A DNA stretch of 64,000 nt from Eledone cirrhosa (GCA_964016885.1 OZ024740.1:78926001-78990000), one strand, 5' to 3'. Counted from the first letter of the stretch, positions 1 through 64,000 are shown. The notes: generated by a model not told the origin, from the sequence alone. Translations and numbers: made by a program.

Positions 1-69
1 GTTCTTTTAGGACATTTGCATGAATTTAATAAAATACTCATAAGTCATGAAAGAAGCGCTTATTTGAAA

Positions 70-520
70 ATAAAATTGGTACGGATAATCTTGAGACTCT
101 TATTGACTATTCAATGAATCTTCTATTAGCATCAGTTACTGCTTCAATACATGGTCTGAAACATTGACATGCCTAAATCAGATCATCTTTATCTATTTGG
201 GATATTTGCTAATTATGGCAGACTTCAGAGATTTTATAGAGTTGTGTGGGGTGTTGACTAACTTCCCTCTTGACTATGCTCCCATATGTCTGGGGTGAGA
301 TGATTGTGGAGATTGTAACTCATCCATTTTGGGGTTGTCTTGGCCTTATGAGAGTCTTGTTGGTCTCCTTATAGTCAGCAGCTTCCAGCTCTTTGCAAAC
401 TTTGACAACAAACAACTATGCAACTTTCAGGAAGTGAGCAATCTCTAAATCACTATGCTCTGCCTTTATGGCAATGATTACAGCATGCCTTTTCATTTGC
501 TGAGTTAGCTTGATGTCTAC
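70..520 (-). mobile_element. Internally deleted Tc1/mariner-family (maT/DD37D-like) transposon remnant
   Basis: Minus strand reads MKRHAVIIAIKAEHSDLEIAHFLKVA*LFVVKVCKELE (N-terminal HTH region) joined to PHNSIKSLKSAII...ACQCFRPCIEAVTDANRRFIE* (typical C-terminus). Stops and frameshifts present; catalytic core missing. Confidence 0.7.
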
Positions 521-683
521 CGTTATTTATCTGAAAAGAAATGATAGTCTTAACAAGTTAGAAAAAAGAGCTATTAAAAGATGTTTTCAAAGAACTGTGC
601 ATGTCAGCATAGAAAAACATACATTAAATGATGATGATGATGATATATATAGAGAGAGAGGGAGAGAGATACGTTCGCTGTAT

Positions 684-830
684 TTTTTTTACTAAAGAAA
701 TTTTAGCCTAATAGTGGAGTTTAGAACCCTCTAAGAAATGGTGAAAGATTAGTATTGACGTACATGGGAGTTGAACCCACATCTTTGATTATCCAGACCA
801 CTGTGCTACAATTACACCAACACATTACCC
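684..830 (-). mobile_element. tRNA-derived SINE
   Basis: Minus strand has A-box-like GGTGTAATTGTAGCAC and B-box-like GGGTTCAACTCCC, followed by a body repeated at 940-1075. Confidence 0.6.
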
Positions 831-881
831 ATCTCCTTCCATTCAAATTAGGAGCTACAATCATAGCAAATATAATGACAA

Positions 882-1138
882 GTAAGTTTATTTTGAAACA
901 GCGAGTGAGTTTGAAATAGAAATAGAAGCTTTCACCATATTTTTTTTACTAAAGGAATGTTAGTGTGATAGTGGGGTTTAGAACCCTCTAAGAAATGGAA
1001 AAAGATGACGTCAGTACTCATCTTTTTCCATTTCTTAGAGGTTTCTAAACCCCACTATCACGGTAAAATTTCTTTAGTAAAAGAAATACAGCAAAAGCTT
1101 CTATTTCAAACTCACTCGCTGTTTCAAAACAAACTTAC
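882..1138. repeat. Long imperfect inverted repeat (about 125-bp arms, 9-nt loop) made of two SINE bodies
   Basis: GTAAGTTTATTTTGAAACAGCGAGTGAG...GAAATGGAAAAAGATGA / CGTCAGTAC / TCATCTTTTTCCATTTC...CTCACTCGCTGTTTCAAAACAAACTTAC. Confidence 0.85.
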
Positions 1139-1455
1139 CTTTATATATATATATATATGCAATCTGAAATGTAGTAAACCCAACGCAAATGACTACAACA
1201 ATAGTTGAAAAAATCAGGTAAAGTAACCCTGGAGATGGAAAAGAGTGGACAGAGGCACCTATTAGGAATTGGATGCCATTACAAGAGTCTTTGGCCACCA
1301 TCTTTTAGACATCTATAGCTAGAAGTGTAATCAGCTGGTTGAATTAATAAGCATTGGGAACATTTGAAATATAGCTATCCCAACACAAATGACTACAACA
1401 ATAGTTGATCACTAGAAACAGTAATCAAAATAATCAGGTAAAGTACCAATAACTA

Positions 1456-1570
1456 GGGGCTTATAGCACAATAGCTAACAGACTTGTCCAGTATCTGAAA
1501 GATGTGGAGTTCAAATCTTCACAAGAGACTCTGTACAATTTTTTCCATCTCCAATGGTATTTTATTTATC
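1456..1570 (+). mobile_element. Degenerate tRNA-derived SINE head
   Basis: GGGGCTTATAGCACAATAGC...GAGTTCAAATCT A/B-box-like motifs; a related copy appears reversed at about 1228-1300. Confidence 0.4.
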
Positions 1571-1984
1571 TGTTTTGTGCGGTTACCTTTGGCCACTATT
1601 AACACATATACACACATTAATACAGATATTTAGTTATTACTAGTCATCTCTGTACTTATCAGATTAGTGATAAGAATCACTAAAGTTTGATGTAGGTTTT
1701 ATGACGTTAATTTCCATGAGGAAATTTTATTCTAATGACACTATATTTCTAGACAAAAATCAAATAATTACATGTTTAAATACTATATCATCTAACCTAG
1801 TTTGATTTCTTTATTAAGATGTCATTTCTTTTAAATATATACATGCTGACATTAAATAAACGTAGTATGGAACTTAGGTGTCAAACTGACAAAAGCGTTA
1901 GTGTGTCAGACGAAATGTCTTGCAGTGTGTATTCTGGCTCCTTGCATTTGGAGTTAGAATTTCAACAAGGCCGGCTTTTTCTTT

Positions 1985-2400
1985 CATTCTTCTTCTTCTC
2001 CTCCTCCCTCCTTCTTTCAGAAGCAACTGTCGCCAATTAATCTGGCTGGATCCCCAAGTGAGACGAACTGAACTCATGGATGTTATCCAAACATCTTGCT
2101 CATGGTCTGCCTCTGGGTCTCCTGCCAGTTGGCTTTGCCTGTAAAATTTGTTTAACAACTCTTTCCTGAGACATTCTGACCACATTTCAGTAGTATTGGA
2201 GTTGTGAACTCTCAATTTGGAGAAGTAGAAGTTCTACCTGGTACAATTTCCTGATCTTCAAACTATGCACCCTATTGAGTAATGCCACTCCATTTTGGCT
2301 GCTTGAATTCACGATCTTATTCTTTCAGCCATTACCCAATATTCATGACCATAGTTAAGAACACCAAATTGTAGATAGCGAGTTTCGTTTTTACACCAAT
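1985..2400 (-). mobile_element. RTE-clade LINE 3' remnant (second RTE family)
   Basis: LNYGHEYWVMAERIRS*IQAAKM matches the RTE YGHExWvmTeRirsrIQAAEM motif; (GAA)n-like tail; homologous copy at 15450-15725. Confidence 0.7.
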
Positions 2401-2637
2401 ATTGATATATAAAACCTTCATAAATATATTCTACACTCCTGAGAGTTTCAAAACCATGCCAACTAAACATGTTGATTAGTTGCCTTGGTTTATATGCAGG
2501 GGTTGGATTTTTACCCATTTCTCAGACATAATTCAGATCAGCTTATATTTGAGTATACATGATAATGAGATAGTTACATTAATAAATCTCTCCAGATTTG
2601 TGTTCATTTTCAAAATGAATGGAAACCATAGGCAGTG

Positions 2638-3163
2638 CTTTTCATTAGAAATATGCTGATGAAAGGGTTAAAATGATATGGAAGACAAGATGGTGTATTC
2701 TTATATTAACTTGTGTATGCACGTATTTAACTCTTTTGATATCAAACCACCTGAAACTGCCTATGATTCTAACATATAAAACTTCATTTAACCCTTTCAT
2801 GACTGCATTTCTAATGAAGTACACTGTATTTTAACAAATTAATGAAGAATTTCGTGGGATTTACTAAAATATTGAATTATTTCATTACTAAGATAGCAAC
2901 TTAACATATATATTTATAAAATTATGTTGAAAGATTTTAATTTAAATTGGAAACATTTAAAATGGGTGGTTTTATTTTATAGAATCAGAGCTGGTTTGGG
3001 CCAGGTTGGTAACTAAAGGGTTAAAATAGTTTATATTTATAAAAAAGTCTTTCATCATAATTTTATATAAAATTTTTTGTTAAGTTATGTATCAAACACC
3101 AACCTCATATTTGAAACACATAAGAAGTACTTTTCATTAGAAATATGGTAATGAAAGGGTTAA
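2638..3163. mobile_element. Cluster of TTAA-flanked piggyBac-like MITE ends
   Basis: TTAACCCTTT / AAAGGGTTAA termini at about 2660, 2728, 2788, 3015 and 3154; related copies near 18390-18638, 35720-35945, 44225-44438, 45077-45273, 58918 and 61539. Confidence 0.55.
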
Positions 3164-3613
3164 TACTTTCTACTGAAGTTTTCAGTTTGTAGCCACTGTA
3201 ATCTGCTCTAATCTACCACCCACATAAGGCAGGTAGTGTACTGTATCAGTGAAATATCTCACTTGATGCCACATACTAGGGTGGGGACTGTAATAGGATA
3301 CATCATTATTCCTTAATTCTAATATCTTTGCTCCAGTAGAGTTTCCTTCTATTTTCCTTTATTTTATTTTTGGTAAAAATTAAAATGACTGCTGTGCATT
3401 CAGTTGTTCCTTATTTGGCCTATAATTGTCAACAGAGCTACCGAGAAACCATTCATGTAAAAGGAGTAATGTTTTTAAAGTGAACATTGTATCTACTACA
3501 GCATGTGCTGTTTTGATAAACATTGAATGTCTTGGATGTTAAATATATATATATGTGTGTGTGTGTTATCATCATTTTGTGATGTATGCATGTATGCATG
3601 TATGCATATATAT

Positions 3614-3966
3614 CATCATCATCACCGTTTAACGTCTATTTCTCAATGCTAGCATGGGTGTTACGAGTTGTCCTGTCGTGATAGGCTAGGTCAGATGACC
3701 ATGTCTTGCTCATACAGAACTGATTTTGGCTAGATGCCCTTCCTAATTCCAACCACATTTATAGTGAGTACCGAGTGATTTTTGTTGTGACACCTACACG
3801 ACCACTTTACAGTGTGGGCTGGAGACTTTGGTGGGAGAGGTGTGTAGGGATTGGGGATTGGCATGTGTGAAGGGTGGAGTGTTAGGATGTGGGAGGTGAA
3901 TAGAAGGAGGATGGATGTGAAAGTGGTTCACACTAGATGTATGCTTCAGCCAGTACCCATGGGAAG
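3614..3966 (-). mobile_element. RTE 3' UTR fragment
   Basis: Reverse complement of the 3' end of the 39.9-42.3 kb RTE (CCCATGGGTAC...CCCATGCTAGCAT...(GAT)n). Confidence 0.8.
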
Positions 3967-3997
3967 GTAAGTCTTCCATATATATATATTTGGCAAA

Positions 3998-4110
3998 ACC
4001 TGTTGATGAAGCCACATGCGCCAATTGTACATTGTTGCCTAATAAATGCAGACAGTGGATGCTGTGGACTCTATTGCTGCATTAATTATGGCAGAAACTT
4101 GAGTTCGGGT
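3998..4110 (+). ncRNA. Type I hammerhead ribozyme, core variant (C3 to U)
   Basis: ACCTG-TTGATGA-A-GCCACAT...TTATGGC-A-GAAAC-TTGA-GTT-CGGGT; stem I ACCTG/CGGGT. Confidence 0.65.
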
Positions 4111-4884
4111 ATAGATTGAAGGTACCCATTTACGTATGTTGTGTTAAAGCGAATAACAATGTATCTACTCTGGGAGTTTACTTAACATTACCTATTGAGT
4201 ACACTGAGATGCAACCGGTATTAGCAGTGAAACCCATAATAGTCTTGTCAACTTGATATTATTTTTTCCCAACTAGCAGATTAACGAGAGTAAGTTGAAC
4301 AATTTTCCACATTTTAAAAATTGTGTTTTGTTTAATATGCGCTCTAATACATGTTATATCTTCCTCTCTCTCACTCACCTATTGAATCATGCAAGTTGTG
4401 AAATTGACCTGTTACGCATGTGGTTGGTCAAAATATCTAGAATTTGAATTCTAACCAACGCGCTAGCTAACTCTATATCGCTGTCTAATTGTCTGTTGGC
4501 ATTTAATGTCTGGAAAGGTTTTAGGCACTATCATTGTTACTGTCGCACTATTTCTTGACATGGGACTTGGAGACTAGAGCCAAATGCTACCATTCTAATA
4601 TACAGCGATAGGAGACTGATTTTTTAATAACCATCTTTCACTTGCTTGTTAATTTGTGTTTGAGACATATTGGCTGAGAGCTTATGGCAGGAGCAGAACT
4701 ATTTGAATTTTGTCTCCTGCCATCACGTAAATTTCTGAACCAATGGGCAATCGACTGACCGCATTTCGATGATGCATATGGATTTCAGTTGCTAATGTTT
4801 TACTGTGCTGGCCGTCACATTCAGTCATAACCAGCACGGACTGGAATGGAATTCTGTCAACCGATTGGTTATTCATTAAGTGAA

Positions 4885-4996
4885 ACCTGCTGATGAAGCC
4901 ACATGCGCCGATTGTGCATGTTGCATAATGAATGCAGACAGTGGATGCTGTGCACTCTGTTACTGCATTAAGTGTGGCAGAAGCTTGAGTTCGGTT
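4885..4996 (+). ncRNA. Type I hammerhead ribozyme, core variant (GAAA to GAAG)
   Basis: ACCTG-CTGATGA-A-GCCACAT...GTGTGGC-A-GAAGC-TTGA-GTT-CGGTT. Confidence 0.65.
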
Positions 4997-5711
4997 ATAG
5001 ATTGAAGGTACCCATTTACATGTGTTGTGTTAAAGCGAATAACGATGTGTCTACTCTGGGAGTTTACTTAACATCACCTATTGAGTATGCTGAGATGCAA
5101 CCAGTTCTAGCAGTGAAACCAATGCTAGTTTCGTCAACTTATTATGTATTACATTCTCTTATGTAATCAGTAACATAATCCATGATACATTAAAAAAAAA
5201 CAATATTATATATAAACTGCATTAGGAGAAAATTAGTGACGGAAATATGTGAATGTTTATTTAAGCGATCGTTAACCGGAAGTGTTGACATTTGAGAAGT
5301 TTAAAGAAGTGAATCTTTAAATAAACAATAAAATATATTTAATCAACAGCTACGAAATTTAGTAGATAAATTATGTAATATTCATTCATGATTTATTCAA
5401 AGTAATCCAACTTATTTTACTCATGGGATAAAAAATTATAAACCGTACGCAGTCCTGCACTCCTTACTTTATTATAGTTTAGATTCCTTATAGCAAACCT
5501 TTCCTTTTTCTTTTTCTTCCTCTATATCAGCCTGTTTTTAATGCCTCTTGCTGCTGAGTCTTAATCATATTTATATAATCATGCTTTTCATGTGCTTCTT
5601 GCCTGCCTCTCTTAAATGTATGTTAACATCTATTATTTTAGCTTTCTTCCCATATATGGTATCCCAGGAATGTTCTTTAATAAAGTTATCTGTGCTCTAA
5701 CTTTTGATTTA

Positions 5712-5758
5712 TACTCCAATGATTCTGGCCTACTGCTTGGATGAAACGATCGTTAGTA
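5712..5758 (+). ncRNA. Degenerate minimal hammerhead
   Basis: TACT-CCAATGA-...-GAAAC-GATC-GTT-AGTA: stem I TACT/AGTA and palindromic stem III present, but the CUGAUGA box has two changes. Confidence 0.4.
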
Positions 5759-5815
5759 ATTAAATGTTATTAAACACTCTTTGATTGCTATTTATAAAGT
5801 ATATATATATATATA

Positions 5816-6029
5816 ATGAAGTATTTCCGTAGGAAAGGTAAAGGAAAAGAGAGTGCTCTATGTAGGCTACAGAGCTTTTTAGTTATATAATAAACAACAT
5901 AGATAATTATTTCATTTACCAGTGGTTTCTTGAAGACAGATATTTATGTCTGTCTTCATTCATCAGATAAATATCTGTCTTCAAGAAACCACTGGTAAAT
6001 GAAATAATTATCTTATGTTGTTTATTACA

Positions 6030-6034
<5 letters not shown>
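5816..6034 (-). mobile_element. Short hammerhead-bearing insertion with an inverted terminal duplication, between (TA)n tracts
   Basis: Arms 5881-5947 and 5967-6034 are near-perfect reverse complements; HHR core on the minus strand. Confidence 0.75.
5911..5966 (-). ncRNA. Hammerhead core (5' strand of stem I lost at the inversion junction)
   Basis: CTGATGA-A-TGAAGACAGA-CATAAATA-TCTGTCTTCA-A-GAAACC-ACT-GGTA; perfect 10-bp stem II. Confidence 0.75.
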
Positions 6035-6089
<55 letters not shown>

Positions 6090-6204
6090 TATATGTATTC
6101 TCAAATTTAATATAAACTATATATAGGGAAAACAATAATAAATATTTGAAGATGCACCTAATTTTATATATATATATATATGTATGTATATTATTGTATA
6201 TGTA

Positions 6205-6351
6205 AGCATGACCTTGTGGTTAAAGAGATTGTGGTGTAACAATGTGGTTTCTGGTTCACTTGCACTGCCTGGCATCTTGGGCAAGTTTCTTCTATTATAG
6301 CCTTGGGTTGACCAATGCCTTTTGAGTGGAATTTGGTTAACGGAAAAGGCA

Positions 6352-6352
<1 letters not shown>
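6205..6352 (+). mobile_element. tRNA-derived SINE, GGCAAGTGTCTTCT...GGTAGACGGAAAC family
   Basis: Shared body also at about 21080-21235, 34176-34330, 36005-36150(-), 46447-46590, 49195-49345 and 60990-61155(-). Confidence 0.65.
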
Positions 6353-6398
<46 letters not shown>

Positions 6399-6401
<3 letters not shown>

Positions 6402-6650
6402 TGTGCGCGAGAGAAGACTGCGATAGTGCGGACATGTGATGCGCATGGAGGATGACTGCTGGGTAAAGAAGTGCCAAGAAATGCCAGTTGAAAAACATGG
6501 GCGGAGGTGGTGAGAGCAGACCTCAGATCGCTGAAGCTCACGGTGGAAATGACGAAGGACTGTGACAAGTGGAAAGATGCTGTGCTGAATAGGACCAGTC
6601 CCACCCTTGCAAGCAAGGAAAAGTGGACGTAAAATGATGATGATGATGAT
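6399..6650 (+). mobile_element. RTE 3' fragment
   Basis: Encodes RRLR*CGHVMRMEDDCWVKKCQEMPV; (GAT)n tail; homologous copies at 30522-30795(-) and 33866-34110(-). Confidence 0.8.
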
Positions 6651-7132
6651 ATATATATATATAGTCGTCTGTGTTTTAAACTCCTATTTATATCAGTCTA
6701 GAAGTCAAATTCTCCGTTTTCCTCTCAGATCTTCAATTAATATTTTATATATTTTTAATATGTCCATAATAATGTGTCTCTTCTAGTTCTGTTATTAAAT
6801 AATTATTCTAGAACCTTCCTGCATCTTGCTTGCAAACTTTGTAAGCACTTTGCTCCTTCTCCCCCCCCCCCCCGCCTGATCGCAAGTATAAAATAAATCT
6901 TGCTGGCTCCCAATGACAGAATTTATCTATCAAATTTATCTATCAAATTTATCTATCTTACGGGCGATGTGTCGATTTTGAGAATGTAAGCAAAACCTGT
7001 CTTTTCTTTGTTTCCGTAGCCTCCTCAATTAAGCAGTGTTTTAAGCTCTTATTTATATCACTCTAAAATTCAAATTCTCCGTTTTCTTCTCTGATTTTAA
7101 ATCATTATTTTACATGTTTTTAATATATCTCA

Positions 7133-10100
7133 ATCTGTTGGACCCTTCCTAAAAACTAAACTTCTCCTCTCAATCTGTTGGACCCTTTCTAAAAACTAAA
7201 CTTCTCCTAAGGTCACCCATTTCCCGCCCTCCCACCCCACACACCACCATTGCTATATGGTCCAATCATAACTCAGCGGCTTTAGTAAGTTCTCTAACAA
7301 ATCAGTATAGCAAAGCTACCACCCCGGTTACTACTCCTTAAGTTTAGACCTGTTTGATGGGTTGACTGCGGAAATTTGAAAAGTCTAAGCACTCAATGAC
7401 AATGTCACAGATAAAGATAAATTCACCTCCCGCTGCAAGACGAGAATACAAGGACCCCTCTTTATTTCAAACACAGATGACCAACAAAATCCCGTCTCCC
7501 ACACCCCTTCCTGCCCCTCCAACCCATCCATCCCACCCTCCAACTTCAGATTTGGTACCATGAACATAGGCACATTGAAAGGTCGCTCAAATGAGGTTGT
7601 AGAGATGCTTGAACGTAAAGAAGTTGATGTTTGTTGTATTCAAGAGACTAGGTGGATTCTGCCAGATTCATCGTGGGTAAAAAACGATGCTATAAACTTT
7701 TCTGGGTGGGAAATGACAACGGACTGGGTGGTGTAGGAATTATGTTAGCTGAGAAATGGGTAGATAAGGTAATTGACGTAAATAGAGTGAATGACAGAAT
7801 AATTGAATTAAGACTAGTTCTAAATAGAACTACTGTGACAATAATATCTGCTTATGCACCCCAATCTGGTCTATCTGATGTTATAAAGGACAGGTTCTAT
7901 GAGATGCTAATGCACAATACCTCCCAAATAACCAACAGTAACTACTTAATTATTGCTGGTGATCTAAACGGTCACGTTGGACAACATAGTGATGGCTAGG
8001 ATGGAATCCATGGAGGCTATGGGGTTGGAAATAGAAATGAGGAGGGCTTCAGAATCCTGGAATTCTGTGACGCAAATAGCCTAACTATCTGTAACACAAA
8101 CTTCAAAAAATGTGAAAACCACTTGATCACCTATAGATCAGGGGAACACGCCAGCCAGATAGATTATATCCTTACTAGAAGACGGGACAAAATGTCTGTT
8201 GTAAACACTAAATCCCTCCCCCGTGAAGAATGCACCTCCCAACATAGCCTAGTAGTTAGTGACCTCATAGTCAGGAATAGACGTACTCGACGACAGAGGC
8301 GGCCTACCTTGAGGAGAAGAATATGGAAGTTGAAGGACTCCACAGCCAGTGACAAATTTAAAAGCTTATTACTTGATGCCTTTGACAATAAGGAAGAGCA
8401 ATTAGAGACTTGCAATATAGAGGAACAGTGGCAATTCTTGAAAGTGAACCTACTGAAAGCAACGGATGAAATCTGTGGCTGGAGCAGACTTATTGGCAGG
8501 AGGAGAGAAACTTGGTGGTGGAACAGTAAGGTGGAAGAGACAATCAAGGCTAAAAAGCAGGCCTGGAAAGTATGGCAGGATGGGGGAAGTAGAGAGCACT
8601 ATCAAGTGGCCAGGAGAGAAGCTAGGAGACAAGTGTACCTTGCAAAAAGGGTAGCAGAGGATAGAAAGTTCAAGCATGTTCTACAACGTGAGGACAAAAA
8701 ACGTGAGGTGTTAAGGATTGCTAGACAATGTGTCAAGGAAAACCGTGATATTGTCGGAGAGAAGTGTGTCCGTATTGATAATGGTGTACTTGTGCTCACT
8801 GATACTGATAAGAAGATAGCCTGGAAGTGTCACTACGAGAGACTATTAAATGAGGAGAATAAATGGGAAAAATATAGTCTGTCCCAAATCAATCCAAAAG
8901 AAGGACCAGCAGTGCAAGTTAAAGGTAGTATAATAAGTAAGGCAAACAAAGATATGAAGACAGGCAAGGCAGCTGGGCCTTCGGAGATAGTTGCTGAGAT
9001 GTTGGAGGCATCTGGAATGGTGGGACACAGTATGGTCACCCGTATAGTTAACCAAGTAATACAGAATGGGATCATACCGAAAGACTGGCGTAGCAGCATC
9101 ATCATTAACTGCTACAAGGATAAAGGGGATGCTCTAGATAGGGGAAACTATAGAGGCATTAAGTTAGTTGACCAGATCATGAAGGTCACAGAAAAAGTTA
9201 TAGCGCAACTAATCAGAGAGCGAATTGATCTAGTTGAAATGCGGTTTGGGTTTGTGTCAGGTAAAAGTACCACAGACGCTCTTTTTCTTGTATGACAACT
9301 ATAAGAGAAGTACCTAGCTAAAAGTAAACTACTTAGCTTTTGTAGACCTGGAGAAAGCTTTTGACAGAGTCCCCTGCTCCATTATCTGGTGGGCTCTTAG
9401 AAAACTAGGTGTAGATGAATGGTTTGTGAGAGCTATACAAGCTATGTATAATGAAACAGTCAGTAAGGTTAGAATTAACAATGAATATTGTGAAGAATTT
9501 AGTGTAAAAGTTGGCGTTCATCAAGGCTCTGTCCTTAGCCCCCCTCTTATTTATTATTGCCCTTCAGGCTATAACAGAGGAGTTCAAGACCGGCTGCCCA
9601 TGGGAACTCCTATACGCAAATGATCTCACGCTCATAGCTGAATCAATGGCTGAACTATAGAAGAAATTCGAAACATGGAAGCATGGCCTAGAATCAAAAG
9701 GCCTTAAAGTTAACTTGTCTAAGACTAAAGTTCTAGTTTGTAGAAAGGAAAATAGGGCACAGGTGCCCTCAGGGAAATGGCCATGGTCCGTGTGTAGGGA
9801 AGGAGTAGGCAGAAATTCCATTTTATGTCCCAAATGCAAAGTATGGGTACATAAAAGATGTAGTGGGATCACAGGTAAACTATCTAAGAACGTAGACTTT
9901 ATATGTGGCCAATGCTCAGGTGCAATAAGTAGCAAGTGTCCACAGGATACTAGCTCCTTCTATTGCCCAGATGGTTCTATAGAAATAGTAGACACTTTCC
10001 GTTACCTAGGTGACAAAATCAGCAGTGGTGGAGGGTGTTCTGAAAGTACAGTAGCCAGAGTCAGAACGGGATGGAAAAAGTTCAGGGAGCTTATACCGCT

Positions 10101-10922
10101 GTTGGCCACAAAAGGTTTCTCTCTAGAAATGAAAGGCAGATTGTATGATGCCTGTATATGAACAGCAATGTTACATGGCAGTGAGACATGGGCATTACGT
10201 GCAGAGGACCTGCGTTGACTGGAAAGGAACGAAGCATGCATGCTCCGTTGGATGTGTAATAGTAATATACGTGAACGGCAAACCATAAACGAACTATTAG
10301 GAATAAGAGGGATCAGATGCTGTTTACTTGAGAGAAGACTACGTTGGTATGGTCACATGATGCGCATGAAAGACGACAGCTGCATAAAAAAGTGCAGGGC
10401 GATCAAAATTGATGGTAGTTACGGAGTAGGTAGACCCAGAAAAACCTGGGATGATCTGATAAATTCTGACCTCACTTACATCTCTCTAAGACAATGTCTC
10501 TGGACCGAGATCTTTGGCGCTACGCAGTAATACAGAAGACCCGCCTTGCCTATGTACAAAGCGAAACCTACAGTCAGTAGGCACCTCTTAACCAAATATA
10601 CGCCCCAATCCACTACCCCTACCCTATCCCCCCACTCCCACCAACAGCACGAGAAAATGAGATCGAGATCGTGTAGGTGTCACGACAAAAAAACACGCAC
10701 AGTCCACGCTGTAATGTGGCCGTGTAGGTAACACGGTAAAAAGTTCCCAGTTCCACACTGTAAATGTGGTTGGTGTTAGGAAGGGCATCCAGCCGTAGAA
10801 AACCTGCCAGATAATCTTATATGAGCGAGGCACGGTCACCCGACCAGCCTTGCCTCAAGTGGGACAACTCCCGTCTAACCCATGCTAGCGTGGTAAATGG
10901 ACGTTAAACGAAGATGATGATA
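7133..10922 (+). mobile_element. Near full-length, inactivated RTE-clade LINE (APE endonuclease + RT + PHD-like finger)
   Basis: APE motifs GTMNIGTL, CIQETRW, SAYAPQ, IAGDLNGHVG, SQIDYIL; RT motifs NYRGIKL, FVDLEKAFD, GVHQGSVLSP, YANDL; several stops and frameshifts (ORFs 7652-7999, 8123-9295, 9715-10161, 10240-10530); (GAT)n tail; 39-bp tandem duplication at the 5' end. Confidence 0.95.
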
Positions 10923-13900
10923 GTGATCTCATTAAGCAGCTTCTACTATTTATATATGTGTATGTGTGTGTATTCATATATAAGTATCTCTGTGCATGCT
11001 TGTATATGTATTTGTGTATGTATTTATGTATGAGAGAGCATGGGTTAAGCTGTTCTATCGGTAACTCCCTAGCGTTATCTCTTTACTGAAAACCATTATT
11101 TTTCCTCAATCTATTTTGCATAGTAAAATGATAGGATGACTAATTTAAATTTTCTAAGCTATGACCTCAAACAAATTGCACTTGAACAACTGTCAGAATC
11201 AGATCAGAAGTTCTTGCCTTCAATGTTAATAAAAGTAGTTGGTGCAATATTTCAAAATTTTACAATTTTGACCTTTTTTTCTCTTTCTCCCTCTTGTAAT
11301 CTCTCAAATATTTAAACCATCTTGATTGCACAGATGCCCATATAACAACCCACTCACTCACTCATACTCATGCACTCATACATATATGAAAAGAAGGCTT
11401 TTTACTTTTAAAGACTATCTATAACATTGCCAATCTTTTAAACTTACATCTGTTTTGCATTAAAATATTGTCTTCAGGTAATTTGAAACTAACTATGTAT
11501 AATGTATGCTTTACATTATTTCCTTATTAGGAACACTAAGGGACAAAATGTTGAAACAAGCTATGCTTGGTCACCATTAAATTCCCTATAGTCACAGTTA
11601 AAGATGAAACTATTTGATTTAGCATGCAGAAACTTCTGTTTTTGTCAAAGTTGAAACTTTAAAGTTACAAATTTGCTGGGTTTTTTTTTATATATTTTAT
11701 TTAATGTAATTTCCTTCTTGTACTCCAAATCCCTGTAGTTGATACTATATTTTACCCATGTTTTTGTAAAACATAATTGACATAAAAATGTTTTCTCCTT
11801 CAAAGAGATTATTTCATTAGGTTTTTTTCTTCTTTTAAAAATAATAATTACTTTCACACTAATTTTCTGAATTCATCTACAGACCATCTTTTATCACGCT
11901 GCTAGAAACAGTTTAGTGTTTGATATTTATTTCCTTTAAAAATTGGTTTGATATTTCAAAAATATGAAGATAAAAGAAATAATCTACATTTATTGAATTA
12001 GTTCAAAGGCAAGTAAATTACTTTGCTGTGAGACAGAAAAGAAGTAAAATAATTTAGTCAAGATCCTTTGGCCCAGAGCGAGAAAATGTTTACTGATAGT
12101 GCTATAGCCTAAAGCCTTAGATTTCTTCTCTACTTCCTCATAGCAAAATAATCTATTATACTTTGTGAACTTTTTGAATGGTGACAACATAGGGTAGTGA
12201 GTACCATTTAGTTTTGCAAGATCCAAAGTAAATTCATTAGTAATAGTGTCATGATAAAATGTACCCAGTATACTCTGTATAGTGGATGTGATAGATCAGA
12301 GATAACGTAGGGTTGAGAGGACGCATTAGTTTTGCTGATTATATAATAACTTCTCTAGAGCTGATGCCACAGTAAAATTCACCTAGTACACTCTATAAAG
12401 TGGTTTGTATTAGGAAGAGCATCTAGCTATAGAAGCCCTGCCAAAAATGAAGTATATGGGTTAGATGTGGTTCTCTGACTCATAGTGTCTCAAACTAACA
12501 ACTTACTCAACCCAAGCCAGCATGGAAAGCAGATGTAAAATTATGATGATATTTGCCTACACATATTAACAATAGTTTTAACAAATTCTACTGTTTCATT
12601 ATAATTCTTTTCAAACTTTGGATTCCCATAATCTTCTTTACTTCTGATACATTGTGGCATACTCCAAATATTGGAGTAAAGCCATGTGGAGAAAGAAGGG
12701 TTGGAGAGTTTAATAAAGGTAGTGACTCCTTCTGGGACACACAATTCCAGGTAATTGAACATTGTCAGGGCTGATAGCTATGTTACTTTGAATTTACTGG
12801 ATATGTTGATTGGTATGTATATGTACATGGTGGTAAAATTGGTGATATTGGGGAATAACATTTTGAAAGTGCTTTGCTGAGTGTGTGCAGTATGGAGTTC
12901 AGTGTTAGGCTTTCTCTATGAGATTACTTCTTACAAATCCATTATTATTAAGGAATGGTGTGTAAGCAGATTACACTAAAAGAGTAGTAATTCTATACTT
13001 AAACAACCAAAAGGACATGCTGCAATATGGGTGGTGCAAGAACTTGCACTCTGTGCAATGAATGAATGCATCTTTTGCTTTTTGGATGGGTGTCTTTTAG
13101 GAGTTGCAGTTATGAGTAAAATTCACTCAGTTTGTAGCAGCAGGCCATGTTCTTAATCTGGGTTATGGGCTGTCGTTGTGTGAGAGATGTAAAGGGACAG
13201 GCCTAAAAGGATAATTTTGCTTACTTGCTCATGTGTCTCTAATTAGTCATGGAGTAAGACATATTTACTGCTAAGAATAGTTAATATCCCACCAGTTGAG
13301 GTGCCATAGGGTTCATGTGAAGTATGTAGATGTGTGGTAGATGTCCTACACTAGGTACTGGTCTGGTTTCTTCATATCCTCATTATTGAGGGTCAGGGTC
13401 CATGGACAATCTATATGTCCATGACCCTCATCAGGAAAAAAGTGACACTGGTGGGTCCTTAATTTTTGACCAACTATTACTCAGAAGTTGGCTACCTAGC
13501 CACATCTCATCTGCCTTCATCACAAGGATGAAGCTGTTGGCTACTTGAAGGTTGTCATCTAAGTGACTAAGAAGTCCCATCTACTCTGGTTTTAAAACCA
13601 GAGTGATCCTTCTCCTAAACATACTGCCAACCAAGGCTAAAGAGCTCTGTCTACCCATACTGAATGGTCATTGACTCTCCTGAGTTCCTTCACCCTTTGA
13701 TGGGTTTTGTTATTTATCATTCAGGGTGTCCAAAAAATCACCATCCTTACCAAGCAAGCTTGATGGGGTTGATGGTTTAGTCACCGATGACCTGGCCATT
13801 TGACAGGCTGTTCTGAGTTACATGTTACCAGTAATGCTCGAGAGTGACTTCATCATTCACTAGGCACAGTAATGCATAACTGAATATATTTTTTTACTGT

Positions 13901-14329
13901 TTATTCAGTGAGGGAAAGGCAGTGCCCGTAATGCTATTCAGAACCTTTGAGACTGGTGGGAGGGAGAAAAGTATCTACAAAACTGACCTGATCTAAATGC
14001 TTTCAATAAAGTAAACTCCATTAAAAATGCCCAAGGACCAAGTAATGGGGATAAACTAGGTGACAGTTTAAGTTCAGTTCTAGGATCTCTGCTCCAGTTC
14101 TTTCCATTTTAATACAGCAAGGCATTTCAACTAACACTTAAAAAATTACACCAATCCATCACCTTATACTTTATTTTATCAAGCTGAAAAAGATAAAAAC
14201 CAAAGTTGACCTCAGTGGGATTTGAACTAAAGGGAATTTCTTAACCATTCAGTCATGCTGCACTGATACTTAAAAAGAAAGAAATCTATAAAGAATAAAA
14301 AATAAAGCCTGTATGCTATTGTTAGGATC

Positions 14330-14440
14330 AAGTTCCCGACGAGGTTGACTTTGCCTTTCATCCTTACGGGGTCGATAAAATAAACTACCAGTAATGCACT
14401 GGATAATTGCTGGCCTTGTGCCTAAAGTAGAAACAATTAT
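14330..14440 (+). mobile_element. tRNA-derived SINE with Meta-domain-like core (representative copy)
   Basis: GAGGTTGACTTTGCCTTTCATCCTTACGGGGTCGATAAAAT core; other copies at about 16443-16592, 19685-19775, 21455-21648(-), 37153-37245(-), 50286-50500, 51183-51397(-), 52232-52438(-), 52449-52666(-). Confidence 0.7.
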
Positions 14441-15449
14441 TAGAGGAAAGAACACTGCAAGAGTTATTATTAGTTTTGTAAGATATGATCAATGAAATTT
14501 ACTATGTTTTAATCTCAATTTTATTAACATTAAAATGCCAGTGTAGCCTTGAAGCAGAATGTGGAGTTCTGCTATACAGTTCAATAAACACTTTTTTGCT
14601 AACCCCCTTTTTAGGATATAAGTTTAATCTAGTATTTTTAAATTTTATTTTTTATTTATCTATTTATTTATTTGAGATAAATAAATGAAACAGATGCTGA
14701 CTAATGGAGTACATTAATGTGGGTGGAAAAACAGAAATAATCTCATAGCTGCAACTGCTGAAATGTGCAGATTTTTGCCTGATAGTAGTGAAAGTATTAA
14801 GTAGTGGGATTTTAAAGAAAAATTTATTACGACAAAAATGGGATTCAAAATAATCAAAGTAAAAGTTATGAATGAAAGTCATATTTCTTTACTACATTTT
14901 CCCATCTCTGTTATACCAGATAGACAAAACTTAATATCACTATATTTGGGTGATTTCAGATTTTCTTGTGGTTGTATTCCTTTTTCACCACTATTACTGC
15001 TATTACCATGACCACTACAACTGCTAGTAAAGCTATCTTTGTTTCCATTAATATTTCTTTATATTAATCTAATTGCGCAGGTGAGACAAACTACTGCTTC
15101 TATATACATATGATTTCATTCACACTGATGTCCTACTCTCCATCCATAGAAAAGCTACTCAAATAATCAGCATAAAGTCACTCAGACACTCTCCTGCCTC
15201 TGGTCCACAGATGTGCTGTCTCCTTCTTCAGTCTCTTCTACTGCTTCTCAGATCTGGCTGGTGAGCTGCTTTCATTTCCCATCTAATCATGCTCACCCAC
15301 TCCCTTATCTCACCTCTTCTTATCACCCATGTTGTGTTCAACTCTCCAGGCCCTGCACTAACAACTTCCTCTTTCCTACTCAGAACGACAACTCTCTGGA
15401 ACTTCCTCCCTCACTGTTCATGTCTTGCCAAAAGGTGTGCATCTGCAAC

Positions 15450-15725
15450 AGTTAACAGCATCAATTTTTCCAGTCTCGGAGGGCCTGTGAAGGCCATGGG
15501 TATTACTCCTTCCTGCAGACCTCCTCATCCACCTGCTTCTTTGCCCACTTATACCTCAGAGGGTTTTAAGGACAGAGTCCTCAAGCATTCCTTCCAGTGA
15601 ATCCTGTCAGATGCAACTGTCTTCAGTTGGTCCAGCTGGATCCCCAAGCAAGACCAGATGAGTGCATGGATGTTATCCAACCATCTTTCTCAGGGTCTAC
15701 CCATAGGTCCCCTCTTTGCAGACCT
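15450..15725 (-). mobile_element. RTE 3' remnant, same family as 1985-2400
   Basis: Shares CTGGATCCCCAAG...CATGGATGTTATCCAA with 2040-2100. Confidence 0.65.
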
Positions 15726-16963
15726 ACCAAATAAAAAACAGAATTTTAAAAAGTTCAACAACTTAAAATATAAGCCTCTTTCTTAAGTGATATACACTGA
15801 TTAGACTAATTTCACTAGTTCTAAATCAAGAGATCAAAAGAGGAGATAAAATTAAGAACATTGGAGGATGTATATCTTTACAAATAGAATATTGCTTTAA
15901 ATGGAATTTTTTATTTTATTTTATGGTATTATTTATAATCTCTAAGTCAAAAATTTATTTTTTTATTTTTTTTGCCAAATATATCTCACCTGTTTGCAAA
16001 TCAACACTAATAACTATCAAAATGAAGATATCATCTCAAATCTCAAACAGTTGGTCTTAGCATAATTAAAGTGTTCCCATTAAGTTTTAACTTCACATCA
16101 GCTAGAACCAAGCTTAACTTTTATTACAGATTTAATTCCACCTTTCCATGGCACAAAGTAAATTTTTCTTTGTAAGATATAGGTTTTTTTAAATTATTAT
16201 TATTATCATCATCATGTCAAGAAATAAAATACCACTCCAGTATTGGGGTCATTTATTCCTCTGTCTTTCTTAATAGCATTTTCTTTCTTTCTCTGTGAGA
16301 GATCGGATGTTTTCGGACCTGGAGAATGATGGGTTCTGCCAGGTTTTACACTGTGTCAAGATGATGCCTCTAGAGCTCCACTAAGAGTTAAGGGTCCTCT
16401 ACCTTTATTTGTTGTTGTTCTTGTTCCTCTTCTTCTTCTTAAGAGCAGTGGATTGGCAGTATCAGTAGAGTGCTGGACACCCTGTTTTGCAGCATAGAGT
16501 TACGGCCCTTTACATTCTGAGTTCAAATCTCACTGAGGTTAACTTTGCCTTTCATCCTTACAGGGTCGATAAAGTACCAGTGATGCACTGGGCATTTAAT
16601 CTAATGCTCTAACAACTTTGCCAATTTGCCAGCTTTAGTGTCTGTTTTTAAACTAGGAAGTTGGGTTGATACTTATTTCTAGGTGAAGTAATGTGCCTTA
16701 TCTAGACACAGAACAATGCTCACTGCAGGGCTAGAGCTCATACACTGTAAGACAATTGTGTGGTACCCTAACTACTTAGACATTGTGTCTGTAAATTTTA
16801 TATGTAAGTTTTTTGGGGGTTTTTTTTCTTATTTCTGAAGACCTATTAATCCCCCATTTTTATGCTGGGAATGTTTTGTCTATTTGAAATAGGGAAACTA
16901 GAATAGAGGTCGTATTGTAAATGACAGATGTAAAAAATACAATACTTTAGACCCCTGTCTCTT

Positions 16964-17004
<41 letters not shown>

Positions 17005-19291
17005 CCCTCTTTCCGCCCACTTCCCTTTCTCCATATATATATATATGTTCTATAATAGCTTTGCTTTACTGGCTACTGTTTAGTTGGCACTAACTAAACT
17101 TTGGAACTTTCAGTCTAATCTTGACATGTGAAAATGAAAACATATCATTTTAATGCTTAAGAAGACATTTGTTCGTATTTAGTTTACTCTTTTCTGATTG
17201 ACATCATAGTATCACCAATGCTGCTGCTGGCTCTAGTTTAAATGATATGATATTTAGTTGTTATTAACATCCTGCCAACTTCGGCTAAGATATAATATTT
17301 GTTACTAAGAATCTGAGCTTTTACTAAGAAAGAGTAATGCCAGTTTCGTGTGGATCAGTAATTTTGTAAAACTCAGGCCATATCATAATACATAATGCTA
17401 TAATGCTGAACAAATGCCAGCTTTTTTTTTTTTGTCTTTGTTGTTAGTTTTTTCCATCAAAGCAGATCTGAAAGAATAAAATATATAAATATATATATAT
17501 ATATATATATCTGGACAGGGAAGCTACAGTTCATTTAGAAACTTCTCTATCTCATGCAGTCATGTCAACAGGACTGGCGTGAAGCAGTGATGATAATCAG
17601 GCTGGAACATATGGTATATGGTAACAGAATCTGTCTATATGGGGTTGTATGTGTGTGTGTGAGGGAGTGCGTTTAATTTATTGTGCCAGTGGCATTGGTG
17701 GGGATGGTGCAATGTAACAGAATATCCTCCTTTTTGTTTTTACTGATGTGTACAGATTTAAATAATAAATACAAGAAACATAAACAGTGTCTAAATAGTG
17801 TCTTTCTATTCTGATTCTTTCACCCAAGGAATCATGAAAGTAATTTAAAAATATAAAGGTTAAATCATATGGATTTTACTTATTTATTTACAATTTGCAT
17901 ACATTAAATTTGTATATACATAATAAATCCCACCGGACAAGACTAGTTTACAGTAGTGTGCAGATACACCCACATACCTACACACCCACATAACCTATAC
18001 ACCATATGCACCTCCTACACACCTATATACACCCACATGCACCTCCTACACACCATTTTCTATTAGATTTTCGGAGCTACACTATTTACATTAAAATAAT
18101 TTTTCAATCTGTTATATATTACTATACTGCATATGTTGAAATTATATTTTCTCTTTCCATGCAAATACATGCCAAAATTATATTTTCTTTCTTTTTTGTT
18201 TCTTTTCTTTGTTTATTTGTTTATTTTGGTTGGTTCTACTCCATAAGTTAACTGGCAATGTGTTTATCTCTCAAAGTCCTCAAATCTAGAGATTATTGAT
18301 AAGTGTTGTAAAACTGGGACTTTCAAACTGTTCACATAGTTTGCATTGCCAGATTTTGTTTGTTTTGTGCTGTACATTAATTTTTTCATTACCATCTTTT
18401 TAATGAAAGGCACTGCCTATGATTTTCAAATCATTTCGAAAATAATTAAAAAAATTGAAGGGATTTAGAAAAAATAACTAACTTTCCCATTATTAAGTTA
18501 GTGTTTGGAACATAACTTAAAGGTTTTTACATAAAATTATGATGGAAGGTTTTTAGATAAATATAAACACTTTAAGATAAACAGCTTAGTTTCAAAGAAC
18601 CAATAGGAATTTCAAGCAGTTTGGTATCAAAAGGGTTAAGTACTTTTATTTCACAGATATGGCTTTGAAACTACTTTTGTTGTTGTTGGGATTATGGTTT
18701 TTCTGACTTTTTAATTGATTTTCCATTGAATCTTAACTAATGTGAGTTCATTTTCATTTTCATTTCATTTTACATCCGCTTTTTCCCTGCTTGCAAGGGT
18801 GGGACGGGAACTGATTCTGGCTTGATTTCTACAGCTGGATGCCCTTCCTAACACCAACCTCATTTACAGTGAGTGCTGGGTGCTTTTTTGCCGTGGCACC
18901 TCCACGACCACTTTGCAGTGGAATGATATGGACCCCTGTCCCTATCATCTCATTTCTACAGCTGAGTAAACTGGAGCAATGTGAAATAAAGTGTCTTGCT
19001 CAAGGAAACAATACATCACCCGGTCTGCGAATTGAACTCACAACCTTTCGATTGCAAGGCCAATGCTCTAACCACTAAGCCATGTGCTTGCATATATTAA
19101 TTTTCTTTTATGGCTTCCCCAAGATGTGTGGGGTTGTACCAATGACCTTTGGTGAGATCAGTGTTGTTTATACTCAGCTTGAATATTTCTAAGTTGATAC
19201 TGTATAGAATATCTTTATAGTACTGTTTAACATTTGACTACTAAATTTAAAGATTGATACTTTCAATTGATCAGAATGGAAATTTATAACT

Positions 19292-19625
19292 ACAGCAGCA
19301 CCACCACCACCAACATCATCACCACCACCACCAACATCATCACCATCACCACCACCAACATCATCAACATCACCACCACCAACATCATCACCATCACCAC
19401 CACCACCAACATCATCACCATCACCACCAACATCATCACCATCACCACCAACATCATCACCATCACCACCAACATCATCACCATCACCACCAACATCATC
19501 ACCATCACCACCACCATCATTAGCACTACCACCATCATTAGCATTACCATCATCATCATCACTACCACCATCATCATCATCATTACTATCACCATCATCA
19601 TCATTGCTATCACCTCTACCGTAGC
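19292..19625. repeat. Compound (ACC/AAC/ATC)n trinucleotide microsatellite
   Basis: Directly visible; explains the T/I-rich and M/V-rich ORFs. Confidence 0.95.
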
Positions 19626-21659
19626 AACCACTATCAACAGTACCAGAATTATCAACATCACCAGCATTATTATTTCTAACACGTCCCTTTACGATCTGAG
19701 TTCAAATCCCGCCGAGGTTGACTTTGCTTTTCATCGTTACGGGGTCGATAAAATAAAGTACCAGTAATGCACTGGATAATTATTATTTCTAACACTTCCA
19801 CTAATACCACCATCACCACTGTCCTTCATCAACATCAAAGTAATAGGTAATACTTAATCTAGTGCTAGCTTAAGACAACCACTTGACCTATTCTTTGGCA
19901 GAATCTACTCAGTAGCAAGCATTTTGGTCAAGTTAACATCCTTTCTTCTTCCCACTTGTTTCAAAGGCCCTGAAAAAGATCGTAAGTGCAGCCCTTTCTC
20001 CAATGACTCAATTGTGTTTGTTATTTTTAATACACCCAGTACACTCTGTAAAATAATGGAATTAGGCAGGGCATCTAGCTGTAGAAACCATGTCAAAATA
20101 TGGAAGTGGTCCCCTGATCTGTCTATTCTTGGATCATGACAACCCATCCAACTCATCCCAGCATGGAACATGGATGTGAAATGATGAGAATGTAAATGGT
20201 TATTTTTTTAAGACAGAAGACCAGTAGATTGGGGAGAGGAGAAAGTTGATTGAAATGACCTCCAATAGTTCACTCGTAGTTTATTTAACTGACACTGGAT
20301 GGGTGAAAGGCATATTTAACCTTGCTAGGATTTGAACTCAGAACATAAAGGGTCATAACTAAATGCCACAAAACATTTTGTCTGTTGCTGTAATAGGTCA
20401 GCCAGTTTACAATAAAAATGATAGAGCAGTTACTGCAGAAGAGAGAAACTATTTGGGATCCTATCAGATGGACTATATCTGTAATTTAAAAGGCCAGCTT
20501 AATTACACAATGTGTCATGCTGAATCTCCCAGATAATTCTGTTAAGGATACATTTTTCTGTAAAATACTCAACCACTTATAAGTTAATTTAATGGGTCAG
20601 TTGATTCATTGATTGACCAATTGGAAGATCCTCACCAAAATTGATGAAGGAACATTTACTTTTACTCCAAAAGGCATGTAGTTCCAATTTAATATCAAGA
20701 CATATTGAAGTTGAATGGGAATAATAATCTCAAATATCTTCTTTTTTTACCACAAAAAATATATGTATTTATTTGATATGAGACATTATAACCCTAATTT
20801 AAGACAGAAAATAAAAAATAAGCCCTTTGACCAGACCCACTTCTGGATAACCTTCAAATTATATATGAAATTAATGTGTGGTTTTAGTTTCTACTAGTTT
20901 CTACTAGTAAAACATGTATAACTTAATTTAAGAAAGACAGAGTTGGAGAAAGAGAAACTGGGAAGAAACATGACAGTCAATCTGTAGTATAATCAGTAAT
21001 GTGGTTGCTTGGAATATAATAGAAACTAGGTTTGAGCCCCACATTTCTGGCTTCGATTAGTGTGTATGATGTTTTATAGCAGCATGACCAAATGTTCAAG
21101 GAGTTCACTTCACAATCATTAAGTCCTGGGGTTAATCCCACTATGTGGCATCTTGGCAAGTGTCATTTACCATAACCTCATGTTGAACTATGAGTGAAAT
21201 TGGGTAGATAGAAACTGTTTAGAAGCCAGTCAGATGGACTGTACCCATAATTCAAAAGGCCAGGTATGTCTGGTGCTGTGTCTGCTGAATCTTCCTGAGT
21301 GTTACATTAAAGATATACATATCTGTAGAATATTCAGACACTTAAAACACTTAGATATTAATTTTATGAGCAGGCTGTTCTGTTGATCGGAGAAGTGGAA
21401 CACTAATTGTCGAAAGCAATTAATCACCAAATTGATAATAATAATAATAATAATTGTTTCTACATTAGGCACAAGGCCAGGAATTTAGTGGGAGGGGAAA
21501 AGTCTAGTAAATTGACCCCAGTACATTACTGGTGCTTTATTTTATCGATCCAATAAGGATGAAAAGCAAAGTTAACTTCAGTGGGATTTGAACTCAGAAT
21601 GCTCTATGCTGCAAAGCATGGTGTCTGATGCTCTACTGATACTGCCAATAATAATAATA

Positions 21660-21975
21660 ACAACTATACTCTGGGATATACCAACACACACAGACAGGAA
21701 GATCAAAGCCAACCAACCAGATATTATAGTTAAAGACCACAAAGAAAACAAATGTCTTTTAATTGCTGTATCAATTAAAAGATGACAATATATCTACCAA
21801 GAAAATGGAGAAATTATCCAAAGATCTGGAAATAGAAATAATACCTATAATAATAGGTGCATTAGGGATAATAAAAACACACAGACAGTTACACAACTCA
21901 AACCCTAAAACTCAGAAATATATTCAGTGCAAAGAAAATAGTACTACTAGACACTGCACACATATTACAAGGAAT
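21660..21975 (+). mobile_element. R4/Dong-like non-LTR retrotransposon 3' remnant (restriction-like endonuclease)
   Basis: TILWDIPTHTDRKIKANQPDIIVKD...EKLSKDLEIEI.IPIIIGALG: PD..D RLE motif; begins at a (TAA)n tract. Confidence 0.75.
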
Positions 21976-21977
21976 AC

Positions 21978-22334
21978 ACTGCCACTCACAGCTTAGATAC
22001 ACTGCCTAGACTGGGGTAGAGTCTGCCACTCACAGCTAAGATATACCACCTAAACTGGGGTGTAGAGTCTCCCACTCACCACTGAGATATACCACCTAAA
22101 CTGGAGTGTAGAGTCTGCCACGCACAGCTTAGATATACCACCTAGACAGGGGTATAGAGTCTCCCACTCACCACTGAGATATACTGCCTAGACCGGGGTG
22201 TAGAGTCTGCTACTTACAGCTACGATACACCCCATAGACTGGGGTGTAGAGTTTGCCACACACAGCTAAGATACACCACCTAGGCTGGGGTGTAGAGTCT
22301 GCCACACACAGCTAAGATATACTACCTAGGCTGG
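21978..22334. repeat. Minisatellite, about 45-46-bp unit, about 8 copies
   Basis: Unit GAGTCTGCCACTCACAGCTAAGATATACCACCTAAACTGGGGTGTA with variants. Confidence 0.9.
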
Positions 22335-22453
22335 TCAACTGCACTCATTATTTAGTTTAAAAAGAAAAATTATTTCAAGCATTATATAATATGATTGAAA
22401 TTTGTTGAATAAAATACCATTGATTCAATTTATTTATAATTATATGTTTTCAG

Positions 22454-22586
22454 AATAAAGTAAATGAATTTTTACTGCTTGTGCAAGGGACTTTGGAAAG
22501 TTTTCTTGCTGCATATAAAGAAGACTGGCCCCAAGAGAAAACTGATGAAGAACATTTCATTTTAGCAATGTGTGGTATCATAACTA
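22454..22586 (+). CDS. HSF2BP: Internal coding exon of heat shock factor 2-binding protein (MEILB2) orthologue
   Basis: ttttcag| 133 nt |gtgagt; NKVNEFLLLVQGTLESFLAAYKEDWPQEKTDEEHFILAMCGIIT(N) resembles vertebrate HSF2BP GQTMESFV...DESQFVFALAGIVTN as recalled; ends in phase 1. Confidence 0.88.
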
Positions 22587-23259
22587 GTGAGTATAAAAAA
22601 ATATGTATTATTTGTGTTCATACCTGATAACCTCTTTAGTGCTGGTTGCATGATAAATACACTCAGTACATCGTTTAAAGTAGTAGTATTGGTACCATGA
22701 TAAAATGCACTCACTACATTCTTTAAAGTAATAGTGTTGGTATCATGATAAAATGCACCCGATACACTCTGTAAAATGGTTGACAATTGAGCAGAGACAG
22801 TACAGGGAAAAGAGAACTCGTTAGTCTTACTAAGTACAGGACAGCCTCTCTAATACATTGTCATAAGGAAATGCACCCGGTACCCCCTGTAAAGTGGTAG
22901 GAATGGCATCCAGCCATAGAAACTAAGTCAAATATGGAAGATATGGGCATTACATGGTTCTCCAACCAGATTAGTCTTGGACCAGGATGACCCATCAAAC
23001 CTATGCCACACTGGAAAACATGAAAAATGATGATGGTGATAATAAAGAGTTGCGAATATAGAAAATTCAACCTTTTTTTCCTTTTGTATTCCGATGTAGA
23101 GTTTAATTTACTAAAAAGAATATTAGTCTGATTTTTTCATAACAAGAATAGGTTTTTTTTTCATCGCAAGAATTTTTTCTTCTCACTCCACATAATGATG
23201 TAATTATCCTTGCATACATTTCGCTCATCTCAAGAGAACATCTTCACGTACTACTGTTA

Positions 23260-23410
23260 TGTCTTCCTGTTTTCTAAAGGCAATATTTGTTTGTAACTTT
23301 TTTGAAATATTCACTTCTGCATCTACAGATTAATTTTTCTCACTTTCAGAAGATTCCGCTAAGAGTGAAAGCAGTAATTTATTGCTTAAATGTTTAATCT
23401 GTACTAATAA
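23260..23410 (+). repeat. Diverged copy of the 23765-23912 repeat with a hammerhead-like CAGAAGA motif
   Basis: GTCTTCCTGT...TTTTTTGAAATAT...TTTCAGAAGA...GTGAAAGCAG...TTGCTTAAA aligns with the downstream copy. Confidence 0.6.
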
Positions 23411-23675
23411 TGTATATATTTATATATAACAAAATTTGTTTTTGCTCTTAATGTGGTGAATACTTAAATGTATTCGTGTGTGGCAGACAGGAGAATACAC
23501 AATCTTGATAAGGTGCAAAACACTCCGAAACAATATTGTTGATTGTTTTCTCTCAGCAACCATTGGAACAAAAGGATGAAGTTGTTCATCTACCACGTGG
23601 TGTATTATGAGGCAGTTTACTTGTAAACAAACTGAATATTAATAATATGATATTATTATATTTTTATTCACTCAC

Positions 23676-23709
<34 letters not shown>

Positions 23710-23717
<8 letters not shown>

Positions 23718-23990
23718 TAAAATAACAGATTAAAGTTTAAGCAAAGAATCGCTGCTTTCACCCTATCGTCTTCCTGTCTTCCTCCAGTTGCAACGTTTTT
23801 TGAAATATCCAGTTCTGCGTTTACAGATTGACTTTGTTAGTTTCAGAAGATCCCGTTAAGGGTGAAAGCAGCGATTCTTTGCTTAAACTTTAATCTGTTA
23901 TTTTAATAAATATTTGCTCTACGGTTCTTATATATTTGATATATATTTATCCTTATCGAGCCCTCTTTGGATTTTAGTCTTCAAATTTAT
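23710..23990 (+). mobile_element. Short insertion with perfect 55-bp inverted duplication and hammerhead-like motif, between (TA)n tracts
   Basis: 23710-23764 is the reverse complement of 23859-23913; AGTTT-CAGAAGA-T-CCC-GTTAA-GGG-T-GAAAGCAG...TTGCTT-AAACT at 23839-23889. Confidence 0.7.
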
Positions 23991-23999
23991 TATTATTAT

Positions 24000-24051
<52 letters not shown>

Positions 24052-24198
24052 TATTTTCCGTTGTGTTGTAATATAAATATTACACACAGTAGATTATCAG
24101 CTCACGTAGAGTTTGCTCGACGGTTCCAGTTGTAGTTCCAAAAGTAATCCGGAGAAAAATAGAAAGATTTGAATGGATACAGTTTAGTTGAAAGGAAT

Positions 24199-24315
24199 TT
24201 ATTGACACGTGTTTCTATAACAGTTACATAACCTAAAACCGCTATCTACAAACTTTTAGTTATGCAGACATTCAATATTTCAATGTTATTATTTACTGTC
24301 ATTTCATCAGAATAA
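24199..24315 (-). ncRNA. Type I hammerhead ribozyme in the inverted pLTR
   Basis: Reverse complement of 27482-27598. Confidence 0.85.
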
Positions 24316-24600
24316 TATTACTGAGGACCTATTTAGTTTTTATAGAGAATATTAGGAGGGAGGGGTGAAGTTGTTAGAAGAATAGTTGAAGGAGTGGTTT
24401 TTCGATAGCAGTGAGAATTCTTGGTGGCAGTGAGTAATTAGATTCCCATCTGTTGTTTTGACATTTTTTATAGAATATATTATTGGTTATTTTTCTAAAT
24501 CTATAGAAGGATTAGAGATAGTAAAGATATGCGTGGTTGGTTTTGTGTTTGCACTTAACATTCAGACTTAAATTTTTCTTTCAAGTGTACGTATTCTTTC

Positions 24601-26529
24601 ACTACATACAACAACTTCATTCGAAAAGAATTACATAAAAAATATAGAAAAACGAGTGAAGTAACCCTTAAGCACATCAATGATGAGGCATGCGAAATAG
24701 TGAAAAATCTCGGAATCGAAGATAGGACAGGACCACTCTTACCGGCGGTACCCACCTTCAATCTTAAGGACCACAAGGTAAACTTTGATAATGACCCTAA
24801 AATTAGATTAATCTGCCCCTCTAAATCAGATATAGGTAAAATAAGCAAATATATCTTAGATAGAATCATCCCCCAAATTAAGGCTAAGGTTAACATTAAA
24901 CTCTGGGGGAAGACCCAAGAAGCAATAAGATGGTTTAATGGCATTAGCAATAAGAATAAATCTAAGTTTATCCAGTTTGATATCGATGAATATTACTCAT
25001 CGATATCACCTGAAACTTTGAATAGAGCCATTAAGTTTGCTAAGGATAACTCTGACCTTACAAACGATGAAATTAAGATTATATTAGAAGCTAGGAAAAC
25101 TATAGTCAAATTTGAGAACAGTTATTGGGTACGTAAAGATAGACCCTCTAACTTTGACATAACAATGGGCTCTAACGATTCGGCGGAAATAACTGATATT
25201 GTGGGGTTATTTATCGCCTTTAGACTCCAGGAAAAATTCAGCAATCTCCACGGCGGAATATACCGCGACGATGTTCTCCTCCTAGCTAAAAACCTTAATA
25301 ACCAAAAACTAGAAAAACTACGCAAAGATATAAGAAAACTACTACTTGAAATAGGACTAACTATAACATATGAATACAACCTTAAAGTAGTTAACTTCCT
25401 GGATGTCACACTCAATTTAAACTCTGGTTTGATTAAACCGTTTCATAAATTGAATGAAAATCTCAAATACGTAAATGTTGGGTCTAACCACCCCATCTCT
25501 ATAATTAAATCTATCCCTAAAAATATTTCCCTTAGAATCTCGGGTCTATCTTCTAACATACAAGTATTTAAGGAACACGCCGAGTACTACGATAACGCCC
25601 TTAGTAAAGCAGGCTACCTCAACAAAATAGAGTACATAGATGGGAACAATCAAAACACCCAAAATAAATCCCACATAGGTAGATATAATAACACAACACC
25701 AAACCACACTTACTACCATAGTATGCACACCAGTAAACCAACAAACAAAACTAATAGAAAGCGATGCAAAGAGTACTTATGGTATAACCCCGAATACAAT
25801 AGCTCCATTAGTACAAATTTACCAGTACTCTTCTTTAAAATAATTAAAAGACATTTTCCCACATCACACAAATACCACAAAATCCTAAACCCTACCACTA
25901 TAAGACTGTCATACTCTACAGCGTTAAACCTTGAACAACACATAAAAAAGATCAATACTAGAAGGTTAAACGAAAACACTAAGAACTTAAGTACAAAGAA
26001 CCCCAAAAAAACAGTAGACAATACACTACAGAACATAAATAAACCACACCTAAGTTCGTCCGCAATACTACTCCAGAGAAAACCCAACGTACACAACTGT
26101 AACTGCACCTATCCTGACAACTGCCCCCTCGGCAATAACTGCCTGGAAAAAAATATTATTTATAAGTGTACCATTAAATCCGGAGGCAACGAGTGGTATT
26201 ACGTGGGATCAACGGCAACATCGTTTAAATCTCGATTGTATAGGCATTCTTACTCAATAAAACACCAGAGCCAAAGAAATGTAACAACTTTAGCAGAAAA
26301 GGCTTGGACGCTCAGGGATAGCAATCAAAAGTTTACCCTAAAATGGGAAAAATTAGCTAAAACCCAAAGCTTTTCCAGGAGCCAAAATTTCTGCAAATTG
26401 TGTAATCTTGAGATTTATTACATAATCACACACAAGAAGAAACTGCTGAATAACAGAATTGAACGAACATTATTCTGCCGTCACAGAACTAAAACCCTTT
26501 TTTCCCACTACAAGCAGAATATTACATAA
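24601..26529 (+). CDS. Penelope-like reverse transcriptase / GIY-YIG endonuclease (N-terminally truncated, otherwise uninterrupted)
   Basis: LKDHK.NF.NDP.IRLI.P.KSDIG, FIQFDIDEYYSSI, FDITMGSNDSAE, IYRDD, VNFLDVTLNL; CNC...CPL..C, IIY...YVG, CKLC.LE, LLN.R, CRH. The frame is open from the inversion junction, upstream of the listed GTG start at 24700. Confidence 0.92.
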   Translation, partial: TTYNNFIRKELHKKYRKTSEVTLKHINDEACEIVKNLGIEDRTGPLLPAVPTFNLKDHKVNFDNDPKIRLICPSKSDIGKISKYILDRIIPQIKAKVNIKLWGKTQEAIRWFNGISNKNKSKFIQFDIDEYYSSISPETLNRAIKFAKDNSDLTNDEIKIILEARKTIVKFENSYWVRKDRPSNFDITMGSNDSAEITDIVGLFIAFRLQEKFSNLHGGIYRDDVLLLAKNLNNQKLEKLRKDIRKLLLEIGLTITYEYNLKVVNFLDVTLNLNSGLIKPFHKLNENLKYVNVGSNHPISIIKSIPKNISLRISGLSSNIQVFKEHAEYYDNALSKAGYLNKIEYIDGNNQNTQNKSHIGRYNNTTPNHTYYHSMHTSKPTNKTNRKRCKEYLWYNPEYNSSISTNLPVLFFKIIKRHFPTSHKYHKILNPTTIRLSYSTALNLEQHIKKINTRRLNENTKNLSTKNPKKTVDNTLQNINKPHLSSSAILLQRKPNVHNCNCTYPDNCPLGNNCLEKNIIYKCTIKSGGNEWYYVGSTATSFKSRLYRHSYSIKHQSQRNVTTLAEKAWTLRDSNQKFTLKWEKLAKTQSFSRSQNFCKLCNLEIYYIITHKKKLLNNRIERTLFCRHRTKTLFSHYKQNIT

Positions 26530-26699
26530 AAGAGTGACATCCCCCAACTATATAAACCTTAATCTAGTTAGAAAAATATAAAAACAATCTCTTCTCAACA
26601 TATATTAATAACCTTAAATTACCATACTAATAATGAAAAGATATGCTGATGAGAATAGGTACAAATATGCGATAATGAATGTGTCTAAAAACGTCCATA

Positions 26700-26856
26700 A
26701 GTATGTATATATATGTGAAAATGTATATAAATAAGTAAATATATATATATGTTTGATGTGTATAGTTAGATGTAAGTGTATTCATGTATTAAAGTGCTTA
26801 TATATATATATATGTGTGTGTATGTATGTATATATGTGTATATATGTATATGTATG

Positions 26857-26911
<55 letters not shown>

Positions 26912-27190
26912 GTATATGTGTATGTATGTATGTGTATATGGATGTGTATGTATGTGTATGTGTGTACACATGGACTAGAGTATGTATGTATATATGTGTG
27001 TGTCTATACGTGTGTATATATAAAGATAAGTTGAGTATGAAAATGTATACACATGAGCGCGTATGTATGTACATGAATACATGTGTGTATATATATGTGT
27101 ATGCATGTGTATATATATGTAAGTATGAATATGTGAATTGTGAGTATATGTATTTTGTAGAGGTGTGCAAATATATTTGTGTGTGAATGC
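26700..27190. repeat. Compound (TA/TG)n microsatellite inside the Penelope 3' region
   Basis: Directly visible between the ORF stop and the pLTR. Confidence 0.9.
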
Positions 27191-27481
27191 GTGGGTGAAA
27201 GAATACGTACACTTGAAAGAAAAATTTAAGTCTGAATGTTAAGTGCAAACACAAAACCAACCACGCATATCTTTACTATCTCTAATCCTTCTATAGATTT
27301 AGAAAAATAACCAATAATATATTCTATAAAAAATGTCAAAACAACAGATGGGAATCTAATTACTCACTGCCACCAAGAATTCTCACTGCTATCGAAAAAC
27401 CACTCCTTCAACTATTCTTCTAACAACTTCACCCCTCCCTCCTAATATTCTCTATAAAAACTAAATAGGTCCTCAGTAATA

Positions 27482-27598
27482 TTATTCTGATGAAATGACA
27501 GTAAATAATAACATTGAAATATTGAATGTCTGCATAACTAAAAGTTTGTAGATAGCGGTTTTAGGTTATGTAACTGTTATAGAAACACGTGTCAATAA
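27482..27598 (+). ncRNA. Type I hammerhead ribozyme in the 3' pLTR, intact core
   Basis: TTATT-CTGATGA-A-ATGACAGT...ACTGTTAT-A-GAAAC-ACGT-GTC-AATAA; predicted cleavage after 27593. Confidence 0.85.
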
Positions 27599-27659
27599 AT
27601 TCCTTTCAACTAAACTGTATCCATTCAAATCTTTCTATATATATATATATATATATATG

Positions 27660-28410
27660 GCCCACTTTCCCTGCTAGCAAGTGTTGGATGGATTTACATA
27701 CATCAAGTCAGTAATGAAGTAGTGCTACTGACCTCCAAGACAGGCCGAGGGGTCTGTATCCCACTTATCTACAGTCATATCGAGTGCAAAGAACTTGTAG
27801 TGTCTTTTGACTCAAACTGAAGGTTTGACAAGCTTTCTATGGTTGGATGCCCTTTCTAACACCAACCACTTTACAGTGTGTACTGGGTGCTGTTATTGTG
27901 TAGCTCACTAGCACTAGGGAGGCTCTCACGTCCGTGACACAGCTAAAGGCTCCTCCCAATGCTTTGTTTGGAAAACTTTCTACAACTGGATGTCCTTCTT
28001 AACACCAGCCACTTTACAGCATGTACTGGGTGCGTTTATCACATAGATCAACATTAGAGAGGTTGTTGTGTCTTTGACACAGCTAAAGAGTCCTCTCAAC
28101 TCTTTTAGGCATGGTTTCTACAGCAGGGTGCCCTTACTGTTGCCAACCACCCTTACAGAATGTACTGGGTACATTTTCGTGGTACCATCACTAGAGAGGT
28201 TGTTAGTAATAGACCTAACTGTGGAACCCTATCAGCTAGCAATGGTTGGACGGGTCTACATAGACAAAGTCACCACTGAAGCGGGGCTACTGACCTTCTA
28301 GACAGGCCAAGGGATCCACATCTGACATATAGTCATACGTTCCATCGAGTGTTATGTCTTTTGACAAAAACTGAATGGGCTCCCAACCCTTTGTTTGACA
28401 AGCTTTCTGT
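27660..28410 (-). mobile_element. RTE-3'UTR-related repeats in tandem
   Basis: Repeated CTGGATGCCCTT...CCAACCACTTTACAG motifs, reverse complement of the RTE tail. Confidence 0.55.
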
Positions 28411-28722
28411 AATGTGTAAAAGAGGATGCCATGATAATTTTTACATCTGCTTTTCCATGCTAGTATGTGTTGGATAGGAGTTTTTGAGGCAGTGTTTTAT
28501 GGCCAAAGTTCAACCCTTTTAATTGCCACATAAGACACACAGGGATACCTTGTACCTATTCTAAAACTGAGATACACATGGATCAATGCAATTTGAGTAA
28601 ACTATGTAAAGAAAGGATGAGATGTTCATGGGTGGAATACCTTTGTTTATAGGTTTATGTAATCAGGGCTGATCTAGGACTAAACAATAACAACAATAAC
28701 AAATTTATCAAAACACACACAC

Positions 28723-28782
<60 letters not shown>

Positions 28783-28871
28783 CATTTTATGTTTGCTTTA
28801 CCATGGTTGCATGGATATATATATATATATATATATATAATCATTTTATGTTTGCTTTACCATGGTTGCAT

Positions 28872-28953
<82 letters not shown>

Positions 28954-30340
28954 AAGACAACTAGAAAAAAACGTCAGCAAAACTAGTAATGCTATTTTGA
29001 CTTGACTTTATCTTCCAGACATAATTTATGATAATCACAGTGACTTGATGGTGTATGTGTCTACTTTGTTCATAATAGTGAAATAAATAAAAAAAATGGA
29101 GTAAAACGATATTTCTTGCAGTTGTATATATGATAGAAGGTTATTTTACTTAAATAGTCTAATGTAATTTCAATGAAAGATTTACTATTGTAGTTTATTT
29201 GTGGAAAGCTTTGTATGGTTTCTGTATTGCATCTTCTCTGTATTTAGTTTCCCAAATGACTGTCGGCTACAGTCATGGCTGTTAAGTTCATTAAAACCAA
29301 CCCTTTGGAACATATCTTCATTGTTTTGTTTGTTTTTTTTTGTTTTTATTTTCTGTTATTATTTCTTCTAAATACATTATCAAGAAAATCAGGAACAATG
29401 CCTGTCAAAGGCTGTTTGCATCTTGTTAAACTATTAGACTACTCCTTGTGAAAAAGTACAGTTTTCTCTGCATGGCACATTTGAGAAATTAACATGAATA
29501 TAATTTTAAGTGTGAAATTCTATATCATTTACACATAAACAAGCAATAACTTCATTTGTTACAGAGTTTGACATATATCAAAGTAATATTAGTTGGAAAT
29601 AATAGACTAAATATGCCCATTTAGATAAGATCAAATATATTTCAGATAGTAACTTTCTAGTATATATATATAAATCACTTCTTTTTAACAGAAGAAATGT
29701 AAAAGCAATTTTTCAATCTGCAAAAAATAGTTTTCTGAATGTTAAAATATTTGAGATCCCTCAATGTTAATAAGGTTATCTTTTTTCTAGACTCATTAGA
29801 GATGAAAGTTTGAAAAGTTATAATTCTATTAAGATAGTGCATGCTGTAAAGTGTTAGTGCTGGTGTTAAGATAAAATATATCAAGTACAGTCTGTATGTA
29901 AAGTATTGGTGCTGGTATCACAGTAAAATGCATCCAGTATACGCTGTAAAGTGATTAGCATTAGGTAGAATATCCAGCCATAGAAGCCATCCTGAATGTA
30001 GAACATAACTTCAGTGCTTTTGATCATGACTGAATTGGCAAGGTTGTTAGTGTGTCAGATATAATACCTTGCAGTGTTTGTTCTGTGCTCTCAGTTCATA
30101 TCCCATAGAAATCAACTCTTCATTTAATTTTTTTAGGATTGATAAATAAATTTACAAATCCAGGCTGGAGCATTCAAAATATTATTATGGTATCTGTTCT
30201 GTGTTCAAATCCTGTCCACTTTCATTAGAAAAATGGTGATATGAAAGCATTGGGACTCCTGTCATTAAAACATTCAAGTAACCTAAGAGATGCAGCCTCA
30301 TAGGAAGTCTGCTAAACCTACTGTATTCTATGCTGAATCT

Positions 30341-30430
30341 CCAGTCTGAAGAGCAGATTGATAATGGAATCAGGTCCATAACATTTATAGATGACCCTGA
30401 GCAAATCCTCAGCGAAACATGTGTAACAGG
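30341..30430 (+). ncRNA. Type I hammerhead ribozyme, intact core with decayed stems
   Basis: CCAGT-CTGAAGA-GC...GC-GAAAC-ATGT-GTA-ACAGG, followed by AATAAA. Confidence 0.65.
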
Positions 30431-31469
30431 TTGATACACAATAAAAAAAATAATAATCACATATAAACAACACTTCATCAATTTGTTTAATATATATATA
30501 TGATATGATGATATATATATATAATCATCATTTTACGTCCGCTTTTCCCTGCTTGCAAGGGTGAGACAGGTCCTATTCAGCACATCTCTCCACTTGTCAT
30601 GGTCCTTCGTCATCTCCTCCGTCATCTCCTCCGTGAACTTCTGAGGTCTGCTCTCACCACCTCCACCCATGTTTACCGTGGTCTTCCTCTACTGCGTCTT
30701 CATTCTACTGGCATTTCTTGGCACTTCTTTATCCAGTAGTCATCCTCCATGCGCATCACATATCCATACCATTGCAGTCTTCTCTCCCACACACTACAAC
30801 TTATCCCTCTTATACACAGTTTCTCTCTCAACTCATTCAATATATATATAAGAATATGTGGTAAACATGGTTGTAAAATTCTTATCCAACTAGTGTGAGG
30901 TATATATTTGTCTCTGGGATCAACTTAAAACTTTCTATCATGAGAGCTGATTTTGCATTAGATTAAAACTTGGTTGATAGATTTAACCTTCATATAGTTT
31001 AACACTACCACTTCTCCCTCAGATGTTTTAGCTTTTAGCTGTTGTAAACATTCAGACCAAGGCTTCAATCTGAAGATATTTTCCTTCTGAAAATGGTTAG
31101 TAGTGCTGCTATTTTCTCCTCTTATTAAGCTATTAAAAATAAATTAAGTTTATATATATATATAATTTTACAAAATTTCTTACAAATTTTCTTTTCTTTA
31201 TAATACAGTTTCTGCAGTTTTTATCAGAAACTATGAACATTTTAAACGACTACCAACTAGAAAACATTTATCTCCAATCTATCACGCATTCACAATTTTG
31301 TTTGCAAAGCCCACAAAATATTTGCATGACATGCTGTGATATCTTTTGGTTATTGTGAGTGATGTGTGATGGTATAGAAACCCATATATATATACTTTAA
31401 GATCACAAAAGACAAACACTGAAATACAATTACGCAAAGTCTTATCAGTGTCATGCTTGTTGGAAAAAG

Positions 31470-31515
31470 AAAAGAAATGTTTCAACATATCAGACATTAG
31501 TCCTTCATCAGAAAA
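31470..31515 (-). ncRNA. Degenerate minimal hammerhead, same family as 63979
   Basis: CTGATGA-A-GGAC-TAAT-GTCT-GATATGTT; GAAA box damaged. Confidence 0.4.
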
Positions 31516-32924
31516 GAGTTAATTTAAGCGAAAGAGTAGGTTGGAAGGTTGAGAAAAAAATATATATACATAGAGAGAAGTGTGTGTTTGTGTCTTTGTT
31601 TATGTATCCTAACTTAGTAATTTGAAAAGATAAGATTGAAAAAAGATGTACTGAGGTTGATATAATCAACTAAATCCGTCAAAGATGGTGCCCAAGCATG
31701 GCCAATGTCTAATGATTCAAGCCAGTAAAAGAATATAATATAAATTATGCTACCTCTAATGCATAAACTCAAACAATTTTTTTAAAGTTATAATAATATA
31801 AAGTATTGTTTTTGTTTCGGAACATGGTATCTGTTGAACAGGGAAAAGATAATTGTTATGAACAGCTTTGAAAGTTATTTTTGCAAGGTAAGAGGCTCTT
31901 AATTAGACTAGAAGTAAGAGAAAGAGGATATGGTTGGAGGGGGTAATGGGGACGGGGGAGAGGCAGATAATGTATCAACAAGATAAGGTAGGAACTGTAT
32001 TTGTAGAACTATTGGAATAGTGGGATAAGGCAGGAATATATATTAAGGAAAGACAGAATTGGTGAAAGTTACTAATGAAAACAGTAATTTTGTTATTTCT
32101 ATAATAACAAAGGTTTCTTTGGAACTAGCAGAAATAATATTTTTGTTCTGTTTAGTTTCTGTTTCACCAAGATTTCATCTAAATAGCTTCAATAAACAAA
32201 GGTTATAAAAGTTTATGGACATACTTTTAGATGGTATATTTGATCTGTAGATACTTCCAAATAACTTTATCTAAAATCATAAAATCCTTGTTGTCATCGT
32301 TTTTACATCTGTTTTCCATACTAGAATGACTTGGTCAGGACTTTTTGAAGCAGTATTTTACAACTGAATGCCCTTCTTGATGCCAACTCTTTCAGTTACC
32401 TCTAGGGCATGCAGAGATAGGGTTTATTTATTCTAAAAAAAAAAACACACACACCTCACATCTCTGATCCTCGTGTCATAAAACCATGAGAGGCCTCATA
32501 CTTTCAGTTTCTCTTCTTTCTAAATACACCTAATATCTAACTTCTTTTCTAGCTACCTAGTATTGTTCTTTGCTTCCCTCTTTCATTCATTCATTCATTC
32601 ATACTTTCAAGACCTATCTCTTAAGTATTTATGGCTCTACCTACTATACAATTCCACCACCACGTCACTGTCTTGTCTTGCTAGAACCTTGCTCCAGTCA
32701 CTGATCTGGCCTGTGGTTTTCAGTAGGTTTTCTCATAGAACCTCCCAACTGTCTTCTATATAAGGTAACAAATTATAATCATGTTATACCTTCATCGCAT
32801 TGCTATTAAGTCTTAATGTCCTGTGCTGCATGAACCACATGAACGGCATTAACAAAACATTCTTGAAAAGTACCACTATGACTGCATTACATTAAAAATT
32901 AATGTCTTTACTAGAATAAAGACA

Positions 32925-33200
32925 GGTGTGTGGCCTTCTAGTAAGGGTGTTGGAATTATAATCATAATGCCATTGGTTTGATTCCTGGACTGGGGTGCAT
33001 GTTGCATTCTTGAGCAAAACACTTCATTTCAAGTTGCTCCAGTATACTCAGCTGAAAATGAGTACCAGCAATAGCTGGAGGTTTAAACCTGCAATGGATT
33101 GGCGTCCTGTCCAGGTGGAGTCTTGCACTCTCAGTCGGTTCACACCACAAAACAGCGAAACGCACCAGCCTAATGAGCCTTCTGGCTTGGGACAGACTTT
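32925..33200 (+). mobile_element. tRNA-derived SINE (third family)
   Basis: B-box GGTTTGATTCC, TTCTTGAGCAAAACACTT...CTCAGCTGAAAATGAG; reversed copy at about 18945-19088. Confidence 0.65.
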
Positions 33201-34341
33201 ATACTCTATTACTGGAAATTTTTACAACAATGTGTTGACTAATAAGTAAAGATATTATAAACAATTAAATTAACAAACCTATTTTTAGATATTTTCTGTT
33301 AGATGTTAAGAATTAATTCTTTCACACTTCAAGCACTCATTGTTTTGGATCAACTTTTCTATGCTAGCAAAGGTTTTTGTACTTTATAAATAATTTTTAT
33401 TTATCTATTTATTTATTCTTTCATTCATTCAAAATATCTTATTTCAAAATTTGAATTAATCATAAAAATGAAGCAAAAACAAAACTTATTTCAAAGTTAA
33501 ATATAATTTGCCTTTTTAAATCAGTTCAGTTAAGATACAGGTAAGTTAAGCATTTATAGTGTATTAATATAATAGGTTCTGAGATAATTATAGTATATAA
33601 TTTATAATAGGTTCTTAGATAATTATTATTATCATCTTCCCATGGATCATACTTACATCATGCATTTTTTTTTCATTTCTTTTCCTTTTGTCAGAAAATA
33701 TGCACCTGCTCCTAACTTTAATCTTCAGCTTAGACTTAATTGGCAAAATGTCTTGTTTTTTGTCTTTTTTTTGTTTTGTTTTGTTTTTTTGTATTTTTTT
33801 GTATTTTAGTTTCTGATAGTAACTGTTCTTTATTCTTCTGTTTATGAAATTTTGAAATTTGATACATCATCATCATCATTATCACTGTTTAATGTCTGCT
33901 TTTCCATGCTTGCATGAGTTCAGTGGATCTTTTCCAGCACAGCACACCTCCACTCATTGCTGTTCTTTGTTATCTCCTCTGTGAGCTTGAGATCAGTTCC
34001 CACAAACTCTGTGCAGGTTTTTCTTGGACTCCTACTGCATCTTCCTTCCATTGGGATTTCTTGGCATCTCTTCATCCAATGTTCAACATCCATACATATC
34101 ACATACATAAGAATACTATGGACTACTAATATTGCTGGGAACACAAGGCTATTATACATTTATATTTCTTTCTTTGGCTGTGTGGTTTAGAAGTTTGCTT
34201 TGCAACCATGCATTTTCAGGTTCAATCCCACTGCATGGAAATTTGGGCAAGAGTTTTCTAATAGAGGCTTGAGTGGACCATGCCCTGGGAGTAAAATTTG
34301 GTAGACAGAAACTGTGTAGGAGCCTATCATATATATATATG

Positions 34342-34683
34342 AGCGAGACACGGTCACCCGACCAACCTTGCCTCAAGTGGGACAACTCCTGTCTAACCCA
34401 TGCTAGCGTGGAAAGTGGACTTTAAACGAAGATGATGATGATGATATATATGTGTAAAGTGGGCGTGTAGGTGTCACAACAAAAAACTCCCAGCATACAC
34501 TGTAAATGTGGTTGGCATGAGGAATGGCATCCATTCATAGCAACCAAGCCAGAAACAGTTCTGTATGAGCCAGAAATGGTCACCTGACCCAACTTGCCTC
34601 AAACAGGACAACCCATCTAATCCATGCTAGCATGGAAAATGGACATTAAACAACATCGATGATGATGATGATGATGATGATGA
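34342..34683 (+). mobile_element. Two tandem RTE 3'-tail fragments
   Basis: Match 10820-10920 and 42080-42250, each with a (GAT)n tail. Confidence 0.8.
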
Positions 34684-34879
34684 TATATATATGTGCGTGT
34701 GTGTGTGTGTATGTATTGTTTTAATATGGAGCTAACTGACCGGGGATGTGCAATCCACATTCTAGTTGGTCGGCTGTGATGCTGATAAAATGAAGGTATA
34801 ATTGGTAGAAACCGGAGGATTATAGAGTATTAAATACATCGAAGGCCACATGCAGTTGTATTCAGGTTTATTTTCATCT

Positions 34880-34959
34880 CCATAATACATACTTCGCTGA
34901 GGTCAACAGTTAGGTAGTTCTCTTCCTAACCACTCCATCTGCCTGAGCTCATCAGATGG
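34880..34959 (-). ncRNA. Type I hammerhead, slightly degenerate
   Basis: CCAT-CTGATGA-GCTCAGG...CCTCAGC-GAAG-TATGTA-TT-ATGG; stem I CCAT/ATGG. Confidence 0.6.
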
Positions 34960-35174
34960 TATAAAAATATTTAAACAATTTCAGACAACTTAAAATATTT
35001 TTTTTGTTTTTTCAAAAAATTCCTTCAAAAAGTTCTTATGATAGAAAAGAACTGGTGGTATGTATTGTTGGTTCTGTGCGAGCTGGCCCTGAACTACAGG
35101 ATATAAACAAATAGCATCACTTATTAAGCATTTTAGACATTAAACAGAGATACATATACATACATAAATATAAT

Positions 35175-35259
<85 letters not shown>

Positions 35260-36478
35260 GTGTGTATGTATCTGTGTTTAAAGGCTACTGGTTATTATGC
35301 ATTGTAAATTTTAAACACATACACATACATATAATTGTGTATATATATATATATATAATATTATATTATATTTATATGTATGTATGAGTCTGTGTTTAAC
35401 GTCTACAGTACTTATATATAATTATATTTATATATGTATCTGTGTTTAAAGTCTGCAATGCTTAATAACCAGTGCTATTTGTTCATGTCCTATAAATTAG
35501 TAGTTTGACAAATAGAGATTGATGAAATAAATACCAGGCTTAAAAATAAGTAGTATTTAAAACCACCTATGTAGGAATCGTAAACTGGAGGTAAAAACAC
35601 AAATTGTGATGGATCCTCTGTCAATTTTTTATGATGAGTATTCAGTTATTCAATCAACTGAATGGCCAACTCCTGAATTAAGGTATATGTGGTTGTGTAT
35701 TTCTCAGATATGTATACCCTTAACCCTTTAGCATTTTGCATTAATCTATACTATTGTATTTTCGTAGTAAAGGCTTCATCTCACATAATAATCTTACATA
35801 ATATTGAATTTACGAGATTTTTGTATTATTTATTTTGATAACTATACCTTAACATAAATATGAGCAGCTGGTTATGGCCAGTTTGAGCAGAAAGGGGTGA
35901 GCGATTTCTGGCCGACCACTGCTGGTTTAAATGCTAATGGGTTTATGTAATTTCCAAGTAGAATAATCAGCGTGATAAGGTTAGACCTTTGAATTACAGG
36001 TACACATGGTTTATATCTTCCCAATTCCATTCACAAGGTTTATGTCATCTCAAGCTTTTGATAAAGACATTTGCCCAAGATGCCATGCAGTGGGATCAAA
36101 CCTGAAACTTCATGGTTGCTAACCAAACTTCTTAACCAATCAACCAAAGCCTGCATCCTCACATAATATATATATATCTGAAGAAACCTCTAGCTATAAC
36201 CATGTAAAGACATGATAAATCTCATAGTGTTAAAGACATGATAAATCTCATAGTGTTGGTGCTATGATAAAATGCTTGGTTCACTTTGTAAAATGTGGGG
36301 AATATGTAAGCAAAATGAGGCTGCAACCCATCTGAGAGATCTGTGTCTCCAATTATGTACTAACTTGGTCTGTGATGACTTGTCCAACCCTTACTATTAG
36401 GGAAAGCACATTAAATGATGATGATGATATACATTTTGTAGTAAGTCTTTAAAAGCATTTAGCTACTGTTTATTTTTG

Positions 36479-36517
<39 letters not shown>

Positions 36518-38724
36518 CGTTTTTGTTTCTGTTGTTTGTTGTTTTTTTTGTTTTTTTTTTCTATCAGTTTTTACAAAATATTTGAAGAAATGTATAAAAT
36601 AAAGGGTAGTGAATTGACAGTCTTTAGAATGTCAGCTAGAATATATTATGGCATCTGTTTTGGCTATCTCTACTCTGATTTCAAATCCCACCAAGTTCAA
36701 CTTGCACCCTTTCCAAGTCAATAAAGTACCACTTCAGCTGGTAGATTGGTAGAATTGTTAGAACATCTGATGAGATATTTTGCAGTATCTGTTCTTACTT
36801 TTTGCATTCTGAGATAAAATTTTACCTCCTATCTCTGGTCCCCTTATGGCAGAAAACAGCCTTCAGGACATATCTAACAGGGATTGGCTGCCAGTGCCAG
36901 ATGGAGCAATATGCCAGTTGGATCAGCATCTGAGTTGCATCAATATGTATAAATGCAAATATAGATTCTGCACTAGGATACATTATAAATGTTAAGACAA
37001 GAAAATTGAAATGTATCAATTTTTTAACCAAAATTTCAGAAGTATAAATGAAAAATACTGTTTTATTTTTAAACAGATAAATATGATAGCTACATAAGAT
37101 GATGTAGATTAATTTTCATAGGATTTCAATAGTAATATTTTATATAAAATAATTGTTTCTACTTTAGGCACAAGGCCAGCAATTAACCAGTACATTACTG
37201 GTACTTTATTTTATCAACCCCGTAAGGATGAAAGGCAAAGTTAACCAACAATAAGAACAATATATACATATTATTTTATATAAAATAATATATCTATATT
37301 GTTCTTATTGTTGTTCAGTCAGAGAAGACGGGCAGTGCCCATAAACCTGTCCAGAGCCATTATTTGAGACAAGTTTGTGTGTGTGTGGGGGGGGGGGGGG
37401 GGTTTAGCCAGGTGGTATTGTTAAGCCAGAAAACCGATTAACAATAGAAACAGCAAGAGTTGAACTTCGAATGCAAAAAGCCAGAACAAGTACTACAAGG
37501 CATCACATCTAATGCTCTAACAATCCTGCTAATCCACTGAACTGGATTGCTACTTCATTTTATCAACCCTGAAAAGACAAAAAGGCAAAATTGATCTCAG
37601 TGGGATTTGAACTCTGAGCATAGAGAGTTGAAACAACCACCACAAAGTATTTTGTTCTATTTTCTAACAAGTCTGATAATTCGCCACCTACAGAAAACCA
37701 TGCAGTTCTTTTTATCTTCTTCTTTTCTATTCTTTAAATACAATACAGTTATCTACCTTTTTCTTTTCTTTCCCAGATTTGGCTGTGTATTTTAGTACAC
37801 ACACACACTTGTTTTGTTTTTTTCTTTTCTTCATCTGCCAGATAGTAGTGTTTGAAGTGGAAAATGAAGAAAGTTATTATCATTCCAATATTCCCCCTTC
37901 ATCTAATGAACTCTGTAAGCTTACTGTCGATGGAGTGTATAAAACGTAAAACCCCAAAAATGTTTCAACCTAACAAAGCAATGTTACTAATGTGAACTTA
38001 ACAGCAATTGAGACTGCCCAGGTTCAATTTTAGGTTGCTAACTATCAATCTCCTACAGACTGACACATTCCTAAAATGTTTAGGGTTAAACAACACATTG
38101 ATGTACTGCAAGCAAGTAAAGGTTTTCTGATCTTTCATTAATGTATGACTCATCTCCTGTCGTGATGATTATTTCAAGAATACTTGACAATCTATGAAAA
38201 ATAACTCAATCTCAATTAATTTAACCCAATAATGATATATTTCTACACCTTGTCATTCTTTAAATATTGATATATTTTATTGCACCTTATACCTTTTATT
38301 TTTTAATCTTATTTATTTTATTTCTTACTCTCTGTGCACTTTCTAAGGAAGCTTTCCATTTTACCCCACTGTTTTCATTTGTCAAGTTTAACTCCAAAAT
38401 TAATCTGTTTTCTCCATGCCATACATAACATTACCATATCCATAGCTCTTGGCATCAAGGACGTTTTACCCCTGAAGAAGTACCTCAATATATATTTGGA
38501 CAGTTTGAAAAAATATATATATATGTATATATATATAATTAATACAATAACAGAGATAGCTTTAAGCTAAACTCCGACTGGTAACCATCTCACTCAACAA
38601 ACATTAGGTTATACGTTAGTATAAACCCAATTTAAGTGTTTGGGGTGCTAACTATATGTATTTTGTGGAAAGCCAGTTGTATTATTTTATATGAGATATA
38701 ATTAAAGTTAAAATATATCTCTCT

Positions 38725-38849
38725 TTCCAAACAATTGTTTCATTATAAGTTTTCTACAAGTTTGGAGAATGTTTCCAGTTTATGTAGAAGCCTAACATAT
38801 TTTCATGTAAGAAAATATTTAGGTGGGCACGTATAAATCGTCAGTGGAA
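38725..38849 (-). ncRNA. Type I hammerhead ribozyme (downstream copy)
   Basis: TTCCA-CTGACGA-T-TTATACGT...ACTTATAA-T-GAAAC-AATT-GTT-TGGAA. Confidence 0.82.
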
Positions 38850-39720
38850 GCCCATTAAACTTTGATATAAGAAAAAATTCCTTACCACAGTTAATTTTCA
38901 TGTCCGCTAAGTTGTTCCTTCACGCATTGAATGACCGCCAAATTTGAAATTCCAGCAGTCTTTTGACTGAGGAAGTATCATAGCGTCACGAAGCGGAAAA
39001 GGGAGACAACCACGATTCACGAGAAAAGTAAAATAATATACACGTGGGTTAATTAGTTTTTTCAAAAACATTATCAATCCTGCGTGTTAAGAACTCACAT
39101 TTATTTTTTTTAAATTAATTATGCGTGTATTAATTACACACGCATATAGATATTTTCTTAGGCTAAAAACAGAGAAATGATACCTAAAAACAATCACATC
39201 TCATAACTGTAATAAATACGGAAAGTTACGCTTTAAAAGGCATTTGGGAATGTAAATCTCTGGCCAAATTAAGAGTAAAATATTCAATACACGCGAGTTA
39301 ATTAGTTATTTCAAAACCAATATTAATTTCGCGTGTTAAGAACTCAATTAATTTAAAAAAATAAATGTATGCATGTAATTATTTACACACGCATATAGAT
39401 ATTTTCTTAGGCTAAAAACAGAGAAATGATTCCCAAAAAAACAAACAATATCTCATAACAGCAATAAATACGGAAAGTCATGCTTATAAGGTACCTGGAA
39501 ATAAAAATCTCTGGCCAAATCAAGAGTAAAATATTTAATACAATAACAGAGATAGCTTTAAGCTAAACTCTGACTGGTAACCATCTCACTCAACAAACAT
39601 TAGGTTATACGTTAGTATAAACCCAATTTAAGTGTTTGGGGTGCTAACTATATGTATTTTGTGGAAAGCCAGTTGTATTATTTTATATGAGATATAATTA
39701 AAGTTAAAATATATCTCTCT

Positions 39721-39845
39721 TTCCAAACAATTGTTTCATTATAAGTTTTCTACAAGTTTGGAGAATGTTTCCAGTTTATGTAGAAGCCTAACATATTTTC
39801 ATGTAAGAAAATATTTAGGTGGGCACTTATAAATCGTCAGTGGAA
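39721..39845 (-). ncRNA. Type I hammerhead ribozyme (upstream copy, perfect stems)
   Basis: TTCCA-CTGACGA-T-TTATAAGT...ACTTATAA-T-GAAAC-AATT-GTT-TGGAA; 5-bp stem I, 8-bp stem II, palindromic stem III. Confidence 0.87.
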
Positions 39846-39911
39846 GCCCGTTAAACTTTGATATAAGAAAAAATTCCTTACCACAGTTAATTTTATATAT
39901 ATATATATATA

Positions 39912-42263
39912 TTAGATGAAGCAGTTAAGGCCAAGAGACAGGTATGGAAAGAATGGAAGAACGGGGGGAGCAGGGTACATTACATAGAGACCAAGAGGGA
40001 AGCTAGGCGACAAGTATACTTAGCTAGGAGGGAAGCAGAGGATAGAAAATTCAAGCATGTCTTGCAACGTGAGGACCAGAAACAGGAGGTATTCAAGATT
40101 GCGAGGCAGTGTGTAAGAGATAGTTGTGATGTCATTGGAGAGAAGTGTATCCGGAATGATAAAGGTGAGCTTGCCCTCACAAGTGCTGAGAAGAAAGATG
40201 CATGGAAGAGTCATTATGATAGATTACTAAATGAGGAGAATGCATGGGAAGAAGAGACCCTACCCCAAGTAGACCCTATAGAGGGACCAGCAGTACAAGT
40301 CAGCAGCAGCGTAGTAAGTAAGGCAATCAAAGATATGAAGATGAGGAAGGCAACCGGTCCATCGGGTATAGCTGCCGAGATGCTGAAGGCATCTGGGTCT
40401 GTAGGTCACATTATAACCACACGTATCGTTAACCAGGTAATACTAGAAGGTGCCATACCAAAAGATTGGTGCAGTAGCATCATTGTCAACTGCTACAAAG
40501 GTAAAGGCGATGCACTAGATAGAGAAAACTATAGAGGTATAAAGTTGATGGACCAGGTCATGAAAGTAACAGAAAGAGTTATAGCACAGCTGATTAGGGA
40601 CCGGGTGAAAATAGACGAGATGCAATTTGGGTTTGTACCAGGGAGAGGCACCACTGATGCCCTCTTCCTTGTGAGGCAATTACAGGAAAAGTACCTAGCT
40701 AAAAGTAAGCCACTCTACTTGGCATTTGTCGACCTTGAGAAAGCCTTTGACAGAGTTCCACGTGCTGTAATCTGGTGGGCTCTTAGAAAACTAGGAGTAG
40801 ATGAATGGCTTGTGAAAGCGGTACAAGCCATGTATAGGGGAGCAGTCAGCAAAGTTAGGATTAGCAATGAGTATAGCGAGGAATTTAGCGTACAGGTTGG
40901 GGTCCACCAGGGCTCTGTTCTTAGCCCTCTCCTGTTCATCATAGTCCTGCAGGCAATAACGGAGGAGTTTAAGACCGGATGCCCATGGGAACTCCTGTAT
41001 GCTGATGACCTCGCACTCATAGCTGAATCTATGGTAGAACTAGAGAATAAATTCCAAACTTGGAAGCAGGGACTAGAAAGAAAGGGTCTCAAAGTCAACA
41101 TGACAAAGACTAAGGTCCTTGTAAGTAGACGAGAAAACAGAACCCAGATCCCCTCAGGGAAATGGCCTTGCTCAGTATGTAGGAAAGGTGTAGGTAGGAA
41201 CTCCATTCTCTACCCCAAATGCAAACAATGGGTACACAAGAGATGTAGCGGGATCTCAGGAAGCTTAATTAAGAATGTAGGATTCACATGCAGCAGCTGT
41301 GCTGATACAGCAAGCAGCAAACAGCCACAGGAAACAAGTACCACCAATCTCTGGGAGGGCCCTGTAGAAACAGTAGACAGCTTCTTCTACCTAGGTGACC
41401 GAATTAGCAGCGGAGGTGGGTGTTCAGAAAGTACAATAACTAGGGTAAGAACGGGATGGAAGAAGTTTAGGGAACTACTACCACTGCTAGCTGCAAAAGG
41501 CTTCTCCCTCAGAATGAAAGGCAGACTGTATGATGCGTGTATCCGAACAGCGATGTTGCATGGTAGTGAGACCTGGGCGCTGAAGGTGGAAGACTTATGT
41601 AGATTAGAGAGAAATGAAGCCTGTATGCTCCGATGGATGTGTAACAGTAATATACGTGAACGACAAAGCATAAATGAATTGAGAGAGAGACTGAGCATAA
41701 GAGGAATCAAATGCTGTGTGCAGAAGAGGCGGTTGCGCTGGTATGGACATGTGATGCGTATGAAGGATGACAGCTGCATAAAAAGGTGCAGAGCACTAGA
41801 AGTTGATGGAAACCGCGGAGTGGGGAGACCCAAGATGACCTGGGATGAGGTGATAAAAGCCGACCTTACCCAATTGCACCTCTCAAAGACAATGACACAC
41901 GACCGTGACTTCTGGCGTCACGCAGTAATACAGAGTACCCGACCTCCCATGGGTACAAGCTGAAGCATATAGACAATATGCCCCCACACCCCCCACCGCA
42001 AGGTGGTCGTGGAGGTGCCACGGCAAAAAAGCACCCAGCCCACACTGTAAAGTGGACGTGTAGGCGCCACGAAAAAGCACCCAGCACTCACTGTAAATGA
42101 GGTTGGTGTTAGGAAGGGCATCCAGCTGTAGAAATCAAGCCAAATCAGTCCTGTATGAGCAAGGCAAGGTCAGCCGACCAGACACTGCCCACAACAGGAC
42201 AACCCGTCTAACCCATGCTAGCGTGGAAGAACGGTAAAACGGTGATGATGATCATGATGATGA
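39912..42263 (+). mobile_element. Young 5'-truncated RTE LINE with uninterrupted RT ORF
   Basis: Begins mid-ORF after (TA)n; ends CCCATGCTAGCGTGGAA...(GAT)n. Confidence 0.95.
40062..41963 (+). CDS. RTE reverse transcriptase with embedded PHD-like zinc finger (endonuclease lost by truncation)
   Basis: NYRGIKL, QFGFVPGRGTTDA, AFVDLEKAFD, GVHQGSVLSPLLF, LYADDL, YLG, RLRWYGHVMR. Confidence 0.93.
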   Translation: MQREDQKQEVFKIARQCVRDSCDVIGEKCIRNDKGELALTSAEKKDAWKSHYDRLLNEENAWEEETLPQVDPIEGPAVQVSSSVVSKAIKDMKMRKATGPSGIAAEMLKASGSVGHIITTRIVNQVILEGAIPKDWCSSIIVNCYKGKGDALDRENYRGIKLMDQVMKVTERVIAQLIRDRVKIDEMQFGFVPGRGTTDALFLVRQLQEKYLAKSKPLYLAFVDLEKAFDRVPRAVIWWALRKLGVDEWLVKAVQAMYRGAVSKVRISNEYSEEFSVQVGVHQGSVLSPLLFIIVLQAITEEFKTGCPWELLYADDLALIAESMVELENKFQTWKQGLERKGLKVNMTKTKVLVSRRENRTQIPSGKWPCSVCRKGVGRNSILYPKCKQWVHKRCSGISGSLIKNVGFTCSSCADTASSKQPQETSTTNLWEGPVETVDSFFYLGDRISSGGGCSESTITRVRTGWKKFRELLPLLAAKGFSLRMKGRLYDACIRTAMLHGSETWALKVEDLCRLERNEACMLRWMCNSNIRERQSINELRERLSIRGIKCCVQKRRLRWYGHVMRMKDDSCIKRCRALEVDGNRGVGRPKMTWDEVIKADLTQLHLSKTMTHDRDFWRHAVIQSTRPPMGTS

Positions 42264-42377
42264 TATATATATAAGATAAAAATACTTGAGTGCATTAGAG
42301 TTAAACACACTCTTCGTATTAGAGAAATGACAGTATAAGATATAGCTCAATGTTATCAAACAGAGCCGAAAAATTAC

Positions 42378-42426
<49 letters not shown>

Positions 42427-42589
42427 GAAGAGCTCTGCACTTTCACATATTTTAATGTAACCTTTATCCTCTAGGATATACAGGAAAGTTTTTAGACTTG
42501 TTTTGATGAGAAAAAAATGTCTTTGACACCAGCAAATATGGTAATTCATCTTTTCCATAACCTAATTCTGGAAATATATTTTAATAAAA

Positions 42590-43033
42590 TGGACCGAGAC
42601 CTTTGGCGGTACTCAGTAATAGAGAAGACCCGCCTTACCTAAATACAAAGTAAAACCTACTACAGTCAGTAGACATCTCTAACAAAATACACCCCTGTCC
42701 CACCACCCCCACCCCATCCACACCGCCCCCTTCTATGTAAAGTTATGTTGGTGCCACACCATCCAGGCCGAAACAAATGAGATCGTGTAGGTGTCACGAC
42801 AAAAAAACACACAGTCGACGCTGTAATGTGGCCGTGTAGGCAACACGGTAAAAACCTCCCAGACCCACACTGTAAATGTGGTTGGTGTTAGGAAGGGCAT
42901 CCAACTGTAGAAAACCTGCCAGACAGTCCTATGCGAGCAAGACAATCACTCTTGCCTCAAGTGGGAATACCCCCGTCCAAACCCATGCAAGCGTGGAACA
43001 CGGACGTTAAACGTTGATGATGATGATGATGAT
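42590..43033 (+). mobile_element. RTE 3' end, subfamily of the 7.1-10.9 kb copy
   Basis: Aligns with 10500-10920; reversed copy at 57457-57700. Confidence 0.85.
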
Positions 43034-46000
43034 TAGTAATATGTGAAATGTGTGCATCTCAATATCAATTTATAATGATTGGCTGTTATTGTGGTCATTT
43101 GCACTGGGATGCATTCATTTCAAATTTTCCTAATGCTTATTAGTAATATATTTTAATGTTTTTCATTAAAGTTTGCAGATAGTGTTTCCAATATTGGTGA
43201 TTTTCAAAACCACTTTCCAGACAATTCTGTCCCTTGTGTTCTGTATAAAGAAAACATTTTCTTATAATTAGGCAAAAATGATTGAATGCAAAAAAAAAAA
43301 ATTAAATTTGAAAGAGTGAGCTTGAGTAAAAGTGAATATATAATACAATTGGAGCCTCTCATCATTAAAACACCTATGAAACTTCCTTTGAGATCCAACT
43401 TCTTAGGAGACTAGCTAAAGCAATGCAGGTGTGAGCCATAACAACTACAAAAACTGTAATTTAATGTGGCTACAGCAATGATGTTAGTTAGTAACAGGTG
43501 TCATAAACACCTAGCATACAACCAATGCAGAAATGAAGGTAGAAGGTGTTCACTTTTATAAACTTGATGAAAATAATAAGTGCAAAAGATGTAGTGTGGT
43601 GTGGCGTGGCATGGCGGTGTGGTGTGGTTTTATGCTGGTTGATATGAAATTAAAACTTTAGGAGTAACAAATGAACTCAAGAATGTACAGCAAGGTACTT
43701 AATACCTTACACTCCTCAAATGGCTATATTTACCTGAGCGATATCATTTGGGTAGTTCTGGAGATGATAGTAAATGTATGCATGTCATGCAAATTAGATA
43801 GACCATTTCAGGTATTTTCTATATTCACTATGATATATATGAGGCAGCGAATTGGCAAAGTTCTTTAAATGTTTGATTGAATGCTTTGTGGTATTTGTTC
43901 CAGCTCTCTGCACTCCAAGTCAACCACCAAGGTAAACTTTGCCTTTCGTCCTTTCAAGATCAAGAAAAAAGTATCAGTTCAGTACTGAATTCAATTCATA
44001 TCTTTCTTATTTTCCTCTCTTTCTCTCCCCTTTTCTGTAAGAAACCAGGTCCATAGCAATATTCTTTAGTACATGGAATCATGGGAGTAGTTATAACAGT
44101 AATTGAACTGTTGCCATAGGATTAATCTCTAATATTTTTCTATGAACATATTAATATCTGAAAATGTTTGCATTTCGCAGTCTGTTTTTTTCATGGCTAA
44201 TTCAAAAACACCTTAAGTTTACCTTAATCCTTTCCATATTTCTAATAAAATACTCTTTATATGAATTAGTTATTAAAGAATTTTGCAGGATTTATTAAAA
44301 TTATTAATTACTTTATTATTAAGATGATATTTGTAAATAAGTTGGGAGATTTTAATTCAAATATGAACTCTTTAAAAGGGGTGCTTTTGTTTTATAGACC
44401 CAGAGCCAGTTTTAGCTGGCTAGGTGTCAAAAGGGTTAATATTCAAATGTGTGCCATGTAATAGCATATATATTATTTGTTTAAAAAAGAAAAAACATTA
44501 ATATCTTGTGTATTTGATGAGAAATTTATTTAGAATATTAAAAATGTTGCTACTGTTCATAGTGATAACAGTGAAAAGTTTGGATATTTATGAAGTAAAA
44601 TGAGATTGACTATGATGACTAAGCTGCTAACATTTTGGCAAACTATCCAAAACCATTAGATAGCTTGATAAAAAGGCTTATTACATTGGGAAAATAAGGT
44701 AAGCAGAGAAGCTAGCTATTTCAGTGTTATTAATGCAGATATTTTAAAACTATTTATAAAGCAATTAAATAACTGATGAACTCTGTGAACAAAGGAGTGT
44801 AATTTAGCAGCTGAAGATAGTTCAATCCAAATATTAGTGGGTAGTTTCCTTATCAGCTACTATCATTGAAAGAAGAATAAAGTGGCTACTCAGGTTCCCA
44901 TTCAATAGTTACATTGCAGATTTACTAGTACAACATGAGCCAAGAAGAGAACTTTTGTGTGATCCCCTGACATGCTAGAAATAGCAGCCAAATCTTTAAA
45001 CCACACCCAAATGATTTTTGCAAGCTTGAATATTTGTATAGAATAGGGGAAATTGATTTTGCATTGGAGGCCCTTCTTAACCCTTTCATTGTCATATTTC
45101 TAATGAAAAACACTGTCTCTGATTTTCAAATAATTTTGAAAATAATCAAGCATTTCATATTAACAAAGGTTCTCACATAAAATTATGATGGAAGGCTTTC
45201 AGATAGCTATAAACATTTCTAAATAAATAACGAACAAGGGGCAATTTCAAGTGGTTTGATATCAAAAGGATTAAATGAAGTCATCCTGATAATGGCAATC
45301 GCCATTATTGTCAACGTTTTTATGTTTGCTCTTCCATGGGTTGAGTTGGATGGCACTTCTTGATGCCAACCCATACTTTATTTGTTAATATGGTGTATAC
45401 TGTTGAGCTTCATGGAACTGATAAACTGCAGGGCATAGTTAAATTCAGTTTTAAACATTGTCAGTATGAAGATGTGCATGGTAACTGACACATATACATG
45501 TGCACATATACACATACATACACACAATGAGCTTCTTCACACTTTGTCTTCCGGATTCACTTATAAAGCATTGGTCTGCCTGAAGCTATAGTAAAAAAAA
45601 TTACACTGTTGTATTAATCAAAACAGATAAGAATACATGAGATCACTACAGGTCAATAGAAATGGAGCAATATAAACACAATATTAAATCTAGATCACAA
45701 ACAATAAGCAGAGTGAATAAAACAGACACAGCAAATTACAATAGAACAGTTATATGACAATGTTATACAAAAGACTGGTGCAAATGTAGACACTACAGTG
45801 ACAACTAATGTTTTGAGTTGACCACTGCACATTGAAGTAACTAACATGGACAGCTTTTAACTAAAGGTAACGGGTTACTGTCTTAGTATTACAGTTTGGG
45901 GTGGGGGTGAAATAAATTTCCAGAAATACTACTTCTGTTAGACACAAAAGATCTTGCTTTATAAAAAGCAGATCAGTGAACTTTGTGGGAATATTGCCAT

Positions 46001-46940
46001 GCTTTGCAAATTTTGTGCATATTCTGCAAAAGTTTGATACTTAATCATGAAACTTATTTGATATATCAAATGTTCTGTGTACTTAAACGTAAATCAAATA
46101 CCCATTTTCCTGTTTGATAACGCATGAAAGAAGTTTATCAAGACATAATTTAAAGATTATCAATTTATTACTTTTAACACTTGTGTTGTGTTTCATACAA
46201 CACATGATTTTCACTGGTATTTTGAAATATTTTCACATATTGTTATAAAAGTTATCTAAATTCACCATGCTATATTCAGTAATGCTTATTTCTGGTTGAA
46301 TTTTAATCCTTTCACTTTCCTTACCAACAGTGTTTCTTATTTGTGCTTGTCTTTCAACACGAGAATTCTAACTCAATAAGAATGCAGAAACATATTGAAT
46401 GTGATGTGTGTGTGTTTTCTATTTCAACAGTGACAGGCACAAGCACAGGCATGGCTGTATGATTAAAACGTTTACTTTGTAACCATATGGTTTCAAATTT
46501 GATCTGATAGTGTGGCACCTTGGATAAGTATCCTCTACTAAAGCCTCCAGTCAATGAATTTGGTAGACAGTAACTGTGTGGAAACCCATCGTTTAACCTC
46601 TGCTCCAAGGAGACAATACACATTTTGTTTGCCATGGAATGACTGCTTAATGGAAAGAACGAACTGCAAACACAGGATTTACAAGCCTTACCTCAACCTC
46701 AGACCTCTGTGCGTCCCCAGTGGGTAAGGCACTAACTACTGTTTTATACCACACCCACACAGACAGGTATCTGCTGATGCAGAACTCATGAAATTAGCCA
46801 CAATAGCAAGCTCTCATGCCACACAGCCATACCTGTACTATGCATATGTCTTAGGTTAGGAATGTTTGGCCTATAATCTTTACTGTACAAATATATTGAG
46901 TTTTTTGCTTTCCAATAAGAAGCAATACACCTTAATTAAT

Positions 46941-46973
<33 letters not shown>

Positions 46974-47099
46974 TCCAATTCCACATTTGGCTTAGTTTGT
47001 GCGTTTTCACTCCGCATGCGAGACTTCCATTTAGGCAACTATAAAAGCCAAATGCAGGATTGGAGATCAATGGTAGCAACAAAACATATATATATATAT

Positions 47100-47545
47100 G
47101 TTATACTCAAGAGGTTTTGAGACTTTTATCAGAGAGACATTAATTTAACTCAGATCAACACAAAACTCTAGTCTCCCTCAAAGTAGGATCCTCCAATTTC
47201 AATGCTCTTGTAGAACTCCAGCTACTTTTGGAAGGCCTCATTCATCTCTTTCAGCTTTGGGGACATCCAGAAGTCACATGGGGCTAAGTCTGGACTGTAG
47301 GGAGGATGAAAGATAGTCTTGATCCCCATATTGGCCAAGTATTTGGTCACCAGGATGGATTTGTGGCAGATGCCTTTGTGCTGGTGCAGATGCCACTGAC
47401 CAGACTTGGAAAGTTCTGGTCTCTTGCAACAAAATCTCTTTCTGAACTGCCTGAAGACCTCTAGTACTCTTTGTTGACTGCCTGGCAGTGGGTGACCCAG
47501 TGGATGTAGATGATGCCACAAGTCACACATTTGGAACCGCACAGT
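47100..47545 (-). mobile_element. mariner transposase C-terminal remnant
   Basis: WHLHQHKG..HKSILV..YLANMGIKTIFHPPYSPDLAPCDFWMSPKLK (YSPDLAPxD motif). Confidence 0.88.
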
Positions 47546-47602
47546 CATACTAGTGCTATGTATAATAATTTATTCAATCTCCATAAAATAAACATTGATA
47601 TA

Positions 47603-47680
47603 CAAGATGTCCCAAAACATGTATACACACTTTCATTAGAATGCAGTTAAAGTGTTGTATACATTTTTTGGGACACCCTC
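47603..47680. mobile_element. 78-bp Tc1-type MITE (two TIRs, TA flanks)
   Basis: TA-CAAGATGTCCCAAAACATGTATACACACTTT...AAAGTGTTGTATACATTTTTTGGGACACCCTC-TA. Confidence 0.7.
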
Positions 47681-49356
47681 TATTTATACCTTTATACAAT
47701 TAGGTATGTGAATATGTCTGATTTCTATCCTTCAATAATAAATACTACCAAATATTTTAACTTTATTTTACTCAGAGAAGGAAGGTCAGGGCCTATGGCA
47801 TCTTTTCAGTACCTTTGTAACTAATGGGAGTTGGTGGTAAGGAGGAAGTTATCCTCAAGTTGTGACTGAGACATGGTCTAAATATTTACAACAGTGTAAA
47901 TTCCACTAAAGACATTTTAGGGCCAGGTGATTGTATCTAACTAGATGAAAGATTAAGTCTACCACCCAAGTGGGCAACAGTGAGAATTTAAACTCAGAAT
48001 GCAAAGACTGGAACAAATATCACAAGGCATTTCATCCAATGCCCTAATAATTCCACTAATCCACTACCCTGGACTGTTATTTAGTCAACCCTGAAAAATT
48101 GAAAGTTGGTATTGATTTCAGTTGGATTTGAACACTAACAATTTTGCTAATTATCTGACATAAATAGAAAAATCTTTCATTGGTATTAGATATTTTTTTG
48201 CAGCTGGCAAGAATCCGTTACCTTCAGAATTTGGAAAGAGTTTGTTGATCTAAATATCATAATCCAGAAGGTCATGCTTGATTACATGAATGTTATCAGA
48301 GTTATTCCCTTAAGTTCTATTTTCCAATATTTACTGATCAAGTAACACATTATTGCTGAGTCATGAACTCCATATCAACTTTCAAATCCAGATGCTCTTT
48401 TAAAAAATCCTTTGAATCATTGAATTTCCAAAAGTATTTAGCAGTTGACAAAACAATCTGCAATACTTTTACTCCTATGGGAATTTTCCCAGCAGGGGAA
48501 CAAGCTTTACTTTCACTGCCATACCCAGAATATTAGTTTTTCAATATTTTATATTTTGTATTTTGTATTTCTATCAAAGTTTACAATTTGGCTTCTCAAT
48601 CTTTCTTAATCTCTGTGAAACAAAGGACAGATTATAATGAAAATAATGCTTTATATGAATGAAAGTATGCATGTATGCATGGCATGAAGTTACAATAAAA
48701 GAAATAAATTATGCATAAAAGCATTTTATTTCAAACAATTTAAAATATTTATTTGTTGGTTTGTTTCATAAGCAGCTGTTTCCTTTGTTTAAAAAATGTG
48801 CTGAGATTAAAAAAAAATAAAAGAGATGTATTTCAAAACAATTATAGTTACTCTGATGGCAGCAAAATGGCAGTCATTAGAACATAGAATAGACTGATTT
48901 ATGTTATTTGCTCTGATACTGCAATTTAAGTTCATATCCCACCAAGTTCAACTTTGTCACCCAGTATTGGGGTTGATGCTTCTTCTATATCTTTCACACT
49001 TCCTCTCTGTCTCTCTCTCACTCACTTCCTCTCTCTCATCAACTGTGATCAAACCTCTAGAGGAGATGGGCTCTGCCTGGTTTTAAAAATGCCCAAGGAA
49101 CATTGTATGTCACGATGACTATCAGGAGTTACTGGTACAAAATAAGAAAAGAAATAGTTACTATGAGTATTTATTATAACCATAGGTGCAAATATGACTA
49201 TGTGGTGAAGAAGGTCACTTTGCAAGTATGTGGTTTCAGGTTCCATCACACTGTGCAGCACATTCAGCAAATGACTTCTATTATAGACAGGCCAAACGAT
49301 GTTTTGTGCATAAATTTGGGAGTCAAAAATTGTGAGGAAGCCCATCTTTATGTGTA

Positions 49357-49419
<63 letters not shown>

Positions 49420-49665
49420 CACACGTTAAGACAACAGGAGGAGGTCAGACTGGAAAATTTACTTTAGAATTTTTCACACACACACATATAATTACTAAGG
49501 AAACAGACCCATCAAATAGGACCGATATACCTTCGATCGTTTCCCACTCACCCAAAGATTTAATTAAGTCAATATCATTAAGATGCCAGCCAAAGGAAAA
49601 CAAAGTGCACACTAATACATTAAATAGTGAGAAAAACAATGTAGGTAGAAAATTTGATTTTCTGG

Positions 49666-49802
49666 CCCCGGACTAATGCATTAGTTTCTGCTATTCTCTC
49701 TGCTGGTGACAGTCCAAGTCCATATGGAACTGCCGTGCTAAAGAAATTAGATAATGCTATTAAACATTACGTAATTGACTAAGAGCAGCTTCATCAGTGA
49801 GG
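49666..49802 (-). ncRNA. Type I hammerhead ribozyme, intact core, in a probable solo pLTR (about 49420-50110)
   Basis: CCTCA-CTGATGA-A-GCTGCTCT...AGAATAGC-A-GAAACTAATGCATTAGTC-CGGGG; 14-nt palindrome ACTAATGCATTAGT forms stem III; GUC site. Confidence 0.78.
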
Positions 49803-50521
49803 AATTAGCCTCTTTTGAACAGGTCAGCTACCAACCAACTGCCCTGCTGTAATTTAGCCACTACAGTAGTAAACTTAAACTTCAGTGTCACATGACAGTG
49901 AAAGGGAGGTAAGCTAGTTTTGCCTATTCACAGAGAACACATTGGCTTGTTTTTTCAAATTGAAAAAAGAAAAATATGAAAACGAGCCATGAAGCACTCA
50001 ACCAGAGCTTCCATCTAGATAGCAAAGATAAAATTTAAACAATAAATAAATCAAACTATAATAAACAGAGTAAAAAGCTCAACTTACAATTTGGATGCAG
50101 GTTATCCCTGGGAGTTTAAAATAATAATAATATATGTGTGTGTGTGTCTATATCATATTGACACCATTTAAAGCAAACAGGGACTTTTGTTTGTGTTCTG
50201 CATACAAAATATCTTGCAGAGTTCAGCAGTATATGCTATATTTAAAAATAAATGATGGATTAGTGTGAAGAAAGACATTATTATTAGGGTGGTGGATTAG
50301 CAGTATCGGCAGAGTGTCGGACAATGTTTTGTGGCATAGAGTGATGCACCTTTATGTTCTGAGTTCAAATCCTGTCGCGGTTAGCTTTACCTTTCATCCT
50401 TACAGGGTTGATAAAATAAAGTACCAGTAATGAATAGGGGTCGATTTAATCGACTTTTCCCTCCCTCCAAAATTGTTGGCCTTGTGCCTATAGTAGAAAC
50501 CATTGTTGTTGTTGTGCATCA

Positions 50522-50750
50522 TCACTGCATTACCAAGCACAGCTCTATGTGCAATGTTGTTTTTTTGGTGGTACTGTTTATATTGTATTGAGAGTACCTA
50601 ATAGTGCTATTTTTTGTCTGTGTGTTTTTTATCATTCCCAGAGCACCTATTATTATAGGTATTATTTTTGTTTTCATCATCCACATTTGGATTATTTCTA
50701 TTTTCAAATCTTTATATTTGGGTAGTTTCTCCATTTCCTTGGTCATATTA
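50522..50750 (-). mobile_element. R4/Dong-like RLE retrotransposon 3' remnant
   Basis: KEMEKLPKYKDLKIEIIQMWMMKTKIIPIIIGALG; same family as 21660-21975. Confidence 0.75.
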
Positions 50751-50779
50751 TTATCTGTGGAAATTGTATTATTACTATT

Positions 50780-51035
50780 TTAGAAGAAAAAGTGTGACTT
50801 TTAATAGACATGGTATACTAATTTGATACCAGAATCATAAAAAATGTACAATATTATATCAATTTGAAGTATGAAATTCTCAAATATTAGAAGGAAGATA
50901 AGGACATGATCTTGTAAATTTGAAGCTTTGGAAATGGTAACAAAGAATTTAGAAGTAAACATTGGAAAGCTAAATCTTAATTTGGGAGTTATCTATTTGG
51001 ATCAGCAAGAATTACCTGGAGAATCATTGATACAA
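50780..51035 (+). mobile_element. Highly degenerate RLE retrotransposon C-terminus
   Basis: ALEMVTKNLE...LGSARI resembles the GALG.VTK.LE...LLGSARILR ending. Confidence 0.4.
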
Positions 51036-52733
51036 AGTAAAGATAGATATGAGAAGCATGGAAGGACTTTACTAAAAGGGACAAGAGCACTTGTCATTAT
51101 AGACCAGGTTTTATGGTCTGACTGGAAATATAATTAAATCAGTTACAATATGAATACTGTGTTACAGCAGTAATAATAATAATGGTTTCTGATTTAGGCA
51201 CAAGGCCAACAACTTGGGGAGAGGTGGAAGTTGAATAAATCGACCCTAATACATTATTAATACTTTATTTTATTAACCCCAGATGTAAGAAAGGTAAAGT
51301 TGATCTCAGCAGTATTTGAACTCAGAACAAAAAACTAGAACAAATATTGCAAAGCATTCTGTCTAACGCTCTAAGATTTCTGTAAATCCACCACCCAAAA
51401 TAATAATAATAATGTTTTCATTCATACAATTACATGAAAGGTTAAAAACAAAGGGAGTTACAGGAAAAAACATATGAGATGAACAAAACAAAGTCATACA
51501 AAAGTAAGGAGATATGGATCAAAGCTGCTATACAAAGAAAATATTTTGTGTAAAAATAAGGACATGGAGAAAACACAACGAATAAAACAAGATGTTATGT
51601 AAGAAAGGTACCTACAAAATCATTTAGAGCTTCCACCCACGCATATAACCCACTGCTCGCCATCAATTTTTGTAATGGAACAGTGTTGTGCACTGAAACA
51701 TACCTATGAGTGTTTTTTCCATGGGATGAATTAAAAAGATTCTTAAATCCTATGGATAATATTATTCTTTCAGTGTATAATAATTGTCAGAGATTGTTTT
51801 TTGTAACAGAAGCCTGTTATGTGAAATCTTCCTGTATTCTGTCCCTCTTTGGTCTTCAGTTCTAGGATGTCTCTGCAACATCCATTGCATCAGATCAATT
51901 TTATTATTTTTATGATGGGTTTATTAGATTTTCAAATGTCATCTTCATTGTCATTATCTGGTTGAACTTTACAGGCTTTTAATTCACACTTGCCTTTTCT
52001 CTTCTGTTTTCTTCTCCTCCTCTTCTTTCCAGTACTTTAGAAGAGGCCAGAAGTCAAACAAAACTGAAATAAAACAGAAACAGTTGCAATAAAGTGATTT
52101 TTTTTTTTTTTGTTTTTGTTTCAAAGATGCAAACAATACATCGGGTTGACAATGTTGCACACATAAAGTAAAAACTTTTCCATGCTCAATATAAATTCAT
52201 GAGAGCTGAAATAAACACATTTCAATAATAATGATTTCTAGTATATGCACAGGGCCAGTATTTTTTGGGAAGGGGAAAGTCGATTAAATCGACCCCAGTA
52301 CATTACTGGTGCATTATTTTATTGACCCCGTAAGGATGAAAGGCAAAGTTAACCTCAGCGGGATTTGAACTCAGAATGGCAAGGGTCGTAACTCAGTGCG
52401 TCAAAGCATGGCGTTCGACCCTCTACTGATACTGCCAATAATAATAATGATTTCTACTTTAGGCACAAGGCCAGTAATTTGAAGGGGAGGGAAAAGTCGA
52501 TTAAATCGTCCCCACTATGTTACTGGTGCTTTATTTTATTGAGCCCACAAGGATGAAAGACAAAGCTAAATTCAGTGGGACTTGAAATCAGAATGTAAAG
52601 GGACATAACTCTATGCCTCAAAGCAGGTTGTCTGACGCTCTACAAGTACTGACAATCCACTGCCCTTATAATAATTTTTCACTTAGATTTTTAAGAAATA
52701 TACTCTAATTAAACATTTATTTTTCCTTGATAG

Positions 52734-52857
52734 ACATTGCTGCATCTGCTTATGGCCGAGATTTCCTTGTGAATAACACTTATGGATGTCAAATTATTGA
52801 TATCTTTATCACAGTATTGGCTGAAGCTCCCAATAAGAAAAGTACAAAACTAAAGAA
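52734..52857 (+). CDS. HSF2BP: Next coding exon of HSF2BP/MEILB2 orthologue (armadillo-like region)
   Basis: ttttccttgatag| 124 nt |gtaagt; phase-compatible with the 22454 exon (A+AC = Asn); (N)IAASAYGRDFLVNNTYGCQIIDIFITVLAEAPNKKSTKLK resembles vertebrate NVAAIACGREFLVN...CTKLK as recalled. Confidence 0.9.
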
Positions 52858-55276
52858 GTAAGTGATCACTATGCTATAATATATTTGAATTCACTGACTT
52901 CCAAATAACTGTAAAAATATCAGCATTTACTATTTATTTCCTTATTAAAACATAGCAGTTTTAGTTTGTTTTGTTTTTTCCTTGACAGTACATCTCATAT
53001 TTATGGTCATGTAGTGAATCACTTACATCAACGTTTAACATACTGTATCACATGAAACCACATTAGCAAGACATTCTTGAAAAGTACTAAACAGCCCTAT
53101 GACTGCATTACATTAAATATTGAAGTCTTTCTTCTAATACTGCAAATATTCACAACAATCTGTTTGCTAGTAACCATATTATAATAAACATTTGGATTAA
53201 CAAACTCATTTTTAGATATTTTCTGCTAATTCATTACAGGATGTTAAGAATTAAAAAGGGAAAACTATATTAACAATGTGTACATGATACCATCTTACAC
53301 CAACATATTTTATTTTTCAGTTTAATTTAATACAAGGACACAGCTACATGTTGACGACAGTAATCAACAGCAGTATTATCTTAGCTAATTTGCTAGTGTC
53401 ACTAGTGACACTAATAATACTATTAATAATACTATTAGTGTCACAAATGTGAAAGTTACTGTCTATATTGGTTATCAAAAATTGGTGTATTGCTCTATTT
53501 TGAATTAAAATCATCTGTCAATAATATTTCATGGTACATATTTAAACCACCCATGTTTTCTTGGTTGAATAATGTGCTAGGGAAGTCAAGATTATACAAG
53601 TAACCCAGACAATGGACTATTCTAAGTGGTGCTTCTCTCTGACTTCAAAGATTGAACTGTAGACAGTGATGTTGCCAGTGGAGCACATCTTCTACCATTC
53701 AAAACTTTTTACCAACAGCTGTATAGTACAACCATGCAGACTAATTACATTACAATAATACTTATATCTATATGGCTCTCTTATTAAACACAATACTGCA
53801 GCATATTTCAACATACACAGTTCATACATCTTTATTTTTCATAAATATTGAAAATATGAACAGATGTACATTTTACTGTTACAAACCATCGCAGCATAAA
53901 CTACTGTTATCAGCCATTCTACAGACCTTACCAGCTTATATAGTTATATATTCTTCATTAGTTACAACAGTAACACTAAAACTAAAAGAACAGAAATGAG
54001 CAGCAGCTTTACACCATTCTATTTGCTAGAGTGGCAATGGTGAAAATTACTGCTGCTTCCCACATAATAGTTCTTTAAATAATAATAATAATGAAATTAT
54101 TGTGTACAGTGCTCAGGTGCACTACAACTCATCAAAGGTGCATGTATAGTACATAGAATAATGTACAAATACAAGCACTGTTGCTTGTAGGTTGTATATG
54201 GATTTCCCTTAGAATTACATAAGGTTTATAACTAATCGGTGGTAAATTGGCAGAGCTGTTAGGGCATTAAATTAAATGTCTCAGTATGTTGTTCTGGCTC
54301 CAAGTTCAAATGCTACCAAGCTCAACATTGCCTTTGCATCCTTTCAGATCAATAAAGTACCAATTCAATGATAGTGGATTGGCAGAATTGTTAAAGAGTT
54401 AGGCAGGATGCATTGTGATATCCGATCTAACTCTGTGCATTCTGAGTTCAAATCCCACTTCTTTCTACCATTAGTTGCAACTAGCAGATAGTATTAGCAA
54501 TGGAAACATTGTTTCCTTGGTTCAATCTGACAAGTGGTTCCTTTCCTTTTTATTACTAATTTCAATTATGTACAACATATTTAATTAATCTAAAGTCAAT
54601 TCACAGCACTAAATAACTTTTAAAATGAGTATTTTCTTCTTTTTTCTGTTTTTTTCTTCTTTTCCTTTAGTAGGAACTATGAAGTGAACTTGTCTGACAT
54701 TATGAATAATTATTGTTATGTTTGTTCTAATTTATTATTTTTTTAATTAGGAAACCATAAATGTGACATATAAATAGTTATATTTACTTTGCTTGATGTT
54801 TTCATGCAAAAGAAACTGTTTTGAATTCACAAGGTGAATTATTTGATTCTATATCAGCAGCTTTGATGAGATTAGATGTTAATTCTGAAATTATTTTGTA
54901 GAATCTCCCCTAATATAATCACAACCAGCCATTTTATTTTCACAATCTACCGTGGTTCTGCTAATTTGGACATGTTTATAATGTAATTGTAGACAACTCC
55001 ATGTAACATCACACATAACTTCCACTGTTTATTCTATTGCATTATTTTACGTTCTATATGAAATTATAAATGTTATTTTTAAGTATCAAATTAAATATAT
55101 TTACTTACTTGAGATAGACATTAATATTTCCTTTGGGAATTACATATAATTGTTGATTTTCATTAATTCATTTATACATTAGCTGCTTGTAAATGTAAGT
55201 GCATATATATATATATACATATATACATTTTTATATAGATATTTATATACATACACACACACATATACATATATTT

Positions 55277-55311
<35 letters not shown>

Positions 55312-55314
55312 ATA

Positions 55315-55400
55315 TATGGTAGGGCCAATGACGTTAGAACTCCATATATATATATGTATGTGTGTGTGTGTAGAGTTTTAATGTTATTGACCCTACCATA
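55315..55400. repeat. 28-bp imperfect inverted repeat enclosing a microsatellite (MITE-like)
   Basis: TATGGTAGGGCCAATGACGTTAGAACTC...GAGTTTTAATGTTATTGACCCTACCATA. Confidence 0.6.
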
Positions 55401-55415
55401 AACAGGTGGATACCA

Positions 55416-55456
<41 letters not shown>

Positions 55457-56954
55457 TATATACATATATATATTTACATACATACACACACACATATATA
55501 TATTAAATAGTGAAATATTGTTAGAATAATATGATATTCAGTCACCAAGATATTAAAGATCAAAATAAAAGGACAATCGTCATTTAACATCTGTTTTTCT
55601 ATAGTGGCATGTTTAGATAGGCCTACCTAATAGTCATCTTCTATTTTATCCTGTCTTTAATTATATCCTGTGTTGGACCCACTTTTACAGTTCACTACGT
55701 ACAATTTTAGCCTCTGTTTTGTTTACTAATTCTACTTTCACATGCAAGTCTTCAACATTTACTGGTCAATTGGAGTTTTGAGAGTTTTTTTATGGGGGAG
55801 TTGGGTTTTACTGTTTAATCAGGAATGAAAAATCAGTGCCTATGTCTCTGTTTCAGGGTCTCCAAAGCTGGTAAGAGAGAGGGAGGGCAGTATTCTAAAA
55901 CTAGAAACCGGGTCCAAATGTTTGCAACAGAATAGATGCCACAAACAGCACCCAAGGTGTTGTGTGGTGGTGTTAAACATATGATGTATTGTTAAGTTTA
56001 CTGCCCAAGTACACTACAACAGAATATGAACTCAGAACAAAAAGGTCTAGAATAAATACCACAAGGCATCTTGTTGAGTGCTCTAACAATTCTGCCAATC
56101 TACTGCTCCAGACTGAAAGACAAAGTAGTTCTTGGTAGGATTTGAACTGAGAGAACTGGAACAAATACAAATACAAATTTGCCACCTACTTATGTAGATG
56201 GTGATGATGGTGGTGGTAGTCTTAGCTCTGTGTCTATATTTCTATACTTATTCTCAGATTTGTAATGTCAATTTTTAATTTTGTCTTTGTTGATATTAAT
56301 ACTTCTTTTGTTTTATGAGAATAGCTGAATATTTCGCTGTTTTACATTTCCCAAACTGAATAGCTTTCGTATACTCTTTTTCTTTTTTCTGCTAAATCAA
56401 TTAACAATACATTATTCTCTTGAATATCTCTTTAAATTGGTATTGTCTATTCCGTGGTTCTCAAATCCCAAAACTATATGCTATTCCCATCATTTGCCAC
56501 TGATCTTCTGCCAGATAATTTTCTTCATTGTTTTCTCTTAATTCTTTTTACACTTTTGTTTCTTTTTACTTAGTACATGGCTGTCACAGGTCCTCCAAGA
56601 TAGGTGAGATCAATGTGGTTGGTGTTATGTTTAAACTGTTACTGGTCTACTCCCTTCAGGAAAACAAAACATGAGTAGGGGGAAGTCCTGGTGGGAGCAA
56701 CATTCTAGGTTGGAAGGAATAGTGCTTAGTGCACAGGCTGGGGTGTTAAATACATTATTGGTGATGAGAGGAAGAGAGATGAGTGAATCAGGAATACCTG
56801 AGTGGAGGTAGCATAAGACTTGCAAGCTCCAAGGAGCAGAAACTAATGTAATAGTGGTAGAAGTAGCAGTGGGGAAAAAATAACAATTGCATTTTCCATT
56901 TCAAATATCATCAAGGCTATTTTTTGCTGACTTAATACATCGCTAATTCACTAA

Positions 56955-57400
56955 TCACAAGGGCCATTGGGAATATTTGCTGAGATGCTGAAAGCATCTG
57001 GGATAGTAGGACCTACCATAACTACCTATATTGTTAACCAAGTAATACAAAATGATGTCAAACCCAATGACTGGCATAGCAGCAGCATCACCAACTGTTA
57101 CAAGGGCAAAAAGCACCCAGTCCACACTGTAAAGTGGCCGTGTAAGTGTCACGTCAAAAAGCACCCAGACCACACTGTAAAGTGGTCATGTAGGTATCAT
57201 GACAAAAAGCACCGAGCACACACTGTAAATGTGGTTGGCATTAGGAAGGGCATCCAGCCATAGAAACCAAGCCAAAATCAGTTCTGTGTGAGCAAAACAC
57301 AATCATCTGACCTGGCTTGTCTCACAATGGGACAGCTCGTCTAACTCATGCTAGTATGGAAAATCGGCGTTAAACGATGGTAATGATAATGATGATGATG
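56955..57400 (+). mobile_element. Internally deleted RTE: RT fragment fused to 3' UTR
   Basis: GIFAEMLKASGIVG...ITNCYKGK joins directly to GGCAAAAAGCACCCAG of the 3' UTR. Confidence 0.8.
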
Positions 57401-59702
57401 TACTGTGTCATTTGTTTTGTTATTTCTATTGTCTTTTACATACATATATATATATATCATCATCATCATCGTTTAACGTCCACCTTCCATGCTAGCATGG
57501 GTTTGGACGGGAATTTTCCCACTTGAGGCAAGATTGGTTGTCTTGCTTGTATAGAACTGTCTAGCGGGTTTTCTATGGCTGGATGCCCTTCCTAATGCCA
57601 ACCACGTTTACAGTGTGGACTGGGAGGTTTTTACCGTGTTACCTACACGGCCACATTACAGCGTGGACTGTGTTTTTTTGTCGTAACACCTACACAACCT
57701 CATTTATTTATATATATATATACATATTCCACTAAACTTTCCTTTCAATGAATTTCTTTAAATCTGTTTTTGCCCCATGTTAATAATGTATTCATCATTT
57801 GGTATCAACAGGATTAATACCATGTATCATCTTGGTCTTTCTTGTGCTATTCTTATATGTCCATTCTATTTTAAATCTGTTGTAATTCTTAATATTATTT
57901 ATCCAAATAATTCTTGGTTTTCTTCTCTTTTCCCTTTCATTTTGCTTTCTATTAAGTCTCTATAAACCATTTTTTCTATTTAAATGTTCTTTCTTTTTTA
58001 TGGTGTCTAATTAACTTCTCTTAATTAATTTAATTCATGAGAGTATGTTCTAAAAATAAATTTGAGACTATTGTAGTCTCATATATCCTATATATTTTTA
58101 CTATTTTGTTCAGTTCCTCTTCCAATATTTATAGTGTAGTCCTATATCATTATAAAATGAACTTCTCCGGACTAACTTGTGATACATCCATCATCACCTG
58201 TTTCTCAATTTTGCTATAGAACATTACAAACTGACAAATATATTCAGCTTATATTTATTATGATGTTAATCCATCTTTCAGTCTGTCTAATGCCAATACT
58301 CCCTTTTCGTGTCTTAGATTCTTTCTACTAAAATAAATAAATAGATATTAATAATAATAAACTGAACCAAGCATATCATGTTAAATGATTCTAGATGCAG
58401 TTTTCTATCATTTCTCCAATGCAACACACATCCACTATGTCTACACTGTCAAGTGTCTACACATTTCTCTACTCAATTTCTCATGTTTCCAAAGTTAATC
58501 GGATCTGCAGTAGCTTTGACGTGATAACAAGCTGGTGGTTGAAGGAACTTACATCTAATAATTGTCATTCATATATATTCTTTCTTAACTTTCAATGTTA
58601 AGAAAATATATTTAAGAAAAAAAAATAGGGAAAGGAGGAAAAGACTGCTAATAAAACAGAAATTTAAACCGTTTGCTTGAAATATTAGTAAGAAAGGGGA
58701 CATGTTGAAGGAGTTAGGTAATGAAATAATCTAAGCTAGCTTTGTGATAACATTGTAAAGGGTTGTGTTGGGTAAAATAGTAATCTGAGTTTGGCTCTGG
58801 ATTTTAAAAAAAAAACAGGTCACCAATCAAAAGGAAAACAATTTTAGATTAAAAGACAGCCTACTGCTGAAAAGTTGATGCTTTAGGAAATGGAGTGTTT
58901 GTTGCACTAATAATTCATTAACCCTCTTGATACTAAACTGCCCAAGACCGCCCATGGCTTTATGATATATAATATCTTGTTTTAAATTAAAACCTTCTAT
59001 CATAGTTTTATGTAAGACCTAGTTGTTGATATATGTTCCTAAACTAAACTTGATAATTGTTTCTAATATTTGTTTTTAAATTAAGCACAAGGCCAGAAAT
59101 TGTTTTTATGAAGAGAGCCAATTAAATTGACCTCAGTACTTGACTGGTATTTTACTCTGGTTTCTCCTCACCTCAAGCTGATAAATCTGTTGCCTTTTAC
59201 TAAAAAGCAACGCACCGGTTGCTGTTGAGACCTCAAGTGTTCTTGGACTCCATACTGCCAAGCTCCCCTGTAAGATCAAAACGTCAGTGGAAGGATCCCC
59301 GTGAGATGGCTGTTTACATATTAAGACCCCAATCCATCCTATTTATTTTATGTATGGGATTTCTAGTAATGTTTAGTTTTGTTTTTTGTCATATATAATG
59401 TTTTTTTAATGTTTAATGAAAATAAAATGAAATTTTGCCAGAGATAGATTAGGAAAATTTAATAAGAAGTGGATTTGGAAAATTTATAATTGGTGTGAGG
59501 AGGAGGGGGGGGGGCATTATTTGAGACCCGAGAGTAAATTTGAGGATGTAAACATTAGGTGTTAATTTTTTTTAAACAAAGAATACTTAGTTATTGTATG
59601 AATTAACTACTAAAACTGAAAATGATCAGTATTACAATAGCTTGTCAAATTTCAAATTTTCAATTAAGGAAAATAAAAAGGATATCGTGTTTGGTTATTA
59701 AG

Positions 59703-60110
59703 AGGTAGTGCTGGTCCCACAATAAAAAAAAAACATTCAGTCCACCCTGAAAGGTGGTAGTGCTGGTCCCACAATAGAAAACACCCAGTCTACCATATAA
59801 GGGGTAATGCTGGTGCCAGTATCAAAAAACACCCAGTCAATGCTGAAATGTAAGGGGGTAGTGCTGGTGCCACGATAAAAAGCACCCAATCTACCTTGTA
59901 AGGGAGTAGTGCTGGTGCCACGATAAACACCCAGTCTACCCTGTTAGGCAGATAGTGCTGATACTACAATAAAATGCTTCCAATACATGCTGCAAAGTGG
60001 CTGGCATTAGGAAGGGCATCCAGTCATAGAAACCAAAAACATATGAGCAAGATATGGTCACCTGGCTGATCAAGCCTCAAAAACCAGACAACCTGTGTAA
60101 CCCATGCAAA
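59703..60110 (+). repeat. Tandem about 55-bp units related to RTE 3' UTR subrepeats, ending in an RTE-type tail
   Basis: GTAGTGCTGGTGCCACGATAAA...CACCCAGTCTACC five times, then TTAGGAAGGGCATCCAG; similar array at 22620-23040. Confidence 0.7.
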
Positions 60111-61671
60111 CATAAAATAGAGCAGGGTAAGGGGAGCATTGTCTTGATAATGACCATCAGTCAGAAACAATCATTGGCAGTTACCTCCCATGCTTCTGTT
60201 AAAATTCGCTAGATGGTGCTATGTCATCAGCTTCCAAAATATATAGCTAAAGGCTTTCAAATATTTATTTGTAAGCATACTGTATATCATTGGATATACA
60301 CATATACGTATACAGCTATGTTGGACAGAACACCTTAATTTTATAGAAAATAGACATTAAATGGGGTGGGGTGATGGCACCATGTGTTATATTTCATGAA
60401 TACGATAAAGGAAATTGTTGCATGCCAGGCAAATCTTTTGTGGTCTCTTCAGACAAAATGGTGAATGTATTGCCACAAAAGATGGTAAAGGAGCTGTGCC
60501 TAAAGAGCCAGTCCACCCCATGAAGCTTGTTCTGGCAGATGTCTATCTCCATCTCAAACTCACTGTTTACACCAGTTGTTAAAGTGGGTATTCTTTATGT
60601 TGTATCCCTTGATGTCCTGTAACTTAGTAGTTTGATAAATAGTGACCAATAAAATAAGGACTGAGGTGGTGATGATTGGTTAAACTCTTGAAGGGAGTGC
60701 CAAGCCTAATGACTGAAATCAATGAAATAATAACAACAGACTATTTAAGTTTGTCTATATTTACTTGAATATATAGTAGTCCTTTTTTAGCCATGATATT
60801 CTTTTATTATTTTACTTGTTTATCTCATTAGACTGTGGCCATGCTAGGGCACCACCTTGAGAGAATTCAGTCAATCATATCGTTCTCAGCACATATTTTG
60901 TTCAAGACTGGTACTCATTTTATCGATCTGTTTCTGTTGGGTGGCTGAGTTACATGACATGACATAAACAGTCATAGATGCATACACACACGATGGTCTC
61001 CTGCATTGTTTCCATCTACCATATTTCACTCACAATACATTGGTCAACTCTAGGCTATAGAGTACAATGTACTTGCCCAAGGTGCCATGCAGTGAAACCG
61101 AACTTAAAAACACATGGCTGTTAAGCAAACAACTCCTTAACTACTCAGCCATACTGCTACCTTTCAATTAGAACCACTTTTGTAGCTTTGTTAAAATAAT
61201 ATTTTTTAACTTCTTCCTTAGAGGATTTTTTTTTTTTCTTAAACATAGTTTTAGTTTTATGTTTCAATATTAACATGCTGTCACATTTTATGACTTCTAA
61301 CTTTATAATCATCAGCTGTTCAGTGTCTGCAGTTTCTCTCCAAAAGTCACTTTTGATTTACTTCATGCATTTCTAGTCACAAACTCTTTTTCATACCAAT
61401 CCTTCTGAGACCACCCCTGCTTCTATCATACAAACTATATCCATTACTATATTTCTAATTTTCAAATAATTTTGAAAATAATTCAGAATTTGGAAGGATT
61501 TAGTAATACAAATAACTTTTTGGTGTTTGAAGTATAACTTAACCCTTTAGCATTTAAACTGGCTATAACCGGCTGCTCATACTTATTTTAAGGTATTGTT
61601 CTCAAAATAAATAATATCAAAATCTCATCGATTCGATATTATGTGAGATAATTATGTGAAATAAAGTGTTT

Positions 61672-63202
61672 ACCATCATCATCATCATCATCACCATTTT
61701 ACGTCAGTTCTTCCACGCTAGCATGGGTTAGACGGGTTGTCCTGTTGTGGGCAGTGTCTGGTCGACTGACCATGCCTTGCTCATACAGGAATTGATTTGG
61801 CTTGATTTCTACAGCTGGATGCCCTTCCTAACACTAACCTCATTTACAGTGAGTGCTGGGTGCTTTTTCGTGGCGCCTACACGTCCACTTTACAGTGTGG
61901 GCTGGGTGCTTTTTTGCCGTGGCACCTCCACGACCACCTTGCAGTAGGAGGGTGTGGGGGCATATTGTCTATATGCTTCAGCTTGTACCCATGGGAGGTC
62001 GGGTACTCTGTATTACTGCGTGACGCCAGAGGTCACGGTCGTGTGACATCACCTTTGAAAGGTGTAATTGGATAAGGTCGGCTTTTATCACATCATCCCA
62101 GGTCATCTTGGGTCTCCCCACTCTGCGGTTTCCATCGACTTTTAGTGCTCTGCACCTTTTTATGCAGCTGTCATCCTTCATACGCATCACATGTCCATAC
62201 CAACGCATCCGCCTCTCCTGCACACAGCATTTGATTCCTCTTATGCTCAGTCTCTCTCTCAATTCATTTATGCTTTGTCGTTCGCGTATATTACTATTAC
62301 ACATCCATCGGAGCATGCAGGCTTCGTTTCTCTCTAATCTACGTAAGTCTTCCACCTTCAGCACCCAGGTCTCACTACCATGTAACATTGCTGTTCGGAT
62401 ACACGCATCATACAGTCTGCCTTTCATTTTGAGGGAGAAGCATTTTGCAGCTAGCATTGGTAGTAGTTCCCTGAACTTCTTCCATCCTGTTCTTACCCTA
62501 GTTATTGTACTTTCTGAACACCCACCTCCGCTGCTAATTCGGTCACCTAGGTAGCAGAAGCTGTCTACTGTCTCTACAGAGCCCTCCCAGAGATTGGTGG
62601 TACTTGTTTCCTGTGGCTGTTTGCTGCTTGCTGTCCCAGTACAGCTGCTGCATGTGAAGCCTACATTCTCAATTAAGCTTCCTGAGATCCCGCTACATCT
62701 CTTGTGTACCCATTGTTTGCATTTGGGGCAGAGAATGGAGTTCCTACCTACACCTTTCCTACATACTGAGGGGATCTGGGTTCTGTTTTCTCTCTACTTA
62801 CAAGGACCTTAGTCTTTGTCATGTTGACTTTGAGACCCTTTCTTTCTAGTCCCTGCTTCCAAGTTTGGAATTTATTCTCTAGTTCTACCATAGATTCAGC
62901 TATAAGTGCGAGGTCATCAGCATACAGGAGTTCCCATGGGAATCCGGTCTTAAACTCCTCCGTTATTGCCTGCAGGACTATGATGAACAAGAGAGGGCTA
63001 AGAACAGAGCCCTGATGGACCCCAACCTGTACACTAAATTCCTCGCTATACTCATTGCTAATCCTAACTTTGCTGACTGCTCCCCTATACATGGCTTGTA
63101 CAGCTTTTACAAGCCATTCATCTACTCCTAGTTTTCTAAGAGCCCACCAGATTACAGCACGTGGAACTCTGTCAAAGGCTTTCTCGAGATTGACGAATGC
63201 CA
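61672..63202 (-). mobile_element. 5'-truncated RTE, close sister of the 39.9-42.3 kb copy, inverted
   Basis: ORFs 62748-63203 and 61978-62457 are nearly identical in protein to 40062-41963; small deletion and frameshift near 62770. Confidence 0.95.
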
Positions 63203-63822
63203 ATGAAAATACAATAGTAAATATAGTGTAATGTAAATGTTAAAGAGTTAATGATGGTTATTTCATAAAATTATGGTGGAAACTTTTTAGATAAATATAA
63301 ACATTTTAAAATAAACCAAGGGGTATTATAGGTTGTTTGGTATGAAATGGGTTAAATTAAAATTGTCCATCATAATTTTTGTAAAGATCTTTCTTTCAGT
63401 TATGCTGAAAAAGTTGGTGAATTTACTAAATTCCTCCAAATTGGTAATTAATTTAAAAATTTGAATTGAAACATATAAGCAGGATATTTTATTAGAAATT
63501 TTCATCATCATTTCCATGCTGGCATTGGTTGGACCATTTGAGGGAGAATTCTATGGCAGATGTCCTTCCTGATACCAACCCTTATTTGGCTTTTTTTAAA
63601 GTAAAGTATAGTTGATTATTCCACTATAGAAAAAATCGACTGTGTTCAGACATGGGGAGGGTTGGGCTCTGCCAGTTTTAAATGTGCCCTAGACACACCG
63701 TATGATGGTGCCTCTATGACTCCACAAGGTGTTATGGGATCTTTATCCCTTATAGATCTTTGCACATCTAACATCTGAACTGTTAGTGATATCAGATAGA
63801 AATACAAAGTGAAGAGACAAGT

Positions 63823-63862
<40 letters not shown>

Positions 63863-63978
63863 CATTGTCATCATTTTACATCCAAACTGACATATATATT
63901 TCTCAGTAATTTTTTTCCATTCCTTCCTCATTTCGCTTTCAACCTTTCTATTTCATCTTTTATTTCTCATTCTATCGT

Positions 63979-64000
63979 CTGATGAAAGACTAATGTCCAA
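63979..64000 (+). ncRNA. Probable hammerhead 5' half cut by the window edge
   Basis: CTGATGAA-AGAC-TAAT-GTCC after a pyrimidine-rich tract, as at 31470-31560(-). Confidence 0.35.

Follow-up and report, generated by a model that had tools for sequence, protein, structure and literature searches.

A (TA)n-flanked, hammerhead-bearing non-coding insertion in Eledone cirrhosa, likely a non-autonomous Penelope-like element

Animal non-LTR retrozymes have been proposed to descend from the pseudo-LTRs (pLTRs) of Penelope-like elements (PLEs) and to be mobilised by PLEs (PMC7229834; 10.64898/2026.07.22.740005), and recent work treats them as PLE derivatives. Among the PLEs themselves, members of the Hydra clade make nearly all of their insertions in (TA)n and carry canonical hammerheads, which are lacking from the Naiad clade, and Neptune elements likewise favour microsatellites; the hallmarks of the Hydra RT are the motifs RWK and DKT together with a CxCX5C linker (PMC8557442). 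In the Poseidon PLE PAc, reverse transcription starts internally, downstream of an uncut hammerhead, at AT-rich targets. Uncut RNA is described there as the main template and cleavage as dispensable, the ribozyme cutting only with protein and RNA-seq ends at the cut being absent from the data reported (PMC11167929). It has also been found that pLTRs can mobilise unrelated sequence in trans (PMC3846280). The need for hammerheads in PLEs, and the circle as the real template, are treated as still-open questions in these sources (PMC8557442, PMC11167929).

To place a candidate element among these systems, we analysed a 64,000-nucleotide stretch of Eledone cirrhosa DNA (GCA_964016885.1 OZ024740.1:78926001-78990000; hereafter the window, with positions counted from its first letter), for which an initial sequence-only reading had proposed a young, LTR-like retrozyme. 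We find the element to be real, and both non-coding and mobile. We think it reasonably probable that it represents one (TA)n-flanked, 1.36-unit insertion of a protein-less family, likely a non-autonomous PLE copied in trans, with a helper that probably belongs to the Hydra clade.

The insertion as a whole (38539..39894, minus strand, with the sense set by the hammerhead) measures approximately 1.35 kb and comprises 1.36 copies of a 996-nt ORF-less unit in partial tandem. Its ends are formed by 360-bp direct repeats (38539-38898 and 39535-39894, offset 996) that differ at three positions only (38575/39571, 38831/39827 and 38854/39850), so that the repeats of about 359 bp with three differences described earlier were recovered at 360 bp with a period of 996. 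These repeats are best read as Penelope pseudo-LTRs rather than as true LTRs. In the minus-strand sense, the upstream pLTR (39535..39894, 360 bp) begins at the 5' end of the insertion, 39894, which lies 169 nt before the predicted cut, and the downstream pLTR (38539..38898, 360 bp) carries the 3' end of the insertion approximately 190 nt past the predicted cut, a position that we infer to be the internal start of reverse transcription. Most of the interior is made up of two tandem units of about 250 bp on the minus strand (39024..39542; 39024-39291 paired with 39271-39542 at 83% identity), which are older than the 360-bp repeats and the first of which starts inside the final ~7 nt of the upstream pLTR. 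A non-duplicated internal segment (38899..39037, minus) then enters the downstream pLTR through a junction common to diverged copies. As the initial reading had it, (TA)n is seen at both ends of the insertion: on the left at ~38514..38537, with one TG interruption and a possible TSD masked by the microsatellite, and on the right at 39894..39912, neither run being assigned a strand. A 5'-truncated LINE ORF with an RT domain (39915-41963) immediately adjoins the right-hand run.

The absence of an ORF, also claimed at the outset, was borne out by several searches of the insertion. The longest stop-free run across the six frames is 59 codons, and no RT-EN remnant emerged either from tblastn with 52 related RT-EN proteins (best E 0.19) or from a profile HMM built from those 52 proteins (E 0.57). 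A search for a tRNA gene found none. A DNA transposon was considered and rejected, as there is no terminal inverted repeat other than the TA runs. Dating by repeat divergence was discarded, because the donor can supply differences between the pLTRs.

On the minus strand, a type I hammerhead core lies within each 360-bp repeat, in agreement with the sequence-only reading, and the predicted cleavage positions coincide with those it gave. Hammerhead 1 (39721..39845; C3 at 39840, N17 at 39726, predicted cut 39726/39725) and hammerhead 2 (38725..38849; C3 at 38844, N17 at 38730, predicted cut 38730/38729) each have a palindromic stem III and a GUU site, and in hammerhead 2 stem II is interrupted at 38831 by a C.U mismatch that is rare. 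Both contain the core CUGANGA ... GAAA ... UH with three helices, built from an open stem I of 5 bp, the sequence CUGACGA, a stem II of 8 bp and a stem III of 2 bp with a 4-nt loop. The fully paired stem II first described (UUAUAAGU/ACUUAUAA) holds for the 39xxx copy and fails for the 38xxx copy, where the mismatch falls; reads carry the pairing base T at this position in 184/186 and 318/325 cases. The first description also took position 10.1/11.1 to be G-C; in both hammerheads it is in fact U.U, which replaces the canonical G10.1-C11.1 pair.

Within stem II lies an insert of 78 nt, predicted to form two hairpins, which brings the A9-to-G12 distance to 96 nt; the original description did not include this insert. 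The oversized stem II domain is the most unusual feature of the element, and a literature search on large helix II inserts found none, on a thin basis, one paper that it brought up being concerned with helices of 6-8 bp. A strict hammerhead descriptor gave four matches in the window, two in the element and two in a coding PLE, as compared with none in 100 locally shuffled windows. An Rfam search, which had been proposed as a check, reported no hammerhead, whether judged by the gathering score or with E allowed up to 10. A stem II domain of 88-96 nt suggests that animal hammerheads are undercounted by current ribozyme searches.

To determine how the family is represented elsewhere, we compared X1, X4, X5 and X7, four of nine listed public sequencing runs of which none is recorded as RNA, over 38300-39620. 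One contig in X1 (depth 6.62) matches 204 letters of the left flank with 0 differences, and X1 is therefore from the same species and perhaps from the source sample. Over the element itself, the summed contig depth in X1 ranges from 3,924 to 169,054 (bins 38570 to 39604; 1,493 contigs), a crude measure that gives no copy number and that we take to indicate hundreds to thousands of copies only. X7, an independent study based on RAD reads, placed 3,877 reads on the stretch, against a flank depth of at most 1. By identity, these reads divide into 249 at 99% or above, 797 at 95-99%, 1,306 at 90-95% and 1,525 below 90%, and the family is therefore old and diverse, with a young fraction; the description "young" thus survives at most for this copy. 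A second organism, sampled in X5, yielded 17 related contigs, none of them at 99% identity or above. In one contig of organism B, the loop is GGCC and the site GUC, with the palindrome retained. An exact 26-nt pattern had no match in metagenome contigs, and a literature search on retrozymes in octopus found nothing on this element.

The same runs bear on the layout of the unit and on its ends. The junction from repeat to interior (39535/39536) is spanned by X4 record 16, from another sample, at ~90% identity, and the internal tandem unit runs on across this border; the 38898/38899 junction is spanned by X4 records 10 and 11, X1 record 4 and X5 record 20 at ~83-89%. Additional contigs tile almost the entire interior; no listed piece covers the whole stretch, and short contigs of this kind establish the junctions singly rather than all on one molecule. 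Because both junctions are bridged in diverged copies, the ORF-less layout is not peculiar to the present one. Most of the interior has lower coverage than the pLTR, and X1 coverage falls approximately eightfold or more just beyond the 3' end, from a summed depth of 64,792-117,375 at 39515-39604 to 7,788 at 39470-39514. Such a drop fits a preferred 3' end and would follow if the majority of copies stopped near the one observed here. Piles of read ends are also seen in X7, including one at 38733 beside a predicted cut. All seven of the seven listed places lie at or next to AATT, for which reason we attribute the piles to the RAD library enzyme and reject them as cleavage products or element ends. 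Given this library effect, no fixed 5' end can be read from the fall in X7 depth near 38898.

The window contains one useful comparator. A 5'-truncated coding PLE of Hydra type (24052..27638, plus strand) lies 11 kb from the element, and a profile of RT-EN proteins identified its ORF as the only coding Penelope-like ORF in the window. The preserved part of this ORF (24603-26529) encodes an RT plus, at the C terminus, an EN of GIY-YIG type with a CxCX5C linker; RW and DK motifs are present in its relatives, within the portion missing from the truncated neighbour. The neighbour also has an inverted pLTR that is perfect over its 444 bp, (TA)n at each end, and two hammerheads (C3 at 27487 on the plus and 24310 on the minus strand) with a stem II domain of 88 nt. 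Its hammerheads resemble those of the element in the unpaired 10.1/11.1 position, the 8-bp stem II, the long insert and the palindromic stem III. Pfam returned no match for the neighbour's protein, 0 of 44 candidate stretches in viral contigs held relatives of it, and three 15-nt motifs of element and neighbour do not appear in the part of the Craig supplement covered by the search (PMC8557442).

For a wider comparison we used 79 metagenome loci, which were chosen by their relation to the neighbour's protein and include many near duplicates. A hammerhead was found in 54 of the 79, with U.U at 10.1/11.1 in 22 of 63 sense hits and a stem II domain of 11-25 nt in 63 of 63, as against 96 nt in the element and 88 nt in the neighbour. 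Stop codon and C3 are separated by a median of 131 nt across 39 related loci and by 958 nt in the neighbour, and the 3' end lies 32-129 nt after the cut in 13 cases from 12 related loci, 45 and about 150 nt after it in the neighbour, and ~190 nt after it in the element. At the sequence level the element stands apart from all of these. Its pLTR shows no likeness to that of the neighbour (298 of 300 shuffles scored as well), and against the neighbour together with the 79 related loci there is no meaningful likeness in DNA or in translation, the pLTR giving 0 matches in the 79 loci. In the absence of such likeness, the neighbour shows that the clade is present and has recently inserted here, and not that the two elements are partners.

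The findings do not establish a new class of element. The element behaves like a non-autonomous PLE and, judged by its sequence, would qualify as an animal non-LTR retrozyme, having two type I hammerheads one unit apart, in only 1.36 units. Of the earlier proposal of a non-autonomous mobile ribozyme retroelement, the multi-copy, hammerhead-bearing and Penelope-linked character stands, and the epithet "LTR-like" in its plant sense is rejected, because PBS, PPT and 4-bp TSD are lacking on inspection and the hammerhead is of type I. A Naiad helper, which that proposal had named alongside Penelope, finds no support, since Naiads are without canonical hammerheads (PMC8557442) and both the ribozyme signature and the target fit Hydra. 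A (TA)n target of Hydra type is found in this one copy, and our count from File S2 gives, for 25 Hydra families, 14 with U.U at 10.1/11.1 and 10 with N17=U (PMC8557442). The (TA)n target, the U.U at the base of stem II, the GUU site and the palindromic stem III would thus make the Hydra clade, rather than Naiad, the likely source of the helper. This assignment amounts to support and is not exclusive, because U.U is also present in the axolotl retrozyme hammerhead HHR_Amex2 (PMC7229834) and Neptune elements favour microsatellites. The hammerhead itself was presumably inherited from the parent element. Folding predictions place its monomer core in a trap, the competing inactive fold being 5.7 kcal/mol more stable; the monomer, having only a 2-bp stem III, is accordingly predicted to be poorly active. 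Within the full RNA, the double hammerhead in cis is predicted to lie 10.5 kcal/mol over the free fold, as compared with 13.2 for two monomers, and is thus 2.7 kcal/mol cheaper; for the isolated RNAs the prediction is a tie (-63.8 for the double hammerhead, -64.0 for two inactive monomers), with the free cofold of the dimer, at -69.2, still below the active dimer. The hammerhead is predicted on this basis to work as a double hammerhead through its palindrome, perhaps with the help of protein, and the palindrome retained in the organism B variant is what dimer function would require.

These features suggest how the family might be copied. A partial-tandem donor would be transcribed from the minus strand, starting in or before the upstream pLTR; a helper protein would bind 3' of the hammerhead and nick a TA microsatellite; RT would begin inside the RNA, approximately 190 nt beyond the second, uncut hammerhead site; and copying back through both ribozymes would regenerate the order repeat, interior, repeat. 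In this scheme the transcript of a 1.36-unit donor, copied uncut, gives back the same arrangement, and the "LTRs" are therefore pseudo-LTRs. Moreover, neither end of the insertion lies at a cleavage site, so the template would have been uncut RNA or a circle, and not a linear monomer running from cut to cut. By analogy with PAc, mobilisation need not involve cleavage. Among the points against this explanation, the 3' end, at 190 nt, lies farther from the cut than in related coding loci, and there is no sequence partner among the neighbour and the 79 loci.

Other explanations can be weighed against trans-copying of a non-autonomous PLE. In a true retrozyme, dimers would be cut, the 996-nt monomer circularised, and a PLE RT would roll past its starting point, giving insertions of more than one unit. 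We regard this as the most serious contender, if a rather doubtful one, and the more-than-unit structure with ends off the cut sites fits it. The unit is strongly folded (z -5.3; segments -3.4 to -4.1, whereas only 2 of 21 control windows reach -3.3 or lower) and its 996-nt circle is predicted to be 63% paired, yet the opposite, plus strand comes close to it (z -2.6 to -3.5), and the folding is therefore not strand-specific. The predicted preference for the dimer over two monomers and the palindrome kept in the organism B variant speak for this model too. In the axolotl, a U.U hammerhead with a 2-bp stem III does cleave, by 22% in 1 h as a monomer and more as a dimer, and circles are formed (PMC7229834). 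Set against this are the largely uncut template of PAc and its missing cut-site RNA-seq ends (PMC11167929), the in vitro cleavage of only 1 of 9 Xenopus dimers, and the weakened downstream stem II of the present copy.

It is also conceivable, if improbable, that a coding PLE whose 3' UTR is long left two 5'-truncated 3' ends, of 360 and 996 nt, stacked here, or that a one-off internal deletion took place, with no non-autonomous family behind it. The 958 nt between stop codon and C3 in the neighbour mean that 996 nt of pure UTR is possible, and coverage of the pLTR does exceed that of most of the interior. Under such a model, however, the 39535/39536 junction would be new at insertion, and it is bridged at ~90% identity in another sample, with the internal tandem unit running on across the border. 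Furthermore, none of the interior loose ends among those listed is coding-like (those on contigs look like diverged versions of this sequence and those on reads fall at AATT sites), the median stop-to-C3 distance in 39 related loci is 131 nt, and an ORF remnant was not found in the insertion. We find it very hard to credit a true LTR element, whether a TRIM or an LTR retrozyme of the plant type, mobilised through a Ty3/gypsy integrase. The proportions match plant retrozymes, which have repeats of 300-400 bp around a non-coding middle of 300-600 bp (PMC4918200), but inspection revealed no PBS beside the repeats, and a clear PPT, TG..CA ends and a 4-bp TSD are likewise missing; the hammerhead is of type I and not of type III, and 3'-biased coverage and a microsatellite target are traits of PLEs. 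Just as implausible is that single-copy DNA was duplicated locally in tandem, an objection that the sequence-only reading had itself raised, and carries a ribozyme-like motif by chance. The high identity between the two repeats is all that speaks for it, whereas depth exceeds that of the flank by a factor of hundreds to thousands (with the caveats that attach to contig depth), a large and diverse family extends to a second organism, and the descriptor found nothing in 100 shuffles.

If the trans-copied PLE is the correct reading, then a compact, protein-free, high-copy passenger that keeps both core and palindrome offers a clean substrate for the cis-requirements of PLE RTs, and one suited to asking whether uncut RNA or a circle serves as template. 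The link from PLEs to retrozymes, hitherto argued from vertebrate pLTRs, would extend to an invertebrate (TA)n-targeting clade. A bolder and unlikely extension is that of an abundant circular-RNA retrozyme family of ~1 kb that parasitises Hydra-clade PLEs, in which the stem II domain would act as a switch or protein-binding site and cleavage would depend on the dimer or the RT. Were this true, the same oversized build in the unrelated coding neighbour would mark a lineage-wide class of hammerheads, overlooked by Rfam and by short-loop descriptors.

Of the known systems with which the element can be compared, plant LTR retrozymes share its overall size, its order of repeat, middle and repeat, and a hammerhead in each repeat; theirs is a type III hammerhead accompanied by PBS, PPT, a 4-bp TSD and a helper of the Ty3/gypsy type, features that are not seen here (PMC4918200). 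In Chlamydomonas, MRC1 and further non-autonomous Chlamys PLEs are likewise non-coding, have pseudo-LTRs and were first misfiled as an LTR element, but they belong to a green alga, use a helper with an N-terminal EN, are mostly without hammerheads, and include a known 3'-end similarity to an autonomous family, for which we found no counterpart in the element (PMC8557442). With the Hydra-clade PLEs it shares the (TA)n target, the partial-tandem pLTR layout, a hammerhead near the 3' end, the CUGANGA-U ... U-GAA signature and a GUH site. It differs from them in being ORF-less and in its loop 2 of 78 nt, as compared with 3-10 nt in 25 tabulated families, and the cited sections of Craig et al. 2021 describe no non-autonomous Hydra family (PMC8557442).

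The animal non-LTR retrozymes are similar to the element in consisting of an AT-rich repeat that is non-coding and whose type I hammerheads have a stem III that is short and palindromic (PMC7229834; 10.64898/2026.07.22.740005), and in having two ribozymes one unit apart and, in HHR_Amex2, the same U.U (PMC7229834). They form multi-copy arrays, whereas the element is a dispersed 1.36-unit insertion with a 96-nt stem II domain, a (TA)n target and a circle that is hypothetical. Their units are typically 150-450 nt, with a consensus of up to 972, and supplementary tables may list units as large as ours; the exceptional size first attributed to the element therefore shrinks to 996 nt, barely above the published 972 bp (10.64898/2026.07.22.740005). 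Notable against these systems are the likely link to Hydra and, as the new feature, the oversized stem II, in a unit whose size lies at the upper end of what is known.

When sequencing runs from another sample (X4) and from another organism (X5) were aligned to 38300-39620, loose ends were found at 38657 and 38706, respectively, within the studied element (38539-39894, minus strand). At these two points, other subfamilies of the element appear to differ in stem III and in the sequence of the cleavage site, with GUC sites, and in one of the two the downstream block that they share appears to lie closer to the cut. The 3' end of the element also resembles a terminus of a second feature of the window, an element of about 200 bp with terminal inverted repeats of about 50 bp that follows a (TA)n run (23712-23911). 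Here, the terminal 36-41 nt are 75-79% alike (E 0.0009-0.1, varying with the query), and in a comparison of 120 TA-flanked ends this pairing gave the top non-self score (32 versus 22). The short element, which has a weaker relative at 23291-23422, is possibly a palindromic stump of a Penelope-like element (PLE) or a MITE.

On its other side, the (TA)n that bounds the studied element is directly abutted by the start of a 5'-truncated LINE copy with a Pfam RVT_1 domain (39915-41963, plus strand). This copy and those at 8000-10161 (plus) and 61978-63239 (minus) are probably of the RTE type. The window also holds a degenerate long inverted repeat (36640-37651, 70-73%) with a central 70-bp palindrome (37246-37313) and, in the same region, a segment starting at 37000 with a folding z of -6.0, as well as a 37-bit tRNA-like match (756-826, minus strand), probably the head of a tRNA-derived SINE.

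The coding PLE at 24052-27638 (plus strand) is of the Hydra type, 5'-truncated and young-looking, with an open RT-EN stretch of 640 aa that had no match in a Pfam search. It carries an inverted pseudo-LTR of 444 bp (100% identical) with an extension of about 107 nt, and its 3' UTR includes a TA/TG-rich tract of about 500 nt. The stem II domain of its predicted hammerheads measures 88 nt, and Rfam gave no match to them. Among the metagenome loci related to its RT-EN protein, several (L011, L020, L054, L064, L074 and others) contain coding Hydra-like units of 2.36-2.85 kb flanked by a hammerhead on either side. In such units the spacing from hammerhead core position C3 to the start codon downstream of it is conserved, with a median of 191 nt (24 loci).
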